DNA from: Phyllobates terribilis
Taxonomy: Eukaryota
DNA length: 64,000 bases
Assembly (NCBI RefSeq): GCF_046119375.1
Contig: NW_027362769.1
Coordinates: forward strand, 330,584,001 to 330,648,000
Direction of reading: 5' to 3'
Shown: positions 1 to 64,000 of the stretch, piece by piece
How the letters are laid out: the number at the start of each line of letters is the position of its first letter
Position numbering within the stretch: the stretch's first letter is position 1
The notes under the pieces: generated by a model
The model's database searches: none
Told to the model about the DNA's origin: nothing
The model's input: only the letters and a program-made list of their open reading frames with translations
Translations under genes and position numbers: made by a program

Positions 1-663
1 TCTTGATCTGAGAAGGCTAGAGACTACTTCTCATCTAAAGCTGTGTAGGGTCCAGGCTAGAATACTCCTCACCTAAAGCTCTGCAGTGCTCAGGCTAGAC
101 TACTCCTCACCTAAAGCTCTGTTGGGTCCAGGCTAGACTACTCCTCACCTAAAGCTCTGCAGTGCTCAGGCTAGACTACTCCTCACCTAAAGCTCTGTAG
201 GGTCCAGGCTAGTCTACTCCTCACCTAAAGCTCTGTAGGGTCCGGGCTAGACTACTCCTCACCTAAAGCTCTGTAGGGTCCAGGCTAGACTACTCCTCAC
301 CTAAAGCTCTGTAGGGTCCGGGCTAGACTACTCCTCACCTAAAGCTCTGTAGGGTCCGGGCTAGACTATTCCTCACCTATAGCTCTGTAGGGTCCAGCCT
401 AGACTACTCCTCACCTAAAGCTCTGTAGGGTCCAGGCTAGCCTACTTCTCACCTATAGCTCTGTAGGGTCCAGGCTAGACTACTCCTCACCTATAGCTCT
501 GTAGGGTCCAGCCTAGACTACTCCTCACCTATAGCTCTGTAGGGTCCGGGCTAGACTACTCCTCACCTAAAGCTCTGTAGGGTCCAGCCTAGACTACTCA
601 CCTATAGCTCTGTAGGGTCCAGCCTAGACTACTCCTCACCTATAGCTCTGTAGGGTCCAGCCT
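1..663. repeat. 38-bp tandem satellite, left part (array continues off the window start)
   Basis: Unit CTAGACTACTCCTCACCTAAAGCTCTGTAGGGTCCAGG repeated head to tail with point variants; the same array resumes in the same orientation at 15759. Confidence 0.95.
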
Positions 664-676
664 GGAAATTACTAAA

Positions 677-3600
677 ACCCTATGTGTCTTATTTGTCTAT
701 ACCTATGCCTATGGTAGATATTTGTCTGTAGCTATGCCTATGGTAGATTTTTTTGTCATATTTGTCTGTACCTATGCCTATGGTAGATTTTTTAGTCATA
801 TTTGTCTGTACCTATGCCTATGGTAGATATTTGTACCTATGCCTATGGTAGATTTTTGTACCTATGACTATGGTAGATTTTTTAGTCATATTTGTCTGTA
901 CCTATGCCTATGGTAGATATTTGTCTGTAGCTATGCCCATGGTAGATTTTTGTAGCTATGCCTATGGTAGATTTTTGTAGCTATGCCTATGGTAGATTTT
1001 TTTGTCATATTTGTCTATACCTATGCCTATGGTAGATTTTTGTACCTATGCCTATGGTAGATTTTTTAGTCTTATTTGTCTGTACCTATGCCTATGGTAG
1101 ATATTTGTACCTATGCCTATGGTAGATTTTTTAGTCATATTTGTCTGTACCTATGCCTATGGTAGATATTTGTACCTATGCCTATGGTAGATTTTTGTAC
1201 CTATGCCTATGGTAGATTTTTGTACCTATGCCTATGGTAGATTTTTTAGTCATATTTGTCTGTACCTATGCCTATGGTAGATTTTTGTAGCTATGCCTAT
1301 GGTAGATTTTTGTAGCTATGCCTATGGTAGATATTTTAGTCATATTTGTCTATACCTATGCCTATGGTAGATATTTGTCTGTAGCTATGCCTATGGTAGA
1401 TTTTTGTGTCATATTTGTCTGTACCTATGCCTATGGTAGATTTTTTAGTCATATTTGTCTGTACCTATGCCTATGGTAGATATTTGTCTGTAGCTATGCC
1501 TATGGTAGATTTTTGTAGCTATGCCTATGGTAGATTTTTTAGTCTTATTTGTCTATACCTATGCCTATGGTAGATATTTGTCTGTAGCTATGCCTATGGT
1601 AGATTTTTTAGTCATATTTGTCTGTACCTATGCCTATGGTAGATTTTTTAGTCATATTTGTCTGTACCTATGCCTATGGTAGATATTTGTACCTATGACT
1701 ATGGTAGATTTTTTAGTCATATTTGTCTGTACCTATGCCTATGGTAGATATTTGTCTGTAGCTATGCCCATGGTAGATTTTTGTAGCTATGCCTATGGTA
1801 GATTTTTGTACCTATGCCTATGGTAGATTTTTGTACCTATGCCTATGGTAGATTTTTTAGTCATATTTGTCTGTACCTATGCCTATGGTAGATATTTGTC
1901 TGTAGCTATGCCTATGGTAGATTTTTGTAGCTATGCCTATGGTAGATTTTTGTAGCTATGCCTATGGTAGATTTTTGTACCTATGCCTATGGTAGATTTT
2001 TTAGTCTTATTTGTCTGTAGCTATGCCTATGGTAGATTTTTGTAGCTATGCCTATGGTAGATTTTTGTAGCTATGCCTATGGTAGATTTTTTAGTCATAT
2101 TTGTCTGTACCTATGCCTATGGTAGATATTTGTCTGTAGCTATGCCTATGGTAGATTTTTGTAGCTATGCCTATGGTAGATTTTTGTAGCTATGCCTATG
2201 GTAGATTTTTGTACCTATGCCTATGGTAGATTTTTTAGTCTTATTTGTCTGTAGCTATGCCTATGGTAGATTTTTGTAGCTATGCCCATGGTAGATTTTT
2301 GTAGCTATGCCTATGGTAGATTTTTTTGTCATATTTGTCTATACCTATGCCTATGGTAGATTTTTGTACCTATGCCTATGGTAGATTTTTTAGTCTTATT
2401 TGTCTGTAGCTATGCCTATGGTAGATATTTGTCTGTAGCTATGCCTATGGTAGATTTTTGTAGCTATGCCTATGGTAGATTTTTTTGTCATATTTGTCTA
2501 TACCTATGCCTATGGTAGATTTTTGTACCTATGCCTATGGTAGATATTTTAGTCATATTTGTCTATACCTATGCCTATGGTAGATATTTGTCTGTAGCTA
2601 TGCCTATGGTAGATTTTTTTTGTCATATTTGTCTGTACCTATGCCTATGGTAGATATTTGTACCTATGCCTATGGTAGATTTTTTAGTCATATTTGTCTG
2701 TACCTATGCCTATGGTAGATATTTGTCTGTAGCTATGCCTATGGTAGATTTTTTAGTCATATTTGTCTGTACCTATGCCTATGGTAGATTTTTTAGTCAT
2801 ATTTGTCTGTACCTATGCCTATGGTAGATTTTTGTAGCTATGACTATGGTAGATTTTTGTGTCATATTTGTCTGTACCTATGCCTATGGTAGATTTTTTA
2901 GTCATATTTGTCTGTACCTATGCCTATGGTAGATATTTGTCTGTAGCTATGCCTATGGTAGATTTTTGTACCTATGCCTATGGTAGATTTTTTAGTCTTA
3001 TTTGTCTATACCTATGCCTATGGTAGATATTTGTCTGTAGCTATGCCTATGGTAGATTTTTTAGTCATATTTGTCTGTACCTATGCCTATGGTAGATTTT
3101 TTAGTCATATTTGTCTGTACCTATGCCTATGGTAGATTTTTGTACCTATGCCTATGGTAGATTTTTTAGTCATATTTGTCTGTACCTATGCCTATGGTAG
3201 ATATTTGTACCTATGACTATGGTAGATTTTTTAGTCATATTTGTCTGTACCTATGCCTATGGTAGATTTTTGTACCTATGCCTATGGTAGATTTTTTAGT
3301 CTTATTTGTCTGTAGCTATGCCTATGGTAGATTTTTGTAGCTATGCCTATGGTAGATTTTTTAGTCATATTTGTCTGTACCTATGCCTATGGTAGATATT
3401 TGTCTGTAGCTATGCCTATGGTAGATTTTTGTACCTATGCCTATGGTAGATTTTTTAGTCATATTTGTCTGTACCTATGCCTATGGTAGATTTTTGTACC
3501 TATGCCTATGGTAGATTTTTTAGTCATATTTGTCTGTACCTATGCCTATGGTAGATATTTGTACCTATGACTATGGTAGATTTTTTAGTCATATTTGTCT

Positions 3601-6600
3601 GTACCTATGCCTATGGTAGATTTTTGTACCTATGCCTATGGTAGATTTTTTAGTCTTATTTGTCTGTAGCTATGCCTATGGTAGATTTTTGTACCTATGC
3701 CTATGGTAGATTTTTTAGTCTTATTTGTCTGTAGCTATGCCTATGGTAGATTTTTGTGCCTATGGTAGATTTTTTTAGTCATATTTGTCTGTACCTATGC
3801 CTATGGTAGATTTTTGTGCCTATGGTAGATTTTTTTAGTCATATTTGTCTGTACCTATGCCCATGGTAGATTTTTTAGTCATATTTGTCTATACCTATGC
3901 CTATGGTAGATTTTTTAGTCATATTTGTCTGTACCTATGCCTATGGTAGATTTTTTACAGTTACAACTCGCTTCTCTGTGTTCCTGAGCTGAGAGAGGCA
4001 GGGGGATGTTTTGAGAGTGAGATAAGGCTGGAAGCTAATTTTAATATTGTCTACCTATGTGTCTTATTTGTCTATACCTATGCCTATGGTAGATATTTGT
4101 CTGTAGCTATGCCTATGGTAGATTTTTTTGTCATATTTGTCTGTACCTATGCCTATGGTAGATTTTTTAGTCATATTTGTCTGTACCTATGCCTATGGTA
4201 GATATTTGTACCTATGACTATGGTAGATTTTTTAGTCATATTTGTCTGTACCTATGCCTATGGTAGATATTTGTCTGTAGCTATGCCCATGGTAAATTTT
4301 TGTAGCTATGCCTATGGTAGATTTTTTTGTCATATTTGTCTATACCTATGCCTATGGTAGATTTTTGTACCTATGCCTATGGTAGATTTTTTAGTCTTAT
4401 TTGTCTGTAGCTATGCCTATGGTAGATTTTTGTACCTATGCCTATGGTAGATATTTTAGTCATATTTGTCTATACCTATGCCTATGGTAGATATTTGTAC
4501 CTATGCCTATGGTAGATTTTTTAGTCATATTTGTCTGTACCTATGCCTATGGTAGATATTTGTACCTATGACTATGGTAGATTTTTTAGTCATATTTGTC
4601 TGTACCTATGCCTATGGTAGATATTTGTCTGTAGCTATGCCCATGGTAGATTTTTGTAGCTATGCCTATGGTAGATTTTTGTACCTATGCCTATGGTAGA
4701 TTTTTGTACCTATGCCTATGGTAGATTTTTTAGTCATATTTGTCTGTACCTATGCCTATGGTAGATATTTGTCTGTAGCTATGCCTATGGTAGATTTTTG
4801 TAGCTATGCCTATGGTAGATTTTTGTACCTATGCCTATGGTAGATTTTTTAGTCTTATTTGTCTGTAGCTATGCCTATGGTAGATTTTTGTAGCTATGCC
4901 TATGGTAGATTTTTGTAGCTATGCCTATGGTAGATTTTTGTAGCTATGCCTATGGTAGATTTTTGTAGCTATGCCTATGGTAGATTTTTTAGTCATATTT
5001 GTCTGTAGCTATGCCTATGGTAGATATTTGTCTGTAGCTATGCCTATGGTAGATTTTTGTAGCTATGCCTATGGTAGATTTTTGTACCTATGCCTATGGT
5101 AGATTTTTTAGTCATATTTGTCTGTACCTATGCCTATGGTAGATATTTGTCTGTAGCTATGCCTATGGTAGATTTTTGTAGCTATGCCCATGGTAGATTT
5201 TTGTAGCTATGCCTATGGTAGATTTTTTTGTCATATTTGTCTATACCTATGCCTATGGTAGATTTTTGTACCTATGCCTATGGTAGATTTTTTAGTCTTA
5301 TTTGTCTGTAGCTATGCCTATGGTAGATTTTTGTACCTATGCCTATGGTAGATATTTTAGTCATATTTGTCTATACCTATGCCTATGGTAGATATTTGTC
5401 TGTAGCTATGCCTATGGTAGATTTTTTTTGTCATATTTGTCTGTACCTATGCCTATGGTAGATATTTGTACCTATGCCTATGGTAGATTTTTTAGTCATA
5501 TTTGTCTGTACCTATGCCTATGGTAGATATTTGTCTGTGCCTATGCCTATGGTAGATTTTTTAGTCTTATTTGTCTGTACCTATGCCTATGGTAGATTTT
5601 TGTAGCTATGCCTATGGTAGATTTTTGTAGCTATGCCTATGGTAGATTTTTGTAGCTATGCCTATGGTAGATATTTTAGTCATATTTGTCTGTACCTATG
5701 CCTATGGTAGATATTTGTCTGTAGCTATGCCTATGGTAGATTTTTGTAGCTATGACTATGGTAGATTTTTGTGTCATATTTGTCTGTACCTATGCCTATG
5801 GTAGATTTTTTAGTCATATTTGTCTGTACCTATGCCTATGGTAGATATTTGTCTGTAGCTATGCCTATGGTAGATTTTTTAGTCTTATTTGTCTATACCT
5901 ATGCCTATGGTAGATATTTGTCTGTAGCTATGGCTATGGTAGATTTTTTAGTCATATTTGTCTGTACCTATGCCTATGGTAGATTTTTTAGTCATATTTG
6001 TCTGTACCTATGCCTATGGTAGATTTTTGTACCTATGCCTATGGTAGATTTTTTAGTCATATTTGTCTGTACCTATGCCTATGGTAGATATTTGTACCTA
6101 TGACTATGGTAGATTTTTTAGTCATATTTGTCTGTACCTATGCCTATGGTAGATTTTTGTACCTATGCCTATGGTAGATTTTTTAGTCTTATTTGTCTGT
6201 AGCTATGCCTATGGTAGATTTTTGTACCTATGCCTATGGTAGATTTTTTAGTCTTATTTGTCTGTAGCTATGCCTATGGTAGATTTTTGTAGCTATGCCT
6301 ATGGTAGATTTTTTAGTCATATTTGTCTGTACCTATGCCTATGGTAGATATTTGTCTGTAGCTATGCCTATGGTAGATTTTTGTAGCTATGCCTATGGTA
6401 GATTTTTGTACCTATGCCTATGGTAGATTTTTTAGTCTTATTTGTCTGTAGCTATGCCTATGGTAGATTTTTGTACCTATGCCTATGGTAGATTTTTTTA
6501 GTCATATTTGTCTGTACCTATGCCCATGGTAGATTTTTTAGTCATATTTGTCTATACCTATGCCTATGGTAGATTTTTTAGTCATATTTGTCTGTACCTA

Positions 6601-6620
6601 TGCCTATGGTAGATTTTTTA
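677..6620. repeat. Satellite expanded from the left TIR: 25/29/40-bp variants around core CTATGCCTATGGTAGAT
   Basis: Short (..GATTTTTGTA), medium (..GATATTTGTCTGTA) and long (..GATTTTTTAGTCATATTTGTCTGTA) monomers are intermixed. A unique ~100-bp spacer occurs twice (about 3957-4056 and 6620-6719), marking a kb-scale duplication. Confidence 0.95.
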
Positions 6621-6867
6621 CAGTTACAACTCGCTTCTCTGTGTTCCTGAGCTGAGAGAGGCAGGGGGATGTTTTGAGAGTGAGATAAGGCTGGAAGCTA
6701 ATTTTAATATTGTCTACCTTGAGATAGTTTATAAACCCTCCTCTCACACATCCAGTACCCTAGCAACCACAGAATGCAGAGTAAGTGGACATGCTAGCTG
6801 GGGCATATCTTACAGAAGTCAAGCTGCAACACCAGGCTCTCCCATCATCACTTTGGCAAGTATTACG

Positions 6868-7330
6868 AATAACAGTTTTAAGCTCCGTTTTTTTATTGGA
6901 ATAAGTTCATATTAGTGACAGAAAGTTACTTTCCCAGTTTCATTAAGATTTTTTTAGGGATTCAGTCTTTATGTTCTGCCATATTCTTCCATACCTATGC
7001 CTAGTGTGGTTATCATGGCTGGAAACTGAATAACAGTTTTAAGCTCCATTATTGTATTGGAATAAGTTCATATTAGTGACAGAAAGTTACTTTCCCAGGT
7101 TCATCAAGATCTTTTTAGGGATTCAGTCTTTTTGTGCCGCCATATTCTTCCATACCTATGCCTAGTGTGTTATCATGGTTGGAAACTGAATAACAGTTTT
7201 AAGCTCCGTTTTTTTTATTGGAATAAGTTCATATTAGTACAACAAGGTTATTTTTCCAGTTTCATCAAGATCTTTTTAGGGATTCAGTCTTTATTTGAAT
7301 TATAAAGTTGCTATATAGGAATGTATGGGT
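6868..7330. repeat. Left subterminal ~160-bp tandem repeat (about 3 copies) of the MULE
   Basis: AATAACAGTTTTAAGCTCC starts at 6868, 7029 and 7189. The units contain CATACCTATGCCTAG, the same core as the TIR satellite. Inverted copies occur at about 15265-15575. Confidence 0.9.
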
Positions 7331-8126
7331 GTTCAACTTTCTTCCCAAAATAATCTCTGCTAATGGTAACCAGATCTTCCATCTAAATATAGCACAGTAA
7401 ATGTTATCTGTCCTCGATCTAGCTTGCCATATAATAAATGGCTCCATACAATGTAGCTGCCCCTGCTGAAGTCAAGTTTTCACTTCCAGGATGGATGATA
7501 ATTCTTCGGTTTGGGTTTGTTGGGGATAAAACTTGGAGTACTGTACTGGTAGCTGCAAACGTTGGACCTCTGCACGGTCTGTCAAATTTTCTTCACGCCA
7601 CCAGTAGGAAAGTGCTTTAAGCCGGCATGGTTGTTGACCTTACCATACTCACCCTACTGTCTTATACGTTGTCTATTACTATTTACAGTTAAAATGTAGG
7701 AATATACAGTATCATAACTTATCTAAAGTGCTTCTATTTTAAAGGATATACCTTGTTACTGTCTCATACAAAGTATTTGTGGATATGGTGTAAAAGTTAC
7801 CAACTTTTATGACATTTCAGAGGATACAATTTCACTAATTTGGAGCAAAGGTCCACTGGACAACCATGCTACATCGGATATTTCTCTTCAGTATGCTTAC
7901 ATTCAAGAACTAACAAAAAGGTAGTATGAAGTTGTGTGATTTATGGCTTAGCTTCTTTTGATACTAATCTTTAGTGTACATTTACTTAAATTTTAAAATT
8001 GCTTTTCATTTCAGACTAAATTTTATTTTATTGAATCAGCTTTGGCTTCAAGTAGTTTTGAATAATTTAAGATTTTTAATTTTGCATTAAATAATTAAAT
8101 TAAAATATATAAATATTTTTATTTAA

Positions 8127-9120
8127 AGAGGAACTATCAATTGTTTTAAATTAATATTTTTATTATATAAAAAAATTTGAATAGGTCTTTAATATTATTT
8201 TTTTTAGTTTTTGTAACTATTCCTACACTAAACTGTTCCTAAGGCTATGTTCACACGCTGCGTTTTTTGCTGCGTTTTTTCATGCTAATTATGCTAATTT
8301 AAAGCAGCAAAGTACAGTACCAGCAAAGTCTATGAGATTTGCAGAATTGCTGTTCACACGCTTGTTCTTTTTTAACCTGCATTTCTTGTTTGTTTATTAG
8401 CTGCTTTTTTCAAAGAATGAACATGTCAATTCTCTGCTGCGTTTTTTGCTGCTTTGCTCCATAGGAAGCAATGATAAGGCAAAAACGCAGCAAAAAACGC
8501 AGCAAACCAACATTTTGCAAGCAGGTCAAAAGTTCATGGTTTTTCCTACGATTTTTGCCACCTAATTAGCATAAAAAACGCAGCAAAACGCACCATGTGA
8601 ACTTAGCCTAAATCACTCAGTTGCAAAAACGCAACCGACTGTCCCTTGCTAAGCTATCCTCCTAAACCGTTTTCACATTGAAGACGCTTTAGTAGAATGA
8701 ATGCGCGTGCACGCGTGTCCCCGGGCATCACATGAGTGCTTAGCTCGCTTCTCATGGGAAGCGAGCCAGCGCTCAGCTGTACTGAATGCATGGCAGCTGT
8801 GCCATCCCAGGCACGGCGCCATGTAATCTACTGCGCTGCAACCCCGGGAAACATCTCCCGAGGCTTCAGCGTATATATGCTCTGTATACCGCGATGTGCG
8901 GGCACGCCGGCGAGGACGCGCACACGTCATCAGCCGGCGTGCACGTGCCTCCCGGCATTTGTTCAGTTGCGGGACGGCCCAGAAGAGGAGCTTCGTGGGC
9001 CGACAGGAGGGTAATTAAGAAGTTTTTTATTTTTAAACCGGTCCAAATGGGTTCAGGGGGGAGGGGGGACCCAAAAAAAAAAAAAAGAAAAAAAAGGTAA
9101 ATGATAGTTAATCTTTAAAT
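8127..9120 (+). promoter_or_regulatory. Direct-repeat module A: CpG-rich putative promoter plus non-coding exon 1 of the transposase gene
   Basis: CpG-rich 8700-9010; donor GAGG|GTAATT at 9011; acceptor TTCTTTACAG| at 9196; ATG at 9209. Diverged direct copy at 13763-14150. Confidence 0.6.
8243..8608. mobile_element. PIF/Harbinger-type MITE
   Basis: TIRs GGCTATGTTCACAC / GTGAACTTAGCC; TAA TSD (8240-8242, 8609-8611); the empty site CCTAAATCACT is visible in module B near 13877. Confidence 0.9.
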
Positions 9121-9208
9121 GACTTCTTGTTTAGGTTTTTATATTGTTTGAATTTTTGTATCTTTTTTTCATAATTAAAAAAAAAGTTCTTTACAGGAAT
9201 TTTGAACA

Positions 9209-12200
9209 ATGGGCATCAAATCTTTAGTAAAGAAAAATAAAAGAGAATCTACAGTACCAGAGAATAAAGAAATACAAGGAACCCCAGGCAAAAATAAGGA
9301 TGTGACAAAATTAAGTTCAGAACAAACAGTTTCAGAGACAACTAATTCACATTCAACATCAAGATTTTTAGCATTGTATCTTCCATTTCACAATAAGAAG
9401 AAACCAAAAAGTGGTGGAAATGTAAAGAAATGTATATGCACTGAAGACTTATTGAAAGCTGCTACTAGACTGTTTGAAAGAAGTCCAAACACTGAAGTGA
9501 ATTCAAGCGTTAGTAGTGTGAGCTTCTGGTGCAAGCTTGGCGAAGAAGTAGCGCCAAAAACCAAAACGCACAGAAAAAAACTTATCCAAAATTATAGCTT
9601 AGCATGTAGAAACCTCTGGGACACAGATTTCAACTTTAGAGAATGTATTATGAAAGTCACCAACAAAGAAAAATGTGAAAAACAAGGAATCCCACGCCAA
9701 CCTCTTTTTTCTCGAACTATCAGTGAACAAAGTCTGCCTACATTAAAAGAACAAAAAACAGAACCGGAGAATGAAATGAAGAAGGATTATGATGACAGTG
9801 CTCTTGGTAAATACAACAAGATTGAAGCAGTGTCTGATGACATGGAATCATTCACTGGAGACAACAGTTACTGTTCAGAGAAAGGGCTACATGAAAGTAA
9901 TTCAATGGTAAGGATGAATTTGTGATTTATGAGCCCAAAAATATTACAAATAACAATGTTTACACAAAAATACTGACAAAATAACACCAACTGAAGCATT
10001 TGAGATTCTGAAGAAAGGTGATAAGTGTAGGGTGACCAATTTGCCACCACTTAATCCACAGCATGGTGATGTTTTACTTTTACAAAGAAGGAAAAGCAAG
10101 GGATTGCATAGCAGATCAATTGCAGTTTGATTACATCTCCAGGAACAAGTATACCTTTAAAGGGGAAACATGCTTCAAGGTTATATACAAGCCAAGACAC
10201 CCACCAGAAGAGGTATGTGAACTTCTTGAAAAGTACATTTTTAGCCTCGGTCAAACTGATAACAGTTGCAGGCTAACTCAGTACTTTGGAAATCCAAATA
10301 CAATGCACCTTAAAGCCCATGGTAATCGCAAACACTACAAGAACAAGATATTTTTTACTACTGCACCACCAATCATTAAAGAACAGAGGGAAAACTTATC
10401 ACAGCCACCCATGAAAGTTTATAAAGCACAGTGTACACGTTTCATACCTCCACAATATGAAGCTGCTTTAGGACCGCGTGATGTAAAGCAGGCACAAAAC
10501 AGTGCTATGAGAGAGTGTGTAAAGCGTTGTTTGTGCCAAGATGATGTTTATTCCATAGTTGAATTGGAGCGCTTGTTTGGTGGTTTTGTAAAGCAGCTAG
10601 ATGTCCTACATGATTTCTATTGTATCCTTGCAAAAGAAGAACTAATAGAAGAAGCGAATACATTTGCAAAACACAAGGACAGCAACTTCAGTTGTGACAC
10701 AACTTTCGAGTTTGGTCATTTTTATGTGACTACTGTTACATTTAACCACCCTGCTTTTCAAAATGCATGTGTAATTCCAATTTTCATATTGATGCACCAA
10801 AAGAAAGATGAAGGTACACACAGAAAGTTCTTCAATTTTATTTCTGAAAAGTGTCCAGCATTTAACAGCAACATGGTGAAAATCATTACTGACCGTGAAA
10901 AGGCAATTACAAACAGTATAGATGCACAGCTTCCCCAGGTTAAATGATTCCTGTGTTGGAACCACATGAGGAAAGATGTGCAATACTGAACGCAAAGGCA
11001 TGGTTGACAACAAATGGACAAATTAACATATGAAAGCTGTATTTACAGTTAAATGAACAGCAAGACACCAAACGAATATGTAAGTAAGTTAGAAGAACTT
11101 AGCCAACATTGGACAGAAGAATTCCTCACTTACTATAAGAAGCACCTGGAATCAGATATCCTCAATTACTGTGCAAGGTGGCTTTTAGAAGAACACATGT
11201 TCATAGAACCTTCAGGAATAACAACAAATCAAAGTGAGAGTTTTAATTCTGTGCTAAGAAGACATCATGATGGGAAAGAAATAAACATGGAAGGTTTTGT
11301 TCTGTCTATGTTTTACTTAACTTCTTACTACACGAAGGAAGTTCTGAGAGGGAGATGTGGACTGGGTAACTTCAACCTGAAAGGAGAGTTCTGAGCTCTA
11401 AACCCAGCAGATGTATCATTTCCTGAAGTACTGGTAACACTCGAAAGCTTGGCGGAATTTTTAAAGGAACAAAAACTTGTGATCACAAAAGAAAATGCAT
11501 GTAAAACAGGAAGCCATCTGCCAAGAAGAACAATGGCAGAAGGAATTCTCAATACACCAGGTGGTATTGTGTTGGTGCCACAGCAGAAAGTATTCCTCGT
11601 TAAAGGTTTTAAAAATGAATCTTACATTGTGCAACTTTTCCCAAAGACTTCTTGTTCATGTCCACAATCCAGACAGTGTCACCACATTATGGCAGTTCTG
11701 CTATCAGTGGGATTGGATCCAAGGGAAGAGACAGATGAAGGAAATCTAAGCAGGTTGTACAAAAAACAAAGGGGAAAAGGAAAAAGTGGACGGAAGTTCA
11801 CTTCTAAACCATGATTGACATCTCCAGCTGATGACTCAATCCAAAGCATGAATCGAAATAATGGAGACGAGGAGGCAACACTTACAACACAAGTTATGCC
11901 AGGATACAGTGCACGAACTGCAAAAATTGTTAAAATATCACCACCTGAACCATCCGTAGGTATGCCTAAACTTCATGTCATAACCACAAAAAAGGTTGTT
12001 CTGAATTACAAGCAGTGGTTCCAGGCACGGTAAAAGTTATCACAGTTACTGGTGATACAACTGTGACACTCCCAGAAGTAAGCAGTCAGTGGTGGTCAGA
12101 TGCAGATTTTACACCAACAGTGCAACCAGGACCTCAAAACTTTTGTACTGTTAATTGGATGACTAATTTATGTAATACAATTTGGGAAGCCAATTCAAGC

Positions 12201-12413
12201 ATCTGTTATGCAGGAGTGAATTGTTGCCAGCCTAATAGAAATGTGTGTGCAACAGAGGAAGATATGAAAATGGTTTTCTGTGACTTTGCATGCCAAGATT
12301 GGTACCACAAAGCACTAGTGAAGGACTATCTGATAAACAATTACCATCTATGTACAAATGCAGAAAATGTCAAAATGCTGAATAGGAGGTGTAAAGTACC
12401 TTTTCCTTGTTAG
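9209..12413 (+). pseudogene. Fragmented MULE (Mutator) transposase: N-terminal region, MULE DDE domain, SWIM zinc finger, C-terminal PHD-like remnant
   Basis: ORF pieces 9209-9925, 10063-10947, 11053-11394, 11449-11814 and 12015-12413. Motifs: AHGNRKH; CDTTF..YVT; TDREKAI; LCWNH just past the stop at 10947; SWIM CSCPQSRQCHHIMAV; CDFACQDWYH. Multiple stops and frameshifts. Confidence 0.85.
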
Positions 12414-12477
12414 TATGTAACATTATTAAGCAACTTATGGTTTAAGTGTAAACAGAATATGTTTGATTTCTTTTTAA

Positions 12478-13758
12478 CCCCTTACTTACCGGGGACGTAT
12501 TAGTACGCATATCTGCGTACCGCCGGTTCAGTGAGGGCTCCGGCGCTGAGCCCTCACTGAACCGAGCACATGTCAGCTGATTCTTACAGCTGACATGTGC
12601 CCGCAACAGCCGCGGGTGGAATCGCGATCCACCCGCGGCTGTTAACCAGTTAAATGCCGCTGTCAATCTCCGACAGCAGCATTTAACGCGCGCTTCCGGG
12701 TAGCGCGTCATAAGCCCCGCCCACCGGCGACCCCGTCACGTGATCGCGGGTCGCCGATGGGCGTGCATGACAACCCAGGGTCTGCAGCAGACGCCTGTGG
12801 TTGTCATGATCTTGTCGCTATGAGCGCCACCTAGTGGTCGGCGCTCATAGCACAGGACCATTTCTGCTGCATGCAGGGGATCTGCTGGTCCCCTGTATGT
12901 AGCAGAGGCGATCGGACAGTTGCTGCTTCTAGTCTCCTATGGAGACTATAGAAGCATGCAAAAAGTAAAAAAAAAAAAGTTTTTAAAAATATAAAAAAAA
13001 ATAAAAAAATATAAAAGTTTAAATCACCCCCCTTTCGCCCCATTCAAAATAAAATATATAAAAAAAAAAACCACATACACATATTTGGTATCGCCGCGTT
13101 CAGAATCGCCCGATCTATCAAAATAAAAAAAGAATTATTCCGATCGGTAAACGGCGTAGCGAGAAAAAAATTCTAAACGCCAGAATTACGTTTTTTGGTC
13201 GCCGCAAAATTGCAATAAAATGCAATAACGGGCGATCAAAACATCGGATCTACCCCAAATGTTATCAATAAAAACGTCAGCCTGGCACGCAAAAAATAAG
13301 CCATCAACCAGCCCCAGATCACGAAAAATGGAGACGCTACGGGTCTTAGAAAATGGCGCTATTTTTTTATTTTTTTTTTTACCAAATTTTGGAATTTTTT
13401 TTCACCACTTAAATATAAAAGAACCTATACATGTTTGGTGTCTATGAACTCGTAATGACCTGTAGAATAAGAAGGGCAGGTCAGTTTTAGCATTCAGTGA
13501 ACATGGTAAAAAAAATAAATAAAAAACAACTGGGGTATTGCACTTTTTTTGCAATTTTACCGCACTTGGAATTTTTTTCCTGTTTTCCCGTACAGGATAT
13601 GATAAAACTAGTAATGGCGTTGAAAAGTACAACTCGTCCCGCAAAAAATAAGCCCTCACATGGCCATATTGACCAAAAAATAAAAACGCTATGGCTCTGG
13701 GAACAAGGGGAGCAAAAACGAAAATGCAAAAACGAAAAATGCTCCGGGGCTTAAGGGG
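12478..13758. mobile_element. piggyBac-like non-autonomous element nested in the MULE
   Basis: TTAA|CCCCTTA ... TAAGGGG|TTAA (TTAA at 12474-12477 and 13759-13762); no transposase ORF. Confidence 0.85.
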
Positions 13759-13762
13759 TTAA

Positions 13763-14150
13763 AGAGTAACTATAAATTTTTTGTTATTAACATTTATTAT
13801 ATAAAAAAAAAAAATTTTTGAATAAGTCTTTTTTTTTTATTCTTACATTTTTCACACATCCTACAATAATCTGTCCCTAAATCACTAATTTGAAAACATG
13901 CAACTAACTGTCCCTCGCTAAACTATTCTCCTAAAGCGTATTCAGATTGAAGACGTTTTAGGAGAATGAATGCCCGAGGATGTGCGTGCACGCGCATTCC
14001 GGCAACTGTTCAGTTGCACTTTGGCCCAGAACAGGAGCTTCGTGGGCCGGCAGGAGGGTAAGTAAGAAGTTTTCTTATTTTAAACAGGTCCTAATGGGTT
14101 AAGGGGGTTCTAGAAAAAAAACCTTCAAACATGATAGTTACCCTTTAATA
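13763..14150 (+). repeat. Direct-repeat module B (diverged copy of 8127-9120, lacking the MITE and ~200 bp of the CpG core)
   Basis: Collinear blocks AGAGTAACTAT, CCTAAATCACT, TTGAAGACG..AGAATGAATGC, TTGTTCAGTTGC/CTGTTCAGTTGC, GGAGCTTCGTGGGCCG.CAGGAGG|GTAAGT (donor at 14058), ATGATAGTTA. Confidence 0.85.
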
Positions 14151-14451
14151 TGGTTTTGTCAAGTATTCGTAATCCATTCAGTTGTGTAAATGTTAACTTA
14201 AATATTTCTCCCAAATAAAATAGTTTTATGTAACATAGATGCTATGTTTTGATTTGTTTTAAATAAGGTTATGTCAATATTCGTAATCCATTCAGTCATG
14301 TAAGTGTTAACTTAATTATTTTTCTGTAATGAAAATACTTTTATGTAACTTATACTTCATCATCTAATCTAGGATTCAGCATTCATTTCAAATCTACAGT
14401 AACATATATGTGACTTGTGTTTACAACAGACAGCTTAATTTCGCCTCATAA

Positions 14452-14757
14452 GGGCTTGTTCACACAGGCAGCGTTTTCGCGTTTTTTCAGCGCATCCATT
14501 CTGCGCTGAAAAAACGAGCCTATTGTTGTCAATGGGCTAGTGCAGACACTCCGCTTTTTCTGCGCATCGAACGGATGCGCAGAAAAAAGCGACAGCATGT
14601 CCGTTTTTGCCGCGCAGAACGGACTGCCGCCGCCTATTTGAATGACTGTGTGCGCTAAAAACCAGCGACACAGTAATTCAGCATGCACTTCTTATGCTTG
14701 TGCGCATAAAAAGCGCATGCACATAACGGAGCCGAAACGGCCAGTGTGAGTGAGCCC
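14452..14757. mobile_element. PIF/Harbinger-type MITE
   Basis: Ends GGGCTTGTTCACAC / GTGTGAGTGAGCCC with TWA flanks. Confidence 0.7.
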
Positions 14758-14899
14758 TTAATTTTTTTTTTAAATACAGTAAACTGTATATTTTATTTTA
14801 TCAGTAAACTGAGATCAGAGAGATTAAGAAAACCATTTAAAAAAACTGTGCCATTGCCATAGTCTTGTGTGAAAATCAAACAAACAAAAACAAGGGCTT

Positions 14900-15758
14900 T
14901 AAGGCAAAATTTTTCGATAAAGATCTACTTAGGGATTCACTGTTTATTTGAAATGTAAAGTTATTATATAGGAATGCATGAATTAACATTGTTGAAAACA
15001 GAATTACATTTTTAAGCTCTGTTTTTCTTGTTGGAATAAGTTCATATTAATGACAAACTTATTTTCAGAGTTGCATCAAGATCTTATTAGGGATTCAGTG
15101 CTTATTTGAAATTTAAAGTTACTATATAGAAATGTATGGGTTTGCCTTGTTGAAAACACAATTACAGTTTTAACCTCTGCTAATTTATTTTTAAATAGAG
15201 TGAAGTGGAAAGGAAAAATACATTAAAAAAATTAAACTGTAAAAAAAAACTACCATAGGCCTAGGTATAGAAGAATATGGCGGTGCATAAAGACTGAATC
15301 CCTAAAAAGATCTTAATGAAACTTGGAAGATAACCTTGTTGTACTAATATTAATTTATTCCAATAAAAAAAAAAACAGAGCTTAAAACCGTTATTCAGTT
15401 TCCAACCATGATAACACACTAGGCATAGGTATGGAAGAATATGGCGGCGCATAAAGACTGAATCCCTAAAAAGATCTTAATGAAACTTGGAAGATAACCT
15501 TGTTGTACTAATATGAACTTATTCCAATAAAAAAAACAGAGCTTAAAACCGTTATTCAGTTTCCAAAAAAGTTAACCCCTACATTCATGTATAGCAACTT
15601 TATGTCAAATAAATACATAAGTAAATAAATTGGTTATTCTGCTTTAAATAGAGTGAAGTGGAAAGGAAAACTTAATTAAGAAAATGAAACTGTAAAAAAA
15701 AAAACTACCATAGGCATAGGTATAGATAAATGTGGCACATAGGGTTTTAGTATGCACC
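14900..15758. repeat. Right terminal/subterminal repeat of the MULE (locally palindromic)
   Basis: Direct copies of the ~160-bp unit at about 14925-15175 are followed by inverted copies at about 15265-15575. The satellite core occurs only in isolated copies (CTACCATAGGCCTAGG near 15250, CTACCATAGGCATAGG near 15706). Confidence 0.85.
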
Positions 15759-17110
15759 GTCTAGCCTAGACTACTCCTCACCTAAAGCTCTGTAGGGTCC
15801 AGGCTAGACTACTTCTCACCTAAAGCACTGTAGGGTCCAGGCTAGACTACTTCTCACCTAAAGCTCTGTAGGGTCCAGGCTAGACTACTCCTCACCTATA
15901 GCTCTGTAGTGCTCAGGCTAGACTACTTCTCACCTAAAGCTCTGTAGGGTCCAGCCTAGACTACTCCTCACCTATAGCTCTGTAGGGTCCAGGCTAGACT
16001 ACTCCTCACCTATAGCTCTGTAGTGCTCAGGCTAGACTACTCCTCACCTAAAACTCTGTAGGGTCCGGGATAGACTACTCCTCACCTAAAGCTCTTCAGT
16101 GCTCAGGCTAGACTACTTCTCACCTAAAGCTCTGTAGAGTCCAGGCTAGACTACTCCTCACCTATAGCTCTGTAGGGTCCAGGCTAGACTACTCCTCACC
16201 TATAGCTCTGTAGGGTCCAGGCTAGACTACTCCTCACCTAAAACTCTGTAGGGTCCGGGATAGACTACTCCTCACCTAAAGCTCTTCAGTGCTCAGGCTA
16301 GACTATTCCTCACCTATAGCTCTTCAGTGCTCAGGCTAGACTACGCCTCACCTAAAACTCTGTAGAGTCCAGGCTAGACTACTTCTCACCTAAAGCTCTG
16401 TAGGGTCCAGGCTAGACTACTCCTCACCTAAAGCTCTTCAGTGCTCAGGCTAGACTACTCCTCACCTAAAGCTCTGTAGAGTCCAGGCTAGACTACTCCT
16501 CACCTAAAACTCTGTAGGGTCCGGGATAGACTACTCCTCACCTAAAGCTCTTCAGTGCTCAGGCTAGACTATTCCTCACCTAAAGCTCTGTAGGGTCCGG
16601 GATAGACTACTCCTCACCTATAGCTCTTCAGTGCTCAGGCTAGACTATTCCTCACCTAAAGCTCTGTAGGGTCCGGGATAGACTACTCCTCACCTAAAGC
16701 TCTTCAGTGCTCAGGCTAGACTACTCCTCACCTAAAACTCTGTAGGGTCCAGGATAGACTACTCCTCACCTATAGCTCTTCAGTGCTCAGGCTAGACTAC
16801 TCCTCACCTATAGCTCTGTAGAGTCCAGGCTAGACTACTCCTCACCTAAAACTCTGTAGAGTCCAGGCTAGACTACTCCTCACCTATAGCTCTGTAGAGT
16901 CCAGGCTAGACTACTCCTCACCTAAAGCTCTGTAGGGTCCAGGCTAGACTACTCCTCACCTAAAGCTCTGTAGGGTCCAGGCTAGACTACTTCTCACCTA
17001 AAGCTCTGTAGGGTCCAGGCTAGACTACTTCTCACCTAAAGCTCTGTAGGGTCCAGGCTAGACTACTTCTCACCTAAAACTCTGTAGGGTCCGGGATAGA
17101 CTTCTCCTCA
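15759..17110. repeat. 38-bp tandem satellite, right part
   Basis: Same unit and orientation as 1-663, with TCTTCAGTGCTCAGG and GTCCGGGATAG variants; ends ~160 bp before the THUMPD1 ATG. Confidence 0.95.
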
Positions 17111-17268
17111 CTGCAATATACCAGTCTTAAGCCTCCATCAAACACGTGCACTGCCACTTCCTGTTAGGAACTTCCGCCCTGCGCTGGTAAAGCTCCGCCT
17201 CTTCGGGTGACGTCATCTTTCGCTGCCTCCGCTCTGTAAACCCGGTTATTTGTGTGCGTGCAGCCAGG
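17111..17268 (+). promoter_or_regulatory. THUMPD1 core promoter/5'UTR
   Basis: E-box CACGTG (~17143), ETS-like CACTTCCTG and AACTTCCG, CRE TGACGTCA (~17208), CpG-rich, directly upstream of the ATG. Confidence 0.65.
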
Positions 17269-17469
17269 ATGAGCGCCGAGGTGCAGAAGGGGAAGAAGAG
17301 AGGAAAGGCGCAGTATGTGAGCAATGCCAAGCGGCACCGGGGCGGACGGCAGCTGGAGGTGGGCATGCAGGGGGTCCTCATCACCTGCAACATGAACGAG
17401 AGGAAGTGCGTGGGGGAAGCGTACAGCCTGCTCAACGAGTATGGAGACCTGCTGTACGGCGCCGAGAAG
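17269..17469 (+). CDS. THUMPD1: THUMP domain-containing protein 1, coding exon 1
   Basis: MSAEVQKGKKRGKAQY...GMQGVLITCNMNERKCVGEAYSLLNEYGDLLYGAEK; donor AAG|GTGGGT, phase 0. Confidence 0.95.
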
Positions 17470-17812
17470 GTGGGTGCCGCCTGTGAGGCGGGGGGCTGCG
17501 ATCCCACCTGGGGAACTACAACTCCCAGCATGCAATGACAGCTGCACATCGTAAGAGCATGCTGGGAGTTGTAGTCCTGTAACAGCTGCTGATTCTTTCC
17601 AATTTTGTAGTTCGGCTGCAGCCTTGGGACCTGTGCACATAGCATGGATTTACTGACCGATCCGTCTGAACTAGAACGCTTTTTGTGTTTTTTTTTTGTT
17701 TGTTTTTTTGCAGCAAGGATAAAAATCCACACAGATTGTTTCCCATTGCATGTGAATATAGTCATAGACACCCCAGTAACTTGCATTGGATGCAGATTTG
17801 CTGTGGATAGGT

Positions 17813-17817
<5 letters not shown>

Positions 17818-17872
<55 letters not shown>
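17818..17872. repeat. (TA)n microsatellite
   Basis: Pure TA run in THUMPD1 intron 1. Confidence 0.95.
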
Positions 17873-17875
<3 letters not shown>

Positions 17876-18579
17876 TAATATGTATTATATGAAATAATGC
17901 CTATTAAATATTAACTTTATATATTATAAATTAAATATATATTTAATGTTAATATTAGGTGTTTATGATTTGCATATTAATGTTAAACATTTTAATGGTA
18001 TATTATCATTAAAATGTTTAACATTAAAATATGTATTATATAAAATCATAATACATATTAAATAATAACGTTAAATATATCTATTTAATTTATAATATAT
18101 TTAATGTTCATATTTAATATGTATTTATTTATATTATAATAGGTGGGCACTAGGACCCTAACTGATGGTTAGAGCGGGCGTGTGCCATGCCCCATTGGAT
18201 TGCAGTTGTGGCCGCCTCTTCTCTATTCATTTTGTATGTGACCTCTGGAGATGGCGCCGTACTGTACTCTATCTCCAGCAGTCAGTGCCATGTTATCGGG
18301 ATTAGGAGGGGTCTTGGCAGTCAGACCCACATCAATCATCTCTCCTGGGAATAGCCTTGCAATGTTGGGAATAGCCCTTTAAAAATGTGATTCTGTGAGA
18401 AGATCGTAAACGTCCAGATGTCTAGAAAATAAGAAAAGTGATCGATAACGCTGTATAAAAGTCTACACTGACCGGGGTCCGTTCCAGTTGGAATCTAGTT
18501 TTCATTGTTGTCGCTGCAGTTCGGCACCAGTCAGACCAGGGATCTCGGTTCTGGAGATAGACACCAGTACAAACTATTA

Positions 18580-18967
18580 GGCTGTGTGCCCACGTAGCGT
18601 TTTTCAAGCGTTTTTGATGCGGAATTTCCGCAGCGGAAACGCTTGTAAAACGCTTGGTAACCCGCACCCCATGGTCCCCAATGGGATTCCGCAAGTTCTA
18701 TGCACATGCTGCGTTTTTTTCCGCAGCGTTTATGCTGCGTTCAAAAATCCGCAGCATGTCAATTAATTTTGCGTTTCCGCAAGCAGAATTGCCATAGTCC
18801 AATGCATAAAAAACGCAAGGCAATTCCGCATGTGGAAAACGCGTGATAAACGCGCGAAAAACGCGCGATAAACGCGTGCGGAATTCCGCATGCGTTTTTC
18901 CGGGAGAGGACTTGCATTTATGCAGCAGAAATTTTCTGCTTCATAAATGCAACGTGGGCACATAGCC
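18580..18967. mobile_element. PIF/Harbinger-type MITE
   Basis: TIRs GGCTGTGTGCCCACGT / ACGTGGGCACATAGCC; TTA TSD on both sides. Confidence 0.88.
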
Positions 18968-19004
18968 TTAGACATGCCATATCCTGTCCTGAGAACTCCT
19001 TTAA

Positions 19005-19390
19005 AGGGACACAGAGCGACTGTTCAGACTAAGCTCCGCCGCTCGGTGCTTCACAGCAGCCAATCATTTAAATTCTCCTTCCTACCAGCTTGTTTTCCAT
19101 CAATTACCATCTCCCTCTTCTTTGATTGACAGCTCTGGCTTCATAGGGCCAGAAAAGGGAAGAAAGATGGAAACCAAGCAGGTGGGAAGGTGTATATAAA
19201 TGATTGGCTCCGCCATGATGCAGCGAGCACGTGTGCTTGGTTTGAACAGTCATTCTGTGCGGAGGGGTCTTTGGATGAGAGGGTGTGTCCAAACGTTTGG
19301 TCTGTACTGTATATCCCTATCACATGTAAAGCGCCATGGAATAAATGGCGCTATAATAATAAAAATAATAATTCTGTGCTGACAGTCCCT
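19005..19390. mobile_element. T2/Kolobok-type MITE containing a short L2 3' tail
   Basis: TTAA|AGGGAC ... GTCCCT|TTAA. The internal TGTAAAGCGCCATGGAATAAATGGCGCTATAATAAT (~19325-19375) matches the L2 tail at ~37558. Confidence 0.75.
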
Positions 19391-19651
19391 TTAATGGCAC
19401 ATCATCAAGATATGACATCACTTTCTGCTCGGTTCGGGTCTGACTACCTGAACCTCCAACAATCATGAGAATTAGAGAAGAGACCGACGATCATGTAACT
19501 CGGTCGAGGATCACAGTGCAATGCTTGGACTGGCCGACAGCTCACCTGACGGCTCCCGATCGTGGCTTCTGCCTGTATGAAGTTGTTCCTTCCTGATATA
19601 AAAATAAATGCCGTTGGTGGATCTAACTTTTTCCTTTTTCTCCATTGACAG

Positions 19652-19832
19652 CTCTGCGATAAAGAAGACAGACTTTCGGGCAGCGAAGAGGAAGAAGATG
19701 ATGACGACGTTGAAGCCGCTTTGAAGAAAGAAGTTGACCAGATTCGTACATCAACTGAAAAGAATTTACGCAGATTTCAGTCAGTAGAAAGTGGCGCTAA
19801 TAATGTTGTTTTCATTAGGACCCTCCATGTAG
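19652..19832 (+). CDS. THUMPD1: THUMPD1 coding exon 2
   Basis: Acceptor CCATTGACAG|; LCDKEDRLSGSEEEEDDDDVEAALKKEV...RRFQSVESGANNVVFIRTLHV; donor G|GTAAGA, phase 1. Confidence 0.95.
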
Positions 19833-20311
19833 GTAAGATCATGTCCCCCCCTCTACATGGCTGTTGCTGGGAGGTGGATTCCCCTGCTGCAGATCTGTTA
19901 ACAGAAACTCCTGGTCTCTTTCATTCATGTGAATGGGGTCGTATCCGAGGCAGGTGGATGGATTTCTACAAGCCCCGTTTAGATAAATGAGGCATTCAAG
20001 GAAATTTCTGTAACAGATCTGTTTCCAGGTGCTGTATCCTCAACAAAATCAAAATCTTCACCATATGCAGTAGAAATGCTGCATATTTACTGCAATTTTC
20101 ACCCTCTGTATTGCAAGGGGTGAAAATGCACAACATAAAATTGACCTTGAATGGGAAATCCAGAGTATCGCACAACCTGAGCTGCTGATTTTTAACAAAT
20201 TAAAATCCCCATTTTATCCCTCCAATAAGAATAGAGATTTAAAACCAAAAAACATATTTGGTATCACCGTGTGCATAAAAGTCTGGTCTGTCAAAATGTA
20301 AAATTAACCTG

Positions 20312-20875
20312 TCCTCGGCCCGGGTCGTCTCGCTTCGCTTCCCTCCTCGGCCCGGGTCGTCTCGCTTCGCTTCCCTCCTCGGCCCGGGTCGTCTCGCTTC
20401 GCTTCCCTCCTCGGCCCGGGTCGTCTCGCTTCCCTCCCCTCCTCGGCCCGGGTTGTCTCGCTTCGCTTCGCTTCCCTCCCCTCCTCGGCCCGGGTCGTCT
20501 CGCTTCGCTTCCCTCCCCTCCTCGGCCCGGGTCGCCTCGCTTCGCTTCGCTTCCCTCCCCTCCTCGGCCCGGGTCGCCTCGCTTCGCTTCCCTTCCCTCC
20601 CCTCCTCGGCCCGGGTCGCCTCGCTTCGCTTCCCTTCCCTCCCCTCCTCGGCCCGGGTCGCCTCGCTTCGCTTCCCTTCCCTCCCCTCCTCGGCCCGGGT
20701 CGTCTCGCTTCGCTTCCCTTCCCTCCCCTCCTCGGCCCGGGTCGTCTCGCTTCGCTTCCCTTCCCTCCCCTCCTCGGCCCGGGTCGTCTCGCTTCGCTTC
20801 CCTTCCCTCCCCTCCTCGGCCCGGGTCGTCTCGCTTCGCTTCCCTTCCCTCCTCGGCCTCGGTCGTCTCGCTTCC
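20312..20875. repeat. Pyrimidine-rich minisatellite, 34-44-bp units (CCTCGGCCCGGGTCGTCTCGCTTCGCTTCCCTCC..)
   Basis: About 14 tandem units with variable (CTTCG)/(CCTCC) sub-repeats in THUMPD1 intron 2. Confidence 0.92.
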
Positions 20876-21448
20876 CTTATTTCTGCTGTTTTTAGGTGAA
20901 AATAAAAATTAATATATGAAATGTGTTTTTTTTTTTATTTTATGACGACAAAGGACTGCTAAAATGTGTTCCCTTTTAGTTTTTTAGTTTTTATAAATTT
21001 GACATTTTTTGATGTGGGCAAAGCTAGAAACTGATCTAAACTAGGAATGTTTTTGTTCTTTGTTGTTTTTTTTTGCCATTTTTATTTATGCTTCTTTTTT
21101 CATTGCATACAATATTCTCCTATAAGGTCTTAAATGATAACCTACCAATACATTTTTTTTTTTATTTGCTGATTCCTTCTGTAACTGGGGCTGGTATTTT
21201 AGCCCCAGTTGCAAGGAAATTTCAGCTTCCAGCCTATATAGTGGAGGTTTCTCTTTTTAGAGCGTCGGTGCAGGGATGAATGAGGACTGCCCGGACTTTT
21301 AATGCCTATGGACTGTCTAGAATTAGTTATTAAACCTATACAGTAAACACTGCAAAGAGGAAGAAAATATCAAAATGGCAAAACCTGTGTTTTTTTTCAG
21401 TCACCAAACCTCCCTTCTATTTTTAATGTTTGTGATGTTTTGTTTCAG

Positions 21449-21697
21449 AGCCGGAGAAGTTGGTTCACCACATTTTAAAAGATCTGAACACTACAAAGAA
21501 GAAGAAGACGAGGGTCATCCTTCGTATGTTACCAGTCACTGGTACTTGTAAAGCTTTCCCCGAGGATCTCAAGAAATACGCAGAGACATTCTTCCATCCT
21601 TGGTTTAAAGCTCCCAACAAAGGAACTTTTCAGATTGTGTATAAGGCAAGAAATAATAATCACATGAACAGAGAGGAGGTGATAAAGGACCTGGCAG
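21449..21697 (+). CDS. THUMPD1: THUMPD1 coding exon 3
   Basis: Acceptor TGTTTCAG|; (E)PEKLVHHILKDLNTTKKKKTRVILRMLPVTGTCKAF...VYKARNNNHMNREEVIKDLA; donor G|GTGAGA, phase 1. Confidence 0.95.
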
Positions 21698-22683
21698 GTG
21701 AGAAATTATGGCGGCAGCACAGCACGAGCTCTATGTTATATTATAGTCGTGCAAAGCTTGCAATTGACAGTATTGCATATCTAATGGTTATACTGCAGTA
21801 AGCACAACATTATTTAACGTTTCAGCTGAAAAACCCTTCATCAGACTTATAGGCTAAGATCACTGCATATGGGTTAAGGGGATCTAGGGTGCGGGGTGTG
21901 CTTTCCCCCAAACATGGACAACCAGTATCAAACTAATGCCAGAATTGCTGTTTTTGACCATCCAATGTCTCAAAAAAGAAATGTGTTCAAAAATGATGAA
22001 AACTACTCAAAGAAACAAGCCTCTACAAAACTGTCTTACAGCTTTTAGAACAACAGACAAAAAAATTGTTAAATGTAAAAAGTGATTTTTCTTGTGCACA
22101 AGTACTAACTGGTAAAAAGAAAAGTCTTTTTTTTAAGTATCACCATAATTGTATTAACCTGTACTGTAAAACTATCATTTATGAGATTCTGAATGCCATA
22201 AAAAAATTAAATGAACACTGAGGAAGAGGCATTTTTGCTTTATTTAATTTCCCAGGGGAGCATTGCATGGCCTATAAGTCTCCCTTTGCCAGGGGATGTC
22301 AGACTCAAACACAGAGAGGGCCAGAATGAAACACATGGACAAAGACGTGGTCCAACCAGTATACAGAATAATGGGCCCCACGTAGTCCTCCACGCACAAT
22401 AATGGGCCCCACCTAGGACTGGTGGTTCTGGTGTCGAGTGCCAAATAAAACCACTCCGGGGACCAGATGAGTTTTACATGTATGCCCTATTCCAACCTTG
22501 CCCTTCTTCAAAAAGAGAAACATTTAACATTTAGACACCCTTTAAAAAAATACAAAAAAACAACCCTAAAGTTGCTGTTTTCTGTTCATGCAAAATGAAA
22601 TAAAAGGTGACCGAAAAGTAAAATGTTCCTGTTTTTAATAAAAAATTTTCTTCTGGATTGACGGACACGGTTTTATATTCCAG

Positions 22684-22937
22684 GAATTGTTGGGAATCTG
22701 AATCCGGAGAATAAGGTGGACCTGACAAACCCTGAGCTCACCATTGTAGTGGAGATCATCAGGAACGTCTGCTGTCTGAGCGTGGTGAAGGACTACACAC
22801 TGTTCAGAAAGTACAACCTACAGGAGGTGGTAAAGAGCGCCAAAGAGGAGAAGCCACAGGAACCAGTCGGGGATGTTGGGAAGGAGAAAACACAAGAGCA
22901 AAGCAAAGAGGACCCTGCAGTGGTCTGTGACTCCTAA
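22684..22937 (+). CDS. THUMPD1: THUMPD1 coding exon 4 (last)
   Basis: Acceptor ATATTCCAG|; (G)IVGNLNPENKVDLTNPELTIVVEIIRNVCCLSVVKDYTLFRKYNLQEVVKS...CDS*. The four exons sum to 885 nt (294 aa + stop). AATAAA at ~23833. Confidence 0.95.
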
Positions 22938-24097
22938 AAAAACACGTACATGTAGGGCCCAGGAGGAATAGGGTCTGCAAACATCCAAAAATATCAACAT
23001 TTTGTGGATTTTAAGGGCAAACTGTAATTGGTCAAGAACAAAAAAATTCTATGTTGGTTTAGTAATATAAACCCTTTTAGCTGCTGGTTTTTTTTTTTGG
23101 GTCCTTTTGTACATTTTTGCCTCCTTCCTTAGAGCAGCACTTTGAGTGATTTTTCGATTTTAGTAACGTCATGGTGCACATGGATGGTCTGGTCATTGTG
23201 TTGTTTTCCAATTCTGTTTACTATGACATAAAAACTGGTTTCTTGTGGAGAAAAAAATTTCAAAAATTGTGAGTGATGTATCTGTAAGCCGGAAGCCATG
23301 GTCCACGGAGCATATTAATTACCATCTGATGGGGCAAAATGTGATTCTGTGCTTTATCTCCAAATTAAAAACCTAAGGGGAAAGTGTCAGGAATGTCACG
23401 AGTCAACCCCCAACCTCATAGACCCACCATTGATATTTTACAGGGTATCTGGTGCCATTTAATGGTTTGGTTTTTGGTCCTTTGTGTAGCTCACGGGACC
23501 TGCCTGCTCTCCTGAATGTCTGTTTTACTAAACACTTGTATTTCCCATGAAATAGCCATGCTTCAGCATTTTATTTTAGAGCTGTGTTCTGCTGTTCTCC
23601 AAAGTAACTATGAGCGGTGGGGTGGACATGTGTCTGGTATTAATGATCTATCCTGAGAATAGATCTTCAATATCAAAAGACTGGCCAATCCCTTTAACAA
23701 AAAAAAAAAAAAAATTATATATTTTTAAAGAGGTGCTGTAAAATGTCTAACTTTATTACATTTGGGTAGAGAAATGCATGTGTTCGTTGTCACCTCTTTA
23801 TGAAATAACATCCACCAAAAGAAAGTTTTGTAAATAAATATTTTTACCCTGTTTTTAAAGTTTCTACTTTTTCAATTTTAAAGGAAATGTGCCATCAGAA
23901 AATGACCCATTGTTTGAAAGGAACCTTTAATGTGAAATGAACACAACTATTAACCTGTTCTAAAGCTGTGCGCCCCCTGGCTACCGGGAGGAAATTAACT
24001 TTATTAAGTGGAATAGTGAGATTAAATTTCTGCAAGTTTCATTGAAAGGAAAAATCGCAGACATTTATACAATACATTTTTGCCATGTCAACATATA

Positions 24098-24215
24098 CCG
24101 CGGGTGACAGAAGTATTGAACACGTCACTAATTTTTTAAGTAAATCTATTTCTAAAGGTGCTATTGACATGAAATTCTCATCAGATGTCGGTAACAACCC
24201 ATCCAATCCACACAG
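24098..24215 (+). mobile_element. Tc1-like terminal fragment
   Basis: TA|CCGCGGGTGACAGAAGTATTGAACACGTCA resembles a Tc1 TIR start; truncated. Confidence 0.55.
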
Positions 24216-24295
24216 TTGCACCTCCACCGATAAGACATTGATGACCTTTTCTAAGGATAGGCCATCAATGTTAAAGTCCTGGACAATCCCTCTAA

Positions 24296-25106
24296 GGCTA
24301 TGTGCCCACGATGCAGAAATGCTCCGGATTTTTCCTGAGCGTTTCTGCATCTCCCCTGGCAGAAAAAACGCATGCGGATTGTACATGCGGGTTATCAAGC
24401 GATTTTAGCATCACTTGGAAAGTGCTTGACAACTTGGTCACACTATATAAATCCATGCAACCGGCATGGATTTATATAGTGTGACCAAGTTATAGTTAAA
24501 AAGAATGGTAAAAAATAAACATTATACTTACCTTCTGATGGCCCCCGGTCTCCGTGTTGGGTGGCTCGCTGTGGTCAAAAATTACCTTCGATGACATCAT
24601 TTAGTCGACGTCGGCGGTCGCGTGACCTGTCGCATGACTAAACTACGTCATGGAAGGTCCTTTTTAGACCATCGCGAGCTGCCGGGATGCCAGGACGCAT
24701 TGTACAGGAGACCAGGGGCCATCAGAAGGTGAGTATAATGTATTTTTTTTTTTTTTTTTACAAGTACTATGGTACCCGGGTCTGGAGGAGAGTCTCCTCT
24801 TCTCCAGACCCGGGTACCATCCGCACATTGAATCGCTTAATATCCGCATGTGCACATGTAGTCATGCGGATATTAAGCGATTCAATGCAAGTCAATGGCG
24901 GCAAAAACGCCGCGCTTAAGCAAAATAATTGGTAGTGCTGCGGATTTTTCCGCAATGATAATCCGCAGCGGAAATTTCCGCAGCATGTGCACAGCACATG
25001 CAGATTATCATTGGGGAACATGGCAGGCCTTCTACCAAGCGTTTTTGTGTTGGTGCGGTGGAATTGCCGCTGCGGAAAAGCTTAAACGCATAGTGGGCAC
25101 ACAGCC
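24296..25106. mobile_element. PIF/Harbinger-type MITE (~810 bp), same family as 59553-60388 in opposite orientation
   Basis: TIRs GGCTATGTGCCCAC / GTGGGCACACAGCC; TAA TSD; shared internal GGTACCCGGGTCTGGAGGAGAG block. Confidence 0.9.
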
Positions 25107-25199
25107 TAAATGACACCTGCTTAACCCAGCAGGAATGTCGGTGTTGCCTCAAAAACACTAAAGTAGACACAGCCCTGGGACCGGATGGCATATACCCCC

Positions 25200-25620
25200 G
25201 AGTACTGCAGGAATTATGTTCCATAATGGGACAGGCAGTTCTTTCTAATATTAAAAGATTACGTAATACAGACTGGCGCACAGCAAATGTGCCAGTATTC
25301 AAAAAGGAGACGAAATCTGAGCCTGGAAATTTTAGGTCGGTAAGTTTGACCTCCACTATGGACAAAATCTTTTCAGGGTTTCCTAAGAGATGCTATTCTG
25401 GGGTATCCCAATAGGAATAAACTCATGACTTACTATCAACATATGTTTATGTAGGATCGGTCCTGCCAAACCAATATGATTAGCTTCTGTGAGGAGGTAA
25501 GTTCCAGATTGGACCAGGGTAACATCATGGATGTTGTCTACAAGGACTGATCAAAGGCCTTTGATATGGTGCCACATAAAATGAGAAGAATGGGACTGGT
25601 GGAAAATCCGTAACTGGGTT
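25200..25620 (+). mobile_element. CR1-type LINE reverse transcriptase fragment, degenerate
   Basis: DWRTANVPVFKKETKSEPGNFRSVSLTS matches the CR1 motif DWxxANVxPIFKKG..PGNYRPVSLTS; downstream KAFDMVPH-like remnant. Confidence 0.8.
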
Positions 25621-26939
25621 AATTTTTCCAAAATACACAATTTTTTTTTATTTATTTATTTATTTTTTTTAGGGGACCAACTTCACTTTAAGGGTGCAGT
25701 CTGACTGCTGTATTACTCACGCGAGGATTGCATCTCTATCCTCGGACTGGCCGTCGGCTCTCCAGACCTGAGCATGACGGCTGCATAGAAATGAAAGCAG
25801 TCACGCGCATGTCGGGAGAGCCGACGGCCAGTCCGAGGATAGTGATGCAATCCTCGCGTGAGTCATACAGCAGTCTGACTGCACCATTGAAGTGACTTTG
25901 AAGAACCTATGTCAGGAAACCCCTCACTGTGTTCAAAATCACATTCAGGAAGTTTAACCCTTCAGGTTTTTCACAGGAATAATAGCAAAGTGGAAGAAAA
26001 TAATGAAAATTGTGTTTTTCACAAAATTATTGCTTTACCTCCAAATGTTTCATTTTCACATGGGTAACAGGAGAAAATGAACCACCCAATTTGTTGTGCA
26101 ATTTCTCCTGAGTATGACTATTCACCATATATGGGTGAAAACTACGGTTTGGGTGCATGGCAGGGCTCGGAAGGGAAGGAGCGCTATTTGACATTTCGAT
26201 CGCAGATTTGGTCAAAATAGTGTGGACGTCATGTCGCATTTGAAGAGTCATGCCAAAAGAGCAGAAACAAGTGACCCTATTTTGAAAATGAAGCTTGCTC
26301 TCCTCTCTTCAGTGATGCCAAATGTGGGCGATAATGGAGGTTTAGGCACACTGTAGGGCTCAGAAGGGAGGGGGGGTATTTGGATTTGGAAGCGCAGATG
26401 TCACTGGATTTCTTTGGGGAAGAGCCATGTCACTTTTTCCAGTGCCTTTGTGCTACCACTAATGTGGAAACCCCCTATATTTCTGTTAACAGATGATGGA
26501 CCTGAGTCTTTTTGTGGGTTAAGTTGAAGCTTTTATCAGCAACATTTTGGATTGGTCCATATTTATCTTGTGCTCTACGCTGAGCACTTACATAGGAGTT
26601 TCCATCTACATCTCCAAAATACGAAACCTGGAAGGGATCCATTGAATAATGAAGCAGGCAGAGTTACCCTGGCCTCTGTTCAGCAGGTGCACAAAACTGT
26701 GACTGTCGCTTTTGTGCATGCCTAAAAAGACAGACACAGCCAGATGGAGTCCAAAACGTCCCCATCTGTCTCATTGTAGGGAGTGTTCCATTGGGGATTT
26801 TGTGTGAATCACGTATTTCTGAGATTTGCATGTAAACCCCAATATAAGCGCTCAGCATAGAGCACAGTATAAATGTGAACAGAGTCTTATTGCAATTTTT
26901 TTGTGAGACAGAATAGAACAGCAGGTCAAGAATTGGTTT

Positions 26940-28650
26940 TATTTATTGCTTGGATTTTCCTGGATTGGGGTGCTGGGAAGGGAACCTCCCCACAAATGTT
27001 TTATTGGGGACTTATCTGGGACAGTTGGTCACTCAATAAGTTCATGACAACCCTCCCAGATCTAGTGCTTCATGTATTTCAAATGTCGATAACTTGGATG
27101 ACAATGTTATGTATGATGATACTGTGTTTCGTTGTACAGAAGAACTCAGCCATCTCACGCAGGGTGATGTTGTAGAGGATCCCCTAAAAGGAGCAAGTGT
27201 CAGTGATAAGGGCGATGGGATTCGTGTAACAGGTGGTCTCATGTAGCTGACCAGTGTCACTACGGCCTGTGACATGGCCGGTGGTAGCTGCCCCACCCAT
27301 GATTAGCACTGCTCCTGAGGTATCAGGGGAGGAGGAGAAAGTTTTATCCCCAGCCTGTCAGGATGGTGAAGAGTGTGTCCCCAGCTTATCAGGGTGAAGA
27401 AAAAGTGTTACCCATAGCCTGTCAGGATGGTGGGAAAGTGTGTCCCCAGCTTGTCAGGGTGAGGAAAAAGTGTTACCCACAGCCTGTCAGGATGGTGGGA
27501 AAGTGTGTCCCACAGCCTGTCAGGGTGGTGGGAAAGTGTGTCCCACAGCCTGTCAGGGTGGTGGGAAAATAGTGTATCCAGTCTGTCAGGGTGAGGGGAA
27601 AGGGTTACTCAGCCTGTCAGGCTGATTGTGAAAGTGTTATCACCCAGAGAGACAGCCTACATAGCCGCTGACACCCGCAGTCAGTGCCCAGAACGCAGGT
27701 AACGCTCTGCCTTTTGGACCCTGATCATCCAGCAGGATATCAGGACCAGTTACTGACCTGGAGCAGGTCCCAGAAGGTTCCTGTAAAGTTGGGGCCTTAA
27801 CGTCACTTCTGGCTACCTCTCGCCAGGAGTTTCAGATTGCACTATACATAGAGGACAGTCTTGTGGGGCTTAGTGATCTCACAGAGAAGCCCATCCCCGA
27901 GTCCAAGAAGGAGAGGGTATTGTGGGATCCAGGGAGGTTGTGCCATGAGATGGGCTTAGGAGACTATCTGTAAATTAGTGTCCCATGTCACCTCTAAAAG
28001 GGGGAAGTGTCATAGAGAAACATTAAAATCCATAAAAACATCTCTGAAGAGGGGACATATCACCCTCACATTGAACATATGGGATTAATTATATCTGGGG
28101 AAGTGAGAGAGAGCTGACACTTCAACCTCCATTGCAGTATGGACCTCTTGCAGTGACCAGGTAATTACAAGAGATCTGCCCTTAGAACCAGCGACCAAGA
28201 CACAGATTCGTTCACTCAGGCGGAGATTTACACTTCCAAGGCAAAAGCTTTCTCTGTTCACAGCCTTGATCGCAGACTTTTTGGAGACAGTGGTCAGTGA
28301 TGAATATTGCTGTTTGCATCGATCTGATATTTATGGGAGATATATATTCGGAGTCGTTACGAAGGGACGAACATAATGCATTCACTAACATCACCGTAAG
28401 GCCATTCTACCCCCTCCAACTTAATTAGGGGACGATGGATGATGCTATCCATGCCATGTTTCATTCCCATAGAAAGGTAAAATGACGAAAGGAAACATGA
28501 CTACAATATCTACCGACTACGACCTCCAGGGGCAAAGATATCCTGAAAGTTGTTGATCTCAAACTTCTAAAAGATCTAACACATCCCACAACCAGCCCCC
28601 AAATGAGCTCACCAAGGGGAGCACTTGGTGCAACAGCTCTCCAAGGTGTG
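26940..28650 (+). mobile_element. Old Gmr1-like Gypsy relic (protease-linker region plus probable 3' LTR from 28008)
   Basis: FLDWGAGKG resembles YLDWGAGRG of the intact element; 33-39-bp tandem repeat at 27340-27630; purine tract AAAAGGGGGAAG followed by TGTCA at 28008. The LTR end is uncertain. Confidence 0.55.
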
Positions 28651-28689
28651 ATCACTCCTTTTTAGATGCAGACTAACGAGCGGATCTAA

Positions 28690-28986
28690 TTTGATGCAGG
28701 TGTTAGTTTTGGAAATGAAAATTTACAGGGTGATTCCGTAATTTTTTTCCTCAGAATTGAGTGATTCCATAATTTTTTCCCTCTGCTTGGTCTGAAAAAG
28801 ATTACCCTTACTGAGTTCCACATTTTTAATCTTGATTTCTTTTAGTGTTTCTTAAAGCCTTAAAGTTGCCATTTGAAATGACTTTAGTTTTGTGCCATGT
28901 CTGTGATCTGCTTTTTTTCAACAACATTAAACAACTGAATGAACATCCTCCGAGCCCGGTGATTCCATAATTTTTGCCAGGGGTTG
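28690..28986. mobile_element. Tc1-like terminal fragment with IR/DR structure
   Basis: Ends GTGATTCCATAATTTTTGCCAGGGGTTG|TA; internal repeats of GTGATTCC(A/G)TAATTTT. Confidence 0.75.
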
Positions 28987-29044
28987 TAGTATGGCAGTGT
29001 ATATCTGTGGTGTGTGTATATACAGTATATAGTAGGTGTGTGAC

Positions 29045-29092
<48 letters not shown>

Positions 29093-29564
29093 CTGTATGT
29101 GTGCATGTATGCAGTATATCATGTAAGTATATGTATAAGCTGTTTACCTATGTAAGCAAACTGTATATAAACTCAATCTGTTTCTGTGTATATACTGTAT
29201 GTGTCTGTATATATACAGTATATAGTGTATGTTTACATATGTATAAAGTGTATATATAAAATGTGTGCACCTGTATAGTGTATATCTGTTATGTGCTGCA
29301 TATGTAGTTCAGTAATTGTAGTGTCGCCATAATAGGGATCAAATCTAAGCACAGTTTATGTCTCATGTTTGCATCTTACATTAGGGCCTGTTCACACTGT
29401 TTTTCTTTACTGCCTGAATCCCCTATGGAGCGATAGACAGCAATGACAGGAATGGAGCTCAAATGAATTCCATCTGTGATATAGTTTCTGAGCGAGTCCA
29501 TCAGTTATAACAGCCACAGGAAAGTGGAGACTTTTAGAAGAAAAAACACAAACTGAGACTCTAA

Positions 29565-29778
29565 GGCCACGGCCCCACTATCAGTATTTGGTCAGTATTC
29601 GGTCAGTATTTTTTCTTAGGAGTGGAAGCCAAAACCAGGTGAAGAACAATCAAAGAAAAGATATAATAAAAACAAGTCACCAATTCTGCATTTATCACCC
29701 ACTCCTGGTTTTGGCTCCCACTCCTGAGAAAAAATACTGACAGAATACTGACCAAATACTGATAGCGGGGCTGTGGCC
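29565..29778. mobile_element. Palindromic Harbinger-type MITE
   Basis: GGCCACGGCCCCACTATCAGTATTTGGTCAGTATT ... AATACTGACCAAATACTGATAGCGGGGCTGTGGCC; TAA TSD. Confidence 0.85.
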
Positions 29779-31597
29779 TAAGAAAATAAATCAGACGGTC
29801 AATTTCATAAAAAACAAACAAATGAAATTCATTTGAACTCCACTTGTGTCATTGCAGTCTGTGGCCCAGTCGGGGATTTGTGTGAATCTTATTTTAGGGG
29901 GATTCAGGCAGAGCCCCCGAATGCACCGCAGAAGCACAGTGTGAACAGGACTTAATATACTATTGTATAGAATAGTGCAGTCTACCATACTATTCCAAAC
30001 TATCCCAGCACACCAAACAGACACAGACCAGAAGACACTTTTTTTTTTTAATTTTTTTTTTTATAAATCTGTTGCATGTCAAGTTTTTCAGCAGTTTTGC
30101 AGCATTTTTTTTTCCTTATTCAAATGAATGGCAAACAAAAATGCAAGTGAGAAGGCTGCAAAAACGCTGAATTTTTCCTGCGAACACTCTGGTTTTTGAT
30201 GCAGAACAATCCGCAGCAAAAACAGTGCGTGTCAACAAGACCCTACAGGGGGTTGCACCGATGCTCTGGGGGTCTCTGCCAGTCTTAGCACTTGGCTGCA
30301 GTGATCTTGTGACTGGACCTTCTGTTATAGCTGCAAAGTGAATAATGACTATCAGGGACCCCCAGATCATCAGCAGGGGATTTTGGGGACATATAGGACT
30401 TTTTTTTAATCGCTTTTTTTTCTGCCATTTGTGAAGTAGGACGTACAAAAAGACGGCAATTCTGCTAATGTTGTCTATTCTTTCACCGTATGGCCCCCTT
30501 CACACGTGTTTTCCGGTACGTGTGGCATCAGTATGGCTGACATTTTTTTTCACAGATGCCACATGTACCCTTTTTAACCTATGCTGCTATGCACATGGCT
30601 GTGTTTTTCCGGCAGCACGGATGACAAGCACCAATACAAGTCTATGGGTCTGTGTAAACATGCCATCCGTGTGCTATACATGTTTACCATTGAAAGTATA
30701 TGAGAAACTTTGTAATTTCATTTCCAGTATCCATACCGGAAAAACACGGACGGCACACAGACGACACACTGATGGTACTAGTGTAACACGTACGTGTTTT
30801 AGACGGACATGTGAAGGATGCCCAACAGTGTTGTCGGTGCAATATTTCAGGATTGGGGCCCCAATTTTTCCAAAACCGTCCGCTTTCCTAGAGTACTCCC
30901 CTCCGCTAAGCTCGGAGCCATTTCCGTGACACAGCTTTAGTACTCTTTTTTCGTTATCCTTTTTATTCTATTTAAATTGTATATACCGGATTGTTTTGTT
31001 CCCATTTTGGAACGTCATTGTACATTCTTTTTTATAAACACTGCCTATCTTTCCGGACTAAATATATAAAATGTAATAGCTCTGTAAACCACACCCCAGA
31101 AGCCATACGCTACCTGTAAAGGGAGTCCAATCGGCCTGTATAAACAATTGCGTTGGAATAGGATGTGTATATACCATACACTCACTGCGAGTTCCCCAAT
31201 AACTTGCCTAGTTTCGCCTAAGCAAGCATTCTCAAGGGCGAATGCGAGTATGACTGATGTATATAGTCTAACTAGTGGAAGAAATAAGCACCACTTGTGA
31301 ATGAGAGCAAAGGAGTGGTCGATCTGAGAAATTAGGCCACTGGGGGCAGTGGAGTGGTTACAATGTTTAGTGGTATCGTTTTTCATGATTGTCCCTACAC
31401 TGTTTAAATACCGAATGTGAATTCACACTTGGGAGAATATCTCCTGATATGACTGATACTATGGCTTTTTAACATTGTGTATGAACCAACATTTGTTCCG
31501 TTGATGGGATCAGTCTTAAAAAGGGACTGTGAGCACGGAGTAACTGTTTAAATGAAGTACAGGCGATGGGTGCACCCTTGGCATGGCCAAACATTTA

Positions 31598-32716
31598 CAG
31601 TGGGTACAGAAAGTATTCAGACCCCTTTAAATTTTTCACTCTTTGTTTCATTACAGCCATTTGGTAAATTCCTAAGAGCACAGTGGCCTCCATAATCCTT
31701 AAATGGAAGAAGTTTGGGACCATCAGAAGTCTTCCTAGACCTGGCCGTCCAGCCAAACTGAGCTATCGTGGGAGAAGAGCCTTGGTGAGAGAGGTAAAGA
31801 AGAACCCCAAGATCACTGTGGCTGAGCTCCAGAGATGCAGTAGGGAGATGGGAGAAAGTTCCACAAAGTCAACTATCACTGCAGCCCTTCACCAGTCGGG
31901 CCTTTATGGCAGAGAGGCCCGACGGAAGCCTCTCCTCTGTGCAAGGCATATGAAAGCCCGCATAGAGTTTGCTCAAAAACACTTGCAGGAGCCCCAGACT
32001 ATGAGAACTAGGATTCTCTGGTCTGATGAGACGAAGATAGAGCTTTTTGGTGATAATTCTAAGTGGTATGTGTGGAGAAAACCAGGCCCTGCTCATCAAC
32101 GGCCCGATACAATCCCAACAGTGTAACATGGTGGTGGCAGCATCATGCTATAAGGGTGTTTTTCAGCGGTAGGGACAAGACGACTGGTTGCAATTGAAGG
32201 AAACATGAATGCGGCCAAGTACAGAGATATCCTGGATGAAAACCTCTTCCAGAGTGCTCTGGACCTCAGACTTGGCCAAAGGTTCACCATCCAGCAAGAC
32301 AATGACCCTAAGCACACAGCTAAATGGCTGTCCACCAACGTTCACCATCCAACCCGATGGAACTGGAGAGGATCTGCAAGGAAGAATGGCAGAGGATCCC
32401 CAAATCCAGGTGTGAAAAACTTGTTGCATTATTCCCAAGAAGACTCATGGCTGTACTAGCTGAAAAGGGGGCTTCTACTCAATACTGAGCAAAGGGTCTG
32501 AATACTTATGACAATGTGATATTTCAGTTTTTCTTTTTTAATAAATGTGCAAAATTTCTACATTTGTTTTTTTTTTTTTTTTTTTCTCAGTCAAGGTGGG
32601 GTGCAGAGTGTACTTTACGGAGAAAAAAAATTAACTTTTTAGAATTTACCAAATGACTGCAATGAAACAAAGAGTGAAAAATTGTAAAGGGGTCTGAATA
32701 CTTTCCGTACCCACTG
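31598..32716 (+). mobile_element. Tc1/mariner element, internally deleted, transposase degenerate
   Basis: TA|CAGTGGGTACAGAAAGTATTCAGACCCCTTTA ... AGGGGTCTGAATACTTTCCGTACCCACTG|TA. ORF pieces show RSLPRPGRPAKL, ARRKPLL, WSDETKIELFG and QQDNDPKHT. Confidence 0.95.
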
Positions 32717-33645
32717 TATATAGATCCAGGTGGACATTGATGGAAAAACAACTAGGTGGGAAGGTGCATTGATCTGTTTGGTCACACCAAGAGTGCACTG
32801 AGCACCTGTGCTTGATTTGAACAAGGATTCTGTGCCGATAGTGAATTTACTGTGTCTTTATACATTTAAGCCCAGATTCATTATTACTTTTCCACCTGTT
32901 CTTTTGAGTTTTTAGTGTTTTGCATCTTCTTTTTTTCTTCTTTTTGTTTGCGCTATATTCAGCTTTTCATTTGAGCCTTTTTTTTTGGGGGGGGGTGAAA
33001 GGGGTCTATTTTGTATGTGTTTGCCTGTTTTTTTTTCTGCAACTATGGGTGGAGGTTAGAGGTTCCAGATGTTTTTGCCATTTGTGACTAAGAAAAAAAA
33101 AACTCCAAAAGCCTTTCATTCAGTAATTTTTTTCTTTGCAATTTAATATATCTTGCTTTTGTATATAACCAACTTCATAAAATGCAAATGTTTTATTTAG
33201 GAAATAAGTGAAAAAGGTTCCATATCATGTTTGTAAAAAGCAATGCATTTCAAAGCTTTGACAAAGCAGCAGGCATTTGAAACGCGGTACTTTTGACAAT
33301 CGTGATACGGAATCTTTTGAACTTATTTTCTAAATAAAAAGTTTGCATTTTACGAAGCTGAATTTTTTTTTTCCCCCCCCTTCACCTCTTTCTACATTTT
33401 GGTTCCATGGAACCCTTTACTTCAACACGCCTTTAACCCTGGTGAGCTGTTTTTTTTTTCTCTACTTATTTACTTTTTGTATATAGCACCTTCACAAACT
33501 TGTAAGAATCGCACGGAAATGGGTCAAAAATATATAAGACTTGGATGGACAAAAGGAAAAGCAAAGGCCTATTCTTCCCTTTTGCAATCCAGCTCTTGTT
33601 ATGAAAGGAACTACAGAACTAAATATATGGTAACCAATGAGATAC

Positions 33646-34216
33646 TGTCACGCCAGGTGTGGGAAAGACTAAGTGCAACACGAAGGGAAGAGGGGAAGGG
33701 AGCCCAGACGCCAGGGAAAGAGGGAGTGGAGACCTCCTAGGCTGATCTGATATCACCCTGTCTCCCCTATCTTGGATCCTCACCAATCGCAGCACAGGAA
33801 CCTGAACCCTGTATTTTTCTAGAGCTTGGCTCTGGATAGGGAAGGGGAGGGATGAGCACTAGTCAGTCCCCACAAACAACTAAAGACAACAAGGGAGACA
33901 ATCACGGGGGAAAGTAACTTAGCTTGAGCTGACTTCAGAGAGATTACACACGCGTCCTCTTAGCACCAGAGAGGAAGCAAACAGACTGCAATAGCTCCAA
34001 GCCTTCACAAGGGAACATGTGAATATCACCGGCACCTCCCTGTAGCAAACAGAAAGTATTTAAACACCCAGGTCTGGGTGTTAATTAGCAGGAGGGCGGT
34101 AACTGCTGGGTCCTAGAGTGAGACAGATCTAAGAAGGTGTCGGTAATGCCAAACGAAGAGATCTTCCGCAACCAACTGCAGGGCGATTGTCTGTCACATC
34201 TGACACACCCGTGACA
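33646..34216. mobile_element. Solo LTR (571 bp)
   Basis: TGTCACG ... CGTGACA termini; perfect 5-bp TSD GATAC (33641-33645, 34217-34221). Confidence 0.85.
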
Positions 34217-35055
34217 GATACAGGCAATCAATCGAATTTTAAGAACTTTATCTGATCGGTTGCTGGTGGTAGAGGCGTAGTCAGATGGCTGGCCATATTA
34301 AATGGACGACGATCGCATCGCAGTGCACAGACTAGCCGGCGGCTCTCCCGACCCGAGCGTGACAGCCTGTATCTCTGTGCAAAGTCAGGAGAGCCGCCAG
34401 CCAGTCCGAGCATTCTGATGCAATCGTCGTCCATGCTTAAGGGCCCAGTCAGACGGCCAAGTAAAGGAATCCATGCTTCAGCAGGGTCTCGGATCACATG
34501 TAGTCTTGCACGGTGGCAGCGGAGGAGCAGGACACAGCGGCATTACCAGTCTACATCTCGGTCTATATTATTAATCAGATTTTTGTAAATATAAATGTAA
34601 CCGCAGTGTATGGCAGTACAGATTTGGCGTTACAAAAAGGTTTCATAGATTTATTCATTGTAATGATGACAAAGTTTAGAATTATCACAGTGCTGCTTCG
34701 TTTTACTATAAAATATTATTTTTTTTTTTTTGTTTCCAAAGACATTTTACAGATTGAAATTTGTCTGACTTGAACATATATACAAATATGTGAACACAAG
34801 CGACGGGGACTTGTCGACATGAACACAGGGCAGAGCCGGGATCTTGGTACAGTCTCTGAAGGCACTGGTGTATGGAAGCCGCACACTTCCACGTGTCTCT
34901 ATGGCACAGAGCTCCCCCCCACCCTATGCTGAACAGAAGGATAAACCGGACCACCACCCACATACAATGAGGCTATTCAATTAAAGAAAAGGATTGTGCA
35001 TTTATAAGGGATTGAGACAAGTAGGATATATAAAGTGTTGTCTTTTTTGATCCTC

Positions 35056-35188
35056 TTAACCAAATGTTGCTCCACAGTTGGGACATCTTCGTTGTCTCAA
35101 AGCAAAACAGAACAGGATTCCGATTGGGAAGAAAAACACGGCGCAGAAAATCCCCAGGCAGGTGAAGGAATCCTCCAAAACGCCAACC
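35056..35188 (-). CDS. BRI3: Brain protein I3, coding exon 3 (last)
   Basis: Acceptor CACCCCAG|; (R)[43 protein letters not shown]; AATAAA on the minus strand at 34650-34655. Confidence 0.95.
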
Positions 35189-35282
35189 CTGGGGTGAGGC
35201 AAAAACAGAAAACACAATGTTAGGTAATGGAAGATAAAGAAGGTTTTATTACTCACAATGCTTTACCATTAACCTCCTGCTG

Positions 35283-35352
<70 letters not shown>

Positions 35353-35469
35353 TTAAGAAAAAAATCTATATATTTAGTAATAAAATATATAGCTATATTT
35401 TTTATTAGAAGATAAAAATGTCAATAATATTTTTAGAAAAAAAATAAATATATAAAATAATATTATTAT

Positions 35470-37580
35470 TAATATAACCTTCTTCTCATCTCATATCCTC
35501 CCTGTCTCACAACCCTGAACAACTATTTAACACTTTCAATTCTCTCCTTCGTCCCCCAGCACCTCTTCTCTCATCTCAGTCGAAGACTTTGACACCATCA
35601 GACAAAGCTTTTGCCTAAAATCCACACAACTCCTCCTCATATCTACTCAATCTTCCTCCTCCAAACCCCACTTCTCCACCATTAGAGAAGATCAAGTCTC
35701 CTCTTTACTCTCCAAATCACACCTCACCACCTGCGAACTTAACCCAATCCCATCCCACCTCATCCCTAACCTTACCACAGTCTTCATCCCAACCCTAACC
35801 CACCTCTTCAACCTGTCACTAACAACTGGTGTCTTCCCCTCATGTTCCAAACATGCCGCAATCACACCCATCCTCAAAAAGCCCTCCCTTGACCCATCCT
35901 CTCTGACTAGCTACCGCCCCATTACTAGAACAACATGGCCACCTTGAACTGTCCTCCCACCTCTCCTCCTGTTCCCTCTTCAACCGCCTACAATCTGGCT
36001 TCCAACCGCATCACTCGACTGAAACTGCCCTGACCAAAGTCACTAACGACCTACTAAACGCCAAATCCAAGAGACACTACTCCATCCTCCTCCTCCTGGA
36101 CCGGTCATCTGCGTTTGACACAGTGGACCATTCCCTCTTACTACAGAGTCTCTCATCTCTTGGCATCACGGACTTGGCCCTATCTTGGATCTCCTCATAC
36201 TTAACAGACAGGACATTCAGCGTCTCCCACTCACGCACCACCTCCTCATCATCTCGCCCCCTATATGTCGGTGTCCCCCAAGGTTCAGTTCTAGGGCCCC
36301 TGCTCTTCTCCATCTACACCTTCGGCCTGGGACAGCTCATAGAGTCTCATGGCTTTCAGTATCACCTCTATGCTGATGACACACAGATCTACCTCTCTGG
36401 ACCAGATATCTGCTCTCTACTAACCAAAATCCCACAATGTCTGTCCGTTATTTCATCCTTCTTCTCTGCCAGATTTCTAAAACTCAACATGGATAAAACA
36501 GAGTTCATCATCTTTCCACCCTCTCACTCATATCCCCCATCTGACCTATCCATCAACGTCAATGGCAGTTCACTCTCCCCAGTCCCACAAGCTCGCTGCC
36601 TTGGGGTAACCCTGGACTCTGATCTCTCCTTCAAACCATATATCCAAGCCTTTTCGACTTCCTGCCGACTCCAACTCAAAAATATCTCCCGGATCCGTGC
36701 ATTCCTCAGCAAAGACTCTGCAAAAACACTAGTGCAGGCCCTCATCATCTCCCGCCTTGACTACTGCAACCTCCTGCTCTGTGGTCTCCCTTCTAACACT
36801 CTCGCACCCCTCCAATCTATCCTAAACTCAGCTGCCCGACTAATCCACCTGTCCCCTGCTATTCCCTGGCCTCTCCTCTCTGTAAATCTCTTCACTGGCT
36901 TTCCATTGCCCAGAGACTGCAGTTCAAGACCCTAACCATGACATACAAAGCCATTCACAACCCGTCTCCTCCATACATCTCCGACCTAGTCTCCGGAATT
37001 TACCTGCACGCAACCTCCGATCCTCACAAGATCTCCTTCTCTACTCCCCTCTTATCTCCTCTTCCCACAATCGCATACAAGATTTCTCCCATGCATCACC
37101 CCTACTCTGGAACTCTCTACCCCAATGTTCCCCAACTCCAGTCCTCAAGGCCCACCACCAGCTCATGTTTTCAGGATTTCCTTAGTATTACACAGGTGAT
37201 GGAATTATCACCCGTGCAATACTAAGAAAATCCTGAAAACATGACCGGTTGGGGGGCCTTGAGGACTGGAGTTGGGGAACCCTGCTCTACCCCAACATAT
37301 CAGACTCTCGCCTACCATGGATATCTTCAAAAGGAAACCAAAGACCCACCTCTTCCGACAAGCCTACAACCTGCAGTAACCCTAGCTCCACCACACTGCT
37401 GCACGACCAGCTCTACCCTCACCTACTGTATCCTCACCCATCTCTTGTAGACTGTGAACCCTCGCAGGCAGGGTCCCCTCTCCTCCTGTACCAGTCGCCA
37501 TCACGTTTTGTTCAAGATTATTGTAAGTGTTTCTGCTATGTATACCCCTTTTTCACATGTAAAGCGTCATGGAATAAATG
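35470..37580 (+). mobile_element. L2-clade LINE, 5'-truncated, in BRI3 intron 2 (antisense to the gene)
   Basis: RT motifs [32 protein letters not shown]; frameshifts; 3' tail TGTAAAGCGTCATGGAATAAATGGCATTATTA. Confidence 0.92.
37123..37284. mobile_element. hAT-type palindromic MITE (162 bp) inside the L2 3' end
   Basis: Near-complete hairpin; perfect 8-bp TSD CTCTACCC. Confidence 0.9.
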
Positions 37581-39008
37581 GCATTATTACAGCAATAAGC
37601 TACCACGTTCTGCGAGTGCAGTGCTTCTACTTACCACCAGGTGGTGCTATGAGCTGTATGGAATTTTCTATTAGACAGCATTTTTTTGGAATTCTAATTT
37701 GATCATTTTTTCATAATGTTCACTTTGGACCCCAAATAATGTCAAATTAATACATCAGGTTATTAAAGTTGTGTAGATCACAGAAAAAAAAAAAAAAAAA
37801 ACAGATCCCCCTGTAGTGAGATCAGTCACTAGCAATATGGGATTGCTGAGAGAGCAGCGTGTGCATGTCATACACATAATGCAAGCACTCACATGATTGG
37901 GGGGGGGGGGGGGCACAATGACCTCTTCCTCACATCTGCTTACAGTGACCATATTCTGACAGTATTTATTCAGTGCTGCTGTCTAGTGTTTCCGCCATCT
38001 CCCTCCCCCCTGATCGTATAGCTCGTGATATAGACGACATGCAATGCTCATATTGGGTTATCATACGATATTTAATTGCATGCAATGATTGGAAGCGACC
38101 AAGCATTGTCAGAAAGGGTTACCAAATATTGCTAAACAGTTGTTAATATTAAGGGTTATTCCTAACATTGAAAGTTATCATCCATCGACAGGATAGTTGG
38201 TAACTTCCTGATTGCTGGGACCCCCACAATCGGAGCGGTGTACTCTGCTGTCCCCGGTAGTCCCACAGGCAATGGAGTGGCGGCGAGGAGACGGCCAGAC
38301 CGGCCGAGCAGTGAATAAAAATGAAAGATCCATCCACTTTTATGGACAGATTTTAATAACAGGTAAATTGCAAAGTTACTGCTTTTCACAAGAACTTTTT
38401 ATATTTGATCTATTAATGAACAGGATTATTAAAAAAAATAAAATTACGCAATGTTATCTCAACTCTATAATCCTTGCCTTCTTACAGGAACATAAAGAAT
38501 AAAGACTTCTATGCTGCTAGCATCCGGGAAGATATGGCGCATTATACATTTCTTATTTGTATAGTGAGTACTTGAACTTGATATGTGCAGCTGATCACAA
38601 AGCGTGATGGCTGACTTAGTAACTGCTGACCAAACAGGGATTACATAATCCTCCAACATATGACTCCACTTAGATAATGAGAAGGACACGGAAGTTGATA
38701 AACAACTAAATGTGCAAGATATTTTTGGCATTAAATTGAATTATTAGGGTAAGTTCATGCGAAAAACTGTGCTGCAAGTGTAAGGCAGAGGCGGCTTCAC
38801 CCGTAAATCACAGTCTGTGTGTGGACCATGATATCAAACAGTGTCGTGACACCTGGACATCCCGGGGCTAGGAGAACCCTAGCTAACCCTGCTCCCTGGA
38901 TTACTTCTAATGGTGAAGATGCCGGGGCCACGTGCCTTGCTGAGCTCCTGAATCAGCCCTCATCTGTCTCCTCCCCCACCCAGGGAAGTGGGGAGTAGTT
39001 GTATACAA

Positions 39009-39748
39009 CAGAGGTCCCCAACCGCCGGTCCGCGGACCAGGACCGGGCCGTTGGGGTTTTTCAGCCGGTCCGCGGCGCCGCTGACAGTTGTAGAGGATCA
39101 GCAGGGAGAAAGCCAGCATGTGATCAGTAGCCTATAAGAAAAGAGGAGGGGGGACTGGCAGTGAATAGATAATTAGCCATGCGGCCCTACTGGCAGAATG
39201 TGCTCAGGCAGGAGCAGGGACAAGCAGGTCATGTGTGTCCAGCGCTCCTTCCCCTCCTGCTAGCTGCGAGTTGGAGGGGGAGGGGCTCTGGATGCTAATG
39301 GGCAGCTAGATATGACGTCAGGTGTCCCACCCTTATGACTCCTGTAGCTGTGTTCTGGTGTCGTGCGGCCCAGCAGCAGATTTTCTGGTTAAAGTGAAAA
39401 AAGCAAATAACAGTGAAAATTCATAGCAGCAGTGGCTGTGTCCAGTAGCAGCAGTAGTGGTCATCATCATCAGATGGGAGCTAGATGGGACCGTCTTGTT
39501 GCAGGAAAACAAGCCCAGTGCTCCCACTGATCCAGGGAAACAAGCCTGGTGCTCCCACTCATTCTGAACCTATGGTAAGTTGAATCACATTCTCATTATA
39601 AATGTCATAATTATATGATAAGTATGCACTAAGCTCCACCCCTCCATAACCCCACCCACATATGACCAAAGCCCCACCCCCACCCGGCCATTGAAAACTG
39701 GTCTTGCTTAAAGCCGGTCCCTGGTGCAAAAAAGTTTGCCGACCACTG
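39009..39748. mobile_element. hAT-type MITE
   Basis: CAGAGGTCCCCAACC ... GCCGACCACTG; perfect 8-bp TSD GTATACAA. Confidence 0.88.
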
Positions 39749-39991
39749 GTATACAAGAATACACAAACCAGACTAACAAAGGAAGACATACAGGGATAAA
39801 TGAAAATACCAATCATACAAATATGCGCTCACAGACAACAGAGTGGAACACCGGGAAGTAAAGGGAAGGAAAAACCAAATAAGAGGATGAGGATATGCAC
39901 ACAAATCATTAAGTAAGTCTTTAGAACAACACTCCAAATGCTTCCTCAAACAACCAACACCTCCAACTCCAGAACCAGGCAGTATAAAACT

Positions 39992-40281
39992 TTGGGCTGT
40001 GGAGTTGGTAAGCCAAACTTCCGGCTCCTCGATTTCCATGACACCGACTCCCTCATACATGGCTCGTGATTAAGTGACACAATTACTGTAGCACAGATTC
40101 ATCTCAGCTAAAAGTCTAGACCCCTAGATCAAGGAATAGGACATTTCATAACTTTCCAAATTCTTATGAAAAATATTCCCCACAAACTGCATTGAACTAC
40201 TGTACCCAATTTATTATATATTTTAGGAGTTGGAGTCGGTCCATTTTATACTGACTCCACGACTCAGATTCCACAGCCCTG
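39992..40281. mobile_element. hAT-type MITE
   Basis: ..GGGCTGTGGAGT ... TTCCACAGCCCTG; perfect 8-bp TSD ATAAAACT. Confidence 0.85.
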
Positions 40282-41086
40282 ATAAAACTAACACTGGCAA
40301 TCCTGATTGCCAGAGGCGAGTATATGTAGTAGAGGAAAGTGGCCAACACTGAACAGCTGAGACCATCAAAGCTGCAAATCTCCAGACACTCAACTGAGCA
40401 GATTAACCTCTACGCTGCAAGCAGAAACCTGCACTGTTTAATATGATGGTGAAGTGCTTCGAATCAGTGCAGGAGTACGTGAAATCAGACACCGTGGTCT
40501 TCTGGTCCCTCTCTGTTGCTGTAAACCTGTGACACTGGGTGTCTGGACCTGGACTCACGACTTGTATATACTTTTGAGACTCAGGAGACCTGCGGCCGGT
40601 CTGAACATCGTGGTACGTACATGGACCATGAATTGCAGATGTATGATGCCAGCTTAAGCGTACACAGCATTTACGGGTGCACACATGCACTGTATTTTTG
40701 CTATGACCCTATGTATAGAATAACCTTATTTACTGCAATTTCCTATAAAATTAAAGGTATGCAAACACAAAACAACCAAAGGCTGGTCAAACGAACAACA
40801 CTTTGGGCCTCTTTTCGCCCATTTTCGTGGCATATATGTTCAGATAGGTGCACAAACGTTGTGCTTTACATAGGGAATTTGCTACAGATTGTGTAATGAC
40901 ATCACCATAGAAGTCAACCTATACATTGAAGGGATGAGTATCTAACAGTTAACGTGAACCTGGTTATATAGAAATACAACACTCCTGTAAATATAGGTGC
41001 ACAAGTATGGTCCCAATCCCAATATAGTCCAACGGGAAAAACTTGGCATTCAAATCTGAATATTGATATGATGTTTTATTAGTTAC

Positions 41087-41186
41087 CTGCATGCTGGACA
41101 CCCTCCGACTACGACCACAGAAGTCGTTCCTGGCTGTTGGATAATGACAGGGCAGGGGTAGGCAACATGCGACGTTCCCATATATC
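41087..41186 (-). CDS. BRI3: BRI3 coding exon 2
   Basis: Acceptor poly-T CAG|; (G)YMGTSHVAYPCPVIIQQPGTTSVVVVGGCPAC(R); donor AG|GTAACT. Phases fit exons 1 and 3 (187+100+133 = 420 nt). Confidence 0.92.
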
Positions 41187-42643
41187 CTGAAAAAAAAAAA
41201 AAAAAAAATAGTACATCATTAGGTTACCATATCACATTTCATACATGATCCTGGCGAAGAACGCAAGTATTTCTTCCTACAGGAGGACAAATAAGTTGGA
41301 TGTAAGCTCGCTCTCTACGGAGGGTGGCCGTGCCATTATTACGATTAGTGGGGGCTTATCCAGGTAACTACACTTTTATAGGACATCTAGCTTTTAAATT
41401 AGAAAACCCCTTTCCGCAATATAGATTTTTTCAGTTCCAATTCTTCACGTGTTGGAATTATCAGAACGAATCATAAGCATAAACCTCTTCTCCACATAGC
41501 TCTTTCTGGCAGATAGGGTATTAGTAGTCATTTCCACGTATTTGCCAGTGACAGTGAGGAAGTTAAATATTAACATTACAAACATTTAGCAGCCAATGTG
41601 TTACGCCAATAGTTTATGATGATGGCGGAGGCAACAAAACCTGCGATCTGGGATATGTGACACCAAATAGCATCAGCCAGGTCCGCAAGTGGAGAAAAAG
41701 CAGTGTCTAGTTGCCATCGAAACACCAGCCCAAGATGTGCCATATGGTGGGCAGATACACAGACCCCAGAAAGAAGTTCCCACGAATCTTCCACTGTTTA
41801 GATGGTTGAAAACGCTCTCCTGATTTTACCAAAACCCAGAGATAGTCTAAAGCAGTGGACAAATATTAGATCACAAATGTAAGCATTGACCAGAAGATCT
41901 TATGAGTAGGTCACCAGACATTTCACATGTTTGTTCCCTCAAAGCCAACAGGTTTCGGTTTCTACACGCCCATAGGTCAGACATGCAGAATCTGAATCCT
42001 TATTTTCCTGGAAAAAAATAAAATGGATACTAGTAGGAGCTAAATGTTTTTACCACTGGTCCTACGTAGAAAACCAAAAGCAAGTTCTATAGTGAAAGGA
42101 CACCAGGTTTTGAAAAAAAAAAGAGGAAAAACCCACCACACACATTATTTAAAAGGGTTATTCCAACTATATATCCATGGGATAGGCTATAAATATCTAA
42201 TAGGTGTGGGCCCAAATCTATCTCTAAAACAAAGGTCCCCGATCCCCATCCCTTCTGGTGACCCCATCCCACCGCAATTCGGAAAATAAATCAAATCAAT
42301 GGATGGGTTTCTGCTAAGGGACTAAACAAAATATCTGAAAACACTTGTGAATTGCAAATTCCATCCTAGGGAGGAACCTCAAATCTTAGGAGAAAAAATT
42401 TTTAGAAGGGGCACTTGAGGAAAAGAGGTTTTAAACATTGACAGGTCAAGGGGGCGCAAGTTCTAAAAAAGCCTTCAACAATTACAACTGGAGTTTGGGC
42501 TTCCCCATGAACTTTTCTATCAACACCTGCGATTAAGACATTCTTTTACCTCTCAAAATAAACTATCACCTATAAAATTTGTGAACATTGATGCAGTTGT
42601 CTCCTCGGAGTCTACTAGAAGGCTAATTTCACATAACTATAAA

Positions 42644-43520
42644 CAACTAATAGATGGTGGCCCGATTCTAATGCATCGGGTATTCTAGAATAGGTATGCG
42701 GCCGACCGGGCGCAATCATCAGAGCGGTATTTAAATTTGGCGCCAAAATCGCTGATTGGTTGAGGCCGGCAACCGCGACCAATTAGCAAAGCGGTGTTAA
42801 AATTTGGCGCCTATATCGCAGATTGGTCACGGCCGCGACTAATCAGCAGAGCGTTATTTAAATTTGGCGCCAATAATGCTGGTTATTCGTGACCGGTAAC
42901 CGCCACCAATCAGCACAGCGGTGTTTAAGTTTGCCGCCCATCACGCGGATTGGTCGCGGTGGCCGGCCGCGACCAATCAGCGTCGTATTAGTGTGGGCCC
43001 GGGAGCGGCGCTGCCTGTGCGGCTCCTTCAGCTGCGAGAAGCCGGGAGATGAGCGGCTACTCGCAGCAGAAGCATCCCGACCGGCGGCGCCACTCCCCGG
43101 TCCTCCATTCACACTTGCTGTCGGGAGATCAGCGGGCCAAGCCGCTGATCTTCCGACATTAGCCGCATGGAGGTCAGCGGCGCCGGTCGGGGTAGTTGTG
43201 CTGCTAGCGCCGCTCATTTCCCGGCTGCATCGCCGCTGACCTATGTCCGCCAGATGAGCCGCTAACGGCCGCCATCTTTTTTCAGAAATCCCGTGGCGTT
43301 GATTGGCCGCTGCCGGACCAATGAGCGACGCGGGATTTCCTGGACNNNNNNNNNNNNNNNNNNNNNNNNNNNNNNNNNNNNNNNNNNNNNNNNNNNNNNN
43401 NNNNNNNNNNNNNNNNNNNNNNNNNNNNNNNNNNNNNNNNNNNNNNNNNNNNNNNNNNNNNNNNNNNNNNNNNNNNNNNNNNNNNNNNNNNNNNNNNNNN
43501 NNNNACAGACAAATACAATG
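42644..43520 (+). mobile_element. Probable non-autonomous Helitron/Helentron-like element with CCAAT-rich tandem core
   Basis: 5' subterminal hairpin CCCGAT-TCTAATGC-ATCGGG; ~60-70-bp CpG-rich repeats with CCAATCAG/CTGATTGG; the gap is flanked by GGAC..ACAGAC, suggesting a (GACA)n tract. Confidence 0.45.
43346..43504. other. Assembly gap (N run)
   Basis: 159 consecutive N. Confidence 1.
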
Positions 43521-44050
43521 AAAAGTAAAGTCTAGATCGGAAGCTGGGAGATATTTCTTTGGAACAATGGAGATCCTTGAACTAATCCCAGGGTTATCTT
43601 CCTGTGAATCCCAAAGACTATCACAATCATATCTTGTTCATTGACTGTTCGAAACTGCAAGCTTCCTCTTCAAAGTTGGTGCCAAATGCAAGATGCCCCA
43701 GGTGTGGAAGCGAGAATGGTCACCTAATGCACATGATGTGGGAATGGGTTTCGATAGAAGCCTTTTGGAGGGAAATATTGGATCTTGTGGAGAGACTATT
43801 TAAGATGAGACTAGAACCGAAGCCCAGAAGGTCTATACTGGGTCTTTTGGGGGAAAATCTGGACATAGACTCCTCAACGGCTCTGGGGATCTTAAGGATT
43901 CTCTCAGGCACGTAAACTACTGGTATAAATTGCTTAGATCCGAACCCTCCAACCTTAACAAAATTGAAGAAAATGAATAATATTTATGGAGAGGGGAGTG
44001 TATCAGAAGAGAAATGCCATGCAGAAATATGAGTTGATGTGGGGACACTG
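43520..44050 (+). mobile_element. L1/Tx1-type LINE ORF2 C-terminal fragment
   Basis: CPRCGSENGHLMHMMWEW..FWREI resembles the C-terminal cysteine-rich motif (C-x-R-C...HMWWEC..FW) of L1-clade ORF2. Confidence 0.65.
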
Positions 44051-46846
44051 GCTGGATACTCCCAATTTTCCTTCCTATATACTAATAAGAGAGAGCGATC
44101 CTTTCTGTTCTCCGTCCTCTTACACTTAGACCTTGAACAAAAGAGAAAGGAAGGAATAATCGAAATTATACCCTACAACAAAACAGTCAATGAGAATCAG
44201 CTCTCGGGTTAGGTGGACGGATATGTAAGTCACTACCGGACGCAACGTCAAAGACTTGTGGACATGCAGGACTATGCCGGACTTTCACATATGACAGTTT
44301 AGAGTAGCTGGAGATCCGTGAGAAGACTGATTGTGCTATGGAGTTGTCAGCCCTCCTCCAAGATAAGCATGTGATAGCCAAAGTTCACATGACTTAGGAG
44401 ACAATGCTTCAAAAGCTAGAAGACAAAGTCAAAGGTTTTTGAAGACGACACTCAGTATTTGTAACTAATGACGTCTCACAAGGTTAGGGTGCAGTCAGAC
44501 GGCTGATAAAAGCGGACCGAGATCGGAACGCAGTGCACGGACTGGCCGACGGCTCTACCGTCCCGAGCGTGACCACTGCATAGAAATATACTAGGCTGTC
44601 ACGCTCGGGTAGGTAGAGCCACTGGCTAGTCCATGCACTGTGCTCCGATTTATACGGACGTCTAACTTTGCCCTTAGTGTGAGAATAACTAAAAACATTG
44701 GGGTATGTTACTAAATCAAGAAAAGGATCTGGGCATTTGCCATGATCATTGGCCTCAGTTTTGGGAATCTATGGACATCCCAGCTCCTGGATCTAATGTA
44801 AATTTCCTAGTGCTGGACTAGGGTTGACCTGTCTGCTGCGTCCTTGTCACCTTACCAGTTGCAGACGTGCTCAGAAACAGTCATGCCCCTTCAGTACACA
44901 ACAGCTCTTCTCATTTTTCAGACCCACGTGGCAAAGTCATTGCATCTCTTCAATTCTAAGGTGCTATAGAAGACTTTTTTTTTTTTCCCACTACAAGTTC
45001 ACGGCAGATTGCCTTCAAGTATTGTGCTCGTCTCATTATATGGTTTCCCATGACACCAAATGAGTGGAGTTGTGTGTAAAGGGGGCTGGCTGGCATTTAT
45101 CAGTGTTTAAGCCAGTCCTCTTCTCTGTCACAGCTAAACGAGACTAGCTAGGCTATTAAACAAAGCAGTCTGCTGGCCCCTTAATGTGCAGACACATTGA
45201 AGTGGCTAATTGGCTAATAGAACTAGATCAGAAAATATATAACTTACTACTCACAGTGGATTTATTAATTCCAATTATAATTAATCCTGCTCTTGTATTG
45301 TTATGAAGAAGGATTTTTCATGCCAACATGAAGGACCTCACCTCTCATCCCCTCCATAACTGGCATCACAACCTCCTCACAGAATATATACCGCAGAAGC
45401 CAGGGAGTTTACTATGAGGGTAGGAGCTGCCAGACACTCCAAAAAGCTTAATACTTGTCTGTCTTTTCCTCCCTGGAGGTCTTGGCTTGGGATAACGTTT
45501 CAAATGAATTCTACAGAGGTGAAATGAGAACATCCTCAAATCCAATTTACATTCTGAATAGTTTAAGGAAGTACAAAGTGCACTTTTTTTTATAATTAAC
45601 ACTATTGTAAATTATTATACAAACACCTAAATAGGAGAAGTCCAGTGGACCAACGTCACTATAGTTCAATTACAGGGAACCTGACACTGGCCGTGATACT
45701 GCAGCCGTGTACATTGAAAAGCCGGCCGGGCAGATTTTATGCGTTGACAACAGCAGGTGATATTGTAGAGCATTTTTACAAACTATGAAAAGGGGCATGT
45801 TCACAAGCAGATTTTTCCGCAATGGAATCTGTTGCAGAAATTTGAAGCTGCCCCTCAGATATCTGCAGCTTAGTCTATCTGGACCGTGCGTTCGATGAGA
45901 CACATCTGCATGTGGCGACTCACACAGAAACAAGCGAGATGCCGCATATTGTAGAGCGGGGCGGACATACCACTGGTGAAACCTGTGAAACTGCACTGGG
46001 GCCCAGAAGTTAAGGGGGCCACTTCTGCCTCCAAAGCCGCAGCTTCAGGCCTCATTCACAGGTCAGGTTTTTTTCACATACAAGAAAAACTGACAGAGTT
46101 TTGTTAAAGTTACACTAGATTTTTTTTTTTCTACTAATGGGGGGGGGGTGAAAAAAAACAAAAAAGGTTTCTCTTCTATCACAAAAAAAAAAGTTTCTCC
46201 ACCTTCTATCAGTCAGTGAAAAACGGATGGAATCAGATTTTTTATTTTTTTTAACCAACCCATAGACTTTCATTGCAGTTTGAGCTGACACATCTCCGTG
46301 ATTTTGCATTGACCACTGGGCCCAAGAAAAAAAAATAAAAATCTGACATGTGAACAGCCCCATAGAATAGCATAGGTACAAGTACGATCTGTGGGAAATA
46401 AAAAACGGATAGCACTCACTGACGTGTGAATGATCCCTTAGAGACATAAGGCGGTCCATTAGGATGAACTATTGCACCCAAAAGGGTCCATATACTGCTC
46501 TTATATAGGGGCCGCTCTCCTGTCTATGTCTGTTGTCGTTGCAGTGGTTGTCAAATGTGTGCCCTTATAGAGCAGCAACATGTACATGACATGTAAAGAG
46601 AAATAAAATGGGGGAGGGGGGTCTCTTATGTAAGATTATATATATATTAGATAGTTGATAGATAGATAGGGGGAATGGCATATTGCAGCACACAGATACA
46701 TATTTATATACAGATAATAGGAAGGATACATTAATGTAAATATTGACAGATGAGCTATGTACAGACACGTGATCTTTAGCTACATCAATAAGCAGAGTGC
46801 CACTGCACAGACAGAGGCTAGCCCCCACTGGTGACGATGTACCCAC

Positions 46847-47033
46847 CGCTGCCCGTGGCCGTGGGGTAGCTGTAGGGGTACGGCGGGGGCTGGTGGCCGC
46901 TCTGGGCTGCGCTCTGCGGGGCTCCCGGGATGCTGCCGTAGTTGTTCTGCTGCTGCCCGTAGTCGCAGCCCCCGGTTTGGGCCGGGCTGTACGCCGGGGG
47001 TCGGTCCTGCAGCAGCGGCTTGGTATCCTCCAT
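46847..47033 (-). CDS. BRI3: BRI3 coding exon 1
   Basis: MEDTKPLLQDRPPAY...NYGSIPG...PPPYPY matches the BRI3 N-terminus (MDHKPLLQERPPAY in human); donor G|GTGGGT, phase 1. Confidence 0.95.
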
Positions 47034-47300
47034 GCTGTGCTCCCTCTCAGTGTGCTCGGTGCTGTACTGTGCGCGCGGCCAGTCACAAGACTCGGGTCAT
47101 GTGACCGCTCCCAACTGCCTGACTCTCCTCGGCAGGAAGCTCCTCTTAAAGCGACAGTGCCGCCATCGGCAGGCCGCGTGTACCTGTTACTCTGCGGAGC
47201 AGGAAGTCTTGAAAGAGTTAATGTCACTGGCTGCTCACTGCTGTGCTGTGCCGCTGGAGGAGACAGAGGAGGTGTGCTGAGCAGAGGTGACATCATGGGA
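47034..47300 (-). promoter_or_regulatory. BRI3 5'UTR/CpG-rich promoter region
   Basis: CpG-rich, TATA-like TTTAAGA on the minus strand near 47145, TGATGTCA CRE-like site near 47290. Confidence 0.55.
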
Positions 47301-47654
47301 AAAGCCCTGTCCCAAAAATCAAGAAGAGAGCACCTGCAGATGCACGACTGCTTCCAGCCTGCGCCCCTCTGTGGTCAGGAGCCCCCTGTCCATGAGTGAC
47401 ACTGGCTAATGTGGTTCTGCCGACCTTTATCTGCTGTTACTCTCTTGTGTAGGACAAGCTATGGGCGACAATCAGGAAGTAGCTGGGAGCGCAGCCCCAG
47501 AGATGGAAATATTAAAGGGGTCCTCCACCTCTGATAACAAAAACATACAGCCCAGAAGAAGGCTGAAAAATACAAATATCCCCCTGTCCATTGCCCACCG
47601 CTCCTCTTGTCATCGCCACATCCTCCACCTTCTCTGTACATCCTGTGCATGTGA

Positions 47655-48161
47655 CCAGTGCAGCCAATCAGTGGCCTCGTGGGTCACCGCCACCATCAGT
47701 GCACCCAATCAGTGGCCTTGTGGGTCACCGCTGCCATCAGTGCAGTCAATCAGTGGCCTTGTGGGTCACCGCTGCCATCAGTACAGTCAATCAATGGCCT
47801 TGTGGGTCACCGCCACCATCAGTGCAGCCAATCATACCTTGTGAGTCACTGCTGCCATCAGTGCAGTCAATTAGTGACCTTGTAGTTCACTGCCACCACC
47901 AGTGCAGCCAATTAGTGGCCTTGTGGGTCACCGCCGCCACCAGTGCAGCCAATCATACCTTGTGGGTCACCGCCGCCATCAGTCCAGTCAATCAATGGCC
48001 TTGTGGGTCACCGCCGCCATCAGTGCAGCCAATCATACCTTGTAAGTCACTGCTGCCATCAGTGCAGTCAATTAGTGACCTTGTGGTTCACTGCCGCCAC
48101 CAGTGCAGCCAATCAGTGGCCTTGTGGGTAACCACTGCCATCACTGCAGTCAATCAGTGAC
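47655..48161. repeat. 41-bp (and 37-bp variant) minisatellite; continues at 56005-56110
   Basis: Unit CATCAGTGCAGTCAATCAGTGGCCTTGTGGGTCACCGCTGC. Confidence 0.92.
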
Positions 48162-49491
48162 TGTGATGAACCTGTAGCCGCCATCTTGGTAATGATAAAT
48201 CATATCCAGGGATGGCCACACTTCAGCAGCCCCCACCCTTGGGACCTTCTGTTAAAACGTCAACTAGATAGTTTCCCCCCATCCAGGCTCCTGTAAGATA
48301 AGAAGCCTACTTAACACTTGAATGCTAGGAGCTTCAAAGACTTCGAGAGGAAACACAGCCAGCAGGGGGGGGTGCTTCGTCTATCTGTACCTGACCATTT
48401 GTCCCATAGGACTAGTTTCTTTGTCTGTCACAAGCATGGAGGCATAAGATATAGAAACATGAATAGTACACGCATGTTGCGTGGGATGGGCCAATAAAAA
48501 AATATCACGGCGTCCCGGAGCCATTGCGCACACAAGCCTCCGCGGTAGACGTTTGTACGTGCTCTGGAAGCCAAGATATAGCGCGGAGCCATTCCTGAGG
48601 ACCGTATGGTATCATAATTGATATCAAAAGGTCGGTTACGGCGGCCCGAATCCATGGGAACCCCTGGGGGTATCATGAGACCATCCCAGAAGAAGTTATT
48701 GGGTTCCATAGAATTTGGGCTTCTGATCGAAGTTAGACCTGAGGGTGGAGACTGAGCCAGCTGACCTCACCAGCAGTGGGCGGGACGGGGCAGGTAAGAT
48801 AGCAGGACAGACAAGAGACAAGTCAGTTTTTGACCCAAGAGTGGTGTGCTGAACATCTGAGCACCAGCTGAGGCCACCAAGGGGAGGAGCAGTTTGACCT
48901 TATACCTGTGTATATTTAGTTGTATATCGTGTATCTAGTGTATTATTATAATCAATTACCTCAAGTAATTGTGGGCCTGCCTTTTATTCTGCATAACGAA
49001 CGCACGTCCGTGTGAGCTCGGCTCAAGCCAAAACGCTACCCAGGGTTGGTTCCTGACCCGATATAGGCCCATTCACGGACTGGGCGTATATCTAAAATAG
49101 GGACTGGTGGCAGCATACCAACTGGGGATTGGGGAAGGCTGGTAGTGACGGTCGGAGGTTCAGATATATATATTCCTGGCGCGGCCAAGGAAGATATATA
49201 TACCGCCCTCACTACAGAGGGCCCCGATACCCAGTAGGTTACAGGACAGTCTCCCTGGCGACCGCTTATCCTAGGTGCAGTTCCTTGACTGACCTGAGGC
49301 TAAGAGGGCGCTAGCGAGTTGTGCTGTGTAGTGACGTTACGGTTTAGTGACGTTGAAGGGATAACACACTACCGTGTTCCCTGCGCTGGTTGCAGCTACC
49401 TGGCACTACTTTCTCTAGGTGCAGTACCTTGACTGACCTGAGAGGTAAGGGGGCGCCAGAGAGCTGCACCCACCGGCCGGCTTTCATCACA
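48162..49491 (+). repeat. 5' LTR
   Basis: Same length as the 3' LTR (offset 6513) with identical ORF-track entries; no differences seen by eye. Confidence 0.97.
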
Positions 49492-49492
49492 T

Positions 49493-49513
49493 TGGTGGCA
49501 GAGCGGTGGGATT
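49493..49513 (+). promoter_or_regulatory. Primer-binding site, tRNA-Leu-like
   Basis: TGGTGGCAGAGCGGTGGGATT one base after the LTR; compare the complement of the vertebrate tRNA-Leu(AAG/TAG) 3' end, TGGTGGCAGCGGTGGGATT (2-nt insertion here). Confidence 0.7.
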
Positions 49514-49675
49514 GCAGAATAATAGTGTTGTGGGACCCCTACTCCCAGGCACTAAAGACTGCCAGTGGTAACTTCCACTGCTGGAGTCTTAAGGTCAGCC
49601 CAACGTTAGACGGTCAGGCTAAAAGTATAACAAGGTGTGTGCAAACTCAGGGTTGCAGCGGTGTCGGTTACCAAG

Positions 49676-52600
49676 ATGGCAGACGGCACCAGGAGCAAGA
49701 CCCTGCAGGAGGCTAATGCTACGGTCCGTGTGGCAGGAGGGGAGGACATTGTTACTCATGGCGAGGAGGAGTCCAGCCCGGGCACCTCAGGGAGCCAGTC
49801 CCCAGTATACGGTCCCGCAGTGGGCTGCCCACCACCTACCCAGCCCAGCCTGTCCAGATCACAAGCCCTTTTACAAGCGGCTATGGCAAGTCTCCAGTCT
49901 CATGGCGATGCCGTCTACAAAACCCTCCTGGCAGCATCAGAGAAGGCAGCGGAGGAGGAGCGCGAAGCTGCAGAGCGCCGGGAGGCTGCGGAGCGTGAAG
50001 CTGCAGAGCGCCGGGAGGCTGCGGAGCGTGCAGAGCGAGCTGCGGAGCGCCAGCACCAACTGGACCTGGCCCAGCGGGGGCTTCCGCTAGAGCAACCAAC
50101 CCATCAGGAGACCAAGTCGTCCAAAGTCCGAGCTGAGGACTTCCCTCTACTGGAGAAGGATGGGGACCTGGACTCCTTTCTGGTGGCATTTGAACGGACC
50201 TGTCTTCAGCACCATCTGGCCCGGGATCAGTGGGCCAGATACCTGACCCCCCGTTTGAGGGGTAAGTCCCTGGATGCCTTGGGGGACTTACCTGCCGGGG
50301 AGGTACAGAACTACGACTGCATCAAGCGGGCCCTGATCCGGCAGTACAACCTCACTCCCGAGTCGTACCGCCAGAAGTTCCGGAGCCTGCTGCGTGGCCC
50401 CAAGGACACCTGGACCGATCATATGCGGGCGCTGTTGAGAGCCGCAGAGCACTGGACCTCGGGTCTAGCGCTTACTACCCGCCAGGAGGTCCAGGAACTG
50501 TTCGTCACGGAGCAGTTTTTGTGGAACTGCCCAGAGGACCTCCGACAGTTCCTCCGTGACCGAAAACCAACAGGGGCTTCTGCTACAGCCGCCCTGGCAG
50601 ACGAGTATGCCAATAACAGGGCGCCTGAGCTGAAGAAGTCTGCCAGCAGCACCTGGAGAGGGGGTAAGCCCAGTCATGCCCCTGTTTCCCCGGCCCCTAG
50701 AACACAAGGGGTGTATCCCCCTGTTGCCCTCTCCAGGCAAGGACCAGACGTAAGACGTTGTCATCTATGCAACAAACCAGGACACTTTAGGGCTGAGTGT
50801 CCCCAGCGCCAAAAGACCCCATCCCATTCCCAGAGAGCGCCCAATGTTTTGTGTGTGGGAGGGGGTGGTGGTAGGTCCCTGGACAACATCCAACCCGTCA
50901 CCATAGGCCGTTCTGCGGTCATGGGACTGCGGGACACGGGCGCTGAACGAACACTGGTACGGCCTGAGGTGGTGTCCCCCCAGGACTTGGTACCAGGAAA
51001 GACTCTTTCCGTCTCCGGGGTTGGAGGCGTGGAGCCGGCACTTCCCGTTGCCATGGTGTATTTGGACTGGGGTGCCGGAAGGGGGATGCGGGAGGTGGGA
51101 GTAACGCCAAATATTCCCGCAAATGTTTTATTAGGGACCGACTTGGGGCGTCTAGTATCGCAGTATGTACCCTCTGAACCCCCAAGTTCGGCCCCCCAAG
51201 AGTGTATTGATTTGTCTGCTGCTAATGCCAACCATGTTGTATGTAGTGTGTGTCCTGCTGAGGAGGAGGGAGTGAAACCTGAGGGTAACACCTGCACAGA
51301 CACAACACAAACAGGGTTAGTGAAAGCAGGTGGGGAGTGTGGGGATGCCCGCAGAGGTGCTCAGCCGGCGTGCCGTGACCTCTTGTCCTCCGGTGAGGGA
51401 GGGGGCGGGCAGGATTCTGTAGAGGGAAGCTCAGGGATGGAGAGGGGGGCAGCTACCGGCAGTGTAGGGCTCCCAGGGGTATCCAGGCTGCTGAGTATAG
51501 GCCCACTGCAGGGGGAGGAACAGGCCATGGGAGGTGGGGGTGTCCCAAGAGAGGAGCCGCCAGGTAAGACCCCAGGGCAGGAGTTCCCCACATCCGAGAT
51601 GTCCAAAGGCCTAGGAAGCCTGCCTGATCGGGCGGCTTGGTCAGAAACAGAGGGGAAGCAGGCACTACCCACGGTCACAGCGGTCATAGCCGCTGTCACC
51701 AGGAGTGGGAGCGCCGGAGCCCAAGGAGCCTTGCAGAGGTCCGACGGCTTCCCCACTTCTGACCAAGTGTCTGCCGGGTCAGACAGCGGCCAGGTGACAT
51801 GCCCGGAGGGGCTGACAGAGGATGTGGCAGTTTCGTCGATTCTGGCCACATCAAGTCAGGAATTTCAGGCTGCGTTGGAAGCAGACGACAGCCTGAAAGC
51901 TCTCAAGGAACAGGCGGCACAGCCTCCCATGGAGTCAGACTGCGAGCGTGTGGTCTGGGACCAGGGACGGCTGTACCGGGTAACGGTCCAGCAGGGTTCA
52001 CCGGAGGCGTGGCCCAGGGACCGACAGTTAGTGGTACCCTATCCGTTCAGGGCGGAATTGTTGCGGATCGCACACGAGATTCCGATGGCCGGACACCTAG
52101 GGATCGCTAAAACCAAGGCCAGGATAGCTCAGCATTTCTACTGGCCTGGGATGGGAGCCGCGGTGGGTGCCTACTGCCGTTCGTGTGACACCTGTCAGAG
52201 GGTGGGGAAGGCGGGGCCGCGCCCCAAAGCCCCACTGGTAACTCTGCCAATCATCGAAGAGCCTTTCTCGAGGGTCGCTGTGGATCTTATTGGACCTCTG
52301 TCCACTCCCAGCCACTCCGGGAAATGCTTCATACTCACGGTAGTGGACTATGCCACCCGGTACCCGGAAGCGGTAGCTTTGTCGTCCATTCGGGCCGACA
52401 AGGTGGCTACCGCCTTACTGGAGATCTTCTCCAGAGTGGGTTTCCCCCAAGAAATGCTCACCGACCGAGGGACCCAGTTCATGTCGCGGCTGATGGAGTC
52501 CCTCTGTAAGCAAATGCAGGTGCAACATCTGGTGGCCAGCCCGTATCACCCACAGACTAATGGCCTGTGTGAGCGGTTCAATGGCACCTTAAAGCAGATG

Positions 52601-54667
52601 CTTAAGATGTTGGTCGACTCCCACGGGAGAGACTGGGAGCGTTACCTCCCACACCTCCTATTTGCTTACCGGGAGGTTCCGCAGGCCTCAACGGGGTTCT
52701 CCCCCTTTGAGCTCCTGTACGGGCGACGGGTACGGGGCCCCCTGGCTCTGGTGAAGGAAGCATGGGAAGGGGATTTGGCCACCCCCGAGGTGTCGGTCAT
52801 CGAGTATGTCGTGCGCCACCGGGACAGGATGATGGCCTTGGCAAAGCTGGTGCAGGACAATATGGCCCAGGCCCAGGCCGACCAGAAGCGGTGGTACGAC
52901 CAGAATGCTTGTGAGAGGACCTACCAGGTGGGTCAAAAGGTGTGGGTACTGGTCCCCGTACCACAGAACAAGCTTCAGGCAGCCTGGGAAGGTCCCTACT
53001 TCGTGCACCAGAAACTCAATGCCGTCACCTATCTGGTCACCCTGGATCACGCCCGTGGAAGGAGGAAGGCCTTCCACGTGAACATGATGAAGGCTCATCA
53101 TGAGCGGGAAGCGACTGCCCACCCAGTGTGCAACCTTCCCGAGGAAGGAGAGGTAGAAACCCTCCTGGATCTGCTCACCCAAGCCAAGGCGGGTGGGTCC
53201 ATCGAGGATGTGGGGGTTGGCCACCAGCTCACGGAGGACCAACGGTCCCAGCTGGGGACCACCCTGCACCCCTTCCGGGGGCTGTTCAGCAGCCTGCCCG
53301 GAAGGACTGAGATGGCTGTCCACGACGTGGACACTGGCGATCACCCGCCGATCCGGCGTTCAGCATATCGGGTCTCTTTCGAGGTGCAGGGAAACATGCG
53401 CCAAGAGATAGACGAGATGCTGAAGCTGGGGGTGATCCAGGCATCCAGCAGCGCGTGGGCCTCGCCTGTAGTCCTCGTACCAAAGAAGGACCGAACTACA
53501 CGGTTCTGCGTGGACTACCGGGGGCTCAACGCTGTAACGGCCACCGATGCGTTCCCCATACCACGCATCGATGACCTGCTCGATCGGATGGCCGGGGCTA
53601 AGTACCTGACCATCATGGATCTGAGCCGGGGGTACTGGCAGATTCCTCTGACCCCCGCGGCAAGGGAACGCTCTGCCTTTATCACCCCTTTTGGACTGTA
53701 CGAGTCCACAGTGATGCCATTCGGCATGAAGAATGCCCCTGCCACTTTTCAGCGGATGGTCAATACGCTGCTTGAGGGACTTGAAGGGTACGCGGCTGCG
53801 TACTTGGACGAAATTGCAGTCTTCAGTCCCACTTGGGAGGATCACCTAGAGCACCTGCGGCAGGTGCTCGGTCGGATCCACCGGGCAGGCTTGACCATCA
53901 AGCCGGAAAAGTGCCAGCTGGGCATGAGTGAGGTCCTCTACCTGGGTCACCGGGTAGGCGGGGGGGTTCTGAAGCCAGAACCGGGGAAAGTGGATGCCAT
54001 CGCATCCTGGCCCACTCCTAGGACCAAAAAGCAGGTGATGTCCTTCTTGGGGACCGCCGGGTACTATAGGAGGTTCGTCCCACACTATAGCACCCTGGCC
54101 AAGCCCCTGACGGACCTCACCAAGAAGAAGCTGCCCGTCGCAGTCGACTGGACAGTCGCCTGCGAGACAGCTTTCGGGGCACTCAAGGCCGCCCTAAGTA
54201 GCTCCCCTGTACTGCAAGCTGCCGACTTCGACCGGCCGTTTGTGGTACAGACCGACGCCAGTGACTTTGGCCTCGGTGCTGTGCTAAGTCAGGTCAACAC
54301 GACAGGCCAGGAACATCCTGTCTTGTACCTGAGCAGGAAGCTACTGCCCCGGGAGGTGGCTTACTCCACGGTGGAAAAAGAATGCCTGGCAATTGTATGG
54401 GCCCTGCAGCGTCTGCAGCCCTACTTGTACGGGAGCCATTTCACCGTGGAGACGGACCACAACCCCCTCAGCTGGTTACACACGGTCTCTGGGTCGAATG
54501 GCAGGTTGCTACGCTGGAGCCTCGCTCTCCAGCAGTACCACTTCTCCATTCGCCACAGAAGAGGCCGTGACCACGGTAACGCTGACGGGTTATCCCGGCA
54601 AGGGGAGGGTGCAGAAGGACGCACGGGGGAACACAGGAATGTGCTACCCCCTCGCGCCCTCGTATAG
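49676..54667 (+). CDS. Gmr1-type Gag-Pol polyprotein, 1663 aa from the ATG at 49676
   Basis: Coiled-coil EAAERR repeats; SCAN-like EQFLWNCPEDLRQFL; knuckle CHLCNKPGHFRAEC; protease LRDTGA; integrase HEIPMAGHLG..CDTC, DLIG/TDRG/ERFN, GPY; RT RFCVDYR, MPFG, YLDE; RNase H TDAS, EKE, TDH. Confidence 0.95.
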   Translation: MADGTRSKTLQEANATVRVAGGEDIVTHGEEESSPGTSGSQSPVYGPAVGCPPPTQPSLSRSQALLQAAMASLQSHGDAVYKTLLAASEKAAEEEREAAERREAAEREAAERREAAERAERAAERQHQLDLAQRGLPLEQPTHQETKSSKVRAEDFPLLEKDGDLDSFLVAFERTCLQHHLARDQWARYLTPRLRGKSLDALGDLPAGEVQNYDCIKRALIRQYNLTPESYRQKFRSLLRGPKDTWTDHMRALLRAAEHWTSGLALTTRQEVQELFVTEQFLWNCPEDLRQFLRDRKPTGASATAALADEYANNRAPELKKSASSTWRGGKPSHAPVSPAPRTQGVYPPVALSRQGPDVRRCHLCNKPGHFRAECPQRQKTPSHSQRAPNVLCVGGGGGRSLDNIQPVTIGRSAVMGLRDTGAERTLVRPEVVSPQDLVPGKTLSVSGVGGVEPALPVAMVYLDWGAGRGMREVGVTPNIPANVLLGTDLGRLVSQYVPSEPPSSAPQECIDLSAANANHVVCSVCPAEEEGVKPEGNTCTDTTQTGLVKAGGECGDARRGAQPACRDLLSSGEGGGGQDSVEGSSGMERGAATGSVGLPGVSRLLSIGPLQGEEQAMGGGGVPREEPPGKTPGQEFPTSEMSKGLGSLPDRAAWSETEGKQALPTVTAVIAAVTRSGSAGAQGALQRSDGFPTSDQVSAGSDSGQVTCPEGLTEDVAVSSILATSSQEFQAALEADDSLKALKEQAAQPPMESDCERVVWDQGRLYRVTVQQGSPEAWPRDRQLVVPYPFRAELLRIAHEIPMAGHLGIAKTKARIAQHFYWPGMGAAVGAYCRSCDTCQRVGKAGPRPKAPLVTLPIIEEPFSRVAVDLIGPLSTPSHSGKCFILTVVDYATRYPEAVALSSIRADKVATALLEIFSRVGFPQEMLTDRGTQFMSRLMESLCKQMQVQHLVASPYHPQTNGLCERFNGTLKQMLKMLVDSHGRDWERYLPHLLFAYREVPQASTGFSPFELLYGRRVRGPLALVKEAWEGDLATPEVSVIEYVVRHRDRMMALAKLVQDNMAQAQADQKRWYDQNACERTYQVGQKVWVLVPVPQNKLQAAWEGPYFVHQKLNAVTYLVTLDHARGRRKAFHVNMMKAHHEREATAHPVCNLPEEGEVETLLDLLTQAKAGGSIEDVGVGHQLTEDQRSQLGTTLHPFRGLFSSLPGRTEMAVHDVDTGDHPPIRRSAYRVSFEVQGNMRQEIDEMLKLGVIQASSSAWASPVVLVPKKDRTTRFCVDYRGLNAVTATDAFPIPRIDDLLDRMAGAKYLTIMDLSRGYWQIPLTPAARERSAFITPFGLYESTVMPFGMKNAPATFQRMVNTLLEGLEGYAAAYLDEIAVFSPTWEDHLEHLRQVLGRIHRAGLTIKPEKCQLGMSEVLYLGHRVGGGVLKPEPGKVDAIASWPTPRTKKQVMSFLGTAGYYRRFVPHYSTLAKPLTDLTKKKLPVAVDWTVACETAFGALKAALSSSPVLQAADFDRPFVVQTDASDFGLGAVLSQVNTTGQEHPVLYLSRKLLPREVAYSTVEKECLAIVWALQRLQPYLYGSHFTVETDHNPLSWLHTVSGSNGRLLRWSLALQQYHFSIRHRRGRDHGNADGLSRQGEGAEGRTGEHRNVLPPRALV

Positions 54668-54674
54668 GGGGAGG
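54666..54674 (+). promoter_or_regulatory. Polypurine tract
   Basis: AGGGGGAGG immediately before the 3' LTR TG. Confidence 0.85.
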
Positions 54675-56004
54675 TGTGATGAACCTGTAGCCGCCATCTT
54701 GGTAATGATAAATCATATCCAGGGATGGCCACACTTCAGCAGCCCCCACCCTTGGGACCTTCTGTTAAAACGTCAACTAGATAGTTTCCCCCCATCCAGG
54801 CTCCTGTAAGATAAGAAGCCTACTTAACACTTGAATGCTAGGAGCTTCAAAGACTTCGAGAGGAAACACAGCCAGCAGGGGGGGGTGCTTCGTCTATCTG
54901 TACCTGACCATTTGTCCCATAGGACTAGTTTCTTTGTCTGTCACAAGCATGGAGGCATAAGATATAGAAACATGAATAGTACACGCATGTTGCGTGGGAT
55001 GGGCCAATAAAAAAATATCACGGCGTCCCGGAGCCATTGCGCACACAAGCCTCCGCGGTAGACGTTTGTACGTGCTCTGGAAGCCAAGATATAGCGCGGA
55101 GCCATTCCTGAGGACCGTATGGTATCATAATTGATATCAAAAGGTCGGTTACGGCGGCCCGAATCCATGGGAACCCCTGGGGGTATCATGAGACCATCCC
55201 AGAAGAAGTTATTGGGTTCCATAGAATTTGGGCTTCTGATCGAAGTTAGACCTGAGGGTGGAGACTGAGCCAGCTGACCTCACCAGCAGTGGGCGGGACG
55301 GGGCAGGTAAGATAGCAGGACAGACAAGAGACAAGTCAGTTTTTGACCCAAGAGTGGTGTGCTGAACATCTGAGCACCAGCTGAGGCCACCAAGGGGAGG
55401 AGCAGTTTGACCTTATACCTGTGTATATTTAGTTGTATATCGTGTATCTAGTGTATTATTATAATCAATTACCTCAAGTAATTGTGGGCCTGCCTTTTAT
55501 TCTGCATAACGAACGCACGTCCGTGTGAGCTCGGCTCAAGCCAAAACGCTACCCAGGGTTGGTTCCTGACCCGATATAGGCCCATTCACGGACTGGGCGT
55601 ATATCTAAAATAGGGACTGGTGGCAGCATACCAACTGGGGATTGGGGAAGGCTGGTAGTGACGGTCGGAGGTTCAGATATATATATTCCTGGCGCGGCCA
55701 AGGAAGATATATATACCGCCCTCACTACAGAGGGCCCCGATACCCAGTAGGTTACAGGACAGTCTCCCTGGCGACCGCTTATCCTAGGTGCAGTTCCTTG
55801 ACTGACCTGAGGCTAAGAGGGCGCTAGCGAGTTGTGCTGTGTAGTGACGTTACGGTTTAGTGACGTTGAAGGGATAACACACTACCGTGTTCCCTGCGCT
55901 GGTTGCAGCTACCTGGCACTACTTTCTCTAGGTGCAGTACCTTGACTGACCTGAGAGGTAAGGGGGCGCCAGAGAGCTGCACCCACCGGCCGGCTTTCAT
56001 CACA
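54675..56004 (+). repeat. 3' LTR
   Basis: Copy of 48162-49491. Confidence 0.97.
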
Positions 56005-56153
56005 GTGACCTTGTGGGTAACCACTGCCATCAGTGCAGTGAATCAGTGACCTTGTGGGTAACCACTGCCATCAGGGCAGTCAATCAGTGACCTTGTGGTT
56101 CACCACCGCCAAAGGGATAGTTTTTTTTTCCAGCAGTAATTAGTGGTTGGCAT

Positions 56154-56354
56154 TAGTGATGAGCGAGCATGCTCGTTACTCGAGATTTACAAACATGCTC
56201 GGGTGTTTTCCGAGTATCTTCAGCGTGCTCAAATGTTATGTTTGAGTCATTCCATGCACATGATTTGCGACTGTTTGACAGCTTTAATACATGTGAGGAA
56301 TGCCTGTTTCTTAGGCATGCGAAAGTGTTAACAGAACACGCTTGCTCCTCACTA
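56154..56354. mobile_element. hAT-type MITE
   Basis: TAGTGATGAGCGAGCA ... TTGCTCCTCACTA; perfect 8-bp TSD GTTGGCAT. Confidence 0.88.
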
Positions 56355-56409
56355 GTTGGCATCCTCCTTTAAAACCGTATCATACTGCCTCCAAAAGCTG
56401 AGGCTTTAA

Positions 56410-57658
56410 AGGGTTGTCGGAGATACATTTTTTTCCCTGATTGGTGACTGGCTGCAGAGGTCACGTGTGCTGTAGTTGTGACATTTCCTGAGACTGGAGC
56501 AGTGGCCGAGAGGCAGCTCTGGACTTGGGGAAGGGGAGTATAGGGGAGGCAGCGCTGGACATGGGGAAGGGGAGTATAGGGGAGGCAGCCCTGGACCTGG
56601 GGAAGGGGAGTATAGGGAGGCAGTGCTGGGGAAGGGATGTATAGGGGAGGCAGTGCTGGAACTGGGAGTATAGGGAGGCAGCGCTGGACCTGGGGAAGGG
56701 GAGTATACCCTTTACACCCAGTAAGGTTAACCGGAATCCCAGGAGGACTACAAGTCCCTGGCAAACCTGAAGCTAGACGCATACAGGACCAGGAACCATG
56801 AAGGCCCCGACGTCCAGGGAAAGTGGTTACCAACCGGAGATCCTACTTCAGAGCAACAGGTGGAGCAAAAAAAAAGCAAGACACATAAGCTAGGCACAGT
56901 TGCAGGCTGGCCAGGAGCTTACACAAAGGCAGACACGGATCAGGAGACCTTATACCCACTCCCTGGGGAGAAGTCCAAAAGTGCGCCCTTCACCTAGAGT
57001 ACTCTGGATCGTATCTACCAGCTGTACCAGTAAAGGTAACAAAGCAAAACCCCCTGTCTCTGTCCGTTACTCCTGCTGCGTTCTCTACCTGCACAACAAC
57101 GCCCAGCGCACCCACCATCTATCTATCTACACTGCCCTGAGGCCCGCTCCACCTGTGGGGAGCTGTACCATCTTTAGCTGCCTTGTCACCTGCCTCAGAG
57201 GACTGCTGCAGCGCTGGTGACCTTCACCAGGCACCACAGGTGGCGTCACAAATTTCTCTGAACTTTATTAGTAATCGCTACCCCTTTTGTGCACTTTCCG
57301 CCCTGGGCCAGCCACCGTGACATATATATACTGTCCCCAAACAGTAAGGCCCCCGGGGGCGCGACATATGGTAGGCAGCGCGTGACCTGGGGAAGGGAAG
57401 TATAGGGGGGCAGCGCTGGACCTGGGGAAGGGGAATATAGGGGAGGCAGCGCATAGGGGAGGCAGCACTGGACCTGGGGAAGGGGAGTATAGGGGAGGAA
57501 GCACTGGACCTGGGGAAGGGAAGTATATGCGAGGCATCTCTGGGGAAGGGGAGTATAGGAGGGCAGCACTGGACCTGGGGAAGGCGAGTATAAGGAAGGT
57601 TTTTTATCTTCTACAGATGTAACTTTACAAGGGAAAAAAATGCTCCCAGACAACCCCT
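56410..57658. mobile_element. T2/Kolobok-type MITE with G-rich ~36-bp repeats, interrupted by LTR-like fragments
   Basis: TTAA|AGGGTTGTCGG ... CCAGACAACCCCT|TCAA. GGACCTGGGGAAGGGGAGTATAGGGGAGGCAGC repeats at 56510-56705 and 57380-57595; LTR-like ends GGCGTCACA (~57250) and CCGTGACA (~57321). Confidence 0.65.
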
Positions 57659-58998
57659 TCAAAGGGTTTTCCAATAATTAAATTTTTTTTAGTGCACAGC
57701 CGTGCACAAACTCCAGAATACTCACCCACCACTGCTCCACGACTACAGCGCACCTGAACGCTGCCGACAGTCACTAGGATCAGCGGTATTGCCAAGGCTT
57801 TTAATCTTCTGGCACTGGAGCTCTTATTTTCAAGATATGCCATAAGTGTCTGTGTTGGGAATAAGTTTTGTTGTCTCATAAAGTGATGGAATAACACCGG
57901 GATATGCTATCTGTTTGTGATCTCCGTGGATCTGACATCTGTGAATCCCTCCGATCCTGAGAAAGGGCTGCTGTGACCGCTTCACTGATTTTCCCTGATC
58001 AGCAACGCACCCGGGCCCTATAAGAGAATGAACCGGTGCTGCAGTTCTCTGCACAGGTAGGTGGCCAGGAGCGCTGCTGTGATGTTTTTGCTTTTGTTTT
58101 TTGCTGTAGCATCTTACAGTTCCCGTAAAAGTGGATGGGATTTAAAGAAATCTCATGCCTAGTCCATGCAATCTATTAGAGTTTGTAAAGTCTTTTCTAT
58201 AGAGCTTGTAAGTGCTGCTCTCATGCTGACGAGATCACTGGATCCCACGTTGAGCTTTCGGTAAGTTTTTGGTGTTGCAGCTTTTCCACACCCTTCGAGT
58301 AAAATAGGCTATTTGCATTGTTCTAAAACACGTAGCGTAAAAAACTCACCAAAAACTCATGATGGGAACGTAGCCTTACTGTCCTTCGCCCTTCTGATGC
58401 TGCAGAGGCAAAGTTGCCTCAGCTTATAGCATCAGAGACTATATAGTTTGGGCCAGTGGCTCATCAATCCTACTGGCCCAAACGACTGTCATTCATCAGA
58501 AGAGCACCACAGCGGGCAAGTGAGAAGCCTGGAGACAGGAGAGCAGAGCGATCCTGAAGAATATGAGGACAACCCTTAAAAGGAATCTGTCACCAAATCT
58601 GAGAGCAGCATGATGTAGGGGCACAGACCCTGATTCCCGCGATGTGTCACTTACTGGGCTGCTTGCTGTAGTTGTTATAAAATTCTAGGACAGAATTTCG
58701 GTATAATCTGATACAGTTTGGAGAGCACCATATGGCGGTCTTACACAAGGAGTAGCCAGTTTTTCATTTATCCCTTTTCTCCTCTTTACGGTCCAGCGAA
58801 ACAAAGTGAAAAGTAACCTAATACTTGATGGTTGATTTTTTTTTGTCACTGAAAGAAAGATGCTACAGCAGGGGGTGAAGTATTTTTTGCACTCCAGCTC
58901 TGGTATTGCAATATGTTGCCAGGCCTTTTTAGTATATGGACAGTATAGGAGAATCTCTTTGGTGGAGATTTACTATAGTGTGAAGTTAAGGATCAAAG

Positions 58999-59154
58999 CA
59001 GTGGCGTAACTTGAAGCTCATGGACCCCAATGCAAAAGCTCTAACGGGACCCCCAATTATTGCAAGTCTTTAATAGTATTGACCTTTTTGGGCTCCTTAG
59101 CCTCCAGGGCCCGGGTGCGATTGCCCCCATGCACCTATTGTAGTTACGCCCCTG
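58999..59154. mobile_element. hAT-type MITE
   Basis: CAGTGGCGTAACT ... AGTTACGCCCCTG; degenerate 8-bp TSD GATCAAAG / GTTAAAAG. Confidence 0.7.
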
Positions 59155-59552
59155 GTTAAAAGGGTTTTCCCACGAGCTACAACAAGATTGGTGATAAATG
59201 TATGATCACTGATTGCCTGAACGTTGGGACCCCAGACAGATCATATTGTCCCCTGTGTGAATAGAGCGGTAGTATGCCTGCCCCATCCCAGCAAAAGGAC
59301 CCCAAAACGTACATTTATCACTTATCCTGCGGAGACGTTGTTTAGCAATCAATCAGATTCCAATTCTCACATCTTTATATGATGTACATTTATATTGGGT
59401 ATTTGCAGGGGTGGATTGAGAGTAGCAAGGGCCCAGGGCACACACACACACACACCTGATGTATCACATGTCACATGATCCCCTGTGATAGATCATGTGA
59501 TAGTTCACGTGAAATTAATTTGCCACAATATTAATTATAATATTTTTTTTTA

Positions 59553-60388
59553 GGCTGTGTGCCCACTATGCGTTTTTAAGTGTTTCCGCAGCGGCAATTC
59601 CGCTGCAGAAACGCTTAAAAAGCGCATGGTAGAAGACCTGCCATGTTCCCCAATGATAATCCGCATGTGCTGTTCACATGCTGCCGAAATTTCCGCTGCG
59701 GATTATCATTGCGGAAAAAAACGCAGCACTACCAATTATTTTGCGGAAACACAGCGTTTTCACCGCCATTGACTTGCATTTGAACGCTTATTATCCACAT
59801 CACTGCATCTGTACATGCAGAATCCATGCGTTCAATGTGCGGATGGTACCCGGGTCTGGAGGAGAGGAGACTCTCCTCCGGACCCGGGTACCATAGAACC
59901 TGTTAAAAAAAATAAATAAATAAAATAAATATTATACTTACCTTCTGATGGCCCCCGGTGTCCTTATCCGATGCGTCCTGGCTTGCCGGCAGCTCGCGAT
60001 GGTCTGAAAAGGACCTGCCGTGACGTAATTTAGTCATGTGACAGGTCACGCGACCGCTGACGTCGGCAGGCCATCAGAAGGTAATTATATATTTATTTTT
60101 TACCATTCTTTTACGGTCACACTACATAAAACCATGCCTTTTGCATGGATTTATATAGTGTGACCAAGTTGTCAAGCACTTTCCAAGTGATGCTAAAATC
60201 GCTTGGAAAGTGCTTGTCAACCCGCATGCGGAAATGCATGTGAAGAACGCTTCACATCCGCATGTCCCTGGCAGGAAAAACGCATGTAAAATCCGCATGT
60301 ACAATCCACATGCGTTTTTTCTGCCAGGGAGATGCAGAAACGCTCAAAAAAAAAATCTGGAGCATTTCTGCATTGTGGGCACATAGCC
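59553..60388. mobile_element. PIF/Harbinger-type MITE (836 bp), inverted relative to 24296-25106
   Basis: TIRs GGCTGTGTGCCCAC / GTGGGCACATAGCC; TTA TSD. Confidence 0.9.
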
Positions 60389-60414
60389 TTACATTAATTG
60401 TATGACTCAATATT

Positions 60415-61165
60415 GAGCACACGTAGCCATCTGTACACGGCGGGAGGCCGCACGTAGCCATCTATACACGGCGGGAGGCCGCACGTAGCCATCTATACAC
60501 AGCAGGAGGCCGCACGGCACCATCTATACACAGCGGGAGGCCGCACGGTTACATCAATACACAGCAGGAGGCTGCACGTAGCCATCTATACACAGCAGGA
60601 GGCCACACGTAGCCATCTATAGACAGCAGGAGGCCGCACGTAGCCATCAATACACAGCAGGAGGCCACACGTAGCCATCTATAGACAGCAGGAGGCCGCA
60701 CGGCGCCATCTATACACAGCGGGAGGCCACACGTAGCCATCAATACACAGCAGGAGGATGCACGTAGCCATCTATACACAGCGGGAGGCCGCACGTAGCC
60801 ATCTATGCACAGCAGGAGGCCGCACATAGCCATCTATACACAGCGGGAGGCCGCACGTAGCCATCTATACACAGCAGGAGACCGCACGTAGCCATCTATA
60901 TACAGCGGGAGGCCGCACGTAGCCATCTGTATACAGCAGGAGGCCGCATGTAGCCATCTATACACAGCGGGAGGCCGCACGGCGCCATCTATACACAGCG
61001 GGCGGCCACACGGCGCCATCTATACACAGCAGGAGGCCGCACGGCGCCATCTATACACAGCAGGAGGCCGCACGGCAGGAGGCCGCACGTATAGATGGCA
61101 CGGCGCCATCTATACACAGCAGGAGGCCGCACGTAGCCATCTATACACAGCGGGAGGCCGTACGG
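60415..61165. repeat. 31-bp minisatellite
   Basis: Unit CACGTAGCCATCTATACACAGCGGGAGGCCG, about 24 copies with variants. Confidence 0.93.
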
Positions 61166-62899
61166 TGCCATCACACACACATACACATTTGAAACACAAA
61201 AATACATATAAACAGACATCACACAATGATATCTGCCTGCACACACACACTCTCACACCCTCTCTCACACTCACCATCCCCTGGCTCAGCTCCAGTCCTA
61301 CTGCTCTTCTCCGGTGCAGCAGTGCAGGCCGGGTACGCACTGCGTGACGTCACAGCTAGGAGACACGGCCGCGCACAGCAGTGACGCGGCCGGGCCAGCT
61401 CAGGGAAGTTAACAGCTGCAGTGCTGGCCCGGCCGAAGAAGAAGTAGCGGCAGTTCACCGCTGCCGGGGGAGCGGTCCGGGGGCCCCCCCCGCCACCGTC
61501 TGCCGGTATGTGCCGCGGCGCCGCACATATAATGAGGGCAATCTGGCCATAGACACCCCGGAGCCCGGGCCCTGGGCGGTATCTCAGATTGACCTCATTA
61601 TAATCCGCCTATGGGTATTTGGAGTGAGCTCGGAGTTCGCACATCATAGTTTTTTCAGCGTTTTTTTTTTTTCTGCAGCAAAACCTGATCTCTTGCCAGG
61701 AGGTTGTTCAGGATTTTTCTTGCTATTTTTCTTGTTTTTTTGCTGCATTTCTCAGCGTTTTTTTCACTGTTGTTTTGTCTATTTTATGCATGTACATAAA
61801 GTTCAGTGAAATGGTTTTGACATGCTAGCGAGGGGAGGTGAATTGTTCAGTAATAGTTGACCTAAGACACTAGCAGTACATTGAGTTTGTATGACACTAT
61901 TTACTTTCACACTATGGGGTCTGCCATTTAGTTGCACTGGCATTGTTCAATTTCACACCTCCCTGGGCCACAGGTATTGGTCAATCTCACACCTTGGTCA
62001 GCCAATGTTTACACTTCTAGAAACATGGTAATTTAATTAAACTCTCCTAATACAAACAACCAAGATGTGTGAACATAGCCTTAGTATGTGCACACAACGT
62101 CCTTTCCAGGCTTTTCTGCATTGAAACCTGTCTATGTCTTCCTCTTGAAAAACTCAGCACTTTCACCAAAGGTTAAAAAGACGTTGTGTGCACAGAAGTA
62201 AAGAGAAAAAAAATTGTTCATCCAGAATTGCCATTTTTCAGTTCTCCCACCTCCTGGCACCCCAAGAAAATAATTCAGGGTGAAAAACAATCAAAACATC
62301 ATATGAAGCCATAAATGGTCCCCAATAAAGACGTCATCTCGCCCCTCCAAAAACAATAAATGTGTCATCCCGGGGGGCCCGACAGTCATCAGATCCGGCA
62401 ACAACAACAACAAATGTACAAAGTATCAGATCACAGAAAACATCGACACCATTTTTTCTTTATTTTATGCTGTTTATTTATTTTTTTACAAATGTTTTAT
62501 CGCTGAAGAATCCCACTGCCCTGCCACAATGAACGCAAAAAACGCAATTTCTTAGATTTTTTGTTCATGTTTTTCACGGCGTCATGTGGTAAAAAGAATG
62601 GCGTCGGGCGAAACCACAACTCGTCCTACGAGAAACAAAAAAAACACCTTGCGGATGGAAAAATTATAAAAATGCTGGCTCTCTGGAAGAATGAATACGC
62701 CAAACGGAAGGGGTGGAATTATTTCGGAAAAGGGAAATGAGCAAATTGGTTGAATAGGTAACCGCACCTTTCCCTTGCACTATACATATACTGTGGGTTT
62801 ACTTTATTTCTTTGACAACTTTTCTGTGTTACTATGTAATATTGTGAGGTAAATGACACTGATACTATTTGGGGGGCTCTTAGAGGGGAGGTTGAGAAG

Positions 62900-63197
62900 A
62901 ATGGAGCCGCCGCCTCCTCCTCTCCTCTCCTGACCCTCTCTGGTCACAATCTGACTGCGCCGCTGTGTTTTGTCATTCTAACATGACGTAGAGATTCTTT
63001 TCACCAATCACAGCGCAGGCCGAGACAGAAGCAGCCAATAGCAGCGCTCGGAGCTCTCCCACCCACGTGTCTGCTCCTGGGAGGGAGGGGAAAGCTGCAG
63101 AGCAATGGCTGCGCTGTGTCAACATCTCCAATGTGTGTGCAGGTGACCGGGGCCGCCCTCCTACGTGTCACTACACCGGGTGCCACGGGCGGCAAGG
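62900..63197 (+). promoter_or_regulatory. Probable promoter and non-coding first exon of a further gene (TECPR1 expected from human synteny, not confirmed)
   Basis: Two CCAAT boxes (~63004, ~63034), TGACGT, CACGTG, CpG-rich, strong donor CAAG|GTAAGC at ~63197. No coding sequence recognised in the window. Confidence 0.5.
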
Positions 63198-64000
63198 TAA
63201 GCGGCGGCCATCCGGGCACAGCCATCCGTGCGGCCGTTACTAGCGGTCCTACCGTTCACTGGGGTCATTGTAGAGACCTTGGAGTGGGAGGGGTTAATTA
63301 GGATGAGCCCCGATGTATGCGTGTAGTTTGTGTGCGCCCCCTCTGGACACTCTGGGTAATTACACACAACTTTTTGAGGGCTTTATAGGCTTTTCCGTTT
63401 TATGGGGGGCAGATGAGACCCCCAGCTCCCAGTACATAGCGCCACACTAATATTTCAAGGGGATGTCCATGTATTCTACAACCATATGGTGCTCTCTTAT
63501 GCATCTGTCATCAAAAGGTGACGAAAAAACTGCGGCTTGATATGAGGGATGCGCTCCCTCATATCAAGTCTCCTAAATGACTTTGACAGCGACATTTACG
63601 AATTTGTCCATCTTTGGGGGTAGAAGACCCCAGTCACATGCAGACTAGACGTGCACAACGAGAGACGTCTAGTTGGATTGTGGCTGGGAGTATGCAAATT
63701 GTATACTTGCAGTCACATGACCGGCCGCTTCCGGCGCTGACCCTGAAGAATCCTCACAGTGTGCAGTGCTTGTATAAGGCCACGTTGTAAGATTTTCTAC
63801 CAAGTTCATAAATTATCTCCCTATAGAGAAGCTTGTGGCCCCCAAGATGAGGTGGAGCATGCTCACCGCCGCTCCATTCACTCTCTATGGGGGCTGCCAG
63901 TGCGCTCCACCATGTCTGCCAGCCCCATAGAGAATGAATGGAGCGGTGATGCGCATGCTCCACCTCTGCTTCATTCAGACGGGGCTCTTCAGAAGCACCT

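Follow-up and report, generated by a model that had tools for sequence, protein, structure and literature searches.

Boundaries and insertion site

The window (the whole stretch of DNA analysed, 64 kb in length) contains a tandem array of a 38-bp satellite that is interrupted by a block of 15 kb at positions 664–15758. The block and its surroundings are delimited as follows.

21–663: left flank, 38-bp satellite, 16.9 units (TRF and phase analysis)
664–723, + strand: left terminus, an asymmetric tip GGAAAT (664–669) and then the inverted-repeat arm (670–723)
15699–15758, − strand: right terminus, the arm (15699–15752) with one core copy and then an asymmetric 6-nt tip (15753–15758; reverse complement GGTGCA)
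15759–17111: right flank, the same 38-bp satellite as on the left, 35.6 units (TRF and phase analysis)

Phase analysis of the flanking satellite showed that the left flank ends with unit position 38 and the right flank opens with unit position 30; therefore exactly 9 bp have been duplicated. The two copies of this target-site duplication (TSD), GTCCAGCCT at 655–663 and GTCTAGCCT at 15759–15767, are identical at 8 of 9 positions. The inverted arms (670–723 with 15699–15752) are 54 nt long and 89% identical and begin 6 nt inside the TSD; the outer 6-nt tips of the two ends differ. The exact 17-mer TACTAAAACCCTATGTG occurs in the 64 kb only at 670 (+) and 15736 (−), and none of 100 shuffles reached the observed count. 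Members of the Mutator-like element (MULE) superfamily are recognized by a TSD (8–11 bp, most often 9, as used here) and by terminal inverted repeats (TIRs) at the TSD boundaries, both of which are present in the 664–15758 element. We consider it very probable that 664–15758 is a single insertion into the 38-bp satellite, namely one copy, now inactive, of an autonomous type-2 foldback MULE. An earlier note on this DNA had already delimited a single element from its inverted ends, TSD and transposase remnants; the 54-nt arms, the phase-read 9-bp TSD (8/9), tblastn E-values reaching 1e-89 and a SWIM match above cut-off (see below) bear this out.

The element is situated directly upstream of the first exon of a THUMP-domain gene. 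A blastn search with 6601–15758 against the rest of the window revealed neither the element nor its nested MITEs a second time. The 17-nt terminal motif was found at 38 loci in a metagenome scan; none of these matches extends into the TIR and none holds the core described below, so they are attributed to chance or to unrelated repeats. As for the family of such elements put forward in the earlier note, which is a candidate family here, 31-mers sampled from the transposase and from the right end were both present in sequencing runs of organisms A and B; organisms A, D and E have them in RNA runs.

Organization of the two ends

The left end of the element holds a tandem array with a span of ~6 kb (690–6620), whose amplified unit is one ~25–40-bp module from the terminal repeat. 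The core of the module, CTATGCCTATGGTAG, is found 182 times (with at most two mismatches) in 664–6620, always on the + strand; its − strand copies number two, at 15250 and 15705. The array unit equals the module of the TIR, and TTTTTACAGTT comes next after both the array end and the right TIR. The array has the following parts.

690–3955, + strand: array block 1, tandem TIR-internal modules with spacing mainly of 25, 40 and 29 bp (TRF, core scan)
3956–4056, + strand: copy of the array-to-interior junction, identical to 6619–6719 (sequence comparison)
4054–6620, + strand: array block 2, opening with a partial TIR copy (4054–4098) that is without the outermost 15 nt, followed by array

Together with the adjoining array the junction copy amounts to 240 identical bp; it is joined via CCT microhomology to TIR position ~681. 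As read from the sequence, this arrangement marks an internal duplication in tandem, recent and at least 2.6 kb long, in which the array-to-interior junction and some of the TIR were copied as well. Blocks 1 and 2 are unlike in length and in the order of unit variants (the best alignments reach 82–86% with many gaps), and the unit variants give consistent higher-order patterns throughout the 6 kb.

A further tier of repeats, ~160-bp subterminal units, is present at both ends.

6867–7330, + strand: left subterminal units of ~161 bp, 2.7–3 copies, each with a TIR-like head (..TTCCATACCTATGCCTAGTGTG..)
14912–15180, + strand: two ~158-bp subterminal units in left-end orientation, one arm of the right-end palindrome
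15248–15576, − strand: subterminal units of ~164 bp, 1.9–2 copies, inverted with respect to the left-end units

The inverted right-end units are 85–95% identical to the left-end units. Repeat detection delimited 2.7 copies of 161 bp at 6867–7294 and 1.9 inverted copies of 164 bp at 15256–15566. Orientation of the cores is strict, + at the left end and − at the right, and TIR-like heads are carried by the subterminal units of both ends. At the right end, 14943–15105 pairs with 15451–15613 (79–82%), and the predicted single-strand fold has an energy of −102 kcal/mol versus −55 in shuffles (z = −7.5). The terminal ~94 bp has a second, internal copy (15190–15281 versus 15643–15736, 88% identical). 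Repeated motifs in mirror orientation, able to fold back, are what defines a type-2 foldback element, and this is the organization seen here. Degenerate subterminal modules of 160–190 bp also occur, over ~2.2 kb, in a distant relative (L001/L002).

The foldback-type modular termini proposed in the earlier note were confirmed by the 182 + strand cores on the left, the − strand cores and units on the right and the 17-mer at both ends; its palindromic right end is likewise supported by the arms and the z-score given above. Its statement that the ~160-bp units carry the same core was correct for a single unit (15241–15281), which has the whole core with one mismatch, but most units hold just a 13-nt part of it (ATACCTATGCCTA, then GTGTG). 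Similarly, the idea of a terminal repeat turned satellite is right in that the array grew from a module in the element's own TIR, but the array lies inside one end of one copy.

Coding remnants and nested insertions

An ORF and two coding remnants follow the left end.

9209–9925, + strand: orphan 238-aa ORF upstream of the transposase
10015–11958, + strand: MULE transposase core in one frame, with 7 in-frame stops (tblastn, Pfam, alignment)
12123–12314, + strand: degenerate and frameshifted PHD-finger remnant, homologous to residues 952–1004, in the PHD-bearing C-terminus, of the relative P0002 (E 1.6e-5)

In tblastn searches with full-length relatives, the region 10015–11958 was covered in one frame (~600 residues, E-values from 1e-50 to 1e-89). 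A MULE transposase is characterized by D..D..CxxH, a conserved W and an E within a [ST]N..ES.N block. The window copy retains D (CDTTF), D (ITDRE), CWNH, W (HWTEEF) and E (SESFN, in the block TNQSESFN), as well as a SWIM finger (CSC..CHH) and KSGRK; all catalytic residues conserved in the clade are present, and in the alignment each signature motif falls on a column that at least 80% of the relatives conserve. A window ORF matched the Pfam SWIM model with 27.5 bits, which exceeds the cut-off of that model; the MULE model gave the stop-truncated piece 18.6 bits, under the cut-off of 27.6 bits, which the relatives clear with 29–33 bits. The assignment to MULEs is unambiguous, and hAT, Merlin and other superfamilies were ruled out. 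In a quick ML tree the window transposase branches within the clade of its relatives (SH-aLRT 94–96).

These relatives are ~950–1050 aa long. Among 27 long ones, the domains found were MULE (20 proteins), Peptidase_C48 (11), CG-1-like (8), PHD (7) and FLYWCH (1); in animal relatives C48 is fused with PHD in the same transposase ORF. The PHD remnant of the window copy (motif CDFACQDWYH, Pfam E 0.014) is separated from the SWIM region by ~109 codons, compared with ~336 in P0002, which indicates that the Ulp1/C48 domain is absent from this copy. No protein more than 38% identical to the transposase was present among 15 billion, and the exact product of a 294-aa ORF is not on record. For the orphan ORF, Pfam gave no match, the relatives contained no homologue and recognition by Atlas was low. 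Neither TIRs nor arrays flank the anuran relative P0098 (Spea bombifrons, 26% identical) in the 10 kb on either side.

At least five MITE insertions are nested in the element.

8127–9114, + strand: nested MITE copy 1 with TIR AGAGGAACTATCA, TTAA duplications at 8123–8126 and 9115–9118 (sequence reading, direct repeats)
8243–8608: Tourist-like MITE inside MITE copy 1, TAA flanks
12478–13758: nested 1.28-kb element with CCCCTTA.. termini, TTAA flanks at 12474–12477 and 13759–13762 (sequence reading)
13763–14144, + strand: nested MITE copy 2, of the family of 8127–9114 (74–85% identical), TTAA flanks at 13759–13762 and 14145–14148
14452–14757: nested MITE with GGGCTTGTTCACAC-type termini (sequence reading)

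The description of the locus as a 15-kb MULE is therefore to be read with a correction: it is a Mutator-superfamily element with a 9-bp TSD, but ~3 kb of it consists of nested, unrelated MITEs. A reading of 8127–9114 and 13763–14144 as a 'promoter/first-exon module' was rejected, since each is a copy of the same MITE, flanked by TTAA and bounded by TIRs of its own.

Alternative explanations

The locus might be a composite, in which the array with the left end and the transposase block were inserted separately (for instance a non-autonomous foldback relative beside, or nested in, an autonomous one), so that the 15-kb unit never moved as a whole. One could point to the right end with its units in both directions, 14912–15180 (+) and 15248–15576 (−), to the internal second copy of the terminal ~94 bp as a possible trace of a nested family member, and to the partial TIR within the array at 4054–4098. 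However, there is one 9-bp duplication only, the satellite is absent between the parts, the terminal 17-mer is restricted to the two outer boundaries, and the partial TIR at 4054, which is without its outer 15 nt, lies at a junction where 240 bp are identical, as would be produced by a tandem duplication rather than by a second insertion; we regard a composite origin as highly improbable. Part of the array length and of the identical 240-bp duplication could come from mis-assembly of the tandem array. A stronger version, in which the extreme one-sided array and the internal duplication are mostly an assembly artefact and the real element has modest repeat numbers at each end, would fit the perfect identity over 240 bp at the duplication boundary and the tendency of assembly to collapse or expand tandem arrays. 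Still, the differing block lengths and orders of unit variants, with gapped alignments of 82–86%, are unlike a simple duplicated-contig error, and the higher-order patterns of unit variants are consistent over 6 kb; this version appears improbable.

The element might also belong to the Rehavkus lineage proper, a sister group of MULEs, and would then be the first vertebrate Rehavkus. What defines the lineage is a PHD finger together with a minisatellite close to one end; the hosts reported so far are only arthropods (insects) and an annelid (PMC6446971). Like the window element, Rehavkus elements (Rehavkus-1_TC, -3_TC, -1_HR and others) are MULE-related foldback transposons, and the shared features include the 9-bp TSD, a single ORF, a C-terminal PHD finger (degenerate here), a minisatellite beside one TIR and an element size within the published range of 4.9–18.5 kb (PMC6446971). 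Nevertheless, the published description places the minisatellite before the 3′ TIR (PMC6446971), whereas here it is on the upstream side of the transposase. The catalytic blocks, compared by eye, are published as ..D(A/S)TGSVVR.. and TNNAIERYFGILK for Rehavkus and read DTTF.(L/F)G and GIT.N.SES.N, the canonical MULE form, in the element and its clade (DATGSVV(R) and TNNAIERYF versus DTTF.LG and N.SES.N for the clade, with DTTF and SESFN in the window element itself). Moreover, relatives of the window transposase pass the Pfam MULE cut-off. Membership in Rehavkus thus seems rather unlikely, and a type-2 foldback MULE remains our preferred reading.

Comparison with known foldback transposons

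Tandem-repeat termini that grow into satellites are already published for Rehavkus, Tm1 and Muta1, which the window element resembles. In Tribolium, each end of a Rehavkus element can have as many as 50 monomers of the terminal repeat, and these repeats have expanded into a satellite of 80 kb. Muta1 and Tm1, foldback MULEs of the Phantom subclass, have TIRs composed of a terminal motif and tandem subterminal repeats of 12–15 bp, TSDs of 8–9 bp and unequal repeat numbers at the two ends. Tm1 of Meloidogyne has variable tandem-repeat TIRs, 9-bp TSDs and asymmetric 7-bp tips outside the inverted repeat (PMC3169594), comparable with the 6-nt tips of the window element. For Muta1 of Aedes aegypti it was shown experimentally that subterminal repeats raise transposase binding and excision, a larger repeat number giving more of both (PMC5499845). 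With respect to Muta1 and Tm1, the repeat number in the window element is far larger (182 copies, 6 kb) and the ~160-bp units form an extra tier. Since Rehavkus, Tm1 and Muta1 share the same design, the earlier note's characterization of the element as structurally unusual does not hold within the superfamily.

Nor could the link to Phantom-type MULEs made in that note be upheld. Phantom transposases are defined by a FLYWCH zinc finger at the N terminus together with the MULE domain (PMC3169594); they are ~500 aa long, versus ~950–1050 aa in the relatives of the window element with their CG-1-like, SWIM, Ulp1 and PHD domains. Pfam searches of the window ORFs gave no FLYWCH match at E ≤ 1, and membership in Phantom was rejected on domain content. 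Among plant MULEs, KI-MULE/Kaonashi and VANDAL carry Ulp1. The association of Ulp1/C48 with a MULE transposase is seen in 11 of the 27 relatives as well; the window copy is without C48. The foldback transposon Tetris of Drosophila virilis is similar in having internal tandem repeats, from which the units of a nascent satellite reportedly came (PMC4079207); the window array is known only inside the element.

Proposed history of the element

The observations are best explained by the following history, which we regard as very probable. Cut-and-paste transposition of the DDE type brought the element into the 38-bp satellite beside the THUMP-domain gene, and the staggered cut left the 9-bp duplication that typifies the superfamily. 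Its ends are built from a ~40-bp module, occurring once per TIR and at the head of each ~160-bp subterminal unit and mirrored between the ends. Judged by the analogy of Muta1 and Mu, it is most likely a binding site, albeit a putative one, of the N-terminal DNA-binding region of the transposase, and several such sites would load several transposase molecules. At the left end, the stretch from ..CCCTATGTG to TTTTTACAGTT.. was amplified to 182 copies, presumably via replication slippage or unequal exchange; a tandem duplication mediated by microhomology, at least 2.6 kb in extent, followed later. The copy afterwards decayed: it has 7 stops, one or more frameshifts, five or more nested MITE insertions, a degenerate PHD finger and no Ulp1 domain.

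We tentatively suggest, as one possibility that we would not yet favour, that the element represents an undescribed, recently active lineage of autonomous vertebrate MULEs (CG-1-like N-terminus, MULE, SWIM, in some members Ulp1, and PHD) with a deep branch of its own and a module that makes true genomic satellite arrays.

Significance

A survey of MULEs in 2019 asked whether the superfamily is truly missing from vertebrates and deemed the vertebrate entries in Repbase misidentified (PMC6446971). The combination, in one copy, of TIRs, a 9-bp TSD proven by satellite phase and a nearly full-length transposase with complete catalytic signature provides clean evidence of MULE transposition in the host lineage, on the assumption that the host is a vertebrate, as stated in the earlier note. 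For annotation, the element accounts for the 15-kb block upstream of the THUMP-domain gene, and the 'promoter modules' on either side of the transposase turn out to be nested MITEs. The same copy displays how a putative transposase-site module turns, step by step, into a tandem array of kilobase scale: by slippage of units, higher-order patterning and block duplication through microhomology. Growth of arrays from element ends has been documented mainly in beetles, flies and nematodes, and rarely in vertebrates. If the undescribed-lineage reading is true, the element would settle whether bona fide MULEs occur in vertebrates and would offer a vertebrate model of satellite birth from transposon ends.

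Insertion into a 38-bp satellite

The segment 664-15758 interrupts a 38-bp satellite, present on the left from about 21 to 663 (16.9 units) and on the right from 15759 to 17111. Each flank was aligned to rotations of the satellite unit, and the phase was read at the insert boundaries. On the left the satellite stops at coordinate 663, which is position 38 of the unit, while on the right it resumes at 15759 with position 30, which means that exactly 9 satellite bases were duplicated; the two TSD copies, GTCCAGCCT (655-663) and GTCTAGCCT (15759-15767), are identical at 8 of 9 positions. This phase reading is a stronger argument for the 9-bp duplication than the bare match of two 9-mers. The same comparison of both flanks revealed no satellite between parts of the insert; the whole of 664-15758 is non-satellite, foreign DNA.

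The ~2 kb of satellite (21-663, 15759-17111) lies upstream of a THUMP-domain gene and stops ~160 bp short of the start codon (17269) in that gene's first exon (region 17112-17470); the 15-kb transposon lies within this promoter-proximal satellite. Leads for this neighbouring first exon are THUMP-family only. Elsewhere in the window, a run of 159 Ns (43346-43504) represents an assembly gap or a masked stretch.

Terminal inverted repeats

The insert ends pair as an inverted repeat (670-723 with 15699-15752; 54 nt, 89%). The 17-mer TACTAAAACCCTATGTG has one exact copy per strand, at 670 and 15736, and no other exact site in the 64 kb; with two mismatches allowed one more site appears, at 41510, and the observed count was matched in 0 of 100 shuffles. 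The outer six bases are asymmetric, GGAAAT on the left versus GGTGCA on the right (as reverse complement). Similar non-inverted tips are known from Tm1 of root-knot nematodes, which has asymmetric 7-bp motifs inside its 9-bp TSD (PMC3169594).

Transposase

The transposase frame runs from 10015 to ~12033 as a single frame with seven stops and no frameshifts. Pfam detected SWIM above the cut-off and, on a stop-truncated piece, MULE below it. A 294-aa piece served as the query for an exhaustive HMMER search of 1.84 billion cluster representatives, which returned 630 relatives, the closest with only 38% identity. When full-length relatives were compared with the window by tblastn, ~530-600 residues were covered in one frame (E 1e-50 to 1e-89). 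The earlier note had taken the inverted ends, the 9-bp TSD and the MULE-SWIM remnants to define a single element, and the satellite phase, the 54-nt arms and these tblastn matches bear this out.

In a MAFFT alignment the window copy keeps all clade-conserved positions: D (CDTTF), D and E (ITDRE), CWNH, W (HWTEEF), E (TNQSESFN), the SWIM cysteines and histidine, and KSGRK. As aligned, these residues are the canonical Mutator signature. In a quick IQ-TREE run with 47 sequences the window's protein has a long branch, and its sister group (SH-aLRT 94) contains a mirid-bug protein and Logan proteins; a larger enclosing group (SH-aLRT 96) also includes proteins of a mormyrid fish, two caecilians and the toad Spea bombifrons.

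Among 27 long relatives, Pfam found MULE in 20, Peptidase_C48 (Ulp1) in 11, a C-terminal PHD finger in 7 and FLYWCH in 1. In the window, a degenerate PHD motif lies in a frameshifted ORF (12015-12413) and is homologous to residues 952-1004 of one relative, P0002 (E 1.6e-5). Its distance to the SWIM region is ~109 codons versus ~336 in P0002, which indicates that the window copy has no protease domain.

Eight of the 27 (P0001, P0002, P0006, P0008, P0041 and the S. bombifrons protein P0098 are named cases) have an N-terminal match to Pfam CG-1, the domain with which CAMTA binds DNA (best E 1.8e-11). The usual N-terminal fingers of MULEs are of WRKY, FLYWCH or FAR1 type; the CG-1-like region may represent a DNA-binding module of the clade that has not been described before.

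Several observations concern neighbouring or related sequences. Directly upstream of the transposase, an intact ORF (9209-9925, + strand, 238 aa) has no Pfam match and no counterpart among the relatives, and its Atlas recognition is low; it may represent an N-terminal exon specific to this lineage, another gene or a chance ORF. Two ~520-aa MULE-derived proteins, P0051 and P0182 (Geotrypetes seraphini, Microcaecilia unicolor), form one 90%-identity cluster across two caecilian genera; one of them bears the mistaken title of a tyrosine-tRNA ligase isoform. They could represent a transposase gene that has been domesticated or a fusion made during annotation. L001, a metagenomic contig carrying a further relative, has a 244-bp tandem array (5.2 copies, 98% matches) and ~32-bp palindromic repeats in regions 9332-10600 and 11444-11889; the palindromic cluster (GGACA..TGCATATGCA..TGTCC) is downstream of its subterminal modules.

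Left-end array and palindromic right end

Within 690-6620 there are 182 copies of the core CTATGCCTATGGTAG (two mismatches allowed), always on the + strand, with spacings of 25 bp (75 times), 40 bp (72), 29 bp (26) and 41 bp (5). A handful of spacer variants recur as higher-order patterns. The array begins within the TIR and ends with GGTAGATTTTTTACAGTT, the continuation also found in the single-copy right TIR (GGTAG-T11-ACAGTT). The array therefore arose by amplification of a TIR-internal module in place and does not stem from capture of foreign DNA. A second copy of the array-to-interior junction (6619-6719) is located at 3956-4056, with 240 bp identical including adjoining array, and is joined to TIR position ~681 via CCT microhomology. 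This copy marks a duplication in tandem, recent and at least 2.6 kb long, that took in part of the TIR.

A ~40-bp module (..TATGTG..TCTATACCTATGCCTATGGTAG..) is present once per TIR and, in diverged form, at the head of each ~160-bp subterminal unit.

Subterminal units of the element
6867-7330, + strand, left units (~160 bp)
15248-15576, − strand, right units, 85-95% identical to the left units
14912-15180, two extra units in left-end orientation

That these units carry the same core, as had been proposed, holds for 15241-15281 (complete core, one mismatch), but most retain 13 nt only (ATACCTATGCCTA). The left-end orientation of the extra units makes the right end a palindrome, as the earlier note stated; its single-strand fold reaches -102 kcal/mol versus -55 for shuffles (z = -7.5).

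Nested elements

Unrelated nested DNA makes up ~3 kb of the insert.

Nested elements of the insert
8127-9114, MITE copy 1, AGAG(G/T)AACTAT(C/A)A termini, TTAA flanks (read from the sequence)
8243-8608, Tourist-like MITE inside MITE copy 1, TAA flanks
12478-13758, 1.28-kb element, CCCCTTA.. termini, TTAA flanks
13763-14144, MITE copy 2, AGAG(G/T)AACTAT(C/A)A termini, TTAA flanks (read from the sequence)
14452-14757, additional MITE

The two MITE copies, in the same orientation on either side of the transposase, are 74-85% identical; copy 1 has an additional GC-rich ~208 bp (8729-8936) missing from copy 2. Both contain a splice-donor-like CAGGAGG|GTAA(G/T)TAAG. A reading of the two as promoter/first-exon modules is countered by their own TIRs and TTAA duplications. 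The TTAA at 13759-13762 is both the right flank of the 1.28-kb element and the left flank of MITE copy 2, so one tetranucleotide was struck by two TTAA-targeting insertions.

Other copies

No second copy of the element was found elsewhere in the 64-kb window, and a metagenome scan gave chance matches only. Sampled 31-mers lend a family of such elements its sole, indirect support: DNA-run contigs contain words of both the transposase and the right end in organisms A (0.45-0.65) and B (0.32-0.52), transposase words in C (0.48) and right-end words in G (0.31). RNA runs contain both stretches in organisms A, D and E, and the right end in one run of H (0.10-0.28).

Comparison with known elements and proposed mechanism

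The design is that of a type-2 foldback element of the MULE superfamily. Foldback TIRs were correctly noted earlier for Phantom-type MULEs; by domain content the window element is not of this type, since it has no FLYWCH domain. Rehavkus elements (4.9-18.5 kb) have 9-bp TSDs, TIRs of 26-412 bp, a PHD finger and a minisatellite near one terminus, with hosts on record only among insects plus one annelid (PMC6446971 Table 1, S1). The window element has the structural features of Rehavkus, but its catalytic blocks are canonical MULE DTTF and SESFN versus DATGSVVR and ERYF in the published Rehavkus alignment. It is a possible member of the Rehavkus lineage. Terminal repeats of Tribolium Rehavkus range from a few to 50 monomers, one having expanded to an 80-kb satellite (bioRxiv 10.1101/2024.12.02.626372); Tetris is another foldback-to-satellite example (PMC4079207).

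The sequence itself shows the transposase gene of a MULE, the TIRs and the 9-bp duplication, as well as repeated modules in mirror orientation, growth of the array in place and later decay. Transposition would have been DDE cut-and-paste with 9-bp staggered target cleavage, as established for such transposases. The repeated module is a putative transposase-bound site and, by analogy with Muta1, multiple sites would load multiple transposase molecules. In experiments on Muta1, itself a foldback MULE, more subterminal repeats gave stronger transposase binding and higher excision frequency, and the repeats were required for donor cleavage; its natural derivatives differ in repeat number between their two ends (PMC5499845). 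The array may have grown by replication slippage or unequal exchange, and probably underwent microhomology-mediated duplication, which the junction sequence supports.

The earlier interpretation, one foldback Mutator element with a tandem array seeded by its terminal module, holds in its core, but it overstated how unusual the element is and its standing as a 'satellite' and a 'family'. Although repeat annotations of anurans routinely include a MULE-MuDR category, the literature has few well-documented MULEs from vertebrates (PMC6446971), and for this reason the element is of moderate value to transposon biology.

Follow-up and report, generated by a model that had tools for sequence, protein, structure and literature searches.

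Described elements with repeat-built ends

Tandem repeats that expand and are unequal between the two transposon ends have been described for Foldback, Rehavkus, Tm1 and Galileo, and in Foldback/Rehavkus-type Mutator elements unequal ends built of repeats are already known to be a trait of the family. Rehavkus, a Mutator-related group in Repbase, has a minisatellite just before its 3′ terminal repeat. The element described here, found in a 64,000-nucleotide stretch of DNA from the frog Phyllobates terribilis (the window), resembles Rehavkus, including Tribolium TfSat25/TCsat12, in its 9-bp target duplication, in having a single transposase gene that includes a PHD finger, in the minisatellite by one end and in its subterminal tandem repeats, which in Rehavkus vary in number and may burst into long arrays. 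Unlike in Rehavkus, the array follows immediately on the 5′ terminal repeat, upstream of the transposase gene; the element also has a SWIM finger, and its host is a frog, whereas Rehavkus is known from arthropods and annelids.

The ends of Drosophila FB elements were reportedly found by Potter in 1982 to be made of short tandem repeats, with arms often unequal in length. The element here shares the short-repeat ends and unequal arms of Drosophila FB/NOF, and P0002, a homologue of its transposase, has the NOF-FB protein as its nearest cluster. Both arms of FB are repeat-built, whereas here only the left end is expanded (182 motif copies against two) and the right end keeps the basic layout. Tm1, a Mutator/Foldback element of root-knot nematodes, likewise has 9-bp duplications and variable composite ends of short repeats and unequal size, but its repeats are of 13–15 bp in modest numbers and its transposase is Phantom-like. 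Muta1 of Aedes aegypti is also an animal Mutator element, with an 8–9-bp target duplication, and belongs to the type 2 Foldback class; its terminal repeats consist of a terminal motif and 12-bp subterminal tandem repeats. Muta1 is active, with nine symmetric repeats per end, whereas the expansion here is one-sided, 20-fold larger and carried by a dead copy. In Galileo, of the P superfamily, the repeat numbers of the two ends change independently and the repeats contain secondary transposase-binding sites, while the end repeats of Tetris in Drosophila virilis provide building blocks for a satellite. Both parallel the present locus, but their units measure 150–220 bp rather than 25–40 bp, and the superfamily of Galileo is a different one.

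Set against these systems, the locus reveals no new mechanism and indicates no array function. It is a fully decomposable example, in which the seed, deletion derivatives, higher-order blocks and a kilobase-scale block duplication are all readable, and related species display different outcomes of growth from end motif to array. It would also add a vertebrate case to the PHD-bearing NOF/Rehavkus-like Mutator group, which has been described mainly from invertebrates.

The host element and its ends

The array is carried by a Mutator-superfamily transposon of 15,095 bp (664–15758), which lies inside a satellite of 38-bp units, of which 16.9 copies (TRF) form the left flank at 21–663 and 35.6 copies the right flank at 15759–17111. 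The left target site duplication (GTCCAGCCT, 655–663) coincides with the final 9 letters of one satellite unit, and the right copy (GTCTAGCCT, 15759–15767) is identical to it at 8 of 9 positions. Beyond the second duplication copy the satellite picks up again at a unit boundary, so that removing the element together with one copy restores the 38-bp phase exactly. This 9-bp duplication and the MULE-type protein ruled out hAT (8-bp duplication) and Tc1/mariner (TA) elements. The features expected of the Mutator superfamily, namely a target duplication of 8–11 bp and usually 9, a MULE-type DDE transposase, a SWIM finger downstream of the catalytic domain and terminal inverted repeats that are often long, were all recognizable.

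The left terminal inverted repeat (664–718, + strand) is 55 bp long and holds two boxes, at 670–686 and 696–717, the second being the amplified motif. Its right counterpart (15704–15758, − strand) is associated with a single motif copy at 15703–15719. The two are identical at 46 of 55 positions, with mismatches only at positions 3–6, 24–32 and 55. Tm1 has short non-inverted letters at its extreme tips, with which positions 3–6 may be compared, and the difference between the two terminal repeats (84 % identity) may in part be a family feature, beyond decay alone.

Subterminal repeats are present at both ends: 161-bp units on the left (6867–7294, + strand, 2.7 copies, in each of which the motif recurs in degenerate form) and 164-bp units on the right (15256–15566, − strand, 1.9 copies), the latter inverted and 86–95 % identical to the former. 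Further units of the subterminal type lie in left-end orientation at 14912–15180 (+ strand), forming a local inverted repeat with 15256–15613, and at 15190–15281 the inner part of the right terminal repeat is present a second time (− strand; 88 % identical to 15643–15736, with a motif at 15248). A nested small element occupies 8238–8606. Its copy number is high, every run showing depths in the thousands, and in two related species the transposon lacks it, the joint 8237>8607 being read in X15 and X16.

The transposase

The transposase body was located in a single frame at 10015–11796 (+ strand), with a MULE DDE region at approximately 10693–10941 and a SWIM zinc finger at 11623–11709 (PF04434, 27.5 bits against a cut-off of 19.6). 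The Pfam MULE match itself was below cut-off (18.6 vs 27.6 bits); phmmer returned 630 relatives, the best of which carry PF10551 above cut-off. The best full-length relatives combine MULE, Ulp1 and a C-terminal PHD. In a tblastn comparison, residues 19–616 of P0002 aligned over 600 residues at 32 % identity (E 2e-89), in one frame running through three stops at 10945, 11392 and 11812. Introns were ruled out as the cause of these stops, as homologues align across them in one frame and gap-free.

The C-terminal PHD finger region (12123–12383, + strand), which is read in a different frame from the body of the transposase, matches the C-terminus of P0002 (E 1.8e-6). In the window two letters, 12315 and 12317, disrupt the finger; these are missing from all four runs, whose version encodes a complete Cys4-His-Cys3. 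The three stops and the frame change are the grounds on which the transposase is called dead. The Ulp1 part seen in relatives was sought through the comparison with P0002 and was not found in the element, approximately 230 residues being missing.

The nearest Atlas cluster of P0002 is the "120.7 kDa protein in NOF-FB transposable element" (score 0.95). The transposase would accordingly be of the NOF/Foldback (Rehavkus-like) type, an assignment that runs via this homologue, 32 % identical to the frame in the window, and not via an alignment to NOF. A homologous-protein search with a 294-residue piece, limited by its length window and by low identity, returned none, a PDB sequence search gave chance matches only, and exact look-up of the two longest open reading frames of the window in public assemblies gave no match. 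A distant relative, P0161, lies on a 12.5-kb contig that was inspected for an end minisatellite; arrays of five 244-bp and four 32-bp units lie downstream of its gene and would at most be candidates for one.

A one-sided array of the end motif

Allowing up to two mismatches, the motif CTATGCCTATGGTAGAT matched 184 times in the 64-kb window, against 0.01 matches expected by chance, and none of 100 shuffles reached this count. Of these, 182 fall in the interval 703–6614 of the + strand; the remaining two are on the − strand, at 15248–15264 (2 mismatches) and 15703–15719 (1 mismatch). As assembled, the array comprises ~180 tandem copies of the 17-letter end motif over ~6 kb. Monomer spacings were predominantly 25 bp (n=75) and 40 bp (n=72), followed by 29 bp (n=26), 41 bp (n=5) and 19 bp (n=2), with a single gap of 143 bp. 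Decomposition yielded 29 distinct monomer sequences, the five commonest of which account for 127 of the 182 monomers. A preliminary description of the window had estimated 150–200 copies in 25/29/40-bp variants, with isolated reverse-complement copies at the right end, and had proposed that a transposon end motif had grown into repeats on one side only; the counts and spacings bear out the first two points, and one-sided growth into a minisatellite is supported.

A shorter core, TACCTATGCCTA, occurs once in each 161/164-bp subterminal unit (6992 and 7153 on the + strand; 15256, 15420 and 15711 on the − strand), which suggests a baseline of ~3 copies per end, to which ~180 have been added on the left only. 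The terminal-repeat box of 17–22 bp (…TACCTATGCCTATGGTAG…) is found again in every subterminal repeat at either end, once in each, and is therefore probably a transposase-binding site, a reading that its position and conservation make reasonable.

Two collinear sub-arrays

At 3951–4064 the array gives way to a non-repeat spacer, after which the terminal repeat starts anew, so that there are two sub-arrays rather than one. Sub-array A (682–3950, + strand) contains 102 monomers of 25/29/40 bp that stem from the inner portion of the left terminal repeat and is followed by the first spacer copy (3951–4056, + strand). Sub-array B (4057–6613, + strand) restarts at terminal repeat position 19, contains 80 monomers collinear with those of A and is followed by the second spacer copy (6614–6719, + strand). 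Positions 3937–4056 are 100 % identical to 6600–6719, and a CCT microhomology is present at both duplication breakpoints (679–681 and 6717–6719).

Collinear exact blocks of at least 90 nt cover 1715 of 2663 nt between A and B, vs 492–844 nt when monomer order was shuffled. The exact blocks measure 160, 332, 227, 293 and 240 nt, and rare monomers are also common to both sub-arrays. As assembled, the 3.4-kb block 682–4056 is therefore present in tandem copy as 4057–6719, later differences consisting only of gains and losses of whole monomers. The suggestion that the order of monomer types could record the history of expansion proved correct, as it was this order that revealed the duplication of the whole block.

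Origin and growth of the monomers

The 40-mer corresponds to terminal repeat positions 24–55 plus TTTTTTAG, which matches the tail beyond the last monomer. Removal of the first 11 nt from the 40-mer gives the 29-mer, and removal of 15 internal nt gives the 25-mer. This nesting indicates that the monomers derive from the inner 40 bp of the left terminal repeat.

The overall explanation that we consider probable is that of a NOF/Foldback-type element whose left motif grew stepwise after insertion. A Mutator-superfamily element of NOF/Foldback (Rehavkus-like) type would have entered the 38-bp satellite and later died. At its left end a 40-bp piece, made of the box and a T-rich tail, would have been duplicated in tandem, internal deletions giving rise to 29-, 25- and 19-bp derivatives. 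Re-duplication of multi-monomer blocks would then have produced a 65-bp higher-order period, and the last step would have been tandem duplication of the entire block 682–4056 at the CCT microhomology, after which A and B would have diverged through gain and loss of whole monomers. These steps themselves are visible in the sequence; replication slippage and unequal sister-chromatid exchange are the processes presumed to lie behind them.

Read depth and related species

Read evidence consisted of short-read contigs covering positions 6350–12349. In sample X1 the interior of the element had a depth of 17–20 and one sequence version, whereas the 40-mer junction at 6574 reached 2691, ~150× the interior, with contig depth being a rough guide to copy number. 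Array bins exceeded the interior 13–50× in X1 and 9–13× in X9, an independent sample with the same species label. Array words at ~13–150× interior depth are of the same order as the 182 local monomers, as far as contig depth can be read. The term "satellite DNA" used in the preliminary description is therefore overstated: the depth fits one array of tens to ~150 copies, and no sign of free-standing arrays was found. An exact scan of metagenome contigs with a 24-letter array word gave no match, although metagenomes say little on a frog genome.

That the array length or the A/B duplication stems from mis-assembly of a shorter repeat, or from joined haplotypes, was considered because the reads are short-read contigs and the assembly has a gap elsewhere in the window (43346–43504). 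The agreement in order between array depth in two independent samples and the 182 assembled monomers makes such an artefact very improbable. In addition, the join between A and B is clean and novel, with a 3-nt microhomology inside the terminal repeat, and the many monomer gains and losses by which A and B differ indicate that one array has not been written twice.

Divergence of the copy in the window is ~1.5 % against a second sample labelled as the same species and 2–4 % against related species, in which the putative orthologous element was recognized by low depth and similarity rather than by insertion site. Species B has a 22-bp variant of the array at a depth of 968 vs ~15, and its 161-bp subterminal repeat is hugely amplified. 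Species C has almost no array (0.75 in bin 6350–6549). The occurrence of a 22-bp variant in one related species and of nearly no array in another indicates that expansion was recent and lineage-specific.

These comparisons bear on whether the one-sided minisatellite was already present in the mobile element at insertion, as a Rehavkus-type family trait, with only minor changes in length since. Rehavkus is partly defined by a minisatellite adjoining one terminal repeat, Tribolium Rehavkus ends hold 2–50 repeats, and species B also has an array. However, exact A/B blocks of up to 332 nt, set against element divergence of ~1.5 % between samples and 2–4 % between species, imply that much of the growth followed insertion. 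The monomer types also differ between species (25/29/40 bp in the species of the window, 22 bp in B, almost none in C), and the array here lies 5′ of the transposase gene and not, as in Rehavkus, next to the 3′ repeat. A largely pre-insertion origin is therefore unlikely, although a short array may have preceded insertion, given that the minisatellite has been described in mobile Rehavkus elements. Growth after insertion, as the preliminary description had it, holds for much of the array, on the strength of the exact A/B blocks and the strong array differences among the three species.

It is possible, as a tentative extension of stepwise growth after insertion, that one fixed dead insertion is common to the three related frog species and that the motif grew separately at the orthologous locus. 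If so, separate growth would have produced 25/29/40-bp monomers with a block duplication in the species of the window, a 22-bp array in species B and almost nothing in species C. This would be a datable single-locus series for the birth of a minisatellite from a putative transposase-binding box in a vertebrate NOF/Rehavkus-type element.

Possible roles of the array

Most probably the array is a neutral by-product in a dead element of low copy number, and no working device; such a minisatellite could become the seed of a satellite. A role as an insulator, as a regulatory array for a nearby promoter, or as a sink or landing pad that takes up transposase or a host protein would be in keeping with the motif core being kept in all monomer types and in the 22-bp variant of species B while spacers vary, and tandem repeats in transposon ends have been reported to offer secondary binding sites, which can increase excision. 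Plain tandem copying also keeps the core, however, and the transposase of the element is dead, with three stops and a frame change. The interior of the element is low copy, and species C gets by with almost no array. The locus lies within satellite, with no adjoining gene promoter, and we regard any such role as highly improbable. The proximity to a housekeeping promoter proposed earlier was likewise not borne out, the element being surrounded by the 38-bp satellite; the only nearby CpG-rich patches, 8501–9000 and 12501–13000, lie inside the element, at least ~1.9 kb from the array.

Motif copy number and spacing

The motif CTATGCCTATGGTAGAT was found 184 times within the 64-kb window at no more than two mismatches, compared with a chance number of 0.01 in shuffled sequence. 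The + strand carries 182 copies, from 703 to 6614, and the − strand two, at 15248 and 15703. Distances from copy to copy were mainly 25 bp (75 instances), 40 bp (72) and 29 bp (26), with 41 bp seen five times, 19 bp twice and one 143-bp gap interrupting the spacing. The preliminary description had estimated 150–200 copies in 25/29/40-bp variants at the left end, with the reverse complement isolated at the right end, and both statements agree with these counts. The monomer decomposition that it had proposed gave 29 distinct sequences, with 25-, 29- and 40-bp types dominant; five sequences make up 127 monomers. Each 161/164-bp subterminal unit, on either side of the element, also contains one copy of a shorter core, TACCTATGCCTA (left, 6992 and 7153; right, 15256, 15420 and 15711). 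The basic layout is about three motif copies at each end, to which the left end adds about 180.

Insertion site and element ends

A 38-bp satellite flanks the element in identical orientation on both sides (21–660 and 15759–17111). A complete satellite unit closes the left flank (...GTCCAGCCT, 655–663), and GTCTAGCCT opens the right flank (15759–15767), followed by a unit start. With 664–15758 and one of the 9-bp copies taken out, the satellite runs on in exact phase. The insertion is therefore 15,095 bp long and is bounded by a 9-bp target duplication, the two copies of which agree at 8/9 letters. The target was satellite DNA rather than a gene region, leaving the suggested proximity to a housekeeping promoter unsupported. 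Units of this host satellite match each other at 87–91 %, and at least 2 kb of it surrounds the insertion.

The element tips are inverted repeats with 46/55 positions identical. Mismatches cluster at positions 3–6, 24–32 and 55, and two boxes are identical between both ends, at 7–23 (TACTAAAACCCTATGTG) and 33–54 (TCTATACCTATGCCTATGGTAG, the amplified motif). As the boxes were chosen post hoc from the alignment, this clustering is a pointer to possible constraint rather than a test of it. The left end also has 2.7 copies of a 161-bp subterminal repeat (6867–7294) and the right end 1.9 copies of a 164-bp repeat (15256–15566), in mirror orientation and 86–95 % identical. The right end is rearranged, with an inner terminal-repeat piece duplicated at a 453-bp period (15190–15281 and 15643–15736) and a local inverted repeat across 14912–15613 (+ units 14912–15180 versus − units 15256–15613); this rearrangement came without motif expansion. 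Direct repeats of ~85 % identity flank the transposase gene (8607–9060 and 13876–14107), the first copy carrying a 232-bp insert, and CpG-rich patches were present at 8501–9000 and 12501–13000.

Origin and history of the array

The sequence shows that all monomers originate in the left terminal repeat, with deletion derivatives among them, and that they are arranged in blocks. The 40-mer (TTTTTTAGTCATATTTGTCTGTACCTATGCCTATGGTAGA) comprises left terminal repeat positions 24–55 plus eight letters matching the tail that follows the last monomer (TTTTTTACAG...); it arose when the inner portion of the terminal repeat was duplicated in tandem. The 29-mer corresponds to the 40-mer minus its first 11 letters and the common 25-mers to the 40-mer minus 15 internal letters, while a second 25-mer is the 29-mer minus 4 letters and the 19-mer is a 25-mer minus 6.

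The array consists of two parts. A non-repeat spacer (3951–4056) follows monomer 102, the sequence restarts at 4057 from terminal-repeat position 19, and after 80 further monomers a second spacer copy (6614–6719) ends part two; 3937–4056 and 6600–6719 are 100 % identical. Based on the identical spacers and the terminal-repeat restart, block 682–4056 (A) was tandemly duplicated as 4057–6719 (B). The trinucleotide CCT is present at both breakpoints (679–681 and 6717–6719). The blocks are collinear, with rare monomer types in matching order, and share exact stretches of 160, 114, 332, 101, 227, 155, 293, 93 and 240 nt that span 1715/2663 nt of block B, compared with 492–844 nt when monomer order was shuffled (20 trials). 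There are no substitutions in the exact stretches, and token alignment resolved the remainder into whole-monomer gains and losses. This pattern shows a 3.4-kb duplication at microhomology with later whole-monomer changes. A 65-bp period (25+40) is 96 % identical over 5963–6382, and such repeated multi-monomer strings show block growth besides single-unit growth. The driving processes would be replication slippage and unequal sister-chromatid exchange. The earlier interpretation stands in part: a transposon end did turn into a minisatellite, largely after insertion.

Array and interior depth in public sequencing runs

Contigs from four public short-read runs (X1 and X9, labelled species A; X15, species B; X16, species C) were compared over 6350–12349, a region outside most of the array, with contig depth as a rough measure. 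Interior depth was 17–20 in X1 (one version, ~1.5 % off the window), 2.5–3.8 in X9 (most pieces identical to the window), ~13–30 in X15 and ~10–17 in X16 (both 2–4 % different), consistent with a low-copy interior. Depths in array bins 6350–6549 and 6550–6749 were 255 and 992 in X1, 40 and 26 in X9, 210 and 107 in X15, and 0.75 and 40 in X16. At the 40-mer junction at 6574 the corresponding depths were 2691 (~150× interior), 48.6, 252.1 and 138.9 (~11× interior). These values are consistent with a real multi-copy array in independent samples, of roughly the order assembled, and with an array sharply different between related species. Contig depth in the four runs gave no sign of the thousands of extra array copies that a large free-standing satellite would bring.

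A 22-bp monomer variant with three letters missing at 6406 reached a depth of 968 in species B. The 161-bp repeat bins had depths of 27–88 in X1, 5.9–21 in X9 and 48–91 in X16, and of 420–3600 in X15 (window 6867–7349) against an interior of ~15; this subterminal unit is much amplified in species B, either within an array or through numerous small derivative elements. A nested small element (8238–8606) had depths in the thousands in all runs. It is present at this position in X1 and skipped in species B and C contigs (joint 8237>8607), which marks it as a younger insertion within the Mutator element.

Transposase and classification

A single frame at ~10015–11796 aligns over ~600 residues with full-length relatives (homologue P0002: E 2e-89, 32 % identity). 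The alignment passes three in-frame stops (10945, 11392 and 11812) without a break, which marks them as mutations and rules out introns as their cause. A SWIM finger scored above the Pfam cut-off, and the MULE domain and PHD finger in the window fell below theirs. A full phmmer search returned 630 relatives, the best being 38 % identical. The best full-length relatives combine MULE, a Ulp1 protease (Peptidase_C48) and a C-terminal PHD finger, frequently with an N-terminal CG-1-like domain. The P0002 C-terminus, beside and within its PHD finger, matches 12123–12308 (E 1.8e-6); alignment with this C-terminus revealed no Ulp1 counterpart in the element, ~230 residues being absent. In the ESM Atlas, the cluster closest to P0002 is annotated '120.7 kDa protein in NOF-FB transposable element' (score 0.95), with Chordata the commonest phylum.

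Letters 12315 and 12317 are absent in 4/4 runs, including the run otherwise identical to the window, and without them the frame gives a complete Cys4-His-Cys3 C-terminal PHD finger, then a stop. The break in the window could stem from a private mutation or from an assembly error. A 238-residue open frame (9209–9925) lies upstream of the transposase body in a different frame; it had no Pfam match and no counterpart among the aligned relatives, and could represent a second gene, an N-terminal extension or a chance frame. Its coding content identifies the element as a dead Mutator-superfamily transposon, probably belonging to the Rehavkus-like, PHD-bearing NOF/Foldback group.

The amplified box is a putative transposase-binding site, given its presence in both terminal repeats, its mirror-oriented occurrence once per subterminal unit and the analogy with Muta1 and Galileo. 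Given a dead transposase and a low-copy element, the array itself is most likely a neutral by-product.

Comparison with known elements

Unequal or expanding repeat-built transposon ends are an already known phenomenon, of which this element is one further case. Rehavkus elements are described as MULE-like; they have a PHD finger, generate 9-bp duplications and carry a minisatellite adjoining one terminal repeat (PMC6446971). In Tribolium their subterminal repeats number from a few to 50 copies, and after a species split one of them grew into a satellite of 80 kb (bioRxiv 10.1101/2024.12.02.626372). The Mutator/Foldback element Tm1 has non-inverted letters at its tips and unequal ends within one element resulting from differing 14-bp repeat numbers (PMC3169594). 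In Galileo, repeat number shifts independently at each end and the repeats contain secondary binding sites (PMC3573991), and Tetris is the source of a satellite (PMC4079207). The present element differs from these in degree (182 versus 2 motif copies), in host and in where the array lies relative to the gene.

Two arrays were also observed downstream of the gene for P0161, a distant MULE-Ulp1-PHD relative, on its 12.5-kb contig: a 244-bp repeat in 5.2 copies (9332–10600) and a 32-bp repeat in 4 copies (11744–11889). These may be end repeats of the element encoding P0161.
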